A stretch of DNA of 64,000 bases from a virus (lineage: Duplodnaviria > Caudoviricetes), in the IMG/VR virus record IMGVR_UViG_2799112583_000005, positions 6,192 to 70,191 of that record, one strand, 5' to 3'. This document shows, one piece after another, positions 1 to 64,000 of the stretch. The position numbers and the translations under genes are program-made. Within the stretch, counting starts at the first letter, position 1, and the number at the start of each line of letters is the position of its first letter. The notes beneath the pieces are model-generated. The model saw only the letters and a list, made by a program, of their open reading frames with translations, had not been told where the DNA came from and searched no databases.

Positions 1-2
1 AG

Positions 3-383
3 CTTATAGACGGCGTGCCGCGCATGTACGGGGTGGACGTCGGCTACCGTGTGCCGCTTTTCGATCTCGAGGTCTCGCCCGAGCGCGCAAGTCCCTATTC
101 GCGCATGAGCCAGAATGAGCTCGCCCTGCAGTTTTATAACGCCGGCTTTTTTAACCCTCAGCGCGCCGACCAGGCGCTCAGCTGCCTGCAGATGATGGAT
201 TTCCCGCACAAGGAGGAACTGATGAACGCGATCCGCCAGCAGGCCGAGGCGTACGGCGCTTCGCTCGAGAGCTCGGCGAGCGGTGCTGCACTCGGCATGC
301 GCGGCCGCCGGATCGAGTTTCCCAAGCGCAGCAGAGAGGAGCGCGCCCGCGAGATGGCCAGTGAGAGCGCGACGCCGCGCTGA
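3..383 (+). CDS. 3' end of phage portal-like protein (gene starts before the window)
   Basis: Frame open from window start; C-terminal SPYSRMSQNELALQFYNAGFFNPQ..DQAL.CLQMMDF resembles clostridial portal C-termini; lies directly upstream of protease, scaffold and capsid. Confidence 0.65.
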   Translation, partial: LIDGVPRMYGVDVGYRVPLFDLEVSPERASPYSRMSQNELALQFYNAGFFNPQRADQALSCLQMMDFPHKEELMNAIRQQAEAYGASLESSASGAALGMRGRRIEFPKRSREERAREMASESATPR

Positions 384-421
384 GCGGCGATACGCGGCAC
401 AATGCTGCGAGGAGGTTTTTC

Positions 422-751
422 GTGATCGACGTTCACTGTCTGTCGCGGCCGGAACAGGGCCTGTATGCCCTGTGCATCCGGGGACATGCGTGTTACGCGC
501 CGTACGGGGCTGACATCGTCTGCGCCGCCGTCAGCACACTGGGCTATACCTTCGCTGCCGCGCTGCAGCGCCTTTACAGCGAGGGCGCGCTCAGTGCTCC
601 GCCCCAAATCCGAGAGAGGGAAGGATTCCTTTGTGCTCTGGGGCGCGCTGATCCGGCGCACAACGCGGTGCTCGCCCAGACCTATGAGACCGTGATGACC
701 GGACTGATGCTCCTTGCAGAGAGCTATCCAGAGCACATCCGGCTGCGGTGA
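422..751 (+). CDS. prp: Prp/YsxB-family cysteine protease (ribosomal-processing protease family)
   Basis: His-Cys dyad motif GHACYAPYGADIVCAAVS; 109 aa; RBS GGAGG upstream. Confidence 0.85.
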   Translation: MIDVHCLSRPEQGLYALCIRGHACYAPYGADIVCAAVSTLGYTFAAALQRLYSEGALSAPPQIREREGFLCALGRADPAHNAVLAQTYETVMTGLMLLAESYPEHIRLR

Positions 752-824
752 GAGCAGGCAAAGCACTGGAGGCCTGTTCCGACAAATATTTTCTCGTCCG
801 CTAACGGACGGAAAGGAGCCAACT

Positions 825-1715
825 ATGTTTGAAGTATCCATGCTTCCCTTGCATCTGCAGTTGTTTGCCGACGGCGGAGACGGGGGAAGCGCGGGCAGCG
901 CCCCTGCCGCCGCCGGGCAGGGGGAGGGCGGCGATGCCGCTGAGGCCGTGTCCGAAGGGCTGGCCGCCGCCCCGTCCTCTGCGCCGCTGACGGAGCAGCA
1001 GCGCGAGGAGATGTTTCGCGCCCTGATCAAAGGCGAGTACAAGGATCTCTATGAACGCGAGATCCGTCGTTTGCTCCAGAATCGCTTCCGCCATTCCGAC
1101 GCGAAGCTCAGACGTCTGGAGGCCCTCTCCCCTCTGCTCGACAGGCTGTGCGCGCGCTATGGCGTGGATCCGGGGGATGTCGAGGGACTCCGGCGCGCGC
1201 TGGATGCCGAGGATGCGCAAGCGGCAAAGCCCCGCCCCGCCGAGGGGCACAGCGAGGCGGCCGAGGCCGCCGGAGAGAATGCCGCCGATGAAGCCGAAGT
1301 GGATTTTACCGCGAGCGATGCGCGCGGCGATCAGCAGGAGGACGTGAGCGGGGCCATCGTGTCGGCCTGGCTTTCTCAGGCAGAGGCACTGCGCGAGACC
1401 GTGCCGGATTTCGACTTCTCACGCGAGAGCGCCAACGAGGATTTCACGCGCCTTCTGGCCGCGGGGCTGCCGGTGGAGACGGCCTATGAAATCGTGCACC
1501 GCGACGAGCTTCTGGAGAGCGGGATGCGCTATGCGGCCCGTGAGACCGAGCGGCGCCTCCTCGGTGCGCTCTCTGCGCGCGTCGGCCGCCCCGGCGAGAA
1601 CGCACTGAGCAGCAGCGGAGCCGCACTTGTCAAGTCCGACCCGCGCAGCATGACAAAGGCCGAGCGCCGCGAGATCGCCCGCCGGGCGATGCGCGGGGAG
1701 AAAATTACTTTCTGA
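825..1715 (+). CDS. Phage capsid scaffolding protein with N-terminal LQLF|A leader
   Basis: RBS GAAAGGAG before ATG 825; MFEVSMLPLHLQLFADGG; acidic/helical; C-terminal RRAMRGEKITF; immediately upstream of capsid. Confidence 0.75.
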   Translation: MFEVSMLPLHLQLFADGGDGGSAGSAPAAAGQGEGGDAAEAVSEGLAAAPSSAPLTEQQREEMFRALIKGEYKDLYEREIRRLLQNRFRHSDAKLRRLEALSPLLDRLCARYGVDPGDVEGLRRALDAEDAQAAKPRPAEGHSEAAEAAGENAADEAEVDFTASDARGDQQEDVSGAIVSAWLSQAEALRETVPDFDFSRESANEDFTRLLAAGLPVETAYEIVHRDELLESGMRYAARETERRLLGALSARVGRPGENALSSSGAALVKSDPRSMTKAERREIARRAMRGEKITF

Positions 1716-1759
1716 GTGATCCATCCTCGAAAAAATCAATTCATGAAGGGAGCAACGCA

Positions 1760-2752
1760 ATGAATCCTATCCTTGATCTGCAGCATTTTGCCGTACAGGT
1801 GACCACGCAGGAGAGCCTGTCGAGCGAGATGAAAACCTTTTATGACCTCACGTTGATCGACGAGGCCGGCGCCAATCTTGTGCACGACCAGTTCGCGCAG
1901 AAACGCCCGATCCCGGCCGGACAGGGCAAGACCATTGAGTTCCGTAAGTTCGCGGCCCTGCCCAAGGCCACCACGCCGCTGACCGAGGGTGTCACGCCCG
2001 ACGGCCGGGCGCTCACTGTCAGCACCGTGACGGCCACGGTCAACCAGTACGGCGACTATATCACGCAGTCCGACGTGCTGGAGCTGACGGCCGTGGACAA
2101 CACCGTGCTCGAGGCGACAAAGCTCCTGGGCCGCCAGGCCGGTCTGACACTCGACACCGTGACACGCAATGTGCTGCAGAGCGGCACCAACGTCATGTAC
2201 GCCGAAAAATGGGTCAACGGTGAGGCCGTTGAAGTCACCTCGCGCGACGGGCTCGACAGCAGCGCGGTGCTGACGGTCGAGCTTGTGCAGCGCGCGGTCG
2301 CCAACCTGCGCGCGCTCAACGCCCCGACCATCGACGGCAGCTACATCGCCATCATCCATCCCTACGCGGCCTACGATCTGATGCGTGACAGCGAGTGGAT
2401 CGACGCCAACAAGTACGGCTCGCCCGAAAACCTCTACGAGGGCGAGATCGGCCGTCTGGCCGGTGTCCGTTTTGTCCAGACCAGCGAGGCGAAGATCTAT
2501 AAGAACGCCGCAAACCTCGCCGTATTCGGCACGCTGTTCCTCGGCGCCGAGGCCTACGGCACCACCGAGATCGAAGGCGGCGGACTCGAGACCATCGTCA
2601 AGCAGAAGGGCTCGGCCGGTACCGCCGACCCGCTCGATCAGCGCTCGAGCGTGGGCTGGAAGGGTCTCAAAACCGCCGAGATCCTGATCCCTCAGTACCT
2701 GATCCGTGTGGAGAGCGCCAGCAACAAGTTCAGCACGGCGGCTGAAAACTGA
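1760..2752 (+). CDS. N4-gp56-family major capsid protein
   Basis: 330 aa; GQGKTIEFRKF, PLTEGVTP, NQYGDY, YEGEIG, DPLDQRSSVGWK motifs typical of this family; N-terminal LQHF|A. Confidence 0.85.
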   Translation: MNPILDLQHFAVQVTTQESLSSEMKTFYDLTLIDEAGANLVHDQFAQKRPIPAGQGKTIEFRKFAALPKATTPLTEGVTPDGRALTVSTVTATVNQYGDYITQSDVLELTAVDNTVLEATKLLGRQAGLTLDTVTRNVLQSGTNVMYAEKWVNGEAVEVTSRDGLDSSAVLTVELVQRAVANLRALNAPTIDGSYIAIIHPYAAYDLMRDSEWIDANKYGSPENLYEGEIGRLAGVRFVQTSEAKIYKNAANLAVFGTLFLGAEAYGTTEIEGGGLETIVKQKGSAGTADPLDQRSSVGWKGLKTAEILIPQYLIRVESASNKFSTAAEN

Positions 2753-2779
2753 TCAAAGACGGATTGGAGGAACGATTCG

Positions 2780-3010
2780 ATGGCTGAAAAGAAAAATCCT
2801 GTCTCTCCCGAGGAGGAGAAGCTTGTCCGTCTGCGCATCCCGCGTGAGCGCAGCGACCAGGAGGATGTGTTCGTGCGCGTCAACCAGCGCACCTGGCAGA
2901 TCCAGCGCGGCGTCGATGTCGAGGTCCCGGCCTGTGTGGCCGAGGTGCTGCGGCACCGCGAGGAGATGTTGGACGTGATCTGGGAGTTCGAAACGAAGAA
3001 CGCCAAGTGA
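2780..3010 (+). CDS. Small protein following the capsid gene (possible head accessory)
   Basis: RBS GGAGG; DVFVRVNQRTWQIQRGVDVEVP pattern; position after capsid. Confidence 0.6.
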   Translation: MAEKKNPVSPEEEKLVRLRIPRERSDQEDVFVRVNQRTWQIQRGVDVEVPACVAEVLRHREEMLDVIWEFETKNAK

Positions 3011-3146
3011 TCCCGGTTTTTCAAACCGGGAAAAGGAATACACAAAACGATCGCGGGGCGGTCGGGTTCAGTACCGGAAAAATCCGAGCGCCCCTGCACT
3101 TCGGAAAGGCGGAAAAGGCGGGCTGACGTGCAGCGAATCTTTAGTC

Positions 3147-3175
3147 TTGTATCTATCGGAAAAAATTGTTATAAT
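3147..3175 (+). promoter_or_regulatory. Sigma70/SigA promoter for the DHHW-MBOAT operon
   Basis: TTGTAT-17 bp-TATAAT with extended -10 TG. Confidence 0.7.
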
Positions 3176-3213
3176 CTAACATTATAAAATTAACAACCGA
3201 TGGGAATGAGACA

Positions 3214-4587
3214 ATGAAAAAGAAAGCGGCTTTTCTGTTAAGCTATTTATGCCTGTTATCACTCTTCTGCATTGGCGCGGCTGAGCTGCTGCTGGTGGAC
3301 AAATCCGAGCGCGTCAGCGAAAGCGAGAAGCGCCTGCTGCAGGGCTTCCCGGCACTGTCGGCGGAGAGCGTACTGTCCGGCCGCTTCATGGGGGAGTTCG
3401 AGACCTTTCTCTCCGACGGCTTCTTTTTCCGTGAGGAGAGCTCAGACTTCAACGCCCGTCTGCTCGGGCTGTTCGCTCTGCCGGACGACGGGCCGGAGAC
3501 CGGTGTAGTTGCCGAGGATCGACTGTGGGAAGAGCCAGCGGAGGAGCAAGAGCCGCTCTCTGACGAGACGACAGACGAAGGGATGCCCGCGCTCGCTGAC
3601 ACACAGGCCGCGCTGCCGACAGAGGCCCCTGAGAATGCCGTGCTTCCGCCGGAGGAGACGAGTGCCGCCCAGCCGCTGCGCACAGCCGAGCACGACGGCT
3701 CGCTCTGGCTGACGACGGCGGACGGGGGGCGGGAGGTCCTGTTTACCTATCCGGCCGCGTCCCTGACGAACATGGCCGATATTCTGAATCGATTCCGCGC
3801 GGAGCTCGGCGCGGACGGACAAGTGTTTTTCCTCAACCCCCAAGTGTCCGAGGTGTACCGCAATATCGTGAAAAAAGACCGTTATGTCGGCTGGGGCAGC
3901 GATGTGGCGGATCTGATGCAGCCGCTTGCGGACGAGGGCGTGACGATCCTCGATGCCTGCGAGCTGCTGACGCCGTATATCGGCCAGGAAAACCTGTACC
4001 CGATGGCGGATTACCACTGGCACCCGATCAGCGCCAGTCTGACGGTGGATGCGCTGATGTCCCTGCAGGGGTTTCCGGCGGTGGACTATGGGCAGTACCG
4101 CTATCATCTGTCCACGATGCCTTACAACAAGGCCGTGACGCGGGAGACGCTCAGCGGTATGCGCTACGGGCGTGACGTGATCGAGATCATGGAGCCGGTC
4201 ACCCCGGCGCACAGCTATTTCCTTGACCATCTGACGAACCGGCGCGACGGCTTCTTTATCAAGTTCCCGGCCGGCTATGACGCCTACCTTGGCGGCCATT
4301 TCGGCCCCTGGCGGCTGATCGAAACGGGCTTCCACACAGGCCGCACGGCGCTCTTTGTCGGCGATTGCTTCACCCCGCCGATGATGACCTATATAGCGCC
4401 GTATTATGATCAGATCATTTCCACCGACGTGCGGCGGCTGTTCTACTCGCAAAAGGATGCCGGCGGCAGCATTGCCGACTATATGGCGGCCTATGGGGTA
4501 GATGACGTGTATATCGTCTACAGTACAAACTCCATGGTCTGGGACAACGACTTGCAGACCAAGCTGCGTACCTATCTGTACGAATAA
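3214..4587 (+). CDS. DHHW-family (AlgJ/AlgX-like) periplasmic O-acyltransferase partner
   Basis: N-terminal membrane anchor, SGRFMGEFETFLSDGFFFRE, DYHW motif; adjacent to MBOAT. Confidence 0.75.
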   Translation: MKKKAAFLLSYLCLLSLFCIGAAELLLVDKSERVSESEKRLLQGFPALSAESVLSGRFMGEFETFLSDGFFFREESSDFNARLLGLFALPDDGPETGVVAEDRLWEEPAEEQEPLSDETTDEGMPALADTQAALPTEAPENAVLPPEETSAAQPLRTAEHDGSLWLTTADGGREVLFTYPAASLTNMADILNRFRAELGADGQVFFLNPQVSEVYRNIVKKDRYVGWGSDVADLMQPLADEGVTILDACELLTPYIGQENLYPMADYHWHPISASLTVDALMSLQGFPAVDYGQYRYHLSTMPYNKAVTRETLSGMRYGRDVIEIMEPVTPAHSYFLDHLTNRRDGFFIKFPAGYDAYLGGHFGPWRLIETGFHTGRTALFVGDCFTPPMMTYIAPYYDQIISTDVRRLFYSQKDAGGSIADYMAAYGVDDVYIVYSTNSMVWDNDLQTKLRTYLYE

Positions 4588-4599
4588 GGGGGCGTCGGC

Positions 4600-5994
4600 A
4601 TGGTTTTTTCAAGTTTGAGCTTCCTGTTCCTGTTCCTGCCGCTGTTGTATCTGCTGTATTTCATCATCCCCAATCTGCGCTGGCGCAACGGCGTGCTGGT
4701 TGCAATGTCGCTGTTGTTTTACGGCTGGGGCGAGCCGGTGTGGATCCTGGCGATGCTGTTTTCCACACTGGTCAACTACTTCTGCGCCCGTACTGTGACG
4801 CGAATCGCGGATGTGCGCCGGCGCCGCCTGGTGCTGACGCTCGGTGTGCTGGCCTCGGTCAGTTTTTTGGCCTATTTCAAGTATGCGGCCTTCTTTGCCA
4901 ACAGCTTTGCCGCGCTCTTCGGCAGCGCCTGGCGTATGAGCGAGCCGCGCCTGCCGATCGGCATTTCGTTTTATACCTTCCAGGTGCTGACCTACACCGT
5001 GGACGTCTACCGCGGAAAGGCCGAAGCGCTGGATTCTCCGCTGGATCTGCTGCTGTATGTCAGTTGTTTCCCGCAGCTGATCGCCGGCCCGATCGTCCAG
5101 TATGCCGACATTGCACCGGAGCTGCGGCAGCGCGCGGTGCTGCCCGACGACTTTGCCGACGGTTTCAGGCGTTTCGTCAAAGGACTTGCCAAAAAAGTGC
5201 TGCTGGCAAACCTCTGCGGTCAGGCACTTGAGGAGCTTGCGCTCGGACAGGCGGGCTGGACCGTCGTCGGCGCGTGGCTGGGCGCGTTTCTCTATGGGCT
5301 GCAGATCTACTTCGACTTTTCGGCCTACTCGGATATGGCGATCGGCCTCGGACGGACGCTGGGCTTCCACTACAAAGAGAACTTTGATTTTCCCTTTGCC
5401 TCTCAGACCGTCGGCGAGTTCTGGCGGCGCTGGCACATGTCACTGGGAGCGTTTTTCCGCGATTACGTATACATCCCCCTCGGCGGCAGCCGCTGCAGCA
5501 CGGCCAGAGCAATCTTCAACACACTGTTCGTCTGGCTGCTGACAGGTCTGTGGCACGGCGCCAACTGGAACTTTGTGCTTTGGGGACTTTATTTTGGGGT
5601 AATACTGCTGCTGGAGCGCTATGTGCTGAAAAAAGCGCTCAAAAGAGCGCCGAAGCTGCTGCGTCTCGGCTGGACCTCGCTGCTGGTGCTGATCAGCTGG
5701 GTGATTTTCTATGAGGTGGATCTGGGGCAGATGGGACGGCATCTCACCGCGCTTGTCGGCCTGGGCGTGACGGGCTGGATCGACGATACAGCGCGCACGG
5801 TGCTGCGCACTTGGACGCTGTTCCCGCTGCTGGCCTGGCTGCTGAGTCTGCCGACGGTACCGGCTATCCAAAAGCGTCTGCCGAAAAAGCTCGGCGAGGC
5901 GTTCGGCATGGTGCTGACGCCGCTGCTGCTGGGCGTTTCTGTCGTCTTTCTGATCGGACAGAGCTATAATCCGTTTATTTATTTTCGGTTTTAA
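4600..5994 (+). CDS. MBOAT-family O-acyltransferase (AlgI/DltB-like)
   Basis: MVFSSLSFLFLFLP, LPIGISFYTFQ, FPQLIAGPI, FWRRWHMSLG, LWHGA, YNPFIYFRF. Confidence 0.92.
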   Translation: MVFSSLSFLFLFLPLLYLLYFIIPNLRWRNGVLVAMSLLFYGWGEPVWILAMLFSTLVNYFCARTVTRIADVRRRRLVLTLGVLASVSFLAYFKYAAFFANSFAALFGSAWRMSEPRLPIGISFYTFQVLTYTVDVYRGKAEALDSPLDLLLYVSCFPQLIAGPIVQYADIAPELRQRAVLPDDFADGFRRFVKGLAKKVLLANLCGQALEELALGQAGWTVVGAWLGAFLYGLQIYFDFSAYSDMAIGLGRTLGFHYKENFDFPFASQTVGEFWRRWHMSLGAFFRDYVYIPLGGSRCSTARAIFNTLFVWLLTGLWHGANWNFVLWGLYFGVILLLERYVLKKALKRAPKLLRLGWTSLLVLISWVIFYEVDLGQMGRHLTALVGLGVTGWIDDTARTVLRTWTLFPLLAWLLSLPTVPAIQKRLPKKLGEAFGMVLTPLLLGVSVVFLIGQSYNPFIYFRF

Positions 5995-6012
5995 CCGTGA
6001 AAGGCAAGCCAT

Positions 6013-7476
6013 ATGGAACAAAACCAGACAATCAATCTTCGCGCGGCGGTTATGGGGATGCTGCTGGCAGCGACGCTCGTATTTGCAGCGGCGGTGTACG
6101 GCGGTATCCGTCTTAGGCAGGAATTGCCGAGATGGCGGATCGAACGGGTGGAGGCTGCAATCAACGCGGGTGACACCGCGGCTGCCCGGCAGCGGATCGA
6201 GCGGCTGGATGACGACACACAGCGCAGCCTCTATCTTCCGCAGTGCGACTATATCGACGGCAAGACGCTGCTGGAAGCGGGCGATACCGTATCTGCCCGT
6301 GCGGCATTTGCCGCAGCCGGGGACTATCTCGACGCATCCGACATGGTGAAGCAATGTGACTACGCCTCTGCGGAAGCGCTGTACAGCCGTGGCGACTGGA
6401 CGGGCGCGCTGGAGGCCTTTCGCGCGCTCGGCGCTTACGCCGACGCAGCCGACCGCTGCAGCGACTGCCGTTACCGTATGGCCGAGAGTGCGGCCGACAG
6501 CGGCAGCTGGGAGGAGGCTGCTGCGATCTTTTCGGAATTGGGGGATTACGCCGACGCGCGTGAGCGCTTGACCGAGATCGCCCGGAGCGTCACCGGCCTT
6601 TCCGATGGCCAGGAGGCGCTGGCTGCCTTTAACGGCATGGGCCGTGAGAATGTGGAACTGAATCTTCGTATGAATACGCGCCGTGCCCAATTGAGCCAGG
6701 AGAGTATCGCTGTTGGCTTTTATCATACGGTGGGGCTCGCCGCTGACGGCACGGCTCTGGCCTGCGGCGACAACAGCTACGGTCAGTGTGATGTGGCCGG
6801 TGAGAGCAATCTGAAGGCTGTGGCGGCCGGCGCCTATCACACACTGCTGCTGCGCGCCGACGGAACGGTCCGCGCGGTAGGACGCAATGAAGAAGGCCAG
6901 TGCGAAACGGCTGCATGGAGAGATGTGGTCACCGTGGCGGCCTCCAACTATGCAAGCTTTGGTCTGACCGCCGACGGGCACGTCCTGTGCGCAGGCTTCG
7001 GAGATTTTGCCGAGGTCGAGAGCTGGAGCGGTATCGCGCAGCTTGCCGGAGGCTCGTATAACCTGGCCGGACTGCGCGCCGACGGCACGGTATGGGTCTG
7101 GCCGTCGCTTCCCGGCAGTGAGGTGCTCAACGGCGCGGCGCGCGTCGCTGTCAACAGCGGCTTTGCTGCCGCCGTGTTGCCGGACGGATCGCTATGCTGC
7201 ACTGCCCCTGGCTTGCCGGAAGGGCAGGGACTCGTCAGTCTGTCGGTCTCGGGCACCTGTGTGCTCGCACTCGACGCCGACGGTCAGATCCTGCCGCACT
7301 TTTTCCGTGCAGGCGATGCCTATGACCTCTCCGCGGTCCGTGACGCGGTGGCCGTCGCTGCCGGCGGAACCCACAGCGCGGTTGTCTATGCCGACGGCAG
7401 CACCGCAGTCTTCGGCCGCACCGAGGAAGGGCAGGGGAACACCGCCGCCTGGCGTCTGAAGGTCAACGAAGACTGA
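6013..7476 (+). CDS. Membrane-anchored protein with TPR-like repeats and RCC1/BLIP-II-like beta-propeller
   Basis: GDY.DA repeats, then AVGFYHTVGL..DGT..ACGDNSYGQC and AAGAYHTLLLRADGTV..VGRNEEGQC repeats. Confidence 0.75.
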   Translation: MEQNQTINLRAAVMGMLLAATLVFAAAVYGGIRLRQELPRWRIERVEAAINAGDTAAARQRIERLDDDTQRSLYLPQCDYIDGKTLLEAGDTVSARAAFAAAGDYLDASDMVKQCDYASAEALYSRGDWTGALEAFRALGAYADAADRCSDCRYRMAESAADSGSWEEAAAIFSELGDYADARERLTEIARSVTGLSDGQEALAAFNGMGRENVELNLRMNTRRAQLSQESIAVGFYHTVGLAADGTALACGDNSYGQCDVAGESNLKAVAAGAYHTLLLRADGTVRAVGRNEEGQCETAAWRDVVTVAASNYASFGLTADGHVLCAGFGDFAEVESWSGIAQLAGGSYNLAGLRADGTVWVWPSLPGSEVLNGAARVAVNSGFAAAVLPDGSLCCTAPGLPEGQGLVSLSVSGTCVLALDADGQILPHFFRAGDAYDLSAVRDAVAVAAGGTHSAVVYADGSTAVFGRTEEGQGNTAAWRLKVNED

Positions 7477-7501
7477 AGCTTTCAATAGTATCGGGAGGAA
7501 T

Positions 7502-8245
7502 TTGATGTCAAAAATCCAATCCGCCGTTGCTCTGGCGGTGGAGATGGCGAACGATCCCACGCACGGCTACAGCCAGATAAACCGCTGGGGGCCGGACTAC
7601 GATTGTTCAAGCTTTCTGATCCACGTCTGGCAGACGGCCGGCGTGCCGGTGCGTGACGCGGGCGCGAGCTACACCGGCAACATGAAGGCGGCCTTTCTGG
7701 CCTGCGGTTTTGCCGACGTGAGCACCTTTGTCAACCTTGCCACCGGCGAGGGCTGTATGCCCGGGGATATCCTGCTCAACGAGCGCAATCATGTGGCCAT
7801 GTCGCTCGGCCACGGGCAGATGGTCTGGGCCAGCACTTCCGGCGGCCATCCCGAGCCGGGCGACCAGACCGGCCGCGAGATTCGCACCGGCGCGTTCTAT
7901 TCGTTTCCCTGGGACTGCTGCCTGCGCTATCTTGCCGAGGATGCCGACGCGCCGGAGGAGGATGAGGTTCCCGGCGAGACTGTGCCGGGCGATACCGTCC
8001 CGCCCCCGAGTGCTGCCGGCGGCCTGACTATTCGCACGCTGCGCCGCGGTATGACCGGCGAGGATGTGCGCGCGCTGCAGCTGCTGCTGATCGGGCGGCG
8101 CTGCTCCTGCGGCCCGGACGGCGCCGACGGGGATTTTGGCCCCAATACGCTCGCCGCTGTCCGCAGCGCTCAGCGGCACTATCAGCTCACGGTCGACGGC
8201 GAGGCCGGACGCGATACGCTTGGCGCGCTGCTGACGAGAGCATAA
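7502..8245 (+). CDS. NlpC/P60-type peptidoglycan hydrolase with C-terminal PG-binding domain (chromosomal, lysin-like)
   Basis: GYSQ.NRWGPDYDCSS catalytic Cys, NHVAM His; C-terminal LRRGMTGEDVRALQ..L..DGDFGPNT. Confidence 0.85.
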   Translation: MMSKIQSAVALAVEMANDPTHGYSQINRWGPDYDCSSFLIHVWQTAGVPVRDAGASYTGNMKAAFLACGFADVSTFVNLATGEGCMPGDILLNERNHVAMSLGHGQMVWASTSGGHPEPGDQTGREIRTGAFYSFPWDCCLRYLAEDADAPEEDEVPGETVPGDTVPPPSAAGGLTIRTLRRGMTGEDVRALQLLLIGRRCSCGPDGADGDFGPNTLAAVRSAQRHYQLTVDGEAGRDTLGALLTRA

Positions 8246-8311
8246 TATCCCGCAAGAGTTTATACGCACGCGCCGCGGCTCGCCCGCGGCGCGTGTGTCC
8301 GTATTTTCTGC

Positions 8312-8340
8312 TTGCAATTTCCCGGAAAGTACGGTATACT
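8312..8340 (+). promoter_or_regulatory. tRNA promoter
   Basis: TTGCAA-17 bp-TATACT, 13 bp upstream of tRNA. Confidence 0.7.
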
Positions 8341-8353
8341 GCATCAGTAATAT

Positions 8354-8439
8354 GCCGGTGTGATGGAATGGTAGACGTGACGGACTCAAAATCCGTTGGT
8401 GGCGACACCGTGTGGGTTCGAGTCCCACCACCGGCACCA
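8354..8439 (+). tRNA. trnL: tRNA-Leu(CAA)
   Basis: Acceptor GCCGGTG/CACCGGC, D-loop TGGTAGAC, anticodon arm ACGGA-CTCAAAA-TCCGT, long variable arm, T-loop GTTCGAGTC, encoded CCA. Confidence 0.97.
8414..8439 (+). repeat. attL core (26-bp direct repeat, tRNA 3' end)
   Basis: GGGTTCGAGTCCCACCACCGGCACCA identical to 59564-59589. Confidence 0.95.
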
Positions 8440-8450
8440 GATTTGAGAGG

Positions 8451-8479
8451 CCCGCGATCCAGAAGGATTGCGGGTTTTT
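8451..8479 (+). terminator. Intrinsic terminator supplied by the prophage after tRNA
   Basis: CCCGCGATCC-AGAA-GGATTGCGGG + TTTTT. Confidence 0.8.
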
Positions 8480-8566
8480 CTTTGCTTTTCAACGGTTTTC
8501 GGTATTCAAAAAGCAACTTGCAGATTCAAACAAGAGATGCAAAAATCAATACTTAGCAAAAGAAAA

Positions 8567-8587
8567 TGCTAACTATTTTGCTAACTA
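8567..8587 (+). promoter_or_regulatory. Putative integrase arm-type sites (left)
   Basis: TGCTAACTA twice with 12-bp period; same arrangement at 59495-59514. Confidence 0.65.
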
Positions 8588-8751
8588 TCCACAAGCACTC
8601 TTATATGCCTATTTCTTCAATAATCGTCTTTTCCCTCGCGCGCCTCCTATATTTCGTGCGATTCTTACAGCATGGACGTATTTTTCTTCCAAAATCGTCC
8701 AAATATGACGGAATTGCGGTAGAATTGACCGCAGAGAAGGAGCGTGCCAAA

Positions 8752-8991
8752 ATGATACGGATTCTCTTGTCTGCCCGTCTCGGCGAAAGACGGTGGACAC
8801 AAGCGCGGCTTGCACAGGAGACAGGCCTCCGGCCAGCGACAATCAATGAGCTTTACAATGAGATGGTTGATTCGATCAGCCTTGAAAAGCTCGACAAGAT
8901 TTGCCGCGCGCTGAACTGTGACGTTGGAGACATCCTGGTCGTCGAAACTGATCAGTTAAGGCGTACCCTCGCTGACAAGCCCCGCAAGTAA
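8752..8991 (+). CDS. Cro/C1-type HTH regulator (YozG-like)
   Basis: RBS GAAGGAG; WTQARLAQETGLRPATINELYN..ISLEKLDKICRALNCDVGDIL. Confidence 0.85.
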   Translation: MIRILLSARLGERRWTQARLAQETGLRPATINELYNEMVDSISLEKLDKICRALNCDVGDILVVETDQLRRTLADKPRK

Positions 8992-8992
8992 C

Positions 8993-9034
8993 AAAGAGCG
9001 CAGGTAGTCGTTCATTCGGCTGCCTGCGCTTTTT
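8993..9034. terminator. Bidirectional terminator between convergent HTH genes
   Basis: AGCGCAGGTAGTCG/CGGCTGCCTGCGCT stem flanked by A and T tracts. Confidence 0.75.
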
Positions 9035-9039
9035 GCATT

Positions 9040-9270
9040 TTAAAGGTCCTTTTCCGATGTGAACACGATCTGCTCCCCATTCGGCCGGATAATCGCGAGT
9101 TTGCTGCCCGTTGCCTCAGCAATCTTGATAACATCGTCCAGCGACCACCGTTCATTCACAAATTTGTTGCTCAGACTTTGCTTGCTCCCCATTTCGAGAA
9201 CCGGCATGAGATCAGACTGCTTCATACCGCAGGCGTCGATCAGGTATCGGAGCTTTGCAGAATTTGACAT
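9040..9270 (-). CDS. Small HTH regulator
   Basis: RBS GGAGGTGG; MSNSAKLRYLIDACGMKQSDLMPVLEMGSKQSLSNKF. Confidence 0.75.
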   Translation of the reverse strand: MSNSAKLRYLIDACGMKQSDLMPVLEMGSKQSLSNKFVNERWSLDDVIKIAEATGSKLAIIRPNGEQIVFTSEKDL

Positions 9271-9358
9271 TGAACCACCTCCATTGACGATAATACACCC
9301 GTCTTGCTGAATAGTCAATAATATTTTTTTACTTTTCCACGAAAAATATTGATTTTTG

Positions 9359-9389
9359 TATTGACAAGTCAATAATTTTGGTGTACTAT
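9359..9389 (+). promoter_or_regulatory. Strong promoter of the small-gene array, overlapped by a palindromic operator
   Basis: TTGACA-17 bp-TACTAT; palindrome TATTGAC-AA-GTCAATA (9359-9374) covers the -35. Confidence 0.75.
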
Positions 9390-9425
9390 GTATACAGAAA
9401 AAAGAAAAAACAGGAGGAACGAAAC

Positions 9426-9599
9426 ATGAAATTCACACTCTGCGACAAAAACGGCAATGGCCGTGAGTTAACCATGGAGGAGGTTCACAAACACCTCTCC
9501 GAGGCACAGATCGAAGAAGCGATTCAAGCGAAGATCGCAGACCCCGGCGAGGATGTAGCATATATGACAATCGGCGGCATAATCTGCCTGGATTTTTAA
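9426..9599 (+). CDS. Hypothetical small phage protein
   Basis: RBS GGAGG, 57 aa, first gene after promoter. Confidence 0.6.
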   Translation: MKFTLCDKNGNGRELTMEEVHKHLSEAQIEEAIQAKIADPGEDVAYMTIGGIICLDF

Positions 9600-9610
9600 G
9601 GAGGGCCAAA

Positions 9611-9850
9611 ATGAACGAATCCTATACCATCAGATGCACCTGCCACACCTACGTCACCCTCGAATGGAATGACAAATTCATTGCCTGCTATGACAACGAT
9701 ATGCAGTACATGGAGGAGATCATCGAGAAGATTGAAAAGCGAACCGGTCAGAAATTCAACACGATCCAGCGTAAAGGCAGCATCCAGAACTTTGACGGTC
9801 TCCGTTTTCTCCACGGCGGATTCAAAAAAGGCACCGAGATTTTCGGATGA
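9611..9850 (+). CDS. Hypothetical small phage protein
   Basis: RBS GGAGG, 79 aa. Confidence 0.6.
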   Translation: MNESYTIRCTCHTYVTLEWNDKFIACYDNDMQYMEEIIEKIEKRTGQKFNTIQRKGSIQNFDGLRFLHGGFKKGTEIFG

Positions 9851-9900
9851 AAGATAAGCCCTCCCGGCCGGGCAAAAGACCGGGAGAAAGGAAAATGAAA

Positions 9901-10359
9901 ATGGCACACGATTGGAACGAATTCGACAGATTTGAGAGCAAATACATGCCTGATTACGGCGATGGCGATACGATGGCATCCCAGGCAGAAACCGCACTGA
10001 ACAAGCTGGTTTACAAATGGTTCAACGATGGTGATGTTTACGACAACCATTACGGCATGGCCGGATGGGCCAACGATATATCCGGATCTGCGAACTGGCT
10101 GGCAAATCACTTTCCCGGAGCAAAGGCAATTCTCGACAGAATCTATGACATCGGCTGTGACGATGGCAAGTATGAGGACATTCTGTATGACCTCTGCTGC
10201 CTGATCCACGATACGCCGAACCTGCTGGACAGTCTGAACAACATCCCGAAGATCGGAGACGCATACAGCGATGCAGGACCGTACAAGTTCGAGTATTACG
10301 ACGAGGATGAGGACGAGTACGAAGAAGAGTACGAAGAAGATGAGGAGGACTACGAATGA
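9901..10359 (+). CDS. Hypothetical protein with very acidic C-terminal tail
   Basis: RBS GAAAGG; ends YYDEDEDEYEEEYEEDEEDYE. Confidence 0.7.
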   Translation: MAHDWNEFDRFESKYMPDYGDGDTMASQAETALNKLVYKWFNDGDVYDNHYGMAGWANDISGSANWLANHFPGAKAILDRIYDIGCDDGKYEDILYDLCCLIHDTPNLLDSLNNIPKIGDAYSDAGPYKFEYYDEDEDEYEEEYEEDEEDYE

Positions 10360-10811
10360 AATATCTGCACTTCACCCTCACCCAGAACGGTGTGCAGATC
10401 GGGACTGCCGCTGTCATGGAGCAGGCAATCAACGCCGCCAAAGGGTACGCCGAAAAGTACGGTGCCCCGGTCTCAGTGATCGGGCACCGGGACGACGGCA
10501 AGGAAAAAGAGGTCATCTACCACCCGGACGGCAGGATAGAGAAAATCTGGGAGCTGGCGCAGAGCTCCCCCTTCTGCCCCGAAGAGGGGATGACCTACAG
10601 GAACGCTGGAGGCGGCGAATATCGCTGTGAATGGGCTTCCGGCACCGAGGCTCGCATGGTAAACACCAAGAGCGGATGGAGCCTTCGTGCTCACGGTTGC
10701 CGGATCTACTTTGACGGCTCCATTGAGTGGGACTACTCAACGGACGGCTGCTTCACCCATTTAGTAAGCCCTCCCAGGAGCCGCAAAAACCAGACAGGGA
10801 AAGGAAGGTAA
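10356..10811 (+). CDS. Hypothetical phage protein
   Basis: ATGA overlap with upstream gene, 151 aa. Confidence 0.6.
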   Translation: MKYLHFTLTQNGVQIGTAAVMEQAINAAKGYAEKYGAPVSVIGHRDDGKEKEVIYHPDGRIEKIWELAQSSPFCPEEGMTYRNAGGGEYRCEWASGTEARMVNTKSGWSLRAHGCRIYFDGSIEWDYSTDGCFTHLVSPPRSRKNQTGKGR

Positions 10812-10813
10812 GA

Positions 10814-11095
10814 ATGAAAACCAAAGAATACCGGATGGAGATAAATGTGCTTGACACGATCGAGACTACCGTCAAGATCAGTGAGAGCGTATACAAACAG
10901 AAACTCAAGAGTCTAAAGCGTCAGGTTGCTGAGACACAGGCTGATCGAGATAGAGAGTCCACTTTCGTGGCGCATGAAACCGAGATGGTTGACGAATTCG
11001 AGACGTACATCCGGAAGACCTACCGTGCAACGCTCGGAACGACCGACATTGAGCTGATCGCAGTCATTTGCAAGTCTGGATATTGCTTCAAATAA
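10814..11095 (+). CDS. Hypothetical phage protein
   Basis: RBS upstream, open frame. Confidence 0.6.
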   Translation: MKTKEYRMEINVLDTIETTVKISESVYKQKLKSLKRQVAETQADRDRESTFVAHETEMVDEFETYIRKTYRATLGTTDIELIAVICKSGYCFK

Positions 11096-11132
11096 TCTCT
11101 TCCCGCCCCGGAGGTCACGAGGGCAGAAAGGA

Positions 11133-11375
11133 ATGATCATGGAAAACCAGAAAGAATTGAAGATCGAAATGCTTTTGAGCGAACGCGGAGGAATGATCCA
11201 GTTTCGCCCCCTTGGAATCGGCCATTCCCCGGAAGTGTGGGAAATCGTCACTGGGAGAAATTTTCCTTATACTTGGAGCGGCTGCTGTTGCGATATGGAG
11301 ACTACCATTGGAACGATCCGCCAGATCACCGAGAAACTGCAAAAACTCGGATATAGCCCTGTGTTTGTCCCGTAA
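11133..11375 (+). CDS. Hypothetical phage protein
   Basis: RBS GAAAGG, 80 aa. Confidence 0.55.
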   Translation: MIMENQKELKIEMLLSERGGMIQFRPLGIGHSPEVWEIVTGRNFPYTWSGCCCDMETTIGTIRQITEKLQKLGYSPVFVP

Positions 11376-11437
11376 GCCGAAACGCCCTCCGGGGCGTCCG
11401 CCGGAGATCGCCTCCCGGCGCCGATGAAGGCAGGCGA
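11376..11437 (+). ncRNA. Type II hammerhead ribozyme with pseudoknot (core variant CCGAUGA)
   Basis: GCC-GAAAC-GCCC/GGGC-GTC^-CGCCGG/CCGGCG-CCGATGA-A-GGC; loop TCGCCT pairs with 3' AGGCGA; predicted cleavage after C11398. Confidence 0.7.
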
Positions 11438-11450
11438 GAAAGGAGACAAA

Positions 11451-11891
11451 ATGTCACCTATCAGAAATCAATCTGAGTTCCGCAAGGGATATGAATGGCT
11501 GTTAATCCTGCAGCAATTGCTCAAGGAGAATGGCTTCGGAAAGCCAGACGTTGCCCGCGAGGAGATCAACAGCATTAAGCGGGAGCTTCGAGCTTTCGCA
11601 AACCGGGACACCGCGGTTGACGTTGGTATGGGCTTTATGTGTGAGCGCCGGATTGTCAGCAGCGACTTTGACGGCTATATCGAGCTGGTGAGCATTCCGG
11701 AAGTGTTCGATACTCTGGACGATGACACGGACGGCAACCCCGGGGCAAAGACATTTTTTGAGGAGTTCCTTGAGATCCACGCCCGCCCCTCTATGTATGA
11801 TTGCACAGGGCAAGCCTTTACGAGTTGGTTCAAGCTGTTCAAGCGCAACGGTCAGTTTTGGGCATACCACAGTGTATGTTTTGACGTGTAA
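11451..11891 (+). CDS. Hypothetical phage protein
   Basis: RBS GAAAGGAG directly after the ribozyme, 146 aa. Confidence 0.65.
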   Translation: MSPIRNQSEFRKGYEWLLILQQLLKENGFGKPDVAREEINSIKRELRAFANRDTAVDVGMGFMCERRIVSSDFDGYIELVSIPEVFDTLDDDTDGNPGAKTFFEEFLEIHARPSMYDCTGQAFTSWFKLFKRNGQFWAYHSVCFDV

Positions 11892-11901
11892 GGAGGGAAG
11901 C

Positions 11902-12285
11902 ATGAAACTGGACAGCACACTTGTGAAAGAAATCCGCGAGGCGGTGGGCGACGGCAGCCGGGCAGCAAAATTCCGGCTCCTGCGCCGGGTGTCGGATGCC
12001 TGTGTGGATCTGAGCAGAGCGGACATACGCTCGACGTTCCATCAGGTTCTCCGGGAGCACGGGCGGGTGCCGGTGGCGATCTGCGTCGCGGCCACGCTGG
12101 AGGCCCGACGGGAGCGGATAGACTACTGGGGCATGGCATGGGCGCGGGAAGTCCTCGCCCTGCTGCCCGGATGGACACCAGGCAACAAGGAACGGGCGCA
12201 CATTGAGGATGGGATTCACCCGACGGCGATATGCGACTATGCCGGAGACTTGATTTGTCTTACTTCGGAGAACATAACACGATGA
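11902..12285 (+). CDS. Hypothetical phage protein
   Basis: RBS GGAGGG, 127 aa. Confidence 0.6.
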   Translation: MKLDSTLVKEIREAVGDGSRAAKFRLLRRVSDACVDLSRADIRSTFHQVLREHGRVPVAICVAATLEARRERIDYWGMAWAREVLALLPGWTPGNKERAHIEDGIHPTAICDYAGDLICLTSENITR

Positions 12286-12470
12286 GAGCATGGGAGTGGT
12301 TTTTCGTGGCCGAAGATGGGGGACTGAACTGCAGTGGCGGTGTTCCGATGAAGAGCGAGACCGAGGCCCTGAGAGCCGGAAAACGCTGGCAGCGCGAGAC
12401 CGACAGAAAGGGAACGATTACGGCGCGGTGGGTTTACTTCCCCACAGCGAGCTACATCCTGGACTATTAA
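12282..12470 (+). CDS. Hypothetical small phage protein
   Basis: ATGA overlap, 62 aa. Confidence 0.5.
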   Translation: MRAWEWFFVAEDGGLNCSGGVPMKSETEALRAGKRWQRETDRKGTITARWVYFPTASYILDY

Positions 12471-12513
12471 GAGACAGCTGACCTACCGGCTTTACGGGGA
12501 GAAAGGAAAAAAG

Positions 12514-12717
12514 ATGCCTGTTTATGATTTTTGCGGCCTATGCACTGACGAATCGGTGGATGTCAGTATCTATGACATGAACGAGAAAGTGGAGGAAGAG
12601 GTCTTCACCGGAAGTATGAGGGACGCCATGGAAAGCGAGTGGGCAGACTTCGAGGTTGACAGCTTTGACCTCACCCCGGACGGGCTTTGCTTGAACATTG
12701 ACACATCGGAGGACTGA
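12514..12717 (+). CDS. Hypothetical acidic small protein
   Basis: RBS GAAAGG, 67 aa, strongly acidic. Confidence 0.6.
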   Translation: MPVYDFCGLCTDESVDVSIYDMNEKVEEEVFTGSMRDAMESEWADFEVDSFDLTPDGLCLNIDTSED

Positions 12718-12719
12718 GA

Positions 12720-13061
12720 ATGAGCAGAGACTGGACGCCTGAGGAGACGCGGGCAGCGTCCGAGGCCATGAAGCGCGCTGGGCAGATGAGCTATGAGGAG
12801 GTCGTTGCCGAGGCCACCAGGCAAATGATTGAGCAGTTTTCGGAGATCCAGCGCGAGGGGCATTTTCCCTGTCCACGCTGTGGTCATTACCGTATGAACG
12901 CTGATCCCATCCGAAACGCACTGAGCCGCCGGGTGGCTGTACAGATCTGCGATCAGTGTGGTATTGCAGAGGCCTTGGAAGACGCTATAGGCGAAAGATC
13001 GCCGCTGACCATGTGGAATATAGCCCAAGAGCCGGAAGCCTATAGAAGAGCCAGAAATTAG
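12720..13061 (+). CDS. Zinc-finger-like hypothetical protein
   Basis: CPRCG...NALSRR...ICDQCG..EA pattern. Confidence 0.65.
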   Translation: MSRDWTPEETRAASEAMKRAGQMSYEEVVAEATRQMIEQFSEIQREGHFPCPRCGHYRMNADPIRNALSRRVAVQICDQCGIAEALEDAIGERSPLTMWNIAQEPEAYRRARN

Positions 13062-13128
13062 GTTGCAACGCAATGTAACGCAATGTAACGCGGTGTCACT
13101 TGATATCGCTCTAAGAATCTGATATCGT
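13061..13128 (+). promoter_or_regulatory. Putative late promoter with three phased 10-bp activator boxes
   Basis: GGTTGCAACG-CAATGTAACG-CAATGTAACG, then TTGATA-17 bp-(TG)TATCGT. Confidence 0.6.
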
Positions 13129-13273
13129 TACAATCGCAAAATCCGTATCAAGCACCGAAGCATCGCTGTTCGCCGCAGCGGTGCTTCAATTATTTTCGGG
13201 AGGAGGAAATCATCACGGCATAGCTCCTTTGAATACTGCCGCCGAAAGGCGAGCTTCAAAGGAGGGTGTCACA

Positions 13274-14266
13274 ATGACACTGAAACAACGCTTTACCAGC
13301 AATCCGCAGATCTACTACGCGCTGAGCATTGCCGCCACATGGGCGGGTATCGGCTCTCTGATGAACGGCGTTACCATGACGCTGACCTACGGGATTATCC
13401 CGTCGCTGATCTGGGTACTCGGCAACACCGTGGCCTGCATCCTTTTCGGAACGGTGGCCTGTAAGATCCCGAAAGTGCGGGAGGTATTCCGGTCAAGGGT
13501 AATGGAAACTGTCTGCGCGATCATGTGCATATTCCAGGCATGGCTCAGCATGAACGGTATGCAGACGGTTTTCTCTGACACCGTACTCGGACCGGACTTC
13601 GGCAAGTATGTGGCCTATGCACTCGCAGTATTCTTCCTGATTATCCTGTTGCGCTTCGGCATGATACGAAATGTGCTGACTGACGGCTTCGGCTGGATCA
13701 TCGTCTATTTGATGGCTGCCGGCGTCACCGCGGCTGCACTGATCTACACCAAGGGCACCGTGAATCATATCGGTCTCGGTCTGGAGCCGGAGCCGATGAA
13801 AACCGGAATATGGAAAGCGATCTTGCTTCTCCCCGGTCCTTTCACCTATCCGTACTTCTTTGAGATCCTGGATTACAACGACCGGAACGAGGACGGAACT
13901 GCCAAAGTAAACGTAAAGCGAGCCTTTACCATGGGCGGGGTATTCTTCGGCCTGTATATGGCGATTGTCTTTCCTCTCGCGTGGACGCAGTTCACGCCGA
14001 CACTCAATATCGTCAAGGCCGTGCTGATCACAATCATCGGCACATCCACCCTGTCCTCTTCTATGTACAGCATCTATATCGCTTTCGGGAAAAAGCTGGG
14101 ACTTGCAATCAATACGGCGCTGATCGCCGGATGGAGCATTTTGATTCCTCTGGGCGTCATGGGCATGTGGACGCTCATGGCCTCGGTGCGCATCTATTTT
14201 GTTGCCGCCGGCATCCTGGTTGCGCTGATCTGGAACGCCTGCGAGAAAAAGGCGGTGCGGTCATGA
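13274..14266 (+). CDS. Multi-pass membrane protein, solute symporter (SSS/APC)-like
   Basis: RBS GGAGGG; about 10 hydrophobic segments; SIAATWAGIGSLMNG resembles the SSS first-helix motif. Confidence 0.55.
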   Translation: MTLKQRFTSNPQIYYALSIAATWAGIGSLMNGVTMTLTYGIIPSLIWVLGNTVACILFGTVACKIPKVREVFRSRVMETVCAIMCIFQAWLSMNGMQTVFSDTVLGPDFGKYVAYALAVFFLIILLRFGMIRNVLTDGFGWIIVYLMAAGVTAAALIYTKGTVNHIGLGLEPEPMKTGIWKAILLLPGPFTYPYFFEILDYNDRNEDGTAKVNVKRAFTMGGVFFGLYMAIVFPLAWTQFTPTLNIVKAVLITIIGTSTLSSSMYSIYIAFGKKLGLAINTALIAGWSILIPLGVMGMWTLMASVRIYFVAAGILVALIWNACEKKAVRS

Positions 14267-15048
14267 AACAGGTTCTCGGCCGAAAACAGTCCAGCCGAAA
14301 TGAGGATTGGCTGTATGCTGTGGCGCACATTGAGGAACTGATCTCCCCGGATGAAGTTAAAGACTACGCCGATGAGTCCCTGTCGGAGATCCGGCGAGCG
14401 ACGGACGGCAAAAGGGCAGCTTATGCCTACAGCGCAGGTAAGGACAGTATTGTCCTTGCCAATCTCTGTGAAAAGGCCGGTATCACTACCGGCTATTTTG
14501 CTTACTGCGATCTGGATTACCCGGCTTTCGTGGCATGGGTCAAGGAGCACAAGCCCGCTGGCGTCCAGATGATGCATACCGGATATGGTCTTGATTGGCT
14601 GTACCACCATCAGAATCTGATCTTCGCTGAGGGCGCCCTTGGGCAGAGATGGCATCAAATCAGCCAGCGAGGGCCTTTTACTCAGATGTTCTTCGAGAAT
14701 CATCTGGATCTCCTGCTCATGGGGCACCGGTCGATTGACGGAAATTTCTGTGGCCCTGACGGATATATCCGGAAGAGCAGCGGCGAGGTTCGCTTTTCTC
14801 CCCTCCGGGCATGGCCTCACGAAGCCCTGCTTGGCTACATCCATTACAACGGCCTTCCACTGCCGCCCATATACGGCTGGAAAGACGGGTGGGTACAGGG
14901 GACACACGCCTGGCCGGAGCGAGAGTTCTGCAGCGAGGATATCATGAAGGGCTATCGGGAGATCTATGAGATCGACCCGTCCATTGTCCTGGACGCTGCC
15001 AAGAAGATTCCGAGCGCGCGCCGCTTCCTGGAGGAGGTGGGCGCATGA
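14263..15048 (+). CDS. PP-loop / PAPS-reductase-family protein
   Basis: AYSAGKDS PP-loop; GHR..DG and SPLRAW...LLGYIHYNGL. Confidence 0.75.
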   Translation: MKQVLGRKQSSRNEDWLYAVAHIEELISPDEVKDYADESLSEIRRATDGKRAAYAYSAGKDSIVLANLCEKAGITTGYFAYCDLDYPAFVAWVKEHKPAGVQMMHTGYGLDWLYHHQNLIFAEGALGQRWHQISQRGPFTQMFFENHLDLLLMGHRSIDGNFCGPDGYIRKSSGEVRFSPLRAWPHEALLGYIHYNGLPLPPIYGWKDGWVQGTHAWPEREFCSEDIMKGYREIYEIDPSIVLDAAKKIPSARRFLEEVGA

Positions 15049-15731
15049 ACATCACCATGATTCCGCTGTCTGAGCTGAAGCCGAATCCGCGGAACGTGCG
15101 CCTCCACTCCGCAAAGCAGTTGGAGGAATATCGGCGCTCGGTGGAAAAATTCGGCCAGACCAAGGCCATCGTCTGTGACGAGAGCAAAACCATCCTGATC
15201 GGCAATGGACTCTATGAGGCCATGAAAGCTCAGGGCATGACCGAGGCTGCCTGCTTCATCAAGACCGGAATGTCCGAGAGCGACAAGCTCAAGATGATGA
15301 TGGCTGACAACAAGGTGTACTCCCTCGGTGTGGACAATCTGGACACCATCGAGGGAATCATCGCTGAGCTCGGCGCAATGAAAGACTTCGATATCCCCGG
15401 CTATGATGCTGATCTTCTGGAAACGCTCACCTTCGAGCCGGACGATGCGGATGACTTCATGGGTGGCTATGGCCTTTTGGATGATAGCTCAAAGGCCAAC
15501 ATGGAGAAGGCGGCGGCACGGTACGCGCAGGAGGACGCCAAATTTGAAGCGTCCGCCGAAAGAATTGCCCCGGCGGCCCCTCCACGGCCTCTGGAATCAC
15601 CGGGAACGGCCCCAGCGCCTCAGACCGATATTGTAACAGGCCTTCCCGAAAAGCCCGAGGAAACGTCAGGAAATGCGTTGCAACGGCGTTTCCTTGTCTG
15701 CCCGAAATGCGGTGAGAAGATATGGCTGTAA
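15045..15731 (+). CDS. ParB/Srx N-terminal domain protein with C-terminal CxxC
   Basis: LSELKPNPRNVRLH..KQL..SVEKFG...IVCDE..ILIGNG; ends CPKCGEKIWL. Confidence 0.85.
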   Translation: MNITMIPLSELKPNPRNVRLHSAKQLEEYRRSVEKFGQTKAIVCDESKTILIGNGLYEAMKAQGMTEAACFIKTGMSESDKLKMMMADNKVYSLGVDNLDTIEGIIAELGAMKDFDIPGYDADLLETLTFEPDDADDFMGGYGLLDDSSKANMEKAAARYAQEDAKFEASAERIAPAAPPRPLESPGTAPAPQTDIVTGLPEKPEETSGNALQRRFLVCPKCGEKIWL

Positions 15732-16885
15732 AACGGGTAGAGGGAACGATCGACGTCGTGACTGCTGCCCGGCAGCGCCTCACGAATGTGTTTTCCAATG
15801 GCGTCCCGGTCTACATGAGCTTTTCCGCAGGCAAAGACAGCCTGTGCATGGCACATCTGACCTACAGCCTCATCCAGGAGGGGAAGATCGACGCCCAGCA
15901 GCTCACGGTGATCTTCATTGACGAGGAGGCCATCTACGACAGCATGTATCAGATGGCGATTCGGTGGCGAAAACGGTTCCTCGCCGTCGGCGCTGAATTC
16001 CGATGGTATTGCCTGCCGGTGAAGCAATCCAGCATCCTGAACTACCTGCAGTCCACGGAATCGTGGATTACCTGGGAGCCTGGGAAAGAGGATTGCTGGG
16101 TCAGGCAGCCGCCTCCCTTTGCGATCACGCGCAGCCCCTATCTCACTTATCCCGGCGAGATGAACTATCAGGAGTTCTGCCAGACGATCTCCCGCGACGG
16201 CATCCAGATCGTTGGCCTGCGAGGCTCCGAATCCATCCAGCGGGCGGCGCTCCTGGCAAAGATTACTCTCGGCAAGGGCGGGATCACCGGGAAGAACTGC
16301 CAGTACCCTATCTATGACTGGCGGGATAAAGACATCTGGCTCTACATCAAGGAGCACAATCTGGACTTCCCGGACGCATACATACATCTGTTTCAGGTCG
16401 GAGTGCCAAGGCGGCAGCTCCGGCTTTGCAATTTCTTCGGCTCCGAGGGTATTGCCGGCCTGCGCTGGATCGCCGAGACAGATCCTCAACTCTGGCAGCA
16501 GGTGGAGAAGCGCGAGCCGAACGCCTATCTCACTCTCCTGTACTGGGACAGTGAGATGTTCAAGCGCCGGACCAGGAAGCGCCGGGAGCTGGAGGGCAGC
16601 GCCCCTCTGAAAGACTACAAGGCAGAGTGTAAGAAGATGCTCTTCACCGAGGCCGACAAGTATTTCAGCATAGCCAGCATGAAAACGGTACATCGGGCAT
16701 ACCGGGCGTTCTACATCCGGAACAGCGCCGTGATGACCAATGAGCATTTCCGCATCATGCACGATGCTATCATAGCCGGCGATCCGAAGCTCCGGTCCCT
16801 CCGGGCACTCTACACGACGGTCTACAAGGAGTATGCAGACCTCAGCCGTGCAACTTCCCTGAAGAAGGGAGGTGAACAGGCATGA
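15722..16885 (+). CDS. ibrA: PAPS-reductase-family protein, IbrA-like
   Basis: SFSAGKDS, FIDEEA, WYCLP, VGLRGSESIQR, YPIYDW...DIW. Confidence 0.75.
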   Translation: MAVKRVEGTIDVVTAARQRLTNVFSNGVPVYMSFSAGKDSLCMAHLTYSLIQEGKIDAQQLTVIFIDEEAIYDSMYQMAIRWRKRFLAVGAEFRWYCLPVKQSSILNYLQSTESWITWEPGKEDCWVRQPPPFAITRSPYLTYPGEMNYQEFCQTISRDGIQIVGLRGSESIQRAALLAKITLGKGGITGKNCQYPIYDWRDKDIWLYIKEHNLDFPDAYIHLFQVGVPRRQLRLCNFFGSEGIAGLRWIAETDPQLWQQVEKREPNAYLTLLYWDSEMFKRRTRKRRELEGSAPLKDYKAECKKMLFTEADKYFSIASMKTVHRAYRAFYIRNSAVMTNEHFRIMHDAIIAGDPKLRSLRALYTTVYKEYADLSRATSLKKGGEQA

Positions 16886-17406
16886 CAGAGGTTGATGTGT
16901 TCGGCCCGCTTGCCTCCCTGCAGTGGGTGGATCGCTCGATGCTCCACGCAAATGACTACAACCCGAACAAGGTCTCAGAAGAAAACCTGCAGCTGCTGGT
17001 GCAGTCGATACTCACGAACGGCTGGACGCTGCCCATCGTGGTACGGCCAGACTATACGATCATCGACGGCTTTCACCGCTGGACGGTATCCGGACGGGAG
17101 CCGCTGTTGTCCAAACTCGGCGGCAAGGTGCCCGTGGTGATCGTCAACCATGAGAACGAGGCCGATGATATCTATGGCACCATCACGCACAACCGTGCGC
17201 GCGGTACTCACCTGCTGGAGCCGATGAAGGCTATCGTGAAACGGCTGATCGACGAGGGGAAGACCGTGCAGGAGATCTCCAAGCAGCTCGGCATGAGGCC
17301 GGAAGAGATCTTCCGCCTCTCTGATTTCTCCCGTGATGAATTTCTCGCCATGATGACGGATGGCGTCACCGGGTATTCCCGCGCTGCCATCTACAAGAGT
17401 GTATAA
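16882..17406 (+). CDS. ibrB: ParB/Srx-family protein, IbrB-like
   Basis: ANDYNPN...LL.QSI..NGWTLPIV, IIDGFHRW, TITHNRARGTH. Confidence 0.8.
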   Translation: MTEVDVFGPLASLQWVDRSMLHANDYNPNKVSEENLQLLVQSILTNGWTLPIVVRPDYTIIDGFHRWTVSGREPLLSKLGGKVPVVIVNHENEADDIYGTITHNRARGTHLLEPMKAIVKRLIDEGKTVQEISKQLGMRPEEIFRLSDFSRDEFLAMMTDGVTGYSRAAIYKSV

Positions 17407-17552
17407 ACCGAACAAGGGCGCTGGGGAGACCGAGAACGGCTTCCCTTGCGCCTTTCTGCTTAACCAACGTGGAATATGCCCTGCACCAGAGAACGCAAGG
17501 CAGACCCGTTGCAACTGCTCTCAGTGGCAATCCAAGTAAATGAGGTGGTGAT

Positions 17553-18149
17553 GTGGCTGAGAAAGCGAATGCTCCGAACTGGAAGAAGATCAAAGCAGAA
17601 TACCTCCGCGGCGGTACGTCTTACGGAAAGCTCGCCCAGAAATACGGTATCCCCAAGACCACGATAGCGAGCAAGGCAAAGCGTGAGGGCTGGGGCGAAC
17701 TGCAGCAGGAAATTTCGGACGAAACTCGTACAAAAGTCGTACAGAAAATAGCCGAAAAAGAATCCGACCTTCTGGCCGAGCTCACAGATATGCAGGCAAA
17801 GGCAGCCCGCGGCCTATACAAGAAGATGCTCAGTGATATCAGCGAGTATCCGAACGGTGCCGGTACCCGAATCGTGCGCGAGACGGTGAAGGTCAAAGAG
17901 ATCGAGCTTGACGGCGGCGTGAAAAAGAAGATCCCGCTGAGATCATCCATCACAACCGATTTTGAATCTCTTGTGCGGGCGCTGGCCACACTCGGAAAAC
18001 TGTACGGCCTTGACGCCGGATCAATTCTGGCTAAGGAACGGATTGATCTGCAATACAATTCTCACGAGGATGAAGAGCCAGAAGACGACGGATTCCTTGA
18101 GGCGCTGAGCGGTACTGCTGCGGAGGACTGGGCGGATGAAGAAGGGTAA
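17553..18149 (+). CDS. Terminase small subunit
   Basis: N-terminal HTH PNWKKIKAEY..G.TSYGKLAQKYG; overlaps terL; C-terminal DDGFLEAL. Confidence 0.75.
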   Translation: MAEKANAPNWKKIKAEYLRGGTSYGKLAQKYGIPKTTIASKAKREGWGELQQEISDETRTKVVQKIAEKESDLLAELTDMQAKAARGLYKKMLSDISEYPNGAGTRIVRETVKVKEIELDGGVKKKIPLRSSITTDFESLVRALATLGKLYGLDAGSILAKERIDLQYNSHEDEEPEDDGFLEALSGTAAEDWADEEG

Positions 18150-19410
18150 GCCTGTATTCAAGTTCAAGCCGTTCAGCAAGAAGCAGCGAAAAGTCCTGAA
18201 CTGGTGGACGCCTGGAAGCCCGGTCAGAGATGCGGACGGCATCATTGCGGATGGCGCGATAAGAAGCGGCAAGACGCTTTCCATGTCCCTGTCCTTCGTC
18301 CTATGGGCAATGTCCACGTTCAATGGGGAGAGCTTTGCCATGTGCGGGAAAACCGTCGGCAGTTTCCGCCGCAACGTTCTCTTTTGGCTTAAAATTATGC
18401 TCTATGGGCGAGGGTACCACTGCGAGGAAAAGCGCAGTGATAACCTTGTCATCATATCCCGGGGCTCGGTCGAGAATTATTTCTATATCTTCGGTGGCAA
18501 GGACGAGAGAAGTCAGGACCTGATTCAAGGTATTACGCTCGCAGGCGTATTTCTGGACGAAGTTGCACTCATGCCGGAGAGTTTTGTCAACCAAGCAACA
18601 GGACGCTGCAGTGTTGACGGTTCGACGATGTGGTTCAACTGCAATCCGGAATATCCGTCGCATTGGTTCAAAGTGAACTGGATCGACAAGGCCAAGGAAA
18701 AGGGCCTGCTGTATCTCCATTTCACAATGGATGATAACCTGAGCCTTTCCGAGCGTGTCAAAGAAAGATACAAGCGCATGTATACCGGCGTCTGGTATGA
18801 GCGCTTTATCCTCGGCCTCTGGGTGCTTGCCCAGGGGCTTGTTTTCTCCATGTTCCAGGAGGCGATAGGAGATGCGCCGGAGGGAGAAGCGGAGAAATAC
18901 TGCCTTTCCATCGACTATGGTACTCAGAACGCCTTTGCCGCGCTCCTTTGGGGAAAATACGGCGACGTATGGTGGGCAATCCGTGAGTATTACTATTCCG
19001 GGCGGGACACCGGCGTACAGAAAACGGATGAAGAATATGCTGCTGATCTGGACAGCACCTTTGCGGATATAACGCCGGGGCGGGCCATCGAGACGATCAT
19101 TGACCCGTCTGCAGCGTCTTTCATTGCCCTGCTGCGCAAGCGCAATGGTAGGTACAAGGTCATCCCGGCAGACAATGCTGTACTTGATGGCATCCGAGAG
19201 ACGGCCACGGCCCTGAAGACTGGGAAAATCAAGATCAGCCGCCTTTTGACCGCGTGGCGCAAAGAGGCCGAGGGCTATGTCTGGGACGAAAAAGAGAAAG
19301 AGGACAAACCAGTCAAGGTCAATGACCATGCCATGGACGCAACTCGTTATTTCGTTAAGACAAAGCGAATCTGTATGGTCAAGCGAAAATACACATCTAT
19401 TTTGAGATGA
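18136..19410 (+). CDS. Terminase large subunit (PBSX type)
   Basis: Walker A GAIRSGKT, Walker B VFLDE, CNP, nuclease DYG, IIDPSA, NDHAMDA. Confidence 0.95.
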   Translation: MKKGKPVFKFKPFSKKQRKVLNWWTPGSPVRDADGIIADGAIRSGKTLSMSLSFVLWAMSTFNGESFAMCGKTVGSFRRNVLFWLKIMLYGRGYHCEEKRSDNLVIISRGSVENYFYIFGGKDERSQDLIQGITLAGVFLDEVALMPESFVNQATGRCSVDGSTMWFNCNPEYPSHWFKVNWIDKAKEKGLLYLHFTMDDNLSLSERVKERYKRMYTGVWYERFILGLWVLAQGLVFSMFQEAIGDAPEGEAEKYCLSIDYGTQNAFAALLWGKYGDVWWAIREYYYSGRDTGVQKTDEEYAADLDSTFADITPGRAIETIIDPSAASFIALLRKRNGRYKVIPADNAVLDGIRETATALKTGKIKISRLLTAWRKEAEGYVWDEKEKEDKPVKVNDHAMDATRYFVKTKRICMVKRKYTSILR

Positions 19411-19427
19411 AGGGAGAGTGAGCGGAA

Positions 19428-20867
19428 TTGCTGACATATGAGGACTTTCAGCGTTGCGGAGAGGATGAAGCGCTCCGAAAGCAGTTTATCTTAAGCGCCA
19501 TTCAGGAGCACCAGGCAGACCCGCGTGTTCGCTTCGCCCTTGACGCGCAAAAATACTATGATGGCGAAAACCCGACAATCAACCGGTATGAGAAGATCCT
19601 GTATGACATGGCTGGCCGTGCTCACGTTGATATGTGGACTGCAAATCACAAGATCGCAAGCAAGATTTACAAGCGTGTGGTCAATCAGGAGATTGCGTAC
19701 CTTCTCGGGAACGGCGTCCGGTTCTCTGAAAAGGACACCAAAAAGAAAGTCGGCAAGCTCTTTGACAGGCGCGTCATGCAGGCCACGCTCTACGCGAGAA
19801 CTGCCGGTGAAGCCTATGGATTCTGGAACAACGACCATCTTGAAGTGTTTCGCTTCTGTGAATTCAAGGCGCTGCCCGGCGAGGAAACCGGACTGATCAT
19901 GGCAGGGATTCGCTATTGGCGTCTTGCACCGGACAAGCCGCTGCGTGTGACGTTGTTTGAACTGGACGGCTATAGCGAGTATATTCATCGTTCCGGGGAA
20001 GAGCTGACAATCCTGCACCCTAAAAGGCCGTACAAGATAATTGTGCGCCGCTCCGTAGCGGAGGGCGAACAGGTTATCGGCGGCGGCAACTATGACGGTT
20101 TCCCGATTGTCCCAATCTACGCCAATGAAGAGCACAAGTCATCTCTGAACGGCCAGAGGAACACTATTGACGCATTGGACATTGCCCGTTCCGGCATGGT
20201 GAACAACACAAGCGAGGGCGCGTTGATCTATTGGGTCATCAAGAACGCCCAGGGCATGGACGATCTGGATGATGCCAAATTCATCGAACGCCTTAAGACG
20301 GTACATGTTGCCCATGTGGACGGAGACGGCGGCGTTGATGCAGAAGCACACAGCATTGACGCGCCGATAGAATCCACGAAGGCCACAATCTCCGAACTCA
20401 AGGATGGCCTGAACGAAGATTTCCAGTCTTTCGACTACAAAGCCGCTGCTGCCGCCGGTCAGACCGCGACGGGCGTTCTCTTGTCTCAAGCTGATCTTGA
20501 CCTCAAGTGCGATATGGAGATTGAGCCGCAGGTCACGGAGTTCATCATCGGGATTCTCACGCTTGCTGGAATTGACGATGAGCCGAGCTATGAGCGCAAC
20601 CGCTTCGTGAACAAGCTGGAAGAGACGCAGGCAATCATCATGCAGGCCGAGTATATGACTGAGGACTACATTACCAAGAAGCTCCTGACCATCAACGGCG
20701 ACATTGACATGTATGAGGATATGATCCAGCAGAAGGACGCCGCCGACGCCGAACGGCTTCGGGCTGCAGAAGCGCGGCTGAAAGAAATGGAGAAGAAAAA
20801 TGACGGAAGCGGAAGCAATAGCGATCTTGGAGGTAATAACTCCGGAACAGAGAACAGAGCTGATTGA
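19428..20867 (+). CDS. Portal protein (SPP1 gp6-like)
   Basis: 479 aa after terL; YLLGNGV, FPIVPI, IDALD. Confidence 0.85.
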   Translation: MLTYEDFQRCGEDEALRKQFILSAIQEHQADPRVRFALDAQKYYDGENPTINRYEKILYDMAGRAHVDMWTANHKIASKIYKRVVNQEIAYLLGNGVRFSEKDTKKKVGKLFDRRVMQATLYARTAGEAYGFWNNDHLEVFRFCEFKALPGEETGLIMAGIRYWRLAPDKPLRVTLFELDGYSEYIHRSGEELTILHPKRPYKIIVRRSVAEGEQVIGGGNYDGFPIVPIYANEEHKSSLNGQRNTIDALDIARSGMVNNTSEGALIYWVIKNAQGMDDLDDAKFIERLKTVHVAHVDGDGGVDAEAHSIDAPIESTKATISELKDGLNEDFQSFDYKAAAAAGQTATGVLLSQADLDLKCDMEIEPQVTEFIIGILTLAGIDDEPSYERNRFVNKLEETQAIIMQAEYMTEDYITKKLLTINGDIDMYEDMIQQKDAADAERLRAAEARLKEMEKKNDGSGSNSDLGGNNSGTENRAD

Positions 20868-21087
20868 GGCTGTCCAGAGAATATGCGATAAACTTGCTGA
20901 AATAGCATCGACTGTTGTAGAAACTATTAACAGCATTTTCCCTTATGTGGTCGATGAACTGGCTGAATATGTGAAGGCCATCGAAAGAACAGAGAGGAAA
21001 CAACACTGGAAACCTGTCAGGAACACGATTCCCAAATACTCAAATGTGCCGCACCGAGTAAGACCGTGCGCAAGGAGCTGTTGCTGA
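20800..21087 (+). CDS. Hypothetical protein
   Basis: Open frame between portal and minor capsid. Confidence 0.45.
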   Translation: MTEAEAIAILEVITPEQRTELIEAVQRICDKLAEIASTVVETINSIFPYVVDELAEYVKAIERTERKQHWKPVRNTIPKYSNVPHRVRPCARSCC

Positions 21088-22539
21088 ATGCCCGATCAAG
21101 GCCACATTCTGACCGACAAAATGCTCAACGATCTGGAAAACCGTATCGCTGATGAATATGCCAAGGCGTCCAGGAGCATGCAAAAGAAGTTCCAGGATTA
21201 CATGGAGCAATTCAAGGCGGGCGAGGCTAAACAGAAAGCATTGCTGGACGCTGGGAAGATCACAAAGGATGACTATAATAACTGGCGCTTTCGTCATGAG
21301 GCAATGGGTAAGCGATGGGAGCAGATGAAAGACGTTCTCGCTGCGGATATGGAAAATGCGAGGAACATTGCCCTCAAAATTGCTGGTGAGCGGATGCCCG
21401 ACGTTTATGCCCTCAACGCGAACTATGCCACCTATCAGATCGAGTATGACGGCCGAATCGACACGAGCTTTGTCCTATACAACCATGACGCGGCCGAATA
21501 TCTCGTAAAGGATACGCGGCAACTCATGCCACCCCCGAGCGCGAAAAAGGCTGCGGAGATAGCAGCCAACAAAACCATGCAATGGGACAAGCAGAAAATC
21601 CAGAGCGCTGTTTTACAAGGGATTCTCCAGGGCGAATCTCCACACAAGGTTGCCGAGCGGCTGCGTGGTGTTGCTGAGATGGGGTATAATGCATCTGTCC
21701 GATATGCCCGAACGATGACTACGAGTGCACAGAATGCTGGCCGATATGAGAGCTATCGAAGGGCGAAGAGAATGGGCGTTGACCTCACGATAGAATGGGA
21801 AGCAACGCTTGATGACCGCACACGTCACGCTCATCGTCAGATGCATGGTCAGCGCACGACCGTGGACGAACCATTTTATACACCTGACGGATATACGATT
21901 TATTATCCGGGCGACTGCACCGGATCGAGTGATGCTCCACAGCGGGAAATCTGGAACTGTCGCTGTACTCTTCTGGCGTGGGTCAAGGGCTTCGAGAGCG
22001 ATACGGTGAAGTCTTCTCCCAAAATGCACGATATGACCTTTGAAGAGTGGCAGCAGTCCAAGCCAATCCCCGATTCACAGTCGGATAGACAGCAGTTTAA
22101 GGAGTATCAGCAGCTCCTTGGGAAAAGAGCTCCGAAAAAGCTTGAAGAGTTCCGCGACACGAAATATAATAAGCCCGAGGCATGGGAAAAATTGAAAGCA
22201 GATGCGAGGCAGCGCCGAAGCGACCTTAATGGCGCAAATGCTCCGATCAAATTCAAGGATTCTCAGTTTGGAAAGAAAGCCGGGAAACACGCTGCTGACT
22301 ATGGTCTTGACCCAAAGAGTACCGAAGACAGGGACAAGTTAAAGTCGATAATAAGAGACATTAGAGAAAACCGAAGCGAGGTAAGACGTGGGCAGTGGCG
22401 AGGGCAGACTGTTGAAGTATTCTTCCATATTAAGGGGGAAGACGTCGTGATAACAAAACCGGCTGGAGAGTTCATAACCATCATGAAAGTGGGCGTGGAA
22501 AATGAGAGGGTTAAGAACGCAAGAAGGATCAAGATTTGA
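21088..22539 (+). CDS. Minor head protein (MuF/gp7) with C-terminal colicin-D-like toxin domain
   Basis: ARTMTT..QNAGR, WEATLDDRTRHAH..MHG, NCRC; C-terminal QFGKKAGKHAADYGL..GQWRG..GEFIT. Confidence 0.8.
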   Translation: MPDQGHILTDKMLNDLENRIADEYAKASRSMQKKFQDYMEQFKAGEAKQKALLDAGKITKDDYNNWRFRHEAMGKRWEQMKDVLAADMENARNIALKIAGERMPDVYALNANYATYQIEYDGRIDTSFVLYNHDAAEYLVKDTRQLMPPPSAKKAAEIAANKTMQWDKQKIQSAVLQGILQGESPHKVAERLRGVAEMGYNASVRYARTMTTSAQNAGRYESYRRAKRMGVDLTIEWEATLDDRTRHAHRQMHGQRTTVDEPFYTPDGYTIYYPGDCTGSSDAPQREIWNCRCTLLAWVKGFESDTVKSSPKMHDMTFEEWQQSKPIPDSQSDRQQFKEYQQLLGKRAPKKLEEFRDTKYNKPEAWEKLKADARQRRSDLNGANAPIKFKDSQFGKKAGKHAADYGLDPKSTEDRDKLKSIIRDIRENRSEVRRGQWRGQTVEVFFHIKGEDVVITKPAGEFITIMKVGVENERVKNARRIKI

Positions 22540-22804
22540 GCGGTTCTTCTCACTAATCCAGGATGCTGCAGCAACACGCGGTTGCGTTTTTTTCGCAGAC
22601 GCCGGCGACGGACATGAGTTTTCCACAGCCGAGATGGATGGGGAAAATATGATGGGATGGCTGATCCCGTCTGAAAGAGCAGACGAGTTTGAGCAGCTAT
22701 TCCTTAGTGGGGAAGACATCCCGGAAGAGTGGGAAAACCTGTTTTGCTGGGCTGAATGGGTAAACGCCGAGAGCCCCGAGATTGCCTTTAACTTCTATGG
22801 CTAA
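22502..22804 (+). CDS. Putative immunity protein of the MuF toxin
   Basis: 100 aa, acidic, overlaps the toxin 3' end. Confidence 0.55.
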   Translation: MRGLRTQEGSRFERFFSLIQDAAATRGCVFFADAGDGHEFSTAEMDGENMMGWLIPSERADEFEQLFLSGEDIPEEWENLFCWAEWVNAESPEIAFNFYG

Positions 22805-23219
22805 TTTTACTATCCGAGTTGAAGACCATAGCGACGAAGTGCTCAAAGAAATGGAAGAGATCAAGGAGCGCATCCTCGAAGCGTGGGGACAGCAGGGCGT
22901 CAGCTATGTCAAACAAGTCATCACGGCGACCAGCCGTGTTGACACTGGTGCAATGCGCAATAGCATCAGTCACCAGGTTGCTGAGGGCGAGAGCGCTGTC
23001 TATGTTGGAACGAACGACGAGAAGGCAATCTATCATGAATACGGAACCGGCATACACGCCGACAATGGAAGAGGCCGAAAGACGCCGTGGCACTATCAGG
23101 ATAGACACGGCGAGTGGCATACCACGCGCGGCATGAAGCCGATCCACATGATAAAGAATGGCATTGGCGACCATGTCAAACAGTTCAAACAGATCGCTGA
23201 AAATGAATTGAAGAAATAG
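22797..23219 (+). CDS. HK97 gp10-like neck/tail-completion protein
   Basis: VDTGAMRNSI, VYVGTN..AIYHEYGTG, TRGMKP. Confidence 0.8.
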   Translation: MANFTIRVEDHSDEVLKEMEEIKERILEAWGQQGVSYVKQVITATSRVDTGAMRNSISHQVAEGESAVYVGTNDEKAIYHEYGTGIHADNGRGRKTPWHYQDRHGEWHTTRGMKPIHMIKNGIGDHVKQFKQIAENELKK

Positions 23220-23252
23220 CAACTGTCCGGTTTTTCAGGATAGTTGCTTTTT
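23218..23252 (+). terminator. Intrinsic terminator
   Basis: AGCAACTGTCC/GGATAGTTGCT + T tract. Confidence 0.7.
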
Positions 23253-23405
23253 TGTATGTGTATTTAACATTGTTAAGCGGGGCGCCTGGAACGGAAAAAC
23301 TGGCGCCTCGCTCGTTATCAAGGTAAAAACCGCGAGACACAGCGGCTTTTATAAATAAATCGAATGGGCGAGACACAGCCCACCGAGACAAAGGAGATTT
23401 ACGTT

Positions 23406-24023
23406 ATGGCATTTTCTATCAAGCAGATCAAAGCGATTCTGTCCAGCCACAACATGCCTGTTGATGACCTGGACGCTGCCGCCGAGGATATTTGCGCGAG
23501 ACACAGCGCAGACCTCGACAGTATCAAGGAAGAGCGCGACACCCTCAAGAAGGACGCCGAGACACTGGCGGACGCGAAGAAAGAGCTTGACGCGCTCAAG
23601 GCAAACACCGGCGACGATTTCAAGGCCAAGTGGGAAAAGGAGAAGCAGGACTTCGCTGCCTACAAGGCCGGGGTCGAAAAGGAAAAGGCATTGGATGCAA
23701 AACGCGCTGTGCTGCGCGAAATCGCCAAGGACGCCGGACTTTCCGACGCCGGAATTGCCAAGGCCGTCAAGTACCACGACTTCGACAAGATGGAGCTTGA
23801 CGAGAAGGGCGCGGCAAAGGAAAAAGCCGCTATTTTGAAGGGCCTCAAAGAGGAATGGGCTGACTATGTTCAGACCACCGAAACCAGAGGCGCAAGCACT
23901 GCCACGCCGCCCGTCAATGCGGGCGCGGGCAGAATGACTGCCGACCAGATCATGGCTATTAAGGACGACGCAGAGCGGCAAACCGCTATTGCGCAGAACC
24001 TTGACCTGTTCGGCGGCATGTAA
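23406..24023 (+). CDS. Capsid scaffolding protein
   Basis: Coiled-coil, K/E-rich, directly upstream of capsid; RBS AAGGAG. Confidence 0.8.
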   Translation: MAFSIKQIKAILSSHNMPVDDLDAAAEDICARHSADLDSIKEERDTLKKDAETLADAKKELDALKANTGDDFKAKWEKEKQDFAAYKAGVEKEKALDAKRAVLREIAKDAGLSDAGIAKAVKYHDFDKMELDEKGAAKEKAAILKGLKEEWADYVQTTETRGASTATPPVNAGAGRMTADQIMAIKDDAERQTAIAQNLDLFGGM

Positions 24024-24042
24024 ATAAGAAAGGAGCCGAAAA

Positions 24043-24975
24043 ATGGCTAATGTAGTCACTACCCCCGAAACCAACGTTATCACCACCCAGCAGATGAGCA
24101 AGGCGCGCGAGATCGACTTCGTCCGCCGCTTTACCGGTGCGTCCCTCCAGAAGCTGATCGAGGTCCTCGGTGTAACCCGGAAGATCCCCATGATCGACGG
24201 CACCAAGCTCTACTACTACGTCACCACCGGCACGCTGCAGAGCGGCATCGTTCCCGAGGGTGAAATTATCCCCCTGTCCCAGTACAAGCGGGACAAGGTT
24301 CCTGTCGGCGACATCACGCTGAAGAAATGGCGCAAGGCTGCCACCGCCGAAGCGATCCTTAAATCCGGCTATGACGAGGCCGTGCGCGAGACCGATAAGA
24401 AACTGCTGGCTGACGTGCAGAACGGCATCCGCGCGGACTTCTTCACCTATCTGACCGGCATCGTGCAGCCTGCGAGCGGCACCGAGGGCCAGGACGGATA
24501 TGTGCCCGCCGTCGGCACTGCCGTAACCGGCAGCACACTGCAGGCGGTTATCGCCAAGACCTGGGGCAACCTGCAGGTTCTGTTCGAGAACGACAGCGCG
24601 GACATCGTCCACTTCATCCACCCGCTGACAATTGCAGACTATCTTGCCGCTGCCAACATCACGGCGCAGACCGCATTCGGCTTCTCCTACGTCGAGAACT
24701 TCCTCGGTATGGGTACGGTCATCATGAACAGCCGTGTTCCTGCCAATGCCGTGTACAGCACGGCCAAGGAAAACCTGATCATGTACTATATCCCTGTGAC
24801 CGCTGATGCCATGAAGGCATTCACCATGACTGCCGATCGGACCGGCTATGTTGGCATCAAGAGCGGCTACCAGACCGAGGAGCGCGCCCAGATCGAGTCT
24901 CTGGTCATGTCCGGCATTCAGTTCCTCGTAGAGTACGCGAACGGAGTGGTCAAAGGAACCATTGCCAACGGCTGA
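24043..24975 (+). CDS. Major capsid protein
   Basis: 310 aa; VPEGEIIPLS, LKKWRKAATAEAI..SGYD.AV.ETD. Confidence 0.8.
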   Translation: MANVVTTPETNVITTQQMSKAREIDFVRRFTGASLQKLIEVLGVTRKIPMIDGTKLYYYVTTGTLQSGIVPEGEIIPLSQYKRDKVPVGDITLKKWRKAATAEAILKSGYDEAVRETDKKLLADVQNGIRADFFTYLTGIVQPASGTEGQDGYVPAVGTAVTGSTLQAVIAKTWGNLQVLFENDSADIVHFIHPLTIADYLAAANITAQTAFGFSYVENFLGMGTVIMNSRVPANAVYSTAKENLIMYYIPVTADAMKAFTMTADRTGYVGIKSGYQTEERAQIESLVMSGIQFLVEYANGVVKGTIANG

Positions 24976-24977
24976 TC

Positions 24978-25202
24978 ATGGCGCGGTCTAAGAAGAACAC
25001 CGCCGTTGAATTGTCAGCAGTGACAGCAATTGTGCATTCTGCGCCGGGTCTCAACCTCCGCAAAAGCCCGGCGCTCAATGCGCCCGTTCTGCGCATTTTG
25101 CAGGATGGCGAGCAGATCACCCTTGACAGTAGTTTGGAAGCGCCCAACGGATGGAAAGCCGTTGCAGGCGGCGGTTTTGTGATGGCGCAGTATATCCAGT
25201 AA
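24978..25202 (+). CDS. Small SH3b-like domain protein in the head module
   Basis: GLNLRKSPALNAPVLRILQDGEQI....NGW.....GFVMAQYI. Confidence 0.6.
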   Translation: MARSKKNTAVELSAVTAIVHSAPGLNLRKSPALNAPVLRILQDGEQITLDSSLEAPNGWKAVAGGGFVMAQYIQ

Positions 25203-25214
25203 AGGAGTGGTGAC

Positions 25215-25670
25215 ATGGAGATCGAACTGACCGAGGTCTGCCAAGAGCTTCGAAATTGGTTTGACCGTGAACACTATTTTGGGCGAATCACGCTTGCCGC
25301 CAATGGAGACGTGTACTGCAACGGCGTTGCAATCGGCCTGTTGGATGGACAGTATTTCCGAGTCACAGGCTCGGTGTTTGCTGACGGGGTACACAAATAT
25401 CCAGACACACAGACGGTCGGAGAAACCTTCGACGGCGCTGTGTGGGCGATGGCCGTTCCCGCATCTGTCATTAAACTTGCGACAGAGATCGCAGAATGGC
25501 GGGCGAAGTATGAGGCGCCTGACGCAGCCTCCATGTCACCGTATATGGCTGAGAGCTTTGGTGGCTATTCATATTCAAAGGGGAGTTCTTACACAGGGGC
25601 CGGCAGCGGGGGAGGCACAAGTTGGAAAAGTGCCTTTGCCGCGAAGCTAAACGCTTGGAGGAAAATCTGA
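25215..25670 (+). CDS. Head-tail connector (adaptor)
   Basis: LRNWF, AESFGGYSYSK, AAKLNAWRKI. Confidence 0.75.
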   Translation: MEIELTEVCQELRNWFDREHYFGRITLAANGDVYCNGVAIGLLDGQYFRVTGSVFADGVHKYPDTQTVGETFDGAVWAMAVPASVIKLATEIAEWRAKYEAPDAASMSPYMAESFGGYSYSKGSSYTGAGSGGGTSWKSAFAAKLNAWRKI

Positions 25671-26029
25671 TGAGCCTGCTTGATGATAAAATGGAGCCCT
25701 TTGTCATGATGGGCAAGCAAAGCGGGCTCGACGGAAATGGCGGTATTGTGCGAGAGTGGGCCGATGGCGAGGAATTCAAGGCCGCGGCTGTGCCAAATAA
25801 GTCCACAACTGTCCGCGTCGGCACTGTTCAGAGCGTGACCGGCTCATACACGATCACAACATCGCGCGCCGTCAATCTGCAGCCGTTCGATGTGTGCAAG
25901 CGGGTCCGCGATGGAAAGGTCTTTCTTGTCAAGTCGGATGGCGACGATAACGCTACACCCTCGACCGCGACGCTTGATATGCGTCAGGTGACTGCGGAAG
26001 AGTGGAAGCCTCAAAAATCCGAGGAATGA
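25670..26029 (+). CDS. Head closure protein
   Basis: Position after adaptor; DGNGG...WADGEEFKAA. Confidence 0.65.
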   Translation: MSLLDDKMEPFVMMGKQSGLDGNGGIVREWADGEEFKAAAVPNKSTTVRVGTVQSVTGSYTITTSRAVNLQPFDVCKRVRDGKVFLVKSDGDDNATPSTATLDMRQVTAEEWKPQKSEE

Positions 26030-26030
26030 G

Positions 26031-26423
26031 GTGTGGAGCATGACAAAACGCCAAGCAATACACACCTTCTGGTCCTCTTTCGACTGGCCGGCGATCAATG
26101 AGCAAAGCGATATCGATGAGGATACCGCGAAAGAGCTTGGATTTGATACAAGGCGTATCGAATACGAATTCCGTTCGGGGGATTACTCTGAACCCGTCGC
26201 TTTGACGGCCTCACTTTTCCAGCGGTCTGATTCCTGGACAGACATTGATGCCAAAGCGCGGGAAATCCGGGCGTTTATCAACCATGGCTACCGTGAGCCT
26301 ATTGACGGCGGCTATCTCTGGATAACGGCCGGGAACCCATTTACAAATGACGAGGCCCCGGCCGAAACCGGATGGAGGCGCGTCATTCTCAATATCAACG
26401 CACATTTTTTAACATCAACCTAA
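26031..26423 (+). CDS. Tail terminator-like protein
   Basis: Position before major tail gene; FWSSFDWPA. Confidence 0.6.
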   Translation: MWSMTKRQAIHTFWSSFDWPAINEQSDIDEDTAKELGFDTRRIEYEFRSGDYSEPVALTASLFQRSDSWTDIDAKAREIRAFINHGYREPIDGGYLWITAGNPFTNDEAPAETGWRRVILNINAHFLTST

Positions 26424-26447
26424 AGGACGGCATCTGCCGTCCTTTTT
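26422..26447 (+). terminator. Intrinsic terminator before major tail gene
   Basis: AAAGGACGGC-ATCT-GCCGTCCTTT-TT. Confidence 0.65.
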
Positions 26448-26468
26448 GCACATTGAAAGGAGAATCAT

Positions 26469-27302
26469 ATGGGACGCTTTACCCGTATCGCGGCTGACGC
26501 GATGGACGCTCTTCAGGTCGACGCCGGTGTACTTCTGAGCAATTTCGACCCGGAGAATCCCTACAAGACCCCGAGTGACGCTGACATCATTGCCACGACC
26601 ACCGGCGGCATCAACCCGACCTGCGAGCCGCAGTACAGTGACTACGGTGAGGATGTGGATAATGTGCCGAACAACGTGATGGAGTTCAAGCACCTGGACG
26701 GTTGGAACTGCGCTATGGGCTTTTCCTCCATCAAGTTCAACGCTGCGAATACCGTTTGGGCGCTCGGCGCCGCCGACAAGACCACGCTTGACAATGGCGT
26801 GACCAAGATTGTCCCGCGCCGCAATGTGAAGCTGACGGACTTCAAGGATCTCTGGTGGGTGGGCGATAAAGCCAACGGTGGCGCGTATGCCGTGTGCTTA
26901 AAAAATGCTATTTCCACGGGCGGTCTCAACATCAAGAGCAGCAAAAACGGCAAGGGCACCAATCAGCAGACGATCACCGGCCATGTGTCCATCAACGATC
27001 AGGACAAGATGCCGATGGAATTCTATGATATCCCGCCCGAGGACGGCGCAGGCGTTCAGCCTGAGGTTCAGCTCGAACAGCACCGGGCGACCGTAGCTGA
27101 GGGCGGCACCGTTGTGCTTCACGGCTATAGATATCCTATCGACGCGGAGATCACGTGGAGCAGCAGCAATACAGATGTGGCGACCGTGTCCGACGGAACA
27201 GTAACAGGCGTCGCCACTGGCAATTGCATCGTAACCGCATCGATCACGGTTGACGGTGTGACCTATAACGACACCTGCACAGTGATCGTAACGGAGGGCT
27301 AA
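26469..27302 (+). CDS. Major tail protein with C-terminal Ig-like (Big_2) domain
   Basis: ATTTGG, DFKDLWWVGD; C-terminal ITWSSSNTDVATVSDGTVTGVATG. Confidence 0.85.
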   Translation: MGRFTRIAADAMDALQVDAGVLLSNFDPENPYKTPSDADIIATTTGGINPTCEPQYSDYGEDVDNVPNNVMEFKHLDGWNCAMGFSSIKFNAANTVWALGAADKTTLDNGVTKIVPRRNVKLTDFKDLWWVGDKANGGAYAVCLKNAISTGGLNIKSSKNGKGTNQQTITGHVSINDQDKMPMEFYDIPPEDGAGVQPEVQLEQHRATVAEGGTVVLHGYRYPIDAEITWSSSNTDVATVSDGTVTGVATGNCIVTASITVDGVTYNDTCTVIVTEG

Positions 27303-27305
27303 CAC

Positions 27306-27659
27306 ATGGATAGGACCAACGAAGAGCGGCTGGACTTTCTGGCCGACATGATGGAACCGGCCGCGGAGATTTTCTCGGATCCGGAATTGCAGAAGATCAT
27401 CAACTCCGGCGTTGCTCCGCTCAAGGCCGTTAAACCGGCCATCAAGAATCACAAGACAGCCTGTATCTCCATCCTCGCGGCGCTGGAGGAAACGCCTGTT
27501 GAGGAATACCACGTTCCGGCTCCCGGTGCTTTCTTCTTGAAAGTGCTCGGCCTGTTTTCTCGCCCGGAGGTCAAGGCGCTTTTTACTTCGCAGAGTCAGC
27601 AGAACGACAACGGCTCTTCTGGCTCTGCTACGGAGAATACCGCGGACGGCGGCAAATAA
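27306..27659 (+). CDS. Tail assembly chaperone (G)
   Basis: Between major tail and tape-measure genes. Confidence 0.75.
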   Translation: MDRTNEERLDFLADMMEPAAEIFSDPELQKIINSGVAPLKAVKPAIKNHKTACISILAALEETPVEEYHVPAPGAFFLKVLGLFSRPEVKALFTSQSQQNDNGSSGSATENTADGGK

Positions 27660-27949
27660 AGCACTTTTTACATTACGCGCAAGCCCGGGAATGGCAAGAG
27701 GCTGAGGATAGACTGCGGCACATCTATACGACAGATGCGCTGAAGCTGATTGCCGAGAACACCTCAAAAACTGTCATTCCCGGCGTCGGTGTGGTGGATA
27801 TTGGATCAATCCTCGCAAAACGATGGATCGAGCTGGCGCAGCCGCGAAAAGAGCCGGAGAAGGCGGAGGACACTCGGGATTGCCGAGAAATAGCAGACGA
27901 TATCTGGAAACGGATGAGAGGTGGCAAGCATGGCGTTCAGCGTTTTTGA
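27579..27949 (+). CDS. -1 frameshift extension of the tail chaperone (G-T)
   Basis: ATG-less -1 frame open from about 27502 to TGA 27947-9 (..WLCYGEYRG..DIWKRMRGG..); T-run CTTTTTA at 27579-27585. Confidence 0.6.
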
Positions 27950-30884
27950 TCTATTTGCCAAGTTATCCTTAGATTCAAGTGAATATGAAAGAGGGCTTGC
28001 CGAGGCAAAGGGTAGCGCCACAAGCGCAGGCAGCGGAATTGGAAACGCACTGAAAACAGGCGTTAAAGTGGCCGGCGCCGTGCTTGCGGCCGCTGGTACC
28101 GCTGTCGTCGCTTTTGGTAAAACGTCTGTTAATGCCGGTGTGCAGTTTGACACCGCTATGTCCCAAGTCGCCGCGACCATGGGCAAGACCGTTGAGGAGC
28201 TCGTGCAGAGCACAGGGACTGCCGAGACGTCGTTCGGACACTTTGAAGGCAATCTCCGAGATTTTGCACAATTCCTTGGTGCCAATACAGCCTTTTCAGC
28301 AACGCAAGCCGCCGAGGCTCTAAACTATATGGCCCTCGCCGGGTATGACGTGCAGCAGAGCATGGATATGCTGCCGAATGTGCTCTCCCTTGCCGCTGCC
28401 GGTAACTTTGACCTTGCCAGAGCCTCGGATATGGTGACCGACGCTCAAACAGCGTTTGGCATCAATGCGGGGCGCACAACGCAGATGGTCGATGAGATGG
28501 CGAAAGCGGCATCGACTGGCAATACGTCAGTTGAACAACTCGGTGATGCTTTCCTCGTGGTCGGCGGTCTTGCGCAAGAGCTGAACGGCGGTCTTGTTAC
28601 CTTGGCAAATGGAACCACAACTTCAGTTGATGGACTGCAGGAACTCGAGATTGCATTGACAGCCATGGCAAACGCTGGCGTGAAAGGCAGCGAAGCCGGC
28701 ACGCACATGCGGAACATGCTGCTGAAACTGTCCTCACCGACAAAGGAAGGACGGGAAGCGTTTGAGGCGCTCGGCGTGTCTGTCTTTGATGCCAACGGGG
28801 AAATGAAATCCCTTGAGGAAATCTTCGGGGATTTGAATAGAGCCATGTCCACCCTCACGCAGGAGGAAAAGATACAGGCTATTTCCGACATCTTCAATGT
28901 CCGCGATGTTGCTTCTGCCGAAGCGCTGCTCAATGCGGTGGGCCAGGACTGGAACAAGATCGGCGCAGCAATCCTTGACGCGCAAGGCGCGGCCGCACAG
29001 ATGGCGGCAACACAGCTTGACAACCTTGCCGGCGATATGACCCTGTTTCAGTCAGCGCTTGAAGGAGCAAAGATCGCAATATCCGACAGCCTGACACCTA
29101 CGCTGCGTAACTTTGTTAAGTTTGGCACGTCAGCCGTTTCTGAGCTCGGAACAGCGTTCAAAGAGGACGGGCTACAGGGCGCCTTGAATGCTCTTGGCCC
29201 TGTCATCAATCAGGGCGTCGAGCTTATCTTCTCGGCACTTCCGAATGTCTTGAACGCCGCGACGAGTTTGCTGACTTCTTTTGGCTCTGCCATAATCCAG
29301 AACCTCCCGAAACTTATCCCTGCTGGCATTCAGATCGTTACAACGCTTGTGGCGTCACTCGTTTCCGGCTTCCCAGAATTGCTGTCGTCAGCAACTCAAA
29401 TAATCAAGCAGATCTCGGATGGAATCATGCAGGTTCTTCCGCAGCTCATACCGGCTGCAATTCAGATTATATCCACTCTTGGGCAGGGGATTATGACGAT
29501 GCTCCCGGAACTCGCAACATCAGCGATTGACATGATCTCTACGCTGACCAAAGGGATCCAGGAAAATCTCCCGCAGCTTATCCCGGCAGCAATGAACGCT
29601 ATCATGCAATTCTCAGGTTCGCTGCGCGAGAACTTCGGGAATATTGTGGACGCCGGCTTGCAGCTGATTATGACGTTGGCTGACGCTTTGATTCAGAATT
29701 TGCCGGTCTTCATCGAGACTGTTCCGACCATCGTTTCCAATATTGCCGGACTAATAAACGACAACGCGCCGAAGCTACTTGAAAGCGGCATCCAGCTGAT
29801 CATTCAGCTTGTTGCCGGAATTGTCCAGGCGGTCCCGACGCTTATCGCGGAATTTCCCAAGATCATTCGAGCCATTTTCGACGTGATCACTGCGGTCAAC
29901 TGGATCAATCTCGGCGGAACTATCATCACCGGAATAAAAAACGGCATTTCCGGACTGGCAAAAAGTGTGCCGGAAACGCTTAAAAAAATCGGCGAAGAGG
30001 CACGAGATTGGCTTAAGGCAATCGACTGGAAAACTCTCGGCGCTGACATTATCGACCTGATCAAAATAGGAGTGCAGTCGCTTATCAATGTGATTCCGAA
30101 CCTTCTGAAAAGCATTGGAGCGACAGCAGTGAAACTGTTTAAGGAAATCGATTGGCTCGATCTCGGCATCAATGTTATCAATGGCATTGTCGCGGGGCTG
30201 AACGGCATTTCTAACTTCCTGTGGGAGGCTATCAAGGCAATAGGGCAGGGGATTATAGATGGATTCAAGGGCATCCTTGGAATCCATAGCCCCTCTACCG
30301 TTATGGCAGAACTCGGCAAATATCTAATCCTCGGCTTTATAAACGGCATCAGCGAAAAAGTCGGTGCAATAACTGAGCAGATCAAAAACCTGACCGGATC
30401 GATCAGCAATATTTTCAGCAACCTCGGCAGTAGTGCTGCACAATGGGGCCGCGATCTGATCGGGAATTTTGTCGACGGCCTGAACCAGAAGCTGCAAAAC
30501 CTGAAAGACAAAGCCGTCGGTATCGCACAGCAGATCAAAGATGTTATCGGCTTCTCGGAACCGAAAGAAGGCCCGTTGTCGAATTTCCACACCTATGCGC
30601 CGGATATGATGGAACTGTTTGCAAAGGGCATTCGGGACAATGAGAACCTCATTACGGACGCAATCAGCAGCAGTTTCAACTTGCACGACCAGATCGGCGC
30701 GAGTTTCAACGGCGGGCGCGTGGTCAGCAGTGGAGCGCCGCGCAGCATTTCCGGCAGCAACGGCAACACGACCGTTATTTTGCAGGTTGACCGCACTGAG
30801 CTTGGCCGCGTGGTTTTCCAGCTCAACGATGAGGAGACGCAGCGCGTTGGCGTCCGTCTCGCTACGGGAGGAGCTTACGCATGA
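27930..30884 (+). CDS. Tape measure protein
   Basis: About 985 aa; TP901-like core (FSATQAAEALNYMALAG, QLDNLAGD..LFQSALEG); amphipathic repeats; GIHSPS. Confidence 0.92.
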   Translation: MAFSVFDLFAKLSLDSSEYERGLAEAKGSATSAGSGIGNALKTGVKVAGAVLAAAGTAVVAFGKTSVNAGVQFDTAMSQVAATMGKTVEELVQSTGTAETSFGHFEGNLRDFAQFLGANTAFSATQAAEALNYMALAGYDVQQSMDMLPNVLSLAAAGNFDLARASDMVTDAQTAFGINAGRTTQMVDEMAKAASTGNTSVEQLGDAFLVVGGLAQELNGGLVTLANGTTTSVDGLQELEIALTAMANAGVKGSEAGTHMRNMLLKLSSPTKEGREAFEALGVSVFDANGEMKSLEEIFGDLNRAMSTLTQEEKIQAISDIFNVRDVASAEALLNAVGQDWNKIGAAILDAQGAAAQMAATQLDNLAGDMTLFQSALEGAKIAISDSLTPTLRNFVKFGTSAVSELGTAFKEDGLQGALNALGPVINQGVELIFSALPNVLNAATSLLTSFGSAIIQNLPKLIPAGIQIVTTLVASLVSGFPELLSSATQIIKQISDGIMQVLPQLIPAAIQIISTLGQGIMTMLPELATSAIDMISTLTKGIQENLPQLIPAAMNAIMQFSGSLRENFGNIVDAGLQLIMTLADALIQNLPVFIETVPTIVSNIAGLINDNAPKLLESGIQLIIQLVAGIVQAVPTLIAEFPKIIRAIFDVITAVNWINLGGTIITGIKNGISGLAKSVPETLKKIGEEARDWLKAIDWKTLGADIIDLIKIGVQSLINVIPNLLKSIGATAVKLFKEIDWLDLGINVINGIVAGLNGISNFLWEAIKAIGQGIIDGFKGILGIHSPSTVMAELGKYLILGFINGISEKVGAITEQIKNLTGSISNIFSNLGSSAAQWGRDLIGNFVDGLNQKLQNLKDKAVGIAQQIKDVIGFSEPKEGPLSNFHTYAPDMMELFAKGIRDNENLITDAISSSFNLHDQIGASFNGGRVVSSGAPRSISGSNGNTTVILQVDRTELGRVVFQLNDEETQRVGVRLATGGAYA

Positions 30885-31495
30885 GTTTTTCGATTGATGG
30901 CGCACGCTGGGAATACCCCTGTCAGATCGAGCGCACCGCCAAAGTAACGTCAAGTGGCTTGTCCGGCTTGATGCTGGACAAGTCATATTTTAATGACGTA
31001 CTCGGTACATGGCTGCGTTACAGTCTGACGCTTGCTGTGCCTATCGGCAGCGAGCCGGACTATTACGCGATCTATGACGCGCTGACGGCCCCGGTTGGGG
31101 GGCACACTTTCATACTTCCGTACAACAAAACGGACATTGAATTTTTCGGGCGTGTCGAATCCGTTTCTGATGTCTGGATACAGATGACGGACGGCAACTA
31201 CTGGAAAGGCACTCGGTTCGAGATCATAGCAAGCGAGCCGAGCAAAGAGGCGACGCTTGATGAGGTGGTGACGCGCGGCCATAACCCTGTAGCGCCGCTG
31301 CCGTGGAGCGGTATCGTCAAGCTTTATATCGACGATGACGGCTACCTGCATCAAGTCAAAACCGAGGGGCAAGACCTTGATTTTTACATTGACGATGACG
31401 GTATGCTGCATAAGGTCACGCACGGAACGTACATTGAATACACACCCTACGGCTGGGAGCGCGTGTTGTTCAGCGGCGACGATCTATATTTTTAA
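30881..31495 (+). CDS. Distal tail protein-like
   Basis: Directly after TMP. Confidence 0.6.
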   Translation: MSFSIDGARWEYPCQIERTAKVTSSGLSGLMLDKSYFNDVLGTWLRYSLTLAVPIGSEPDYYAIYDALTAPVGGHTFILPYNKTDIEFFGRVESVSDVWIQMTDGNYWKGTRFEIIASEPSKEATLDEVVTRGHNPVAPLPWSGIVKLYIDDDGYLHQVKTEGQDLDFYIDDDGMLHKVTHGTYIEYTPYGWERVLFSGDDLYF

Positions 31496-31510
31496 GGCCG
31501 GAGGCGCAGT

Positions 31511-32782
31511 ATGAAACTGACTGTTGGTGAAAAAACATACACAAAGCTTCGTGACTTGAAATTTGATCCCGCCGCTGATGTGCGCGGAAGCGAAGTCCCG
31601 ATCAATGAATTTTCTGTCAGTGTCGTAACGGTGGACGATATAGACGCTATGCAGTATGCATGGCTGTATGATGATACAGACAAGCTTTGGGCAAAATACT
31701 GGATTGTTTATGCTGATCGAGCCGACAAGAACACTGTGACCGTCAAGGCTCAGTCCAGCCTGAAGTTGCTGGAGCGCCGGATGCTTGACGCTCACATGTA
31801 CCAAGCGCAGCCCGCCGCTGCTGTGATCGCTGACATTTTCGACGAGCTGGGCGCCGATTCCTATGTGCTGGATTCGTCCTTTGCGTCCGCCACACTAACC
31901 GGCCTCGTGCCTTATCAGAGCTGCAAAACCCGTTTGCAATGGGTTTGTTTTGTGTTGGGCGCTTACATCAAAAGTTTTTTCTCGGAGAAGATCGAGATTC
32001 TACCCGTTCAGCAAACGCCTAAAATTATTCCGATGGAGCGCGTTTATCACAAGCCGAACCTTGTATATGCTGAGTACATCACACGAATCAGTGTGACAGC
32101 CTACAGCTACCAGCAAGGAACACCGGCGACAACAGATACATGGGTGGAGGCTGACGGTAACGTTTATATCCAGACACAGCTCAATCACGGAATCAGAAAT
32201 CCCGATGTGCCGACTGAAGCGCTGACACACGAAACGCACTTCACCGGCATTACGCTTGTCAATGATGACAATGTGGACGAAATACTCGCGCGGCTCGGCC
32301 CGTCGTATTTCCGGCGCGTCTCGGCTGAGTTCCAGGCGATCAACAACGGCGATTATTTGCCGGGAGACCGTGTTATGGTTTTCACCGACCAGTCGCACGT
32401 TGTCGAGGGATTTATTGAACAAATAGACTGCTCTTTCGGCTTGCAGGCTGCATCAAAAATGACCATAACGCCCGCTGTGTCGGTGGAATGCGCCTTGCTT
32501 ACCGTTGTCAGCAAGTACGGCAATATCACGATCTCCCGCGCCGAATATTGGTGGCCGATTGGCTATCCCTATGATATTGAAATCCCGTGGCTTGATGAAA
32601 CGTGGCTCGGAACGCGCTATATTCTGAAGCCCTCACAGGACAGCATAACCGGCACGCTGACAGAAGACGGCGCAACGGTCGAGATCGAATATACCCCGGC
32701 GCTGGAATTCCACGACGGCGATTTACGCATCGTTTTCGTTGACGATTACAGCGTGACAGATGGGACGGTGAAGATTGAATGA
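31511..32782 (+). CDS. Tail tip/hub protein
   Basis: 423 aa following Dit; positional call. Confidence 0.55.
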   Translation: MKLTVGEKTYTKLRDLKFDPAADVRGSEVPINEFSVSVVTVDDIDAMQYAWLYDDTDKLWAKYWIVYADRADKNTVTVKAQSSLKLLERRMLDAHMYQAQPAAAVIADIFDELGADSYVLDSSFASATLTGLVPYQSCKTRLQWVCFVLGAYIKSFFSEKIEILPVQQTPKIIPMERVYHKPNLVYAEYITRISVTAYSYQQGTPATTDTWVEADGNVYIQTQLNHGIRNPDVPTEALTHETHFTGITLVNDDNVDEILARLGPSYFRRVSAEFQAINNGDYLPGDRVMVFTDQSHVVEGFIEQIDCSFGLQAASKMTITPAVSVECALLTVVSKYGNITISRAEYWWPIGYPYDIEIPWLDETWLGTRYILKPSQDSITGTLTEDGATVEIEYTPALEFHDGDLRIVFVDDYSVTDGTVKIE

Positions 32783-33090
32783 TCCATGTTATTGTTACAG
32801 ACACAGATATGACCGCTATTGCTGACAAGATCAGAGAAAAAACACAGCTTGCGCAGAAATTCCGTGTGTCTGACATGGCGGACGCTATCGGCACACTGCA
32901 CGGCTATTACAGCGAGGCAACAGGACAAACCCTGTCACCGGCCGCCGCCGGAACCGGAGCTTTTGCGCTATCTGAACTGGCACAGGCCACCACAGCACAG
33001 CGAGCGATGGATTATCCACACGCCGAACCGCTTACAGCTTTTGCATTATCCGAACTGATCTTTTCCGCCACAGGTGCAAAGACAGAATAA
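32779..33090 (+). CDS. Tail-associated hypothetical protein
   Basis: IADKIREKT..MADAI pattern; overlap-coupled. Confidence 0.5.
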   Translation: MIHVIVTDTDMTAIADKIREKTQLAQKFRVSDMADAIGTLHGYYSEATGQTLSPAAAGTGAFALSELAQATTAQRAMDYPHAEPLTAFALSELIFSATGAKTE

Positions 33091-33102
33091 GGAGGACAGA
33101 CT

Positions 33103-33630
33103 ATGAGAACAAAAAACTTTAAAAACTTTATGGCGATGATTTTTGAGCGCTGCGGCACGGCCAAGGGGCTGCTGCCCGTCAAGGATACGAACGGAACGAC
33201 CTATTATGTCGGCCCGTCCTCTCCGGGGGCGCAGTTCCCTTATTCCGTCACGACTACCCTGCAAACGAGCGTTTCAAGCGCGGGCTTTTGCGTTGGCTCC
33301 GGATCGACAGCACCGACCGAGGATGACTATAACCTTGCCAATCAAATCACGTCCGGTCTGTCTGCATCCATTGTAACAAACGTTTACCTTGACGACGATG
33401 GTAACCCCGCCGTGGACTATGACCTTATGATTACCAACACCGGCTCCGCGCCTGTCACTATTGCCGAGATTGGCTATAAGCAAACCCTTTACACGACCAA
33501 CGCAAATGGCGGAACGTCCTTTGGCGGCCATACGTGTTTACTTGACCGCACTGTACTGTCTGAGCCTGTTACCATCGAGGCGGGCGCTTATGCGGTGATC
33601 CGCTACACAATGAAAACCACGATATCATGA
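33103..33630 (+). CDS. Tail/baseplate structural protein
   Basis: VGSGSTAPTEDDYNL, VTIAEIG, LLDRTVLSEPVTI. Confidence 0.6.
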   Translation: MRTKNFKNFMAMIFERCGTAKGLLPVKDTNGTTYYVGPSSPGAQFPYSVTTTLQTSVSSAGFCVGSGSTAPTEDDYNLANQITSGLSASIVTNVYLDDDGNPAVDYDLMITNTGSAPVTIAEIGYKQTLYTTNANGGTSFGGHTCLLDRTVLSEPVTIEAGAYAVIRYTMKTTIS

Positions 33631-33923
33631 GTAACAATATCATCATGCGCCGGAATAACGGCGCAGAGGCCGCTGTGAACGGTGTAAACCGCTTGCAGGT
33701 CGGCGCCGCATGGCTGCCCGAAGACGAAACCAGCAGGACAGCGGGAGTTACTATTGATACGCTGGGCAGCTACCCCGCCGCCCGTGCCGGGCTGTACGGA
33801 TTTTCTGAAGCCAATGTTGACGTGCAGTTGCCGCAATCTGGCACCACGCGCGCCGGTGTCGGGTTTACAATCTATGTAGACAGCACGGGCAAGCCACATA
33901 TCGCCGTGGAGGGCAAGAAATGA
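33627..33923 (+). CDS. Tail-associated hypothetical protein
   Basis: Overlap-coupled in the tail operon. Confidence 0.5.
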   Translation: MSNNIIMRRNNGAEAAVNGVNRLQVGAAWLPEDETSRTAGVTIDTLGSYPAARAGLYGFSEANVDVQLPQSGTTRAGVGFTIYVDSTGKPHIAVEGKK

Positions 33924-35656
33924 GCCAAAACCTGAAAATCACAGAGGGCGGCGGAGAGCGCAATTTTACTGGCGTCAAGCGCTTAAAGACGGACAAGACG
34001 GACGGCGGCGCTTGCTACTGGGTGCCGGAAGAGGAACGCCGCCTCGAAACGCTCCATGCGTCGAGAAACGGCGTCTATCTTCCGGGCCAAGGCTATTACG
34101 CTTTTGATGAAGTGGACGCCCGGTCTATCAGCGGCATCAAAGCGGGCGGCCATGAATACACTGTGAATCTTGATGACGCTGGCAACCCTCATATCAGCAC
34201 GGGCGGCCTTGACGTCTCTATTGACGAAGCGGGAAACCCGATTGCCACTTATGACGACACGCCAATAGACATAGATGACATATCACAGTATCTTGACCTC
34301 AACAGCGATTTGGACATTTCTTTTGACCTTGACGATTTAAACATATCCGGGCTTGACCTTAGCGGGCTGTCGGCGGATTTATCAATTGATCTTGACGGCC
34401 TAAACATGGAATTGTACGACCTCCCCGATGAAATAAGAATCACCAAAGAGCCGCCATACATCGACGGGAAAACGGTCACTGTAAAAGATTTTGTTGTGCA
34501 AGCCTATCGCGGCGGCAAAGTCTGGGAAGGCGAGAACATTGATTATCCGAACGGCATCATTCCGCCGAACGAGCTGACATTGACATTCACAGAAAAGCGA
34601 GAGAACAAGTTTAACGTTGCTGATTCTGTACTGTGGAGGAAAGAGGAATACACTTTCGACGGCGGAGAGGGAACAATTGGCGATGAATCATACACGGTGA
34701 AATCGTCAATCCCGTTTTTAACTGGCGGGGAAGCAACATTTAAAACGCGCTATAAAGAGCGCTTTGTTGCTCAGGTGCATGGCGAGCTTTATAATACCTA
34801 TGAAAAGGATTATAATTTGGGCGCGAAGATAAACACCGGTTATGGTAAAATAGTGCTTTTAAAGTTCAAGTCTATTACAAATCGAGTTGACAATGGCGTA
34901 AATAACCCCGCGACGGTTACTCGAATTGTGCCATACTTTTTTTACACGTATCTCCCTCCAGATCCCAGCCGCCCGTATTATTACTTCCAGCCCGAAGCGA
35001 TCGTTGATGCGCGTGAATTGGACAACTCCAAGAAATTCGAGGAAAAAATACAAGCAAAAGTTGAATCCAGATTAGGGATACAGTCTGATTATTTGCCGTA
35101 TTGGTACCGGAAACCTGACGGAGCGTATAACATTAACTGGTATACGTACGGTTTTGGAAACCATAACTGGCGTTTTGAGTATGATTCTGCACAAAATTTA
35201 TTCTATGAGCATGATTTTGAAATTTTAGACGGTAAATGCGTCAGAAACCGGTATTGGGTTGAAGACGGCTCTCTCGCGTACACGTACAAGTATGAATGGA
35301 GCACAGAGGAAGGGAATCTCCCGTTCTTTGACGTTGACGAGATACTGAACTATCCGACAGCCGAAGACGAACCGCGGCATTATAACAAGCCCAACTTTTC
35401 AGATGTTCTCGACAGGATCGCCCTATCGCTTTTTTTTACGGACGATGGCGAGCGGCGGGACGACAAAGAATTTGAGCTTTATCACCCGGCTATGGTAACT
35501 ATCGCATGGGATCGACCGCGCGACAATAGAACGTTGAAGGCTGTGAAAGAAGTCTATGTTGAAGAAAACGAAACAAGCGCGCAGTTGGACACCGCCGCTC
35601 ACCCCGGCACAACCGTTAACGAAGAGGGCTTTTCACACCATTCAGGCAAGTTTTAG
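33920..35656 (+). CDS. Large tail/receptor-binding-like protein with AT-rich central domain
   Basis: 578 aa; D/L-rich linker; aromatic-rich centre with visibly lower GC. Confidence 0.5.
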   Translation: MSQNLKITEGGGERNFTGVKRLKTDKTDGGACYWVPEEERRLETLHASRNGVYLPGQGYYAFDEVDARSISGIKAGGHEYTVNLDDAGNPHISTGGLDVSIDEAGNPIATYDDTPIDIDDISQYLDLNSDLDISFDLDDLNISGLDLSGLSADLSIDLDGLNMELYDLPDEIRITKEPPYIDGKTVTVKDFVVQAYRGGKVWEGENIDYPNGIIPPNELTLTFTEKRENKFNVADSVLWRKEEYTFDGGEGTIGDESYTVKSSIPFLTGGEATFKTRYKERFVAQVHGELYNTYEKDYNLGAKINTGYGKIVLLKFKSITNRVDNGVNNPATVTRIVPYFFYTYLPPDPSRPYYYFQPEAIVDARELDNSKKFEEKIQAKVESRLGIQSDYLPYWYRKPDGAYNINWYTYGFGNHNWRFEYDSAQNLFYEHDFEILDGKCVRNRYWVEDGSLAYTYKYEWSTEEGNLPFFDVDEILNYPTAEDEPRHYNKPNFSDVLDRIALSLFFTDDGERRDDKEFELYHPAMVTIAWDRPRDNRTLKAVKEVYVEENETSAQLDTAAHPGTTVNEEGFSHHSGKF

Positions 35657-35666
35657 GAGGCAAAGC

Positions 35667-36653
35667 ATGAACGCACCTCAACATGAAACAATTGATCAGG
35701 TCATCGGTCGCGTCAGAGGGCAGGACGGCGTTTCGCCCTCCATAACAGTCACGGACATTGATGGCGGGCACAGAATCACCATAATCGATGCGGCACATCC
35801 CAGCGGCCAAACAGTCGATGTGATGGATGGCACCGATGGGACAAGCCCAACGATCACAGTGACCGCTATCACCGGAGGTTACCGCATCACGATCACTGAC
35901 GTCCAGCATCCCGAGGGACAATCCGTTGACATTCTGCACGGGGCCAAGGGCGACAAGGGGGATAAAGGAGATACCGGCAACGGCATCGACCATATTGCCC
36001 TGACGAGTAGCGCTGGTGTTGTTGACACCTATACGGTGTACTACACCAACGGCGACACATGGACCTATACAGTGGCAAATTCCTCCGAGTCGAGTGCTGA
36101 TCGAATCATTTACCGAGAAGAAGATCCTCACCCGTCCGGCTATCTCGGCAACGCTGTCAACGATCTGCAGACGGCTCTTGCGCTTATCATCACCTGGATT
36201 ACTCAAACAGAGGCAGACTGGGGCGATAGAATCAGCAGCCTCGAATCTTCGAGGACTACCGACGAGGGAAGAATCTCGACCCTGGAAAGCACGGCAACCA
36301 GCCATGGAACGCGCTTGACCACAGCAGAAGGGAAGATCGTTTCCCTGGAGGGCAGAGCAACCACCGCCGAGGGGAATATCACGAAGCTCATGTCCCGGAC
36401 AGAGATCGAGGCCGGCAGCGTAACACTGACGAACTCGCAGGCTTTCCCATTCAATGACAGTCAGGTGACGGTTCCGCTGGTGACGGAGCGGGCAAGTCAG
36501 AATTACATAGTGGACTATGAGGTGACGGCTGCCGTCGGCAACGTGGGAGACATTATCGTGTCGGCCAAGTTGGTCAATGGCTTCAAGTTGGAGTATACGG
36601 GGTCGGCATCGTCCGTCACTGTGAAATATCAGGTATTTGGAGGTATGGCGTAA
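35667..36653 (+). CDS. Tail fibre shaft protein
   Basis: Duplicated SP.ITVT.I.GG.RITI.D..HP.GQ.VD module, collagen GAKGDKGDKGDTG, 14-residue coiled-coil repeats. Confidence 0.7.
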   Translation: MNAPQHETIDQVIGRVRGQDGVSPSITVTDIDGGHRITIIDAAHPSGQTVDVMDGTDGTSPTITVTAITGGYRITITDVQHPEGQSVDILHGAKGDKGDKGDTGNGIDHIALTSSAGVVDTYTVYYTNGDTWTYTVANSSESSADRIIYREEDPHPSGYLGNAVNDLQTALALIITWITQTEADWGDRISSLESSRTTDEGRISTLESTATSHGTRLTTAEGKIVSLEGRATTAEGNITKLMSRTEIEAGSVTLTNSQAFPFNDSQVTVPLVTERASQNYIVDYEVTAAVGNVGDIIVSAKLVNGFKLEYTGSASSVTVKYQVFGGMA

Positions 36654-37016
36654 ATGATCATCGTGCATAAGAATGAGGGGCCGAAGATCCCCTATAGCGT
36701 CCGGAACAAGAAGATCACCTTTGACGATGACCTGACAATTAACCTGGTCAAGCGCGAGCGGGACGATCCCGTTCATATCGACGTATGCGCGGACAGAGAT
36801 GGGGAGCTGGTGATCGGCGCAGCCGCAGGGCGGCGCTATGTGGCCGAGATCGACATCCCGGCCAGACAGTACGAACAGCCGGAAACCGTAGTGATCGGCG
36901 CGGATGTCGAACTCGGAGATCCTGGAGAGGAAGAGGGCGGGGGAGAGGCCCCTGTCCCTGTGCCCCTGGACATGGACACTGTCACGCTTAGCCTGTGGGC
37001 GATTGAGGAGGAATGA
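36654..37016 (+). CDS. Hypothetical protein upstream of DGR target
   Basis: 120 aa, tightly coupled. Confidence 0.55.
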   Translation: MIIVHKNEGPKIPYSVRNKKITFDDDLTINLVKRERDDPVHIDVCADRDGELVIGAAAGRRYVAEIDIPARQYEQPETVVIGADVELGDPGEEEGGGEAPVPVPLDMDTVTLSLWAIEEE

Positions 37017-37019
37017 TCT

Positions 37020-38102
37020 ATGGCAAACAACAACTTTGACCTGACCAACCTGGCGCTGCAGTGCATTTGCCCCAACAATGAGCTTTTGTATGACGATGTG
37101 GGCAAGCCGTCGGTGATGGTGAAGATTCCCAAGATGACCTATGCTCAGCTCGGCCTCGGAACCTCCACCGAAATCTTCCCGGCATTTAAGGTGGATGATG
37201 TGGAGAAAGACGCGATCTGGATCTCGAAATATCAGAACATCGTGCAGAATAGCAGAGCGTATTCCCTGCCCGCCCGGGATCCGCGCGCCTCGATCACCTT
37301 CGATCAGGCGATATCGGCCTGTACGGCCAAGGGTGCTGGATGGCATCTGATGACCAAAACGGAATGGGCGCTGCTGGCTTGGTGGTGCAAGCAGAACGGA
37401 ACTATGCCCTATGGCAACAACGACTACGGCAAAGATACGCGAGAATCTGTCTACCGGGCCATCCCGTCTATGGCCCGTGACAGCAGCAATCGCATCCAGC
37501 GTGTCGCTACCGGTACCGGCCCTCTGACATGGAGCCATGACCGGACGCCCTCTGGCATCTGGGATTTGAACGGCAATGTGTGGGAATGGACCGGCGGTGT
37601 GCGGATGGTGTACGGCGAGATTCAGCTTCTTGCGAACAACAACGCCGCGAACAAGGATCACTCCCAGGCGGCCAACTCCGCGCTTTGGATGGCGATCAAT
37701 GCAGCCGACGGCAGTCTCATTGCCCCGGACGGCAGAGGCACGACCGAGGGCTCTGTGAAGATGGATTTCGTCAACAGCCACGTCCAGTATTCCACTACGA
37801 TCACCAGCAAGTCCGATAGCGGGCGCGGATGCCCGTGGAATGCTGTGAGCTGCGACAGTACAATCAGCGATGCGGCCAGACTTGTACTGGCTTCGATCGG
37901 GCTCTGCCGTTATGATCTGAGTGTCACTGACTTTGATAGTGATTACTTCTATTTCAACAACGGCGCCGCCGACCGTTGTTGGTTATGCGGCGGCGCCTGG
38001 AACAACGGCACGGACGCCGGTGTGTTCTACTCGTACGGCAACAGCTCCCGCGGCCACTCGAGCGCGTCCATCGGCTTCCGCTCCGCTTATTATGTACCCT
38101 GA
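37020..38102 (+). CDS. DGR target protein (C-type-lectin/FGE-sulfatase fold), probable receptor-binding tip
   Basis: GIWDLNGNVWEW; C-terminal GGAW..G..AGVF......R......IGFRSA containing the VR. Confidence 0.9.
   Translation: MANNNFDLTNLALQCICPNNELLYDDVGKPSVMVKIPKMTYAQLGLGTSTEIFPAFKVDDVEKDAIWISKYQNIVQNSRAYSLPARDPRASITFDQAISACTAKGAGWHLMTKTEWALLAWWCKQNGTMPYGNNDYGKDTRESVYRAIPSMARDSSNRIQRVATGTGPLTWSHDRTPSGIWDLNGNVWEWTGGVRMVYGEIQLLANNNAANKDHSQAANSALWMAINAADGSLIAPDGRGTTEGSVKMDFVNSHVQYSTTITSKSDSGRGCPWNAVSCDSTISDAARLVLASIGLCRYDLSVTDFDSDYFYFNNGAADRCWLCGGAWNNGTDAGVFYSYGNSSRGHSSASIGFRSAYYVP
37969..38087 (+). repeat. DGR variable repeat (VR)
   Basis: 119-bp copy of TR with 12 substitutions, all opposite TR adenines. 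Confidence 0.95.
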
Positions 38103-38126
38103 GTACTGACCCACTGTGTGCTGTTT

Positions 38127-38173
38127 TGCTCCGCGGTAGCGGAGCATCGCGATTTCTTCGCCCGAAGGGCGAA
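38127..38173 (+). promoter_or_regulatory. Hairpins downstream of VR (DGR target-recognition element candidates)
   Basis: TGCTCCGC-GGTA-GCGGAGCA and TTCGCCC-GAA-GGGCGAA. Confidence 0.65.
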
Positions 38174-38279
38174 AAAAATTTTTATGAAAATTACGGTATT
38201 CCGTAATAAAATTCCATTTTGCTCTTCCCTCCGCTCAGCAGTGGTAGAATTGCCACACTTGGACGGAGGAAAGAGCAAA

Positions 38280-38654
38280 ATGGGAGAGATCAGCGAAACA
38301 AAAGAATTTCTGCTGCTTCAAAGAATCCTTGACATGATGGAATATGGCTATGTGTGTCTCCGGCAATTCCCTAAGTCCGAGAAGTACGCTCTGGCAACGG
38401 ATATCAAGCGATGCATGGATGAAATGGTGTCGCTTGCGATTACAGCTCAGAAACGATACTACAAAAAGACCACTTTGCAGGATCTGGACATAGAGATTAT
38501 GAAGCTCCGTATCTATATCCGGTTGGCGTATAGGCTACGATTTCTTCCAATGGAGAAGTACGAGAACTGGTCAGCTATGGTGGTCGAAATCGGTAAAATG
38601 CTCGGCGGCTGGATCAAGACCGTCAATGAACGGGCCGCAAAGCAGAGGGAATAG
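38280..38654 (+). CDS. avd: DGR accessory variability determinant (four-helix bundle)
   Basis: FPKSEKYALATDIK, KKTTLQDLD, EIGKMLGGWIK. Confidence 0.92.
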   Translation: MGEISETKEFLLLQRILDMMEYGYVCLRQFPKSEKYALATDIKRCMDEMVSLAITAQKRYYKKTTLQDLDIEIMKLRIYIRLAYRLRFLPMEKYENWSAMVVEIGKMLGGWIKTVNERAAKQRE

Positions 38655-38657
38655 TCC

Positions 38658-38776
38658 ACGAACGTTGTTGGTTATGCGGCGGCAACTGGAACAACGGCAC
38701 GAACGCCGGTGTGTTCTACTCGAACGGCAACAACTCCCGCGGCAACTCGAACACGAACATCGGCTTCCGCTCCGCT
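38658..38776 (+). ncRNA. DGR template repeat (TR)
   Basis: 10 in-frame AAC codons, 28 adenines; lies between avd and RT. Confidence 0.95.
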
Positions 38777-38951
38777 CATGCCCAAAAGTCTCATGTTGCA
38801 GGCTCAAGGGCCTGCAATCAGTACCGGGCATAAGGGGACTATCCCCGGGGTTATATCGTAGCCCAAAAACATTCTCTTCGGTAATCCGACGTTCCGGCGG
38901 TGTCCAAAGCCGCACGGCGTCTGATAGGCCGGGGATAAGAGGAGTGGCAGA

Positions 38952-40070
38952 ATGGAAAAATACTCTCATGTTTTCGAAGAGTTTGACACTTTCGAGAATA
39001 TGTATGACGGCTATCTGTTGGCGCGCAAATCCAAGCGCGAGCGCCCGGAGGTATTACGCTATTCTGCCAACCTTGAAGAAAATATCATCAACGATGTGAA
39101 CCGCCTGTACTGGCAGACATATACCCCCGGAGAACTGCGGCCATTCTACGAGTATTTTCCGAAGCTCAGACTGATTCACTCTCAACAATTCGGCGATCGG
39201 GTGGTCAACTGCGCAGCATATAACGTCCTTTGGCCGATCTATTCCAAGTCTTTCTATGAACACAGTTACGGGAGCATCCCCGGAGGCGGTCAAATCAATG
39301 CAGTTAATACCCTGCAGCAGTGGATGAAAATGCTGGACGGAAAGCAAGAGCGGTGGTACATAGGCAAGCTCGATATAGCAAAGTTCTTTTTCCGCATTCC
39401 TATTGAAGTTCAGATGCGAGAACTGCTGCGGCCTCTGGACGATCCCCGTATGGCATGGTTCCTCAATGTGGCGATCCGCTGCGACGGCCGGCCATTTGGC
39501 TTGCCACTCCATTGCACCGACGTCACTACCGCCGAAAGAATCTGCGGCCGAGGGATGCAGGTCGGCAGCCTGATCTCCCAGACAACGGCCAATGTGGTGC
39601 TGACACCGCTCGACCATTACATCAAGCGCGTTATGCGCATCCCGTACTATATCCGGTACATGGACGACATGATGATTCTTTTGCCGGGGAAAGACGAGTG
39701 CTGGGAGGCGATCGCAGAGATAGATGATTTCATGCAGGAACACCTTGGGCTTCAGTTGAACAAAAAGACTGCTGTAATGCCTGTCGGTACCGGCGTGGAA
39801 TTCATTGGGCGCATGGTGTGGCCGGGGCGAACGACGCTGAGAAAAAGCACCAGCCTAAATATGAAGCGGCATCTCCGGTTTGTCATGGAGCACTACAGTA
39901 CCGGCGAGTTGCCCCTGGAATACTGCGAAAGCGTGATCACCAGCTATCTTGGGCTAATGAGTCATTGTGACTGTGAGGATCTGAGAAACAAAACCTTAGA
40001 AGACTTCGTCCTTGTCCGACGACATTTCGGAGAGGACGAGGAAATTATCGAAGAAGATCAGTTCATGTGA
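38952..40070 (+). CDS. DGR reverse transcriptase
   Basis: KLDIAKFF, GMQVGSLISQ (GxxxSQ), YIRYMDD, GVEFIG. Confidence 0.95.
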   Translation: MEKYSHVFEEFDTFENMYDGYLLARKSKRERPEVLRYSANLEENIINDVNRLYWQTYTPGELRPFYEYFPKLRLIHSQQFGDRVVNCAAYNVLWPIYSKSFYEHSYGSIPGGGQINAVNTLQQWMKMLDGKQERWYIGKLDIAKFFFRIPIEVQMRELLRPLDDPRMAWFLNVAIRCDGRPFGLPLHCTDVTTAERICGRGMQVGSLISQTTANVVLTPLDHYIKRVMRIPYYIRYMDDMMILLPGKDECWEAIAEIDDFMQEHLGLQLNKKTAVMPVGTGVEFIGRMVWPGRTTLRKSTSLNMKRHLRFVMEHYSTGELPLEYCESVITSYLGLMSHCDCEDLRNKTLEDFVLVRRHFGEDEEIIEEDQFM

Positions 40071-40196
40071 GCTGGTCTTCTTTCTCTTTGGAGGTGTTTA
40101 CCGATGGATGAAGAGAACACTGATCTGACCGGCAAGGAGGTCGAGATCGCGGACAATGACGAACACACACATTCCGGATTGTTGGAGGATGAGTAA

Positions 40197-40922
40197 ATGA
40201 ACACGATAGAAAATGCGGTACAGTGGGCAATCGACATTGCCAACAATAATTCGCACGGCTACAGCCAGGCCAACCGCTGGGGGCCGGACTATGACTGCTC
40301 GTCGCTGGTAATTTCGGCGTGGCAGCAGGCGGGCGTGCCGGTGCGCAGCGCCGGCGCGAGCTATACGGGCAATATGAAGACGGCGTTCCTCGCCTGCGGT
40401 TTTGCCGACGTGAGCGGCAGCGTGAACCTGACGACCGGTGACGGCCTTCAGCGCGGCGACGTGCTGCTGAACGAGCGCAATCACACTGCGATGTGCATCG
40501 GCGGTGGCCGTATCGTTCACGCACGCAGCAGTGAGGGGAATTCTATACAGGGCGATCAGAGCGGCAATGAGATCCGCGTGCAGCCGTATTACGTCTATTC
40601 GAGCGGCTGGGATTGTGTGCTTCGGTACACGGGCGAGCCCGCGCCGGCCGAACCGGAGCGCGAACTTTTTGCCGTGGTTGTGCAGCTCCCGGAACTGCGG
40701 TGCGGTGACACGGGCTATTACGTGCAGGAGATGCAGTCGCAGCTTGTCTTGCACGGGTGCAGCCCCGAAAACACCATCCGGCGTGACGGCACTTGCGACG
40801 GCAAATTTGGAGACGGCACAGAGACCGCGCTGAGGCGATTCCAGGCGATGCGCGGTCTGCCAACGACTGGCGTGTGCGACGGGCAGTGCTGGGCCGCGCT
40901 TATTAACAAATCGGAGGTATAA
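40197..40922 (+). CDS. Endolysin (NlpC/P60-type with PG-binding domain)
   Basis: GYSQANRWGPDYDCSS, NHTAM; C-terminal DGKFGDGTETALRRFQ. Confidence 0.88.
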   Translation: MNTIENAVQWAIDIANNNSHGYSQANRWGPDYDCSSLVISAWQQAGVPVRSAGASYTGNMKTAFLACGFADVSGSVNLTTGDGLQRGDVLLNERNHTAMCIGGGRIVHARSSEGNSIQGDQSGNEIRVQPYYVYSSGWDCVLRYTGEPAPAEPERELFAVVVQLPELRCGDTGYYVQEMQSQLVLHGCSPENTIRRDGTCDGKFGDGTETALRRFQAMRGLPTTGVCDGQCWAALINKSEV

Positions 40923-40926
40923 CACC

Positions 40927-41430
40927 ATGAATGCGCCAACAAAAGCCCAGGAAGTCAAGGCATTTATTGCCGCGGGCTTCGCCTTTTTTACCGCCCTCTG
41001 GGGCTGGGTCGGATGGATTGTATTCCTGTTGATCCTTGCTATAGCTCTGGATTACATCACCGGGACGGCGGCAGCTAAGGCAAATGGCGAGTGGACAAGC
41101 AAATTAGCCCGTGAAGGCCTCTGGCACAAACTCGGGGAAATATTTGCGCTGCTCGTTGCAGCTCTTTGTGATATTGCTGTCGATGTGATCCTGCACACCG
41201 GAGCTGCACAGATTGTCGAGGGCATCCCCTATGGCAATTATATTACATTGATCGTTTCCGTGTGGTACTTCTTCACGGAAGTGGGAAGCATCCTCGAAAA
41301 CGTGAAGCGACTGGGCGCGCCGATCCCTGAATGGCTAATTGCCGGAGCAAAAATTCTGAAAGGCAAAACGTCCGATTCAGTGCCGCCCGGCATGCGTGAA
41401 ATTACAGAAGACACAAACAAAAAAGACTGA
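40927..41430 (+). CDS. Holin (phage holin family 4-like)
   Basis: LDYITG, S..AREGL.HK, EVGSILEN...LG.PIP. Confidence 0.85.
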   Translation: MNAPTKAQEVKAFIAAGFAFFTALWGWVGWIVFLLILAIALDYITGTAAAKANGEWTSKLAREGLWHKLGEIFALLVAALCDIAVDVILHTGAAQIVEGIPYGNYITLIVSVWYFFTEVGSILENVKRLGAPIPEWLIAGAKILKGKTSDSVPPGMREITEDTNKKD

Positions 41431-41444
41431 AAAGGAGAATTATC

Positions 41445-41813
41445 ATGAGCCAGTACATCAACCAGATTCTGCTTGTCCTGTTCCTTGCTTTCGCCGCCTT
41501 CCTCGGAACCCAGGCCAAGCGCCTGTACCAGCAGTTTGTCACCACGAAGGTGAAACAGGACATTTGCAAGACGGCCGTGCGCTTTGTCGAGCAGGTCTAT
41601 AAAGATTTTCACGGCCATGAGAAGCTGAAAATGGCCATGCTGAAAGCCTCGGAGCTGCTGGCCGAGTACGGCATCACCATCTCAGATGTCGAGTTGATTG
41701 CCATGCTCGAAGCCGCGGTCAATGAATTCAACAATAGCTTCAGCAAAACGCAAGCAGACGACAGTCTTGAAATTGGTGCCGATTACGAAACAGAAATGGA
41801 GAGAGCAAAATGA
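41445..41813 (+). CDS. Second holin (LL-H-like)
   Basis: Single N-terminal TM; AVRFVEQ...GHEKL..A; LEAAVNEF. Confidence 0.7.
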
Positions 41814-42187
41814 GCGAACAGAAGATTTCAACTATTCAGACGCGCAACAACCTGAATGCTGTGTACCGTGATGGTGAGCCCGGCCCCGGCGGTGCATACC
41901 ACGAGTATGATGTCTATGCGGCAAACGATGATCCTGAGAACGGGAATCCCATCTGTGTGATCCAGTTCCAGAAAGGCCCGCGCGATGATCCCAGCTCGCA
42001 GCACGGTGTCCTCGACGGCGACTTGCTGGAGATGGTGCGCGACCGGCTGCGCGCATTCCAGTCCGGTCCGTATGCCTGCCGGGAGAACGCCTGCGCGCTG
42101 ACCCACATCGAGGAGGCTCTGATGTGGATGAACAGACGTGCTGAGGATCGCGCTGAACGCTGCGTCCTCGGTACCTACAACAAGTAA
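41810..42187 (+). CDS. tad1: Tad1-family anti-Thoeris/anti-CBASS nucleotide sponge
   Basis: [14 protein letters not shown]....QHGV.D.DLLE.VRDRL..FQ.GP...[28 protein letters not shown] match the Tad1 sequence as I recall it. Confidence 0.88.
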
Positions 42188-42188
42188 G

Positions 42189-42242
42189 AAAAGCCCCTGC
42201 CATTTCGGTGACCACCGATTTGGTAGGGGTTTCTTTTTTTTT
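42189..42242. terminator. Bidirectional terminator between convergent late and early modules
   Basis: AAGCCCCTGCCA..CGGTG-ACC-ACCG..TGGTAGGGGTTT with A and T tracts. Confidence 0.75.
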
Positions 42243-42347
42243 GACCAGGAAAGCGTTTCCTTCGCGTTTTTGGTGTCGGGGGATATACGAATATAGGGTG
42301 CGCGGGTAAAGGCCGTTGCAACGGCTGGAAATGGCCTCTGGGGCAAA

Positions 42348-42752
42348 CTAAGCGCCGTTCTCTATGTTGAGATACCGATAGCACACTGCTTTTACCGCTT
42401 CCTCGCTGTTACGGCCACCGATGGACGCTGCTACGCTCTCCCAGGAGTTGCCATCGAGAAAGCGCAGGGCAAAGATCACCTTCGTCTGAAAATCCGGGAT
42501 GCTCATGATCCAGTCCCGGATACCGCTTTCCTCCGACCGTTTGACAATGCGCTCCAGACGAGCCACGTCGTCAATAGCGATCTGCATGGAGATCGCTATG
42601 TTTTCTGTGCCGCGAGTGGCGTTGTGCGCGTGCGGCATCCCGTCAAAGTGCTGGGCACTGAGGATTTGTCCTTGCATCTTCTGTAAGGTCTCCCTGGCGT
42701 CATGAAGTTGGGTAACCATGTCCCGGTGACCGTTCAGATCTGCAAGCGTCAT
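42348..42752 (-). CDS. RinA/ArpU-like late transcriptional activator
   Basis: IPD...KVIFALRFLDGNSWESVA..IGG.NS.E.VK..CYRYL. Confidence 0.75.
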   Translation of the reverse strand: MTLADLNGHRDMVTQLHDARETLQKMQGQILSAQHFDGMPHAHNATRGTENIAISMQIAIDDVARLERIVKRSEESGIRDWIMSIPDFQTKVIFALRFLDGNSWESVAASIGGRNSEEAVKAVCYRYLNIENGA

Positions 42753-43408
42753 TGTTCTGCATCACCCCCGTTGAGATCGTAAACTGCTGCATAAAATTTG
42801 TCAATTCGACAGTAGAAATACCATCGATAGGCTCAGTGTCACGTAATACCTGTTCAAACCTGTTATGGATCTGCTCTTCGGTTTCATCGTCAAGAACTAA
42901 GGCGAATGTTGGACTGTGCACGAAGCCAATGAGAACCAACAGCTTGTGCATACGCCCATCAGCAGATAGCTTTCTCCATTTATTCCAACGATTGAAATGC
43001 TTTTTTAGTTTGGAGGTCATTATTTACTGTACTCCTGTGGCGCGCTGTCAATACGGCAAGCCTATATCAACCGGGATCGACACCGGAGACTTGATCCATT
43101 TCAGAATATCGTCCACTGTTGTCACAGCATGGCCGCCGGGAAGAATACAGGTGCCGTCGTAGGCGTTGATATTGCCGATCACATACGAGATAAATGCTGC
43201 CAGTTCCGCATCAGAACTGCGCCGGAGTTTGTCACCGTTGGATGGTGGCGGGGCTTTCATGCCGAACGCGTCATAGCCGGCGGCAAGAACCTTGTCCCTG
43301 ATCTCTTCCAGCATGGTCTTGTCCATGTTGCGGATGCAGCAAAGCAGCAACCGCATTTCTTCGGCATCTCAATGCCTTTTATCAGAATGCTCAATTCACA
43401 TTCTCCTT

Positions 43409-44212
43409 TCAAAAGATTTTCATCTGACCGGCAGGCTCGAAGTTCATCCAAAGAACCTCCCGGCGCTTGGCTGCGGTTTGTGCTCGCACGTCGATCTCCT
43501 CACGGTGCCAGTTTTTCAGTGCCTCTCGGTACAGCGGGCTTTCATATCCTGATAGAAGAACGGGACCGCGGTGCTGCTTGAGTGCATCGAGCAGATCAGC
43601 GTGATCGGCATCAGTCATTTCACAAGCGTATTGCTTTCCGTGCCTGGTACCGAGGAGATACGGCGGGTCTGCGTAGATCAGCACGTTCGGAAAGTTGAAC
43701 CGGGTGATTACCTCGAGCGCCGGGCGATTCTCGATCTGGACCCCGCGCAGCCGTTCCGCGGCCTCTATGATGCGCTGGGGAGTATCACACCATCCCTTGG
43801 CAGCATAGGCCGCTTCCCGGCCCTGCACATCGTTTTTCCAGCCGACCTTGATCTCGTTCGTCCTGAAGCCATGCCCCATCATCAGCTTTGTGCAGAAGAC
43901 GACGGCTCGTTCAAAACTGCCATTGACACCGGCCTTGTATGCATCAATCGCTCGGTCATAGACCTCCCGTGAGTAAGGCGTCCAGTAGATGGCATCGGCC
44001 AGACGTTCTGGATCTCGCTTGATCCAGTCGAACAGGTTCACCACGTCGCCGTCAAGATCGTTCACCGTTTCGATCGGACTTCGGCTCTTGGTGAACAGCA
44101 CAGCGCCTGAGCCGAAGAACGGCTCCAGGTAGCTATGGTGCTGTGGAAAGAAATCGATGATCCACTGTGCAATATTCCACTTTGAGCCAGGGTATTTGAC
44201 GATAGCGTTCAC
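43409..44212 (-). CDS. DNA adenine methyltransferase (Dam/D12 class)
   Basis: KYPGSKW, YLEPFFGSGAV, NDLD, YADPPY. Confidence 0.92.
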   Translation of the reverse strand: MNAIVKYPGSKWNIAQWIIDFFPQHHSYLEPFFGSGAVLFTKSRSPIETVNDLDGDVVNLFDWIKRDPERLADAIYWTPYSREVYDRAIDAYKAGVNGSFERAVVFCTKLMMGHGFRTNEIKVGWKNDVQGREAAYAAKGWCDTPQRIIEAAERLRGVQIENRPALEVITRFNFPNVLIYADPPYLLGTRHGKQYACEMTDADHADLLDALKQHRGPVLLSGYESPLYREALKNWHREEIDVRAQTAAKRREVLWMNFEPAGQMKIF

Positions 44213-45172
44213 GGCCTCCCATCCTTGTCCTTTTGAAGAGCCTGCTCTGCAAGTGCCTGCATAGGCGGAGAAGAAAACAGATCGGCAATCGCTCGCAAGC
44301 ACTGCCCCATAGCGAAAGCCAGTTCTCTCAACGCGCCTCCAAGGTTTCGGATTTGCTTCATGCTGCCCTGTATGGCTCGTTCCATCCTCATGGAGTCGTA
44401 GTATTTCTGGTACGACCGATCACCGCGCAGATAGTCCGCCCGAAGAACAGCAGCGTCTCGGCTATAGCCCTCGCTCATAAGGAGCTTGATGAATCTCTTC
44501 CTGGTCATGGCATCGATCACTTCCCTTTCTTTGAGATCAGGTACCGGAAGAGAAAATAGGCCGAGCCTTTCATCCCACAGTTCTCACACTGCTTCTTGAG
44601 CGCCGTCGTGGCATTGGTGACCTTCTTGACAGAATAACCTGACTTCATCGTGTCGGCGCACGTCGGGCATAGGGTAACAATCTTATTCATTCTGCAGATC
44701 CTCCTCCCAGGGGAATATCCCGTCGAAGTCTCGACAGAAATAGTTTGGCGCCGTATAGCAGACGGCGTTCTTGTTGGAGTGCTTTTCGCACATACCACGG
44801 TCATCCTCTTTGAACCAGTAGGCGCAGCACCGGCAGCACGGGCCGAGCTCGTCATCTTCATCCCATTTCCTGACCAAGACAATCAGGGTAACGGTTAGAG
44901 CTACGGCGATAATCAGACAGACCGCCAGTGATATGTTGCCGGGGGATGATAAAGCTTGCATGATCTTATTCATTGGTTGCTTCCTCCTGTTCCTGATCTT
45001 TACGCGGAATGATCTTTCTCCGCAGGCCGTCGCGGCATAAAACAAGCGGCAATTCTTTCCGCCTTTCGTTCTCAGCATCGTCAAAGCCGCAGCGAGAGCA
45101 AAAACCTATCGTACTGCAGCCGCCAGCCAGACAGTTCGTCGGCGGCATTATGCGTTTGCTCATGTAGTCCTC

Positions 45173-45451
45173 CTATAAGTAATTTTTACCGAACTCCCTG
45201 TGCCAGTCCTCCATGGTCCAGCCGTTTTCCTCCATGGCTTTGCGCTGGGCCCATTGCTTGAGCATCAGGGCAGTTTCCTCGCATTTGTGGGCAGATTTTT
45301 TTCCCAGGCGGTGGCAGCGATTTCCGCACAGGGGAACGACAAGCCCGTACCTTTCCGATTTCTCCCGGAGAGAACCGGGGAATACATGGTGAATCTCCAA
45401 TGCATCCCCGTTCCCGTTCCGTCCGCAGAGAAAGCACCTCTGCTCGTCCAT
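45173..45451 (-). CDS. HNH-like zinc-binding nuclease
   Basis: CFLCG...EIHHVF.G..R...YGLVVPLC...CH. Confidence 0.7.
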   Translation of the reverse strand: MDEQRCFLCGRNGNGDALEIHHVFPGSLREKSERYGLVVPLCGNRCHRLGKKSAHKCEETALMLKQWAQRKAMEENGWTMEDWHREFGKNYL

Positions 45452-45456
45452 GCTGA

Positions 45457-45699
45457 CTACCTCTTTCGATGCTGCCGGGCATTCGGGCAGGTGGCGAAGT
45501 GAGACATACGGGCTTTCCCGGTCGGCGGCCCGGTAAAGGTGAGATCGCAGCGGACGGCATCGCCCCAGTCTGTGATCAGGATCTGCTTTCCGTTTGGATT
45601 TGCCTTGTACGGGATCAGCCCCGCATTGCAGGGCATTGACTTTCCGGCTTTTGTGCGCAGCCATACAATCGGTGCGCCGCAGGATCTGCAGGTGTCCAT
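45457..45699 (-). CDS. Zinc-ribbon hypothetical protein
   Basis: CRSCGAPIVW..T..GK.MPC...SHFATCP. Confidence 0.65.
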   Translation of the reverse strand: MDTCRSCGAPIVWLRTKAGKSMPCNAGLIPYKANPNGKQILITDWGDAVRCDLTFTGPPTGKARMSHFATCPNARQHRKR

Positions 45700-45700
45700 G

Positions 45701-47113
45701 TTAATTGCCCTCCTTCTTGTAGAACAGATTGTGCGTACCGCCGCGCAGCTCCACTTCCTCGGTGCTGCTGACATAGCCAAGACTACCCAGGAGGCGGTAA
45801 ACCATATCCAGGTCGGGGTCTTCGCTGTAGACGATATGCCACTGGCTTTCCTCGGCGTCCCATGTTTCACGCCAGTATTTACCCGTGTCGAGGATCCACA
45901 TTGCGGTAATCAGCGCCGTCCGCTCCGGATGCTGCATTTTGGCAGAAAGGAACTCCGCGTAATCCAGTTTTTTGGGGCCGCTGCCTTCCTGCATTTTTAC
46001 ACCGAGCATAGCAGCCAGCTCCGTGATGCTCGCATTGTTGGAATAACCACCGCCGTTCTGCTTCGCGTCGATCATGGCCTCTGTGACGAACTCCAATACG
46101 TTCACGTCACGCTTCTGGTACTGATTGAAGTTTTTGACAAAATCAAGGCGAAGTTTTCTGTGCCGCTCGGTCATTTCTGTGAACTGCCCTTTGAGTTTCT
46201 GATAGGCATCCGCACGAATTTTGTCCTCGATTTGCTTTCGCTCCGCCTCGGGATTTCGCTTCCACTTTTTGTAGAGGGTGATTTCCGTTTCTTTCTGTAC
46301 GAAGAAATACTCCTCGGCGCCGTCGTCCTCAGGCTTGATGGCGTCCTTGCCCTTGTCTCCATATTTGCTATAGTTGGTGACATACTCTACAGGGAAAGTC
46401 CGATCACCGATAAATCCGGTTTTCTGGCTGCCCTGCCATTCAACCTTGTCAATCTTTGTGGCAAAGGCAGAAACCTGTCCGGCCCATTTGTCGAGCAGAG
46501 CCTTGGTCTTCTGATTTTCAATTGCGGCTGAGAGGGCGTTTTTCCAGTCCTTTGTTCCCAGTTTCCCAAGCAGATCGTCTTTGACGGCCGGATCGTCGAT
46601 CTTGTCCATCTCGGCAAAATCGAAGAGGGTAGCACCGCGCTCCACGGCCTTCTTGAATTTCTTCTCGTCCAGTTCGGCGAGCTTTACGCGGCGCCTGACG
46701 GTGGCCTCGGAGAAGCCGGACATTGCCGATACATCCTGTATCGTTTTTCCGAGATCCAGCATCATCTGGAAGCCCTTGGCCTCCTCATAGATGGACAGGT
46801 CAGACCGCTGCATATTCTCTACAAGCATGGTGGCAATCTGGTCCTCATAGCTCATGTCCACGATGGTGCAGGGCAGTTCTGTGAGCCCGGCCAGCTTCGC
46901 CGCACTTGCCCGCCGGTGGCCAATCAGGATGGTATACAGGCCGTCCATCACACGCTTATGCACCTTCGAGTAATAGGGAACGACCGTCAGATTTTGAAGG
47001 ACGCCTTTGGCCTTGATGCTCTCTGCCAGCTCGGACAGATCGCCGAGCTCTTTTCTGGGATTGTCCGGGTGAGGATTGAGTTTATCAATCGGGATCATCA
47101 CAATGTCGGCCAT
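45701..47113 (-). CDS. ParB/RepB/Spo0J-family protein
   Basis: LNPHPDNPRK, LQNLTV, LIGHRR..AA, ENMQRSDL, HTH. Confidence 0.9.
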   Translation of the reverse strand: MADIVMIPIDKLNPHPDNPRKELGDLSELAESIKAKGVLQNLTVVPYYSKVHKRVMDGLYTILIGHRRASAAKLAGLTELPCTIVDMSYEDQIATMLVENMQRSDLSIYEEAKGFQMMLDLGKTIQDVSAMSGFSEATVRRRVKLAELDEKKFKKAVERGATLFDFAEMDKIDDPAVKDDLLGKLGTKDWKNALSAAIENQKTKALLDKWAGQVSAFATKIDKVEWQGSQKTGFIGDRTFPVEYVTNYSKYGDKGKDAIKPEDDGAEEYFFVQKETEITLYKKWKRNPEAERKQIEDKIRADAYQKLKGQFTEMTERHRKLRLDFVKNFNQYQKRDVNVLEFVTEAMIDAKQNGGGYSNNASITELAAMLGVKMQEGSGPKKLDYAEFLSAKMQHPERTALITAMWILDTGKYWRETWDAEESQWHIVYSEDPDLDMVYRLLGSLGYVSSTEEVELRGGTHNLFYKKEGN

Positions 47114-47116
47114 GGC

Positions 47117-47794
47117 TTAATCCTCCGGAACGTCATAGGGAAGCACCTCACGCGGCTCAGCACCGCGATAGGGGCCAACCACACCGCGCTCTTCCAGCAT
47201 ATCCATAAGCCGCGCGGCCTTGGAATAGCCGAGGTTCAGACGGCGCTGCAGCAGGCTCACAGTCGCTTTGTTTTCCTGCCTGACCAGGAGCGTGGACGCG
47301 GTGATCAGATCCTCGTCGGGATCGCTGCCGTCGCTCGCCGGATAATCCTCGCTGCCCTCGTCCGATTCATCCGGCTCGAAATCCTCATCCCCGCTGTCGT
47401 CGGCCTCAGCTTCATCGATGACGGGCATGGATCCGCTGGAGAGACCGCGATTGACCATTTCCCGGAAGAAATACAGGAGCCAGTAATCGCACATCTTCGA
47501 ATAGATGTTTACGAACTTGCTCTGCAGAGCCTTGCTGATCGTAAAGGTTCCGTTGAACTTCGTCTTGACGTCCTCGCCGTCCTTGCGGTAGATAACCATG
47601 GATGCGTCCGGCGAGATGTAGTCATTCTGCTCAGCGTCCGCGAGAAGCGAAAGCTGCTCGGTCACGCCCTGAATGGGACGGACGGTCATCGTGATCGGAT
47701 AGCTCTTGTTGCGGAAGCGATAGGTCAGATCGTGCTCTTTGCAGAGGTCATCCAGTTTCTTTTTCTGGGCCTCATACTTGCTGATTTCACTCAT
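47117..47794 (-). CDS. Protein with C-terminal FtsK gamma domain
   Basis: ATVSLLQRRLNLGYSKAARLMDMLEERGVVGP..G..PREVL. Confidence 0.85.
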   Translation of the reverse strand: MSEISKYEAQKKKLDDLCKEHDLTYRFRNKSYPITMTVRPIQGVTEQLSLLADAEQNDYISPDASMVIYRKDGEDVKTKFNGTFTISKALQSKFVNIYSKMCDYWLLYFFREMVNRGLSSGSMPVIDEAEADDSGDEDFEPDESDEGSEDYPASDGSDPDEDLITASTLLVRQENKATVSLLQRRLNLGYSKAARLMDMLEERGVVGPYRGAEPREVLPYDVPED

Positions 47795-48086
47795 AGTTTT
47801 CTCCTTTCAGTTCTGATCTGCCAGCGTCACAATACGTTCGCAGATGTTTGAGTGCAGATACTCGCGGAAAGCCTCCATGGTTTCCTCCATACAATCAAGA
47901 CGAATCTTGTCGAGAACAACGTCTTCGGACAAATCAAAATATTCGATGAAGAAGGATTCAAACGAATCAATCAATTCTTCGACATTCTCCATCCCCTCAA
48001 TTCTTTTCCTCTGATCATCGGAGAGCATTTCCTTAGAGTACTTTCCGGTGTCCACCAATTGTGTAAATCTGCTCATATATCTCCTT

Positions 48087-48617
48087 TTATTCCAGTATCA
48101 GGAGCAGATCGTTCCATGACGTCTGAACCTGATATTTCTTCAATTGCTCTTCGGTCACATACTTGTGGCCGAAGATTCTTTTCATGTCGGCCCACGCCGA
48201 CCAGGGGATGCGGTAGACGCTACCTGACTTATAACCGGCGAGGACATAGCATCGGGCACCGAGCGCCGACGCCTTCGTCATATAGTCTGCCTGCACATCG
48301 CTCACCCTGTCCTGCTCGATCCGGTCGCTCGTGGTGTGTTTGGCTTCAAAGATCACCGATCGCCCGCCCTTGACGGTGCCCTTGTAATCCGGCTGCGCCT
48401 TTTTGAGAAAGCAGCCGATGAAGCGGGTATGCTCCAGGCGCTTGATGATTTTGAACGGTTCCGGCGTCTTGTCGATCAGGGCAAAGCCGCGCTCCGCGTA
48501 ATAGGCAAAGCTGCGGTCAAGCCGGTCCTCAAAGGCTTTTCCCTCGGCCCTGTTCTTCCAGCCCCGGATCAGATTCTCTGGCTTCGGCTGAGGCAGCGGC
48601 GGCAATTTATCCAGCAT
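48087..48617 (-). CDS. recU: Holliday junction resolvase RecU
   Basis: GKAFE, DKTPEP, KAQPDYKG, IFEAKHT. Confidence 0.85.
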   Translation of the reverse strand: MLDKLPPLPQPKPENLIRGWKNRAEGKAFEDRLDRSFAYYAERGFALIDKTPEPFKIIKRLEHTRFIGCFLKKAQPDYKGTVKGGRSVIFEAKHTTSDRIEQDRVSDVQADYMTKASALGARCYVLAGYKSGSVYRIPWSAWADMKRIFGHKYVTEEQLKKYQVQTSWNDLLLILE

Positions 48618-48628
48618 TTGATTCCTCC

Positions 48629-49570
48629 TCAAAAGAACATGAGCTGTCCGTATTTGTTTTCGTTGTAGGCCGTTTCCTCGGCTTCCACGGGTGGTTCCGG
48701 CTCGGGGGATATAGTTACAGGGGGTGTGGGGTCCTCGGGCTCTGGAAGCGGTTGCAACGGGGCAGCAGCGGCCTCGGCGGGCAGCTCCTCGGCTTTCTCT
48801 GTCGTAGGGAGCTTGCTGAAGAGCAGCGCCATTGATGCAGCCAGCCGCCGGATGTGCCATTCTTCCCGGAAATAGAACGGCGTGTACCAGATGTTTCCGT
48901 CGCCGCATGGGATCAGGCCGCGGGGATCGTGGAATGTGGTTGGATTTGCGAGGCTGTCACCGATCTTCACATATCCCGCACAGCCGAGGATGCTCAGCTG
49001 CAGGTAGCACATACACCCGACGAGGTAATCGATGTCCTGGGCAACGAACAGCACCGAAGTCTGGTAGTTGATATCCTTCCTCAGACAGTCATTGGCGAAA
49101 GCAACCAGGAGCGCCCCCGCGCCGCAGGCCGGGTCCAGCACGGAGACGAAGCCCTTTTGCTCAATCTCGGCCTTGAGTAGATCGAAGTTTGAAACGATCT
49201 CGCTCATGCAGCGGCATACATCGTATGGGGTGAAGAACTGCCCGGCGTGCTCGTTGCCCATCCCGACAGCCATGTACATTTCCCCAAGGAAATCCTGATC
49301 GGGATTTCTGTCCATGGCATTGACGAAATCCACGAACAGCTCAGAGAAAACGAGCAGCTCCTGCGGCTGGTATTTGCTGGCCAGCGTCCTGTAGTGCTTC
49401 TCCCTCTCCGTGGCGTGAACCTGATCGACGACGTTGGAGATACTGATCGCAGACATGACCACCCAGTCCTCCCAGATTTGCCGGATGGAATACCGCCCGG
49501 ACAAGGACTCAAACTTTTTGATAAATTCTGCCTGGACGCCGGTTCTGACGGCGCGTGCTGCCTTTCCCAT
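48629..49570 (-). CDS. N-6 DNA methylase-like protein
   Basis: DFLGEMYM, GQFFTPY, VLDPACGAG.LL, QDID, GDSL. Confidence 0.85.
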   Translation of the reverse strand: MGKAARAVRTGVQAEFIKKFESLSGRYSIRQIWEDWVVMSAISISNVVDQVHATEREKHYRTLASKYQPQELLVFSELFVDFVNAMDRNPDQDFLGEMYMAVGMGNEHAGQFFTPYDVCRCMSEIVSNFDLLKAEIEQKGFVSVLDPACGAGALLVAFANDCLRKDINYQTSVLFVAQDIDYLVGCMCYLQLSILGCAGYVKIGDSLANPTTFHDPRGLIPCGDGNIWYTPFYFREEWHIRRLAASMALLFSKLPTTEKAEELPAEAAAAPLQPLPEPEDPTPPVTISPEPEPPVEAEETAYNENKYGQLMFF

Positions 49571-49611
49571 ATCCCGCGCCTCCTATATCTGTGCGAGATT
49601 GTGCAGATGCT

Positions 49612-50289
49612 TCATTCCGGGAACCTCCAGTAATTCGTGCGGCTATGTTTATCCCATGTATCACGGATAACATAGTCATACTCGCTCCATTCGCCGTATA
49701 CGAACGCACTGGAAAGGCCGGCGGGGTAACGGCCATCGTGCCAGATGCGCAGCTGCTCAAGAGCCAACTGCACATCATCCTCGCTGATCGGGTTGTTTTC
49801 CCGATAGAAAACCCACTGCGAGGGCTGCTCGATGACTTCCTCCACGCTTCCCGGATAGAGCGGATTATCTACGCGGCACAGGATGTTCCAACAGAGAGTG
49901 CCCTTCATGCGCTTGGTGTTCATGGTGCCAATGACGCGGGCAATCGCCTCGGCCTCTCTCTGCATCTGGGCCTCCGCAGTCCGCGAGGCCTCGTCTTTGG
50001 CCCTGGCCGCCTCGGCCTGCTCGTCATAGAATGCATTGATTTTCTTCTCGTACTCGGCGGCATACTGGGCGGAGATCTGTTCTGTGACATCCTTTTTCAC
50101 ACGGTGGGCGGTCACAGCGGAGACACCCAAGGACCAGGCTACGATCAGGAGCAGTGCGGCGATCAGAATGCCATGCTGTCGGATGAACCGGACAGCCCAG
50201 CGTTTTGCAGTGGACGGCAGGGGATTGTTCATGCGGGAAAAATACGGGTTCCCTTCGCTCCTCACGACAGGGACGGGATAACTCTTCAT
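49612..50289 (-). CDS. Membrane-anchored SleB-like cell-wall-hydrolase-domain protein
   Basis: TM helix; AIARVI, WNILCRVD...YPGSVEEVIEQPSQW. Confidence 0.6.
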   Translation of the reverse strand: MKSYPVPVVRSEGNPYFSRMNNPLPSTAKRWAVRFIRQHGILIAALLLIVAWSLGVSAVTAHRVKKDVTEQISAQYAAEYEKKINAFYDEQAEAARAKDEASRTAEAQMQREAEAIARVIGTMNTKRMKGTLCWNILCRVDNPLYPGSVEEVIEQPSQWVFYRENNPISEDDVQLALEQLRIWHDGRYPAGLSSAFVYGEWSEYDYVIRDTWDKHSRTNYWRFPE

Positions 50290-50861
50290 TTGTGTCCTCC
50301 TTTTTCTTTTTCGCCCGGTTCGGGCATTTTCATCATTTCGGCAAGGGCGGCAATTTGAGGTGCCGCCCTCACGGCCTGTAATCGCTCTTGCGTTCCGGGT
50401 GAGAGCAACCTGTTTTCCTGCAGACGGCGGGAGAGGGTTTCATAGACCATGCGGAAGTTTGCCCGCAGCGCATCAATGTTCTCGCTCTCACAGATCTGCT
50501 GCCAGCCGATTCGGCGCACTGTCTCGGCGGTAAGCTCGTCCATCGAGGCCAGAGCCGCCTCCCCACGCATATAGCCGTATCTACCGACTGCCCTATGTAC
50601 CTGTTCCCACCCATCGGCCCACGTGGGAGGCAGACCGTTTACAACGATATCCGCCTCCTGACGGAGAGCGGCAATGGTCGGCGGCTGTGTCTTGGTTTCG
50701 AGCCATCGGTTGACAACTGCCGCCATGACGTCGTAGGGGATATCTCCCAATTTGCGGTACCAGATTTCCACGGCTTCGGGATTGGGAAAGAGATTCGCCC
50801 AGGGAAAGGCCGTCGTGATGCCCTTGGTGATCTTCTCAAATTCCTTCACTGTCATTGGCAC
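50286..50861 (-). CDS. Helicase loader/inhibitor (G39P-like)
   Basis: W...L.DIPY, QPPTIAALR, W..GW.QV..AV.RYGY, RANFR. Confidence 0.75.
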   Translation of the reverse strand: MPMTVKEFEKITKGITTAFPWANLFPNPEAVEIWYRKLGDIPYDVMAAVVNRWLETKTQPPTIAALRQEADIVVNGLPPTWADGWEQVHRAVGRYGYMRGEAALASMDELTAETVRRIGWQQICESENIDALRANFRMVYETLSRRLQENRLLSPGTQERLQAVRAAPQIAALAEMMKMPEPGEKEKGGHK

Positions 50862-51717
50862 GTTCTTCAGCCCACCTCTCTATGGTGTTATAGGTCTCTT
50901 TCATTTCCCGACCGTGCCGCGTGTCGGATTCCCGGCCAGTCCGGTTGTCATACTTGCCGTTCACAATGTTCAGGAAATTATTGGGGCGCACAAACCAGTC
51001 AAAGGTGATTTGAAAATCCTTGACCTTGCCCATCAGGAAATCGCTGTTCCTGACGATCTCCACGGCCTCCAGCACAGAACTGATACCGTAATCCTTGATA
51101 CGGGCGCGGAGCATCTTTCCGGTGGAAGTGGTCGCGTCGGGGATCTTCCGAAGCCTCTGAATGCCCAAACTCTGCCATGCATCAAAGACTTGTCGCACGT
51201 CCTGCGGGCGACAAACATTTTCGTCAGAAAATGTCTCGTCTTCTTTCTCTTGCTCTTTCTCTGGTTCTTTCTCTATCTCTGGATCTATCTCTATATCTTG
51301 GGGACAATCGGGGGACAGTCGGGGGACATTGTCCCCCGCGCCCTCGATTTTGCGCTGCTCACGCTTTCTTCTGGCAGCATAGGTTTCGCTATCCAATAGC
51401 TTTGCGACCTCGGTCATGAATAAAGTTTTATCGTCAAAGACTTCCACCATGCCCAGTTCCGTCAAAACCTTTAGAGCAGAGCGAACGACATCAACATTTG
51501 TATGCGTCACGCTGGCGAGCATCGTTTCCGAATATGGGATAGTGTCTGAAAAGCGAAGCGCCCCTTCGTGATCCACGCTTTCAAGCATGAGTTTGAGATA
51601 AAAGAGCACATAGTCCTTGCCGTTTGGCATATCCTCAATGACCGTGATATCATGCCGTTTGAAGAAATCCTTGTGGAGTTTCAGCCAGTAGTACCGCTCT
51701 GTATCTCGTGCTGCCAT
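50836..51717 (-). CDS. Phage replisome organiser / replication initiator
   Basis: RYYWLKLHKDFF, YLKLML.S, C-terminal ITFDWFVRPNNF.NI.NGKY. Confidence 0.88.
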   Translation of the reverse strand: MAARDTERYYWLKLHKDFFKRHDITVIEDMPNGKDYVLFYLKLMLESVDHEGALRFSDTIPYSETMLASVTHTNVDVVRSALKVLTELGMVEVFDDKTLFMTEVAKLLDSETYAARRKREQRKIEGAGDNVPRLSPDCPQDIEIDPEIEKEPEKEQEKEDETFSDENVCRPQDVRQVFDAWQSLGIQRLRKIPDATTSTGKMLRARIKDYGISSVLEAVEIVRNSDFLMGKVKDFQITFDWFVRPNNFLNIVNGKYDNRTGRESDTRHGREMKETYNTIERWAEERANDSEGI

Positions 51718-51730
51718 AGGCTACCTCCGA

Positions 51731-52198
51731 TCAGAACGGCAGCTCGCCGTCGTCATCGTCCAGCTCCTGGAACTGCTGCGGAGGGGTGACGTCTACGCCG
51801 CGATCGGGAGCACGGGAGGACCGTTGATAACCGCCTGGCTGCTGCGTCTGCCGCTGGTAGCTGCTGTTTTCACTGTCCCGCTTGGATTCCCCAAAATAGC
51901 AGCTGTCGGCGAGGATCTCCCACGAGGTACGCTTGTTGTTGTCTTTATCTGTCCACCTGCGGGATTGGAGCCGGCCAGAGGCGACGACCATTCCGCCTTT
52001 GCGGAAATACTTGGACACGAATTCCGCGGTGCTGCGCCATGCTACACAGTCGATGAAGTCCGTCTCCCGGTCACCGCCGCCTGCGGCGTAATCACGCTCG
52101 CAGGCCACGGTGAAGGAAGCAACGGGAATCTGAGACTGCGTATAGCGCAGTTCGGGATCACGGGTCAGGCGGCCCATGATTGTGATGTGGTTAAGCAT
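51731..52198 (-). CDS. ssb: Single-stranded DNA-binding protein
   Basis: MLN.I.IMGRLTRDPELRYT, DFIDCVAW, acidic tail DDDGELPF. Confidence 0.95.
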   Translation of the reverse strand: MLNHITIMGRLTRDPELRYTQSQIPVASFTVACERDYAAGGGDRETDFIDCVAWRSTAEFVSKYFRKGGMVVASGRLQSRRWTDKDNNKRTSWEILADSCYFGESKRDSENSSYQRQTQQPGGYQRSSRAPDRGVDVTPPQQFQELDDDDGELPF

Positions 52199-52528
52199 CT
52201 GTGTGTTCCTCCGGCTCCGAGGAAGCGGCCTTATTGAGTGCCTCTTTCAGCCGCTCGACATCCGCCGTGAGCTCTCCAACCGTCTCATCGCGGGCTTCTA
52301 CCAGCTCGCTGTAGTGTTCCTCGGCGATCGTCAGAGCCTTGCTGTACTCGTCCAGACTGCGGGCACCCTTGACGATATCGGCACAGCCGTAACCGCTCTT
52401 ATCGGCGACGGAGAGGATCATATCGATCTGCACTTTCGCAGCGAGCAGCTTGTTGTATTCGCTGCGGGGGATGGTGACAGTATCAGTGGCGTGGATAACG
52501 ATTCCGCTCTTGGTAACAATGGTCTTGC

Positions 52529-53062
52529 TCATTTTTTGTCTCCTTTCAGACTTTCCCACCAACCGGCCCGGTCGGGCGTGTCGGTGTCGATGTTTAATTC
52601 CTGGGCAACCTGTACCGCGCCATCGATCAGATGGGAAAACTCCTTGGTGTCCATGAGGCGCGTCTGCTTGTATACGAGGTAGCACTTGAAGAGCTTTCCG
52701 TTCTCCTCAACCTCTTTGTACATGCGGGTATAGGGGTAGATCGTGCTCACATCGACAGAGGCCGGGAGCTTGAACCCAACGATCATCCCATCATCGTCGC
52801 GGGCATAGGTGCCATACTGTGTGACCAGATCGATTTTGACCTGATCATCGGAGATCCCGCGCGCAGCGGCGATTTCATTGACCAGCAGGTGGAAATACTT
52901 GTTGGCGTCGTTGCTGCGCTTGGCTCTCCACTTTTTGATGGTGATCTCCAGCACCGCCTCCTTGAGGGCTTCGTAGCCCTCGCGGAAGTCGGTGTCGAGC
53001 TCCAGCGTGACACGCTGTTTCCCGCCGAAGCTCATGGAGAAGTCGATGATCCGGCCCTTCAT
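52529..53062 (-). CDS. NinB-like recombination protein
   Basis: KRSNDANKYFH.L..EIA, T..MDTKEFS.LIDG. Confidence 0.6.
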   Translation of the reverse strand: MKGRIIDFSMSFGGKQRVTLELDTDFREGYEALKEAVLEITIKKWRAKRSNDANKYFHLLVNEIAAARGISDDQVKIDLVTQYGTYARDDDGMIVGFKLPASVDVSTIYPYTRMYKEVEENGKLFKCYLVYKQTRLMDTKEFSHLIDGAVQVAQELNIDTDTPDRAGWWESLKGDKK

Positions 53063-53691
53063 GACCGGGCCTGCCAGTGTTCCAGGTATGTGTCCATCAG
53101 GTTGTTGGCCTTGAGGAACTGAACGAACTGGAGGATCAGATCAGCGGCAGAGAGGCAATCTTCCGGTTCATACTGCTCCATGTAGAGGTCCTGACCGTCA
53201 GAAACCATGTACCGGAACTGTCTGGCCTCCGGGACGAGGTAGAAGTAAAGCGGGTGCTGGGGGCTGTTGAGATAGTCTCCGGCGAGATCCAGCGACCCGA
53301 AGCTCTTATTCTTGAACTTCACGTCGTAGATCGTGCCCTCTCGCAGTGCGTCCAGAATGCCGTAGACCAGGAAGGTGATACCGTCGACTTCAATTTCACG
53401 CGATGCTGTGACCTGGAACTGAGCGCCTTTGAGAAAATCGGCGATCTCGCAGATGCCGCGCTCCCATTTGGGGTGCGGTGCGCGAAGCTGACCGGAGGCC
53501 TCCTTATAGACCTCGTTCTCGAAGTCATGGCCGTTCTGAATCCTTTGCCGCTGTTCAGCGTCCAGATCTTCCGGCTCACGGCGCAGTGCATGCAAGAAAG
53601 AAGCCATGGCTTCGTCTTCCTTTTCCTCACGGCACTCATAGATATACAGCCACGAGGAGAGCAGAGACTGCGTAATCAGGTATCTGGCCAT
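53059..53691 (-). CDS. PD-(D/E)XK exonuclease-like protein
   Basis: YGILDAL...IYDVKF; adjacent to Sak4-like ATPase. Confidence 0.6.
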   Translation of the reverse strand: MARYLITQSLLSSWLYIYECREEKEDEAMASFLHALRREPEDLDAEQRQRIQNGHDFENEVYKEASGQLRAPHPKWERGICEIADFLKGAQFQVTASREIEVDGITFLVYGILDALREGTIYDVKFKNKSFGSLDLAGDYLNSPQHPLYFYLVPEARQFRYMVSDGQDLYMEQYEPEDCLSAADLILQFVQFLKANNLMDTYLEHWQARS

Positions 53692-53694
53692 GCT

Positions 53695-54648
53695 TTATGC
53701 CTCCTTTTCCTCCTTGCGGATAAAGCCGCCGGCGCTCTTACTGTAGGTCAGGCCGATACTCTTGGCGCGTTCATTGAGCATGGCCGAGGCCTCCTTTTTG
53801 CTTGTGAGAGCGTGGGCAAGGTTGGGAATGTCGTTCAGTGCGCGGTTGGCCGTTTCAACGTCCTTAACGGTATCGAGAATCTGGTGTACCGCTCCCATCA
53901 CCCGGTCATACTGCTCTTTCAGTGGGGCGTATTCCTCCGCCTCAGCGGCGATGTTTGCCTTTGCCTTGTCGAACAGTCTGGTGATGAAGTCGTTGGTGTC
54001 GGTGGGGCCGAGCTCCGGGACCGTATAGTGTCCCTTGATACCATGGCAGCCCTTGGCAAAGTATTCCTGCTCCGGGGTAAAGCCAATATCGCGCCGGTCA
54101 CCGATCATCTGGACATAGCCGCCGAAATCGCAGGGCGTCCAGACAATATTCTTGGCCGCTCCCTCACACATGAGGCGGACTTGGGGATTCCCGTCTTTGT
54201 CCGTCTGTTCCAGACTGTGGAACACATAAATCAGATTCTTGTTGAGTGTGTCCTTGACATAGCTGGTAAAGCGGCTGAACTCCATCTTCACCGCGCCGAA
54301 GCCCTTGAGAGAGATCGCGCCGTTCTTCTGGCAGTTGGCCTTGGGATCGGCCCTCATCGCCCAGTCCTGCAGATAGGTGATGAAACTGCCGCCGGTATCG
54401 ACCACAATAGTCTGGAACTGCTTCATATCCGGAGAGCCCAGGTCTGTCAGGACATCCTCATAGGTGTCGCAGAAGATGGCCGCTTTGCGGTGCTGAGAGC
54501 GGACGCGGCTCATGCCGCGGTCAAAGTCGATCAGGACAGGATCGGGAGCGGAGAGCGCAAGGGTGGTTTTTCCGACGCCGGGGGAACCGTAGAGGATCAT
54601 GCTGAACTTCTTTCCGTCGAAGCTCATGTTTTCGGGGTTGACAATCAT
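53695..54648 (-). CDS. Sak4-like recombination ATPase (AAA_24)
   Basis: YGSPGVGKTTLA, IDFDRG, VVDT. Confidence 0.8.
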   Translation of the reverse strand: MIVNPENMSFDGKKFSMILYGSPGVGKTTLALSAPDPVLIDFDRGMSRVRSQHRKAAIFCDTYEDVLTDLGSPDMKQFQTIVVDTGGSFITYLQDWAMRADPKANCQKNGAISLKGFGAVKMEFSRFTSYVKDTLNKNLIYVFHSLEQTDKDGNPQVRLMCEGAAKNIVWTPCDFGGYVQMIGDRRDIGFTPEQEYFAKGCHGIKGHYTVPELGPTDTNDFITRLFDKAKANIAAEAEEYAPLKEQYDRVMGAVHQILDTVKDVETANRALNDIPNLAHALTSKKEASAMLNERAKSIGLTYSKSAGGFIRKEEKEA

Positions 54649-54695
54649 AATGGGGTGCTCCTTTCAATTTGTGCTCGATATGAGCGTATTTATGG

Positions 54696-55061
54696 TCAGC
54701 GGCTTTCGCCGGGTACCATGCAGAATGCTTTGAGTGAGGCGGTAAGCTCCTCAACTTCCTGGTCGTCCAGACCAACAATGTCGGGGCCGTCGTCTGTCCA
54801 GCCAGTTTTCATGATGACGAGATTTCCAACGATGGGGGCACCGTGAATATGGGTGCCGTAGAGCAGGGAACCGATGGTGTTCATCGGTAGTTCCAGGATC
54901 AGTCCCTCCTCGTTGACGATCATCACCAGAGGCTCGGCAAGGCCGATCGGATGCACAATCTCGATATAGCCGCCCACGACGTCGCCGACTGTCCGATGCA
55001 TCGGGGCCTCAAAGTCTTTGACCTCGATCTGGTTGTCAGACGTGACAACAATTCCTTTCAT
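54696..55061 (-). CDS. DUF3846-like protein
   Basis: VVGGYIE, IVNEEG..L.LP.N, I.G..VI. Confidence 0.7.
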   Translation of the reverse strand: MKGIVVTSDNQIEVKDFEAPMHRTVGDVVGGYIEIVHPIGLAEPLVMIVNEEGLILELPMNTIGSLLYGTHIHGAPIVGNLVIMKTGWTDDGPDIVGLDDQEVEELTASLKAFCMVPGESR

Positions 55062-55778
55062 TCGTTCTCCTTTCCGGGAAAGCACTCCGGCGTTTCCCAT
55101 GCGTCTTTCCGGCAGAGGCATTCGTCACAGCCGACGATCTCTCCGGATGCATCACAGTAGACTGTTTCACACTCTTGCCCGCACACCGGACAAATAGGCG
55201 TGGCCTGCTTCTCCCATGGCGGGAATCCGGTACGCTCGATGCAGGCAACGATCGGATCATCGGGGATCAGTCCCATGTGTGCCTCCTGTTCTCTACAACG
55301 AACCATTTGATCAGCGATTCGAGCCAGTCCTGTACGGTATTGAATCCTTTCCTGCGAATGATAGGCAGGAGATCCTGATAAACATTCTCGTCGAGCCTGC
55401 AGCGGATGCTCCGCTTTCGGCGGTGACGGTCTCTGCTTCTACGCTTTTTCCACGCTTCGGGCGCGTATTTCATATAGAGACGCTCCAAAGCGTTGGGCCT
55501 TATCTCAATGCCATACAGCTCAGGCGCTTCGCATTTGCTCAGCAGATACCGATCAAAGCGGGGATACAGCCCCTGTACCGTCTCGGCCATATCCCGTGCG
55601 GCAAGGGCATGAGAAACGCGGAGGTTCGTGATCTCATTACCCGAAGAACCTCCGCTTGACAAATCCGTCGTATTCTGGTATTTTGATTCTCGGGTAATCA
55701 TGTTTGGGTGATCTCCGCCGCCGTCCTCGGTCTTGCACACCGAGGGCGGCTCTTTTTTTACGTCCATGTGTCCTCCTT

Positions 55779-56096
55779 TCACGCGCCGCTTGCACCGGCG
55801 CGATAGCCGGTTTCAAACCGGCATTTTTCTTTTGCCCCACACAGGGCTGCCCTGCACTGACCATCCAGACCGAGAGCGTCGGAGATCCTGCAAAGCTCAG
55901 GCATCCGGAAATCTGACTCGCAGCGCATGCGGCGGTTGAGAGCTTGGACATCCATACAGGACTTCTTTGCCAGCGTCTGGCGGTCGAAACCGCGAGACTC
56001 AGCTGCCGTGCTGATGATCCTGACTACGCGTTGCCGCTGTGTTAGCTCCGCTTCGGCCTTGCGTGCGGCCTCAGTCAGAGGGCGTACTTTAGGCAT
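55779..56096 (-). CDS. HTH DNA-binding protein
   Basis: LAKKSCMDVQALNRRM..DFRMPEL. Confidence 0.6.
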   Translation of the reverse strand: MPKVRPLTEAARKAEAELTQRQRVVRIISTAAESRGFDRQTLAKKSCMDVQALNRRMRCESDFRMPELCRISDALGLDGQCRAALCGAKEKCRFETGYRAGASGA

Positions 56097-56248
56097 TTAT
56101 GCTCCTCCTTCCTCTTCGGACTCGATGCCCCTGGCAAGGGCTTCCTTTTTGCACAGCCCATTTTCGAGCAATTTCTGAACCAGCATCTCGATCGAGAAGC
56201 CGGTCAGGATTGCGGTGATCTGTACTAACACCATTGATTGAATTCTCC

Positions 56249-56518
56249 TTATTCAGAGATCGGAAGTTTAGTTTCTTGAACTTTTACTGTAAAAAAATAA
56301 TCAGGGATGTCCATAGGGGTCAGTCCGAGTAGCTCTATTGATCTGCTGATTTCGTTTGGCTTGAAATACCTTTCTCCGTTGAGCTTTAATGACAATGAGC
56401 GCTCAGAAGTTCCAAGAGCCCGCGCAAAAGCCTCCTGCTTTCCAAACTTATCCCCAATTCGCCCTGTCAAGCGGCTTAGATCATAAACAAGCCGCGGTGT
56501 AGATGTCCGCTTCATCAT
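56249..56518 (-). CDS. Cro-like repressor (DUF739-type)
   Basis: YDLSRL.GRI..KFG.QEAFA.ALG.SERSLSLKLNG; divergent from cI. Confidence 0.85.
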   Translation of the reverse strand: MMKRTSTPRLVYDLSRLTGRIGDKFGKQEAFARALGTSERSLSLKLNGERYFKPNEISRSIELLGLTPMDIPDYFFTVKVQETKLPISE

Positions 56519-56547
56519 TTCACCTCCTTCCAGCAAATCATTTCAAA

Positions 56548-56567
56548 AAGTTCTGTTTCTTGAACTT
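56548..56567. promoter_or_regulatory. Operator of the cI/cro switch
   Basis: AAGTTC-N8-GAACTT; near-copy at 56264-56283 and half-sites at 56613-56651. Confidence 0.65.
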
Positions 56568-56690
56568 CTGTACAAATAGTAACACAAGCACTTACCAATT
56601 GCAACACCAAATTTGAACTTTTGTTTTACTTTCTCTTGAACTTTTGTTCAAATGATGATATGATAACTGTGCTTGAAGGGGGGTGTCTTG

Positions 56691-57068
56691 ATGAAGCCAT
56701 ACACAACATCGCAAAGACTTCGACAAATCATGGATGAACGAGGATTGAAGCAGGTCGATATTTTACGGCTCGCAAAACCATATTGTGAAATGTACAATGT
56801 AAAGCTTAGCAAAGGAGCATTGAATCAGTATCTATCCGGCGTGGTTAAAGAACCCCGAAATGACAAGTTATCAGTTTTGGCTTTTGCGCTTGGTGTCAGC
56901 GAAGCTTGGCTTATGGGATTTGATGTCCCTTTAGAAAGAACAACGCCCATCCCCGGAACAAGCGAAGATGGGCGAAGATCGAGATTATTAAACCTCTATG
57001 ATAGGCTAACCGATTCAGAGCAGGACGAAATTATCTCTTTGATAGAATGGAAACTATCAAAGAAATGA
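56691..57068 (+). CDS. CI-like repressor (XRE HTH)
   Basis: RLRQIM.ERGLKQVD, ALNQYLSG..EPR.DKL..LA.ALGVSEAWLMG. Confidence 0.88.
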   Translation: MKPYTTSQRLRQIMDERGLKQVDILRLAKPYCEMYNVKLSKGALNQYLSGVVKEPRNDKLSVLAFALGVSEAWLMGFDVPLERTTPIPGTSEDGRRSRLLNLYDRLTDSEQDEIISLIEWKLSKK

Positions 57069-57279
57069 TATACTCCTGCTCCTGTTCAGACAAGTGCGTA
57101 AAAAGTTCCATTGCAAGACGGCATTTAAGCGTATCGTTCATTATTACAGCTCCTTTAATAAGTTGCTGCCGACAGTGACAACAGTATAGCATAGATTACA
57201 AATTTGTGACAGACTCGGAAGATTATTACGGATTAAAATCCCCAGCCTATAGGCAAGGGACAAAGGAGGTGAAAAACAA

Positions 57280-57447
57280 ATGAGTAGGATTACAAACAAT
57301 ACTATTGTTGAAATGGTCAAAGAGATAACCGTGGCTGCGCTTTCTTCGACTACGAGAACAGCAAATGAAGCAAATGGCAAAGATGTTGCTGCTTTTATGC
57401 AAGCCATCTATGATAAACTGAACGAATTTGCTTCTAAGGATCAGTGA
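57280..57447 (+). CDS. Small hypothetical protein
   Basis: RBS AAGGAGGTG; MSRITNNTIVEMVKEITVAA.., 55 aa (below ORF-track cut-off). Confidence 0.55.
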   Translation: MSRITNNTIVEMVKEITVAALSSTTRTANEANGKDVAAFMQAIYDKLNEFASKDQ

Positions 57448-57727
57448 ATACCCCATAGTTTTGTGATGACCTGGCCCATCGCCGGAATTTTCGCGAGTTA
57501 TCCGACTTCCGGCGATGACTTTGCGATTGTGCGCTCTATATAGGACAGAAGCGCCTATTCAAGTCTGCCCTGGGGGTCTTTCTTTTGCTTTCCACTATTT
57601 TTGCCTCCTACCTCTCGGATTTCAATGTGGTTTTGATTTCTTGAATTTCTTTTTGGATGAAAAAAGAATAGCATTTTTGTATTTTTTTCAAGATACAACA
57701 ATATAAGAGTGCATAAAGGAGAATAAT

Positions 57728-58276
57728 ATGAAACGGACGATTGCGTTTGTAATAACGTTTGTTCTGGTTTTTTCACTCTGCGCATGTGGCTCGTCCACAA
57801 GCTCAAATCCTTCAGCAACAGCGATGCCTACCGCAGAACCTACACCAGAACCAACGCCTGAGCCTACTGCAGAGCCGACACCTGAACCTACGCCGGAGCC
57901 GATCAGGGATAAGGAATGGCTTCGTAATATTACAGTTGATGATCTCAAGACAAATACCGGCGAGATCTTGGAAGTCATCTATAATGGGACAGATCTGGTC
58001 GTAAAGCAGAAGATAAACGCTCAACTCACCAACAAGATGACGATCGATCAGAATTATTACAATGCCTGTGAGATTATTCGCTCTTTGGGCGGCGCAGAGA
58101 TTCACGACCTCCAATATTGGGCTGTTGCAGATATGAGGGATGGCTCGGAGGGCAAGGTGATCAGTTTCACTGTTCCGGCGGCCACCGTAAAGATCATTCA
58201 GACTCAAGAGTTTCCAGACAATACCCTTGGTAATTATGTAACGGACCTGTGGATCCTTCCGTCTCTGAAAGGATAG
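57728..58276 (+). CDS. Lipoprotein with PTPE linker (lysogeny module; possible superinfection exclusion)
   Basis: Lipobox SLCAC; PTAEPTPEPTPE repeats. Confidence 0.75.
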   Translation: MKRTIAFVITFVLVFSLCACGSSTSSNPSATAMPTAEPTPEPTPEPTAEPTPEPTPEPIRDKEWLRNITVDDLKTNTGEILEVIYNGTDLVVKQKINAQLTNKMTIDQNYYNACEIIRSLGGAEIHDLQYWAVADMRDGSEGKVISFTVPAATVKIIQTQEFPDNTLGNYVTDLWILPSLKG

Positions 58277-58484
58277 AAGTGGAAGGAAAGCCGCGACCAT
58301 CCAGTACAAGAAGAGAGTGAAAACGTGCTTCCGTTTGATCTATCCAAGTATTCAGATACGGCTCGACATGACCTATGTATGTCTTTTTACCGGGAGTTGG
58401 AACGCCTGATGGCCATTCCAGAGGAACGGGAGATTATTGAGCTAATGACCGCCGAGCGGTTGGCTCGGCAAAAGGAGCAGTCTC

Positions 58485-59504
58485 GTGAAAGTACCTGAGC
58501 CACGGAAAATGACATCTGGGAACTGGTTTATTCAGCTCCGCCTCGGCGGCCAAAGCATTCCTGTCACGGCTGCGACGAAAAAGGAGTGCATCCGGCAGGC
58601 TGAGCTTATCAAGGCAGAACACCGAACGGGGAAGCGGACGGAGATCAAGAAAGAATCGGAGCTCACGCTGGGAGAGGCGCTGGATCGATATATCAATACA
58701 TATTCCAAAACGCTTTCCCCATCCACGATCCGCGGGTACAAGATGTATCGGAAGGCTCGTTTCCTCGCATACCAGGACAAGCGACTGGACACCATCAACT
58801 GGCAACGTATGATCGACGACGAGCTGGCGTCCAAGAGCGAGAAGACGGTCAAAAACGGATGGGGCCTTGTCCATGCAGCTCTGGACCACATAGGCTATCC
58901 GATCCCGAAGATAAAGCTTGCCAAAGCGCCGGTCAACGAGATCGCTTTTCTGCAGCCGGAGGAGATTAAGCCATTCTGCGCTGCTGTCAAAGGCCGGAGC
59001 TATGAGATCGCGGCCTTGTTAGAGCTTCACGGCTTGCGTCTATCTGAAGTACGCGGCCTGAAATGGGAGAACATCGACACGGAGAGGGAGATAATCACCA
59101 TCCGGGGCGCAATGGTGCGGGGCATGGACGGACAGACGCTGAAGAAGACGAATAAAAACGAGGCGTCTTCCCGTGATGTGCCAATCCTTATTCCGCAGCT
59201 CAAGGAAGCTCTGGAAGCAGTCGAGGACAAAATCGGCTTTGTAGTGAAGATATACCCGAACACTCTTCTGGACGATGTAAAACGGGCGTGCAAGCGTGCC
59301 AGGGTAACAGAGGTAACAAACCACGGCCTGCGCCATTCGTTTGCGAGTCTCTGCTACTTTCTCGGTATCCCCGAGCGCCAGACCATGAAATGGGGCGGGT
59401 GGAGCGACTACACGACCATGCACAAGATATATATCCGTCTTGCAGCAGTGGCAGAGACCGAGGCAAAGCAAAAGATGGTTTCTTTTTTTGAAAGTGCTAA
59501 CTAA
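58485..59504 (+). CDS. int: Tyrosine recombinase (phage integrase)
   Basis: GLRLSEV, NHGLRHSF, GW, IY catalytic residues; 60 bp from attR. Confidence 0.95.
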   Translation: MKVPEPRKMTSGNWFIQLRLGGQSIPVTAATKKECIRQAELIKAEHRTGKRTEIKKESELTLGEALDRYINTYSKTLSPSTIRGYKMYRKARFLAYQDKRLDTINWQRMIDDELASKSEKTVKNGWGLVHAALDHIGYPIPKIKLAKAPVNEIAFLQPEEIKPFCAAVKGRSYEIAALLELHGLRLSEVRGLKWENIDTEREIITIRGAMVRGMDGQTLKKTNKNEASSRDVPILIPQLKEALEAVEDKIGFVVKIYPNTLLDDVKRACKRARVTEVTNHGLRHSFASLCYFLGIPERQTMKWGGWSDYTTMHKIYIRLAAVAETEAKQKMVSFFESAN

Positions 59505-59514
59505 AATGCTAACT
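59495..59514 (+). promoter_or_regulatory. Putative integrase arm-type sites (right)
   Basis: TGCTAACTA / TGCTAACT, 12-bp period, as at 8567-8587. Confidence 0.65.
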
Positions 59515-59563
59515 GATTTTGATTTTGAATTGATATTACTTTGCTTTTTGGACTTTTTATGAC

Positions 59564-59589
59564 GGGTTCGAGTCCCACCACCGGCACCA
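59564..59589 (+). repeat. attR core
   Basis: Identical to tRNA 3' 26 bp. Confidence 0.95.
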
Positions 59590-59594
59590 AACCA

Positions 59595-59643
59595 ACAAAA
59601 TCCGAACCAGATCTTCCCTATGGGAGACGGGTTCGGATTTTGT
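59595..59643 (+). terminator. Hairpin that followed the tRNA before prophage insertion
   Basis: ACAAAATCCGAACC/GGTTCGGATTTTGT stem + T tract. Confidence 0.65.
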
Positions 59644-59749
59644 GTTTTCTACAGGAATCAGTATTTCCTCAATGGTGTACTCCGCCGACCTGAATCCAAA
59701 CCGAGAGGGCCACGAAAGAAGAAAACTAATTGATTTGGAGGTATCTATT

Positions 59750-60004
59750 ATGAGAAAACTGATTTCCTGCTCCTATAATGAGGATTCCCAGATTGTAGAG
59801 CTTTGCTACTCCGATGGAACGCTAATAAACATTGACTGTATAGCCATTGAGGATACTGTTGCCCGAAACATGTATGAGCGTTCAGAGCTGGACTATCTGC
59901 TCTACCACGACCCCTTGAGCTATGCCGACTTGGTTTTGAAAGGAGACATTGAAGCTTATCTGCGGAATGTGACCGATTACCGGCCACTAGATGAAAGAGA
60001 ATGA
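59750..60004 (+). CDS. DUF6061-like protein
   Basis: DGTLINIDCIAIED....YERSELDYLLYHDPLSYADLVL.GD. Confidence 0.7.
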   Translation: MRKLISCSYNEDSQIVELCYSDGTLINIDCIAIEDTVARNMYERSELDYLLYHDPLSYADLVLKGDIEAYLRNVTDYRPLDERE

Positions 60005-60093
60005 ACAAAACACGCATGATGGCATATAGGGCTTAACCGTTAAGAAAGGATAGACTTAATCAACTGTAGGAATCTATCAAAACGGTTGCCGAC

Positions 60094-60143
60094 AAGAAGC
60101 CGGAGAGTTGGGTACAGAGGTGTACACAACTCTCCGGCTTCTT
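60094..60143. terminator. Bidirectional terminator
   Basis: AAGAAGCCGGAGAGTTG/CAACTCTCCGGCTTCTT. Confidence 0.75.
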
Positions 60144-60155
60144 AATGACCACTCA

Positions 60156-61250
60156 TTACAGCTTTTTCTTATTATAATGTAATTCCTCAATGTCATATAC
60201 ATCAACTGATATACATTGAAATAATTCTGGATTGAATATTGCTAAATTGAAGCCGCCTGGGTTTGTCGTACTATTATACTCAATGCCATCATATTCTGGA
60301 GCCCCGTCGTGTTCAATGCTCTTTATGAAATCGACGATATACTGGGTTGGAATATAATCTAAAGTGCTATCACTTCTGCGGAGAGGACGACTCATTTCAA
60401 AGTTTAGCTTTTCTAAGTACTGCTTGTTAATAGCGTGGTCAATAAAATCCAAACCTTCAATAAAAGGACTAATTGTATTTAACGCTTTTAAGTCCACAAT
60501 AGTGATGTCTCGTTTTAGCTGGAATGTTCCAACGGTTACGTAATCAAAGACACCCGCGCGAACCTCGTGCAAAGTTGTATCAATGTCATTAGCCACATAT
60601 AGGCATGTGATGCCTCGTGCATTTGCACGTCCTTCTGAACTTTTCCCAGCTGGAGGTGCCGACATTTCTGCTACAGGGAAGCCCCGGCTATCTGAGATTC
60701 TAGCACGGTAAAAACAATCACCGGTTTTATACTTCTTTCGAATAAACGAGCAATACTTTTCTAAGATGCCAAAGTTTACCAATTTGGAATGATACCTGTT
60801 TTTAGTCTTTATTTCGTCTACAAATTCCTCCCAACTACTATTCTTGAGAAGGGCGTGATCACGCAAATAGGACGAGTCGTGAAGCTCAGGAATACCAATC
60901 AAGTCATCAAATAATGCCGGTGCAGTAGAGTATAAATCATGACAGATTGCAGTAATGATTTCATATTGAGATGCACGAGATATGCCTGAAAAAACACTCC
61001 ATCGATCATTGAGTTCATCAATAAGTGTGCGTCGTTCAGCTACTGGATAGTAGTCAGGCAATGAAGAGGTTGGAGAATAAACACTTATTAAATCCTCAAA
61101 ATATGGCGTCAAATCATTTTGCAAAGCAGTATCATAAAGAAATACGTCATCGCTGCCACAAACAGGGCATTTCCCTTTTGTTCCACCAGAAACAGCTCCA
61201 ATAATTGAGGATATTTCTCTATCTTTAAAACAATGATCACAGAAAATCAT
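60156..61250 (-). CDS. RES-domain protein with N-terminal Zn-binding domain
   Basis: CDHC..CPVC; YRARI, GRAN..GI.CLY, HEVR, YIPTQY, IEYNS (R-E-S). Confidence 0.88.
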   Translation of the reverse strand: MIFCDHCFKDREISSIIGAVSGGTKGKCPVCGSDDVFLYDTALQNDLTPYFEDLISVYSPTSSLPDYYPVAERRTLIDELNDRWSVFSGISRASQYEIITAICHDLYSTAPALFDDLIGIPELHDSSYLRDHALLKNSSWEEFVDEIKTKNRYHSKLVNFGILEKYCSFIRKKYKTGDCFYRARISDSRGFPVAEMSAPPAGKSSEGRANARGITCLYVANDIDTTLHEVRAGVFDYVTVGTFQLKRDITIVDLKALNTISPFIEGLDFIDHAINKQYLEKLNFEMSRPLRRSDSTLDYIPTQYIVDFIKSIEHDGAPEYDGIEYNSTTNPGGFNLAIFNPELFQCISVDVYDIEELHYNKKKL

Positions 61251-62185
61251 TCTTTTGCTCCATCCAGAAACCTGCTCATAAGCTCTAAGTGATGCATAAT
61301 TGAGTATTTTTTTAGAACGCCTAAGCCGGGATACGTTTGGCTCCAATACGCTGACTCAAAGGCTTTTATTCCAGCAGTATCTAATCTCATCGTTTGATTC
61401 CAATCAACGAGTTTTTTTGCTGCCTCAGAGAACTTCCTGGCGGGGTCAGAAATATCATCGTTAGAATCAGAGACAAAATGAGCTATGCGAAGAGTTTTTT
61501 TGTCATCAAAGAAAACAATGTGAATTGCGACTGCATAAGGAGCAAAACCGGTCTCACTATATTCATCGCCTACTACAGAGTAGTCAGAGAAACCTTTGTA
61601 TCCGTCATCTGAATAGAATAAATGATCGTTGGAAAAAAACTCTGTTTCGATTCCTGAATAATCTACATTTCTGCTTTGCTTTGGAAAATGATCCTCACAC
61701 AGGACGCGATTTGGCCGAATTCGGCGTCTAAAATCCCCTTTGTCTGGAATTAGATTATATAGAGGAATTGCATCACCAATAGCATTCTCATAAAAACCAA
61801 TACTATCAGGGTTGTTGCAAATGAGTATCAGATTATCGCGATTAAGGCCTTGCTCTTTCATTTGCTCAACAAAAGATTTCAAGTGAGAATCAACATAAAG
61901 CGCTGAAATCAAATGTTGATCAGCCATAAGCGCAGAAACAGCATCTTTTATTCCTTGATTGCTTTCTTTCTTCAAGTCTTTAACGAAACTTCCTACATGT
62001 GGGTTGCGAATAACAGAGACTCGCCTATCGGCACGAATAAAAGAGTCTAAGGTTTTAACAAAAGTTGAAGATGCCTTAACTGGCTCAATTATCGGAAGTA
62101 CTCTTTCGCTCAGCAGATTCCCCGTAATGCATTCACGCAGAGCAAGCAGTTCAAATTGACGACCACGTAAAATGGGAAAATACAT
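61247..62185 (-). CDS. sce7725-family (beta-like) protein
   Basis: MYFPILRGRQFELLAL, PIIEP, GFSDYSVVG..YSE.G..P.AVAIH, GLG.LKK.SI.HH.E. Confidence 0.85.
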   Translation of the reverse strand: MYFPILRGRQFELLALRECITGNLLSERVLPIIEPVKASSTFVKTLDSFIRADRRVSVIRNPHVGSFVKDLKKESNQGIKDAVSALMADQHLISALYVDSHLKSFVEQMKEQGLNRDNLILICNNPDSIGFYENAIGDAIPLYNLIPDKGDFRRRIRPNRVLCEDHFPKQSRNVDYSGIETEFFSNDHLFYSDDGYKGFSDYSVVGDEYSETGFAPYAVAIHIVFFDDKKTLRIAHFVSDSNDDISDPARKFSEAAKKLVDWNQTMRLDTAGIKAFESAYWSQTYPGLGVLKKYSIMHHLELMSRFLDGAKE

Positions 62186-62195
62186 TTTTATCCTC

Positions 62196-63035
62196 CTATG
62201 TACACAAGAAGCTTTTTAGCCGGGAATAATCAGCTTTTTTAAAGTTAGAGAAATAGATGAGAAACTTCAGTTCATACGGCGCTTTCTCAAATTCGTCTAT
62301 TTCTATTTTAGATCTTCTTTTCAGTGTTTGCGTAAAAAGAGTGTAGGCTTCTATCACAGGAATAGATTCAAACCAAGACAAGCAAGTTCTATAGTATTCA
62401 AACTGAGATACGTTGGGTAACCTACCAAATTTGGATAGAAGAATGCTTTCATATTCATCCTTCCTAAGCACCTTAAACATCGTAGAAAGCGAAAGCTTCT
62501 CAGTATATTCCACCGGCTTCTTTCGTTCGCTAATAGTGTCCCTCTTGGTTAGAATATATATGCCAACAGGCGTGCCCTCTAAGCGACTTGAAATCTCTTC
62601 AAAATTGCTTTCAGAAGTCACGACAGCAACACGCGAAAAAGCTTTATAGTAGTCGGCTATCTGCCCGTCAAGGCGCTCAAAGTTATCTAATTCAGTTTTT
62701 ATCTCATATACAACGGCTTTTCCATTAATCAAAATGAAATCTGCTTTTGAATTTCCTATTGGAACTTCGGTGAGAGCCGTAGTGGTATGAGGATTATGGA
62801 TGCCCAGGAGGAGTTTGTTTAGAAGCGTGTTTTTGTAGTAGTATTCATTTTGATATTGTGATTTCAGGAAAAAGTATATTTCGCTAATACACTCCAGATT
62901 TGATAGATTAGATGAGTCGGCAACATAGCGTCGAATAGCGGCAGAATAAGTTGCACTTTCTCCTTCATTAATCAATTCTTTTAAGGTGTTTCGTGTAAAA
63001 AAGCGATTAATCAAAATTGAGTTGTTGCCGTCCAT
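62196..63035 (-). CDS. sce7726-family protein (PD-(D/E)XK-like)
   Basis: YQNEYYYKN, E.PIG.SKADF..ING...VYEIKTELDN..RL..Q..DY.KAF. Confidence 0.85.
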   Translation of the reverse strand: MDGNNSILINRFFTRNTLKELINEGESATYSAAIRRYVADSSNLSNLECISEIYFFLKSQYQNEYYYKNTLLNKLLLGIHNPHTTTALTEVPIGNSKADFILINGKAVVYEIKTELDNFERLDGQIADYYKAFSRVAVVTSESNFEEISSRLEGTPVGIYILTKRDTISERKKPVEYTEKLSLSTMFKVLRKDEYESILLSKFGRLPNVSQFEYYRTCLSWFESIPVIEAYTLFTQTLKRRSKIEIDEFEKAPYELKFLIYFSNFKKADYSRLKSFLCT

Positions 63036-63178
63036 CCAAAACACCTCCCTCTAAAAGAATTCGATACAGAAATAGTCCTCAAAATCACATACTCTTTCAA
63101 CTTAAATATATTCGTTTGAATGAATTATGTCAAGTAAAGAAGGGCGCTACAGCTAGAGCTAAATGCTTTCTTCCATAA

Positions 63179-64000
63179 TCATTTACGTCTCGGCTTGTTC
63201 TTCCCGCGTTTGTTGGGCTGGGCTTTAAGCAGCGAGGACTTCTTTAAAATGTTGATCAAGCTCGCGAACTCTTCCTTCGTTAGCTTATCGTAATTGATGC
63301 CGAGCTGCTTGCAGAACAGGCGCGCCTGGCGTTCCTCTGGGCTGCCCTCGTAACTCATGGCTGCTTCCAGCTCCTGCCGCGCGGTGTCGGAGGGGTTGAC
63401 CGCATCTGCGGTGGTCGTATCCTTCTTGTGCGCTTCCCGGATATCCGCGATGATCTTGTCGAGATCTTCATGCACGACCCGGCTGAAATACTCGTCCTCA
63501 TCGATCTGAGCCAGCTCCAGCGTCCGCATATACAGATCGTTCTCGCCGGGGTTGTGCTTTTCCATGACGGTTTTCCGTGCTTCCGCAAGCACGACATTCA
63601 TATCATGAACCCGCATTGCTGCGATCCGATCCACGCAGATCTCCGTATCCACTATCAGACGCTGAAAATCCGGATGCGTGGCGATCTCACATAGCAGGCG
63701 GTTGTTGATCTTCCCGCTTGCCAATAGCTTCAGCATTTCATCACTCAGATGCAGACCAGCCAGGTCTGTGTCTGGGTGATTTTTCATTTCCGAGACTCCC
63801 AGCAGGTAATCCGTGGAGACCCCATAGTACTCCGCCAGCGTCACGATGCTGAACGGGCTGATGTCTTTATAATCATCGGTCTCATAGCTGCCAAGGGCAG
63901 ACTTGGACAAACCGGTGAGTTCAGCAAGCTCCTCCAGTTTCAACTTGCGCTCTGTACGCAAATCCTTCAACCGTTCGGGAACAGACAGTTTTACATACAT
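63179..64000 (-). CDS. XRE-family HTH protein of clostridial integrative elements
   Basis: ERLKDLRTERKL.LEELA..TGLSKSALGSYE, LAEYYGVSTDYLLG, NNRLLCE. Confidence 0.85.
   Translation of the reverse strand: MYVKLSVPERLKDLRTERKLKLEELAELTGLSKSALGSYETDDYKDISPFSIVTLAEYYGVSTDYLLGVSEMKNHPDTDLAGLHLSDEMLKLLASGKINNRLLCEIATHPDFQRLIVDTEICVDRIAAMRVHDMNVVLAEARKTVMEKHNPGENDLYMRTLELAQIDEDEYFSRVVHEDLDKIIADIREAHKKDTTTADAVNPSDTARQELEAAMSYEGSPEERQARLFCKQLGINYDKLTKEEFASLINILKKSSLLKAQPNKRGKNKPRRK

Follow-up and report, generated by a model that had tools for sequence, protein, structure and literature searches.

The 64,000-nucleotide stretch of DNA analysed here (the window) opens with genes for a phage head, which are followed by a promoter and an acyltransferase cassette in place of neck and tail genes (Table 1). 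What, then, is a head module without a tail doing in this chromosome? The preliminary description of the sequence proposed a host-domesticated particle, a capsid-forming satellite borrowing the tails of a neighbouring siphovirus, or a nanocompartment. Gene content suggests that the head genes are probably one half of a two-locus, domesticated, podovirus-derived particle system resembling FpGTA, the gene transfer agent (GTA) of Faecalibacterium prausnitzii. Selection maintains the two halves in a pair of sister gut species, and the system is therefore probably a host-kept, GTA-like maker of particles.

Profile matches and open reading frames bear out the intact portal end, protease, scaffold, N4-gp56-type capsid protein (MCP) and small gene described at positions 1-3010; all are open and of full length by comparison with their homologues, the portal gene starting upstream of the window, at about position 13361-13463 of contig C47. 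The Prp-type protein is likely to be the head maturation protease. In all relatives the scaffold gene lies between the protease and capsid genes; here its reading frame has a probable start at 825 (MFEVSMLPLHLQLF/ADGG), and the N-termini of the scaffold and capsid proteins carry matching motifs, LQLF/A and LQHF/A. The last gene of the series, small76, is invariably the final gene ahead of the adaptor in relatives whose head and tail genes are contiguous. The impression that the GC-rich style of these genes fits the flanking host genes better than the prophage is borne out: the GC content of the head locus is 0.63-0.65, against 0.59-0.71 for the upstream host genes, 0.58 for the genome as a whole and 0.50-0.57 for the neighbouring prophage.

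Table 1. Features of the head and tail loci. Plain coordinates are window positions; those prefixed C47 or C109 refer to contigs of the same genome.
Feature	Position	Strand	Evidence or remark
Portal C-terminus	3-383	+	phrog_156, E 2.9e-11 (window part), 7e-73 (whole gene)
Prp-type cysteine protease	422-751	+	PF04327 Peptidase_Prp, E 1.3e-16; phrog_4478
Scaffold-like protein	714-1715	+	phrog_13908, E 6e-62; weak match to phrog_2303 scaffold
MCP, N4-gp56 family	1760-2752	+	TIGR04387, 278.6 bits (NCBIfam cut-off 60 bits); phrog_1357, E 5e-87
Small head-module gene (small76, 76 aa)	2780-3010	+	phrog_15239, E 3e-11; synteny
Extended -10 promoter element TGTTATAAT	3167-3175	+	read from sequence; precedes DHHW operon
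DHHW/AlgX-like SGNH protein, first gene of acyltransferase cassette	3214-4587	+	PF14286, E 1.7e-7; PF16822
MBOAT membrane O-acyltransferase (DltB/AlgI-like)	4600-5994	+	PF03062, E 4.8e-23
Membrane-anchored TPR and RCC1-repeat protein	6013-7476	+	PF13540, E 3.9e-30; N-terminal hydrophobic segment
Endolysin (NlpC/P60-like ELLD and PG_binding_1)	7502-8245	+	PF25309, E 1.2e-16; PF01471, E 1.4e-13
Strong intrinsic terminator ending the block	8264-8298	+	15-pair stem, 12 G-C
tRNA-Leu(CAA)	8354-8439	+	ARAGORN
CI/S24 repressor	C47:8818-9456	-	
Cro-like gene	C47:~9627-9817		
RecE-like (RecE/YqaJ) exonuclease	C47:9848-10834		
Small Cys-rich genes (two proteins)	C47:10837-11368		
Promoter-like motif	C47:11401		ahead of TerS
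TerS	C47:11491-11985		outside window
TerL	C47:11985-13418		upstream of portal, outside window
Tail/holin locus, 6.2 kb	C109:29282-35491		between host genes

Upstream of the window, the head module goes on through TerL and TerS as far as a repressor switch. The whole head, packaging and endolysin locus measures 14.6 kb (C47:8818-23447), the first 8.4 kb of the window being its right-hand part, and the head and packaging gene set is complete and confined to C47 within the genome. An encapsulin nanocompartment is an HK97-fold shell without portal or terminase, whereas here the genes for portal, TerS and TerL come directly ahead, and that suggestion is not supported. Inspection of the upstream contig, as had been proposed, thus brought to light TerL and TerS, but neither an integrase nor a full prophage with tails. 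Integrase, excisionase, primase/replicase and att repeats were found at neither the C47 locus nor the tail locus described below, and a search around both for att-like direct repeats of at least 11 nt returned a single chance 11-mer; an intact temperate prophage, which would form a single excisable unit complete with integrase and att sites, is not what lies here. The CI/Cro switch and the RecE-like gene, for their part, are features of ordinary prophages too. Residues 16-40 of TerS match the helix-turn-helix (HTH) family PF05225 HTH_psq (E 1.3e-6, 28.5 bits, cut-off 20.4), and the retention of this N-terminal HTH means that packaging may be site-directed rather than random.

No neck or tail homologues were found on the whole of contig C47. 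The reported lack of such genes beyond the promoter and the DHHW and MBOAT genes is therefore true in cis, but matching tail genes are carried by a second contig of the same genome, C109. These encode a head-tail adaptor, a nozzle resembling P22 gp10 and T7 gp12, three other proteins of the tail or virion, and a holin; homologues of the adaptor, nozzle and tail proteins are confined to C109 within the genome. Neither the nozzle nor the 531-aa tail protein found a useful match among PDB sequences, and a fold search of the nozzle was needed: the structure model of the 587-aa C109 protein (pLDDT 88.7) retrieved podovirus tail hubs and nozzles, with P22 gp10 first (8eap_D, E 5e-14), then T7 gp12 and Sf6 gp8. 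In this fragmented assembly the head and tail loci are on separate contigs, at least 15.6 kb apart. They have in common a bipartite, promoter-like motif, GGGG[AC]TTTCG-N16-TGCTA, with two sites in the 3.04 Mb genome, one before TerS (C47:11401) and one before the adaptor (C109:29282); the motif was not found in the contiguous relatives. The CI operator-like repeat GTGTC[AT]TTTACG is absent from the tail locus, and co-regulation would thus rest on the late motif and not on repressor sites.

Both halves recur in a second species. G082 is the sister of the species analysed here (G000), its host PALP gene being 90% identical, against at most 74% in 166 other species. It carries both loci at 80-85% nucleotide identity, with the promoter-like motif at both orthologous sites; the tail locus has the same host flanks, and the head locus ends on the right at the same tRNA-Leu, with a left flank that is not syntenic. 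All 19 genes compared between the two species are open, with dN/dS of 0.07-0.32 and dS of 0.31-1.03, the latter similar to that of the host flanks (dS 0.45-0.52, dN/dS 0.14). At the head locus, MCP is 95% identical (dN/dS 0.071), small76 is 92% identical (0.125), TerL has a dN/dS of 0.11 and the DHHW protein, in the same position, is 80% identical (0.195); at the tail locus, the values are 0.084 for the 263-aa tail protein and 0.125 for the nozzle. This conservation was sampled in two MAG species and one strain-level metagenome contig. The intact genes, low dN/dS and host-like dS agree with the proposal of a head module under selection and domesticated by its host. Patchy and pseudogenised orthologues had been named as the mark of an ordinary decaying prophage; the orthologues are indeed restricted to two sister species, yet they are not pseudogenised.

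It is accordingly improbable that the two loci are unrelated or complementary remnants of decaying prophages that make nothing, the host profiting only from the repressor (immunity) and the DHHW and MBOAT genes (surface modification). Remnants of this kind would account for the missing integrase and replication genes, for an element present in just 2 of 168 species and for cargo genes under a promoter of their own inside the block. They would not account for structural, packaging and lysis genes that are all open in both species, where a neutral simulation at 0.3-0.5 substitutions per site yields 130-175 premature stops and leaves at most 2 of the 19 genes open, nor for dN/dS values of MCP, TerL, the 263-aa tail protein and the nozzle that do not exceed those of the cargo genes at dS of about 0.3-1.0. 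Moreover, each locus supplies exactly what the other lacks, and their common motif occurs nowhere else in the genome. An artefact of assembly or binning, with head and tail contigs from different organisms or chimeric junctions, can be almost entirely discounted: the assemblies are fragmented (161 contigs for G000 and 310 for the G082 MAG), but the small76-DHHW, RCC1-lysin and PALP-adaptor junctions recur in the independent assembly of the second species, the first of them also in metagenome contig ODAI012557745, and the divergence from G082 is the same for both loci as for the host flanks.

Among about 95 related loci in the order and in public genomes, the split arrangement is limited to G000 and G082; elsewhere head and tail genes form one block wherever the flank suffices for detectable tail homologues. 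These relatives, from Faecousia and other Oscillospirales, are podovirus-type elements without an integrase and phages of 40-45 kb, with the same capsid lineage as here (MCP 50-76% identical, nozzle 25-55%) and a common order, TerS-TerL-portal-Prp-scaffold-MCP-small76-adaptor-nozzle-...-holin-lysin, the series that begins with MCP also leading to a 306-aa protein; unlike the locus studied here, none has the DHHW-MBOAT-RCC1 trio after small76. One of them, in genome G015, is without integrase and replication genes and sits between host genes; its lysin is 40% identical over 245 aa to the endolysin of the window, and homologous lysins close the contiguous relatives. In the 168 species genomes of the genus, MCP has a match of more than 76% identity in G082 only, and a search of the remaining 166 species did not find the element. 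In the short loci available from other species, synteny next to PALP is not kept. MCP relatives in IMG/VR, on contigs of up to 44 kb, reach at most 75% identity (73% over full length), so that the split lineage is not in IMG/VR. An order-wide search for further head-only copies of the capsid lineage, a possible FpGTA homologue among them, found none; where the flank was long enough and tail homologues could be detected, the locus was always contiguous.

The DHHW and MBOAT genes, previously taken for flanking host genes, do follow the head genes, but the DHHW-MBOAT-RCC1 trio and the endolysin are part of the same conserved block. Its right edge is the tRNA-Leu, at whose end (8439) strain contig L132 and G082 cease to match. 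The promoter at 3167 is missing from the list of a consensus scanner because its -35 element is weak. MBOAT scores 144.8 bits on TIGR04091, under the cut-off of 375, and the endolysin has no signal peptide. The trio also stays together in other genomes of the genus, G070 and G026 (a contig of G071 stops within MBOAT), and no DHHW relatives were found in IMG/VR. We rejected the idea that the trio and the tail block of the PALP site had changed places, since the flanks of the trio differ in the other genomes that carry it.

A complete siphovirus prophage begins directly after the tRNA-Leu, at a distance of about 350 bp from the stop codon of the endolysin gene and of about 5.5 kb from the end of the head genes. 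Its proximity, together with a head and packaging set without a tail gene in cis, invites comparison with capsid-forming satellites of the cf-PICI type, which would build their own heads and steal tails from a helper such as this siphovirus. Likeness extends to TerS, TerL, portal, protease and capsid on an island without tail or holin. However, cf-PICIs carry, as the satellite half of their definition, an integrase, an AlpA-type regulator, a primase-replicase and att repeats (PMC10085698), all absent here, and they have a head-tail adaptor or connector in cis and use helper tails, which does not apply either: the adaptor lies outside the head locus, in trans, with its cognate nozzle and tail set. 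The siphovirus is, moreover, a strain-variable insertion with its attachment point at the tRNA-Leu; it is missing from the 97.4%-identical strain contig and from G082, both of which retain the head locus, and a mobile island would hardly show host-like dS and, in both species, a fixed position at the tRNA-Leu. A satellite is therefore very improbable, and the idea of borrowed tails gives way to podovirus-type adaptor, nozzle, tail proteins and holin of the element's own, kept on C109 behind the same motif.

GTAs and viriforms are characterised by phage structural and packaging genes without means of excision or replication, by inheritance of these genes with the chromosome under purifying selection, and by particles whose load of host DNA is too small for the full set of producing genes. 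The first two features are present here, the second in the two species compared. From these features we infer how particles of the proposed two-locus system would be induced, formed and filled. A signal would inactivate the CI/S24 repressor, probably through RecA-stimulated self-cleavage, and the Cro-like gene, the RecE-like exonuclease and the two small Cys-rich proteins would be expressed; the late promoter, common to both loci, would then fire at C47 and C109. Proheads would be built from the portal and the Prp-processed scaffold and capsid protein and loaded with DNA by TerS and TerL, the trans-encoded adaptor, nozzle and fibres would complete a short tail, and the C109 holin and C47 endolysin would lyse the cell. 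Because the element has no means of excision or replication, the packaged DNA would have to be chromosomal, either random, as in GTAs, or a continuous stretch that starts at a pac site near terS.

FpGTA offers the closest parallel. It makes particles of about 40 nm with about 9 kb of DNA, as shown experimentally (Borodovich et al., Nat Commun 2026;17:2046; PMC12946183). FpGTA and the element studied here both reside in Gram-positive gut Oscillospirales, have podovirus-type particle genes without integrase or replication genes, and keep the head/packaging operon apart from the tail/lysis operon. By family names and a PDB match, they share TerL, portal, Prp cysteine protease and N4-gp56 capsid families: the FpGTA capsid (RCH50849.1) is named as N4-gp56 family, like the MCP of the window, and the best solved homologue of the nozzle is P22 gp10 (8eap) in both (Supplementary Data 2 of that study for FpGTA). 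The split point differs. In FpGTA, operon I retains the nozzle, and operon II comprises fibres, holin and endolysin; here, adaptor, nozzle, tail proteins and holin have moved and the endolysin stays with the heads. According to its description, the TerS of FpGTA has no DNA-binding domain, unlike the TerS found here; the CI/Cro switch, the RecE-like exonuclease and the DHHW-MBOAT-RCC1 cassette set the present head locus apart, and FpGTA is near-ubiquitous in its genus, in contrast to an element confined to two species. With the RcGTA type of Alphaproteobacteria the element shares domesticated particle genes at several loci, vertical inheritance, purifying selection and lysis genes separate from the head-tail cluster (PMC12946183, PMC9662315), but RcGTAs have siphovirus-like ancestry and unrelated protein families, are conserved across a whole order and are regulated by the host CtrA/GafA rather than by a CI-type repressor.

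The same evidence of maintenance would suit a particle with a role other than gene transfer, whether a PBSX-like killer or in-situ lateral transduction from a pac site in terS that preferentially ships the adjacent DHHW-MBOAT-RCC1-lysin-tRNA segment. We regard this as unlikely, if worth keeping in mind. The HTH retained by TerS and the position of the cargo cassette directly downstream of the packaging genes, in one terminator-bounded block, are consistent with it; the sequence, however, offers nothing that separates it from random GTA-type packaging, and in FpGTA, the one relative with this architecture to have been studied by experiment, the packaged fragments of chromosome appear to be random (PMC12946183). 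More doubtful still is a related possibility, that of a young GTA, no older than one sister-species pair, with head and tail recently separated, a pac site in terS and preferential export of the trio, the lysin and the tRNA-Leu integration hotspot. Possibly, complementary deletions in two copies produced the split, a copy of the late promoter becoming fused to the adaptor gene. Such an element would be a chromosomal lateral-transduction engine and not a random packager.

The proposed two-locus, FpGTA-like system also has a wider setting. GTA-like packaging is reportedly the commonest capsid-mediated mobilisation of DNA in human gut Ruminococcaceae and Oscillospiraceae, and FpGTA is, to our knowledge, the only such element so far tied to genes. 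The locus would add a second example at the level of genes. Its genus is another one, known chiefly from samples of animal guts, and the element has the same capsid lineage but another split point. Many unsplit relatives and a sister-species copy, which FpGTA does not have, allow the steps of domestication to be read directly, namely the loss of genes for integration and replication, the separation of head and tail, a common promoter-like motif and capture of a cell-surface acyltransferase cassette. For callers of prophages and satellites the locus carries a caution, in that a tail-less head island may be one half of a working system. Among cultured phages, the nearest capsid is that of the Bacillus podoviruses Page, Pascal and Pony (34% identity over 92% of the length), whose genomes, unlike the split element, are those of complete phages, about 40 kb long.

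The element is best described as a two-locus domesticated podovirus particle system, similar to the gene transfer agent (GTA) of Faecalibacterium prausnitzii (FpGTA), in a pair of Faecousia species; we infer that it functions as a GTA. Its head genes lie on contig C47 of the window's own genome (G000), the last five of them, all on the + strand, at window 1-3010. Their GC content (0.63-0.65) is similar to that of the upstream host genes and not to that of the neighbouring prophage (0.50-0.57); in both gene content and GC, the preliminary description of this region was thus correct. The scaffold and the capsid carry at their N-termini motifs (..LQLF|A and ..LQHF|A, respectively) of the type cut by Prp proteases. 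Ahead of the window, where terminase and integrase genes were to be sought, the 15 kb hold host genes (Dus, FMN/FAD reductase, carboxylesterase) and then the genes from the CI-like repressor to TerL and the portal; neither there nor in the head locus did a search for an integrase, a replication gene, a tail gene or a flanking direct repeat find any. The presence of portal, TerS and TerL does not support the suggested nanocompartment. Sequences of 35-100 nt at C47:8630-8750 and 6530-6640 (locus L003) are repeated, REP/MITE-like, on many contigs of the sister species (G082) and coincide with its contig breaks.

Features of the head locus (C47) and tail locus (C109), with dN/dS (G000 vs G082) for individual genes
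Feature	Location	Strand	Description	dN/dS
Window	G000:C47:15009-79008
CI-like repressor	Upstream of window, after host genes	-	HTH plus S24	0.083
Three operator-like repeats	C47:9441-9860 (locus L003); between CI-like and Cro-like genes, and just 5' of RecE-like gene		GTGTC[AT]TTTACG
Cro-like gene	Upstream of window		63 aa
RecE/YqaJ exonuclease	Upstream of window
Two small Cys-rich genes	Upstream of window, between RecE/YqaJ and TerS
TerS	Upstream of window		N-terminal HTH
TerL	Upstream of window, after TerS			0.11
Portal	After TerL; last 126 codons within window 1-3010	+		0.16
Prp-type cysteine protease	Within window 1-3010	+
Scaffold-like gene	Within window 1-3010	+
Major capsid	Within window 1-3010	+	TIGR04387 (NCBIfam, N4-gp56 family), 278.6 bits vs cut-off 60	0.071
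76-codon gene	Last of five in window 1-3010	+
Endolysin	3' of TPR/RCC1 gene		NlpC/P60-like, peptidoglycan-binding domain	0.195
Strong terminator	Window 8264-8298
tRNA-Leu(CAA)	Window 8354-8439
PLP-dependent enzyme (PALP)	C109, 5' of tail genes		Host gene
Adaptor position	C109, first tail gene after PALP		phrog_12105
587-aa protein (nozzle)	C109		phrog_511	0.125
263-aa tail protein	C109			0.084
531-aa tail protein	C109		phrog_372
306-aa protein	C109
Holin	C109, last gene of tail locus			0.127
Polysaccharide-synthesis genes	C109, 3' of tail locus		Host genes

The closest relatives in databases are faecal-virome scaffolds, with Bacillus podoviruses (Page, Pascal and Pony) at a greater distance. 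On these scaffolds the capsid and the small gene precede phrog_12105, phrog_511, tail proteins, a holin and a lysin; searched by tblastn against G000, these genes match C109:29330-35449, on a contig other than C47. Within G000, head genes are found by tblastn on C47 only and tail genes on C109 only, at a distance of at least 15.6 kb, counted as if the contigs abut. A structure model of the 587-aa protein, built from 19 homologues (mean pLDDT 88.7), fits podovirus tail hubs and nozzles, first P22 gp10 (8eap_D, E 5e-14), then T7 gp12 and Sf6 gp8. An independent, strain-level metagenome contig (L132) matches window 2921-8439 at 97.4% identity, with divergence beginning precisely at the tRNA's 3' end. 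The neighbouring siphovirus is hence an insertion that varies between strains, rather than a partner of the head locus. Both the tail genes on C109 and this variability speak against a satellite that borrows the tails of its neighbour. Just 3' of the holin, outside the window, a low-GC (0.44) insertion absent from G082 (C109:35679-36842; locus L008:17680-18843) carries a gene in which a C-terminal fragment of MuF is joined to a barnase-like ribonuclease domain (PF00545), and two Barstar immunity genes come next; the arrangement resembles the orphan tip of a polymorphic toxin together with immunity genes.

About 95 related loci, from the genus Faecousia, its order and public genome contigs, were examined; among those in which the flank was long enough and tail homologues could be detected, head and tail genes form a single block. 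One other genome, G082 (CACXDT01), is arranged like G000. Its head contig reads TerS-TerL-portal-Prp-scaffold-MCP-small gene-DHHW-MBOAT-RCC1-lysin-tRNA (80-83% nucleotide identity) and its tail contig PALP-adaptor-nozzle-263-531-306-holin (81.5%, flanks 85%), with the CI-Cro-RecE part on a third, short contig. PALP is 90% identical between the two, against 74% for the next best among 166 species, and G082 is therefore the sister species; a capsid more than 76% identical was found there and in no other species of the genus searched. A third copy from this phage family, complete and contiguous, is also present in G082 (G082:C312:14000-32812, locus L061; capsid 64-66%, nozzle 53% identical to those of G000). 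A contiguous 17.4-kb relative (G015:C4:110700-128100; loci L220, L035 and L222) comprises HTH repressor, TerL, portal, scaffold, capsid, adaptor, nozzle, tail genes and lysin, with no integrase or replication genes, between SbcCD/transglutaminase-like host genes and AraC/EamA/amidohydrolase genes; its left flank also occurs in G003 (G003:C1), and this relative may be a one-block domesticated form. Since contigs of 40-47 kb with this capsid lineage are present in IMG/VR and the protein database, the family ranges from true phages through reduced one-block elements to the two-block form. In many relatives the capsid gene is 400-430 codons long (e.g., G003:C1:115704-116921, G015:C4:115982-117178), with an insertion of ~70-100 residues near residue 250 that is missing from the split element's 330-aa capsid. 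Lone capsid homologues (39-43% identity) occur in both sampled genomes of another genus (G222:C61 and G196:C2; loci L212 and L213), with no TerL, portal or tail homologue detectable within 8-12 kb.

The two loci share a promoter-like motif, ACAGCGC[CG]GGGGATTTCG[AG]T, then 14 nt, then TGCTA[TA]NCTGTCA (16 nt from the GGGGATTTCG core to TGCTA), 90 nt 5' of the TerS start and 57 nt 5' of the adaptor start. GGGG[ACT]TTTCG-N15-17-TGCTA occurs at these two sites only in the 3.04-Mb genome, and both are kept at orthologous places in G082. From their sequence, TGCTATCCT and TGCTAAGCT are read as putative extended -10 elements, and an activator or an alternative sigma factor may recognise the upstream half of the motif. 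In the contiguous relatives examined, the motif is absent and there is almost no spacer ahead of the adaptor gene; thus, the tail locus has acquired a separate copy of this late signal. The split could have arisen either by complementary deletions in two related copies, a complete third copy persisting in G082 (C312), or by transposition of the block.

When 19 element genes of G000 and G082 were compared pairwise by codon, dS was 0.31-1.03 and dN/dS 0.07-0.32, and the flanking host genes gave 0.45-0.52 and 0.14, respectively. None of the 19 genes is interrupted or truncated in either species, whereas neutral simulation of the same 18.7 kb at 0.3-0.5 substitutions per site led to an expected 130-175 premature stops and left at most 2 of the 19 open in every run. 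Thus, purifying selection has acted on these genes ever since the two species diverged, with the loci already split, which supports the earlier proposal of a host-domesticated particle kept under selection.

F. prausnitzii makes 40-nm particles that hold about 9 kb of chromosomal DNA and are encoded by two operons 125 kb apart, FpGTA I (TerS, TerL, portal, scaffold, capsid) and FpGTA II (fibres, receptor-binding protein, holin, endolysin) (Borodovich et al., Nat Commun 2026, PMC12946183). Its proteomics table lists Prp (RCH50850), an N4-gp56 family capsid (RCH50849) and a tail nozzle matching PDB 8eap (RCH50846) (PMC12946183). All three have counterparts here, as compared by family names and PDB match, and the G000 element thus shares both capsid lineage and architecture with FpGTA. 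The FpGTA cut, however, leaves the nozzle in the head operon and puts both lysis genes beside the fibres, whereas here adaptor, nozzle, tail proteins and holin moved together and the endolysin stayed with the heads. The element belongs to a recently recognised kind, and is notable mainly for a split seen in statu nascendi.

The 76-codon gene is separated by 203 bp, in which an extended -10 element lies (TGTTATAAT at 3167), from genes for DHHW, MBOAT, a membrane-anchored TPR/RCC1-repeat protein and the endolysin. Judged by its DHHW/AlgX and MBOAT/DltB-like families, the DHHW-MBOAT-TPR/RCC1 trio resembles a unit for O-acylation of a glycopolymer or of peptidoglycan. It may alter the receptor for the particle on producer cells or be a mere passenger. 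It is present in other Faecousia genomes (50-67% identity) with different neighbours; here it has its own promoter and sits within the late block bounded by the terminator, 25 nt 5' of the lysin. The tRNA-Leu(CAA) beyond is an integration hotspot, occupied by the siphovirus prophage in G000, by different DNA with another lysin-like gene in L132, and by neither in G082.
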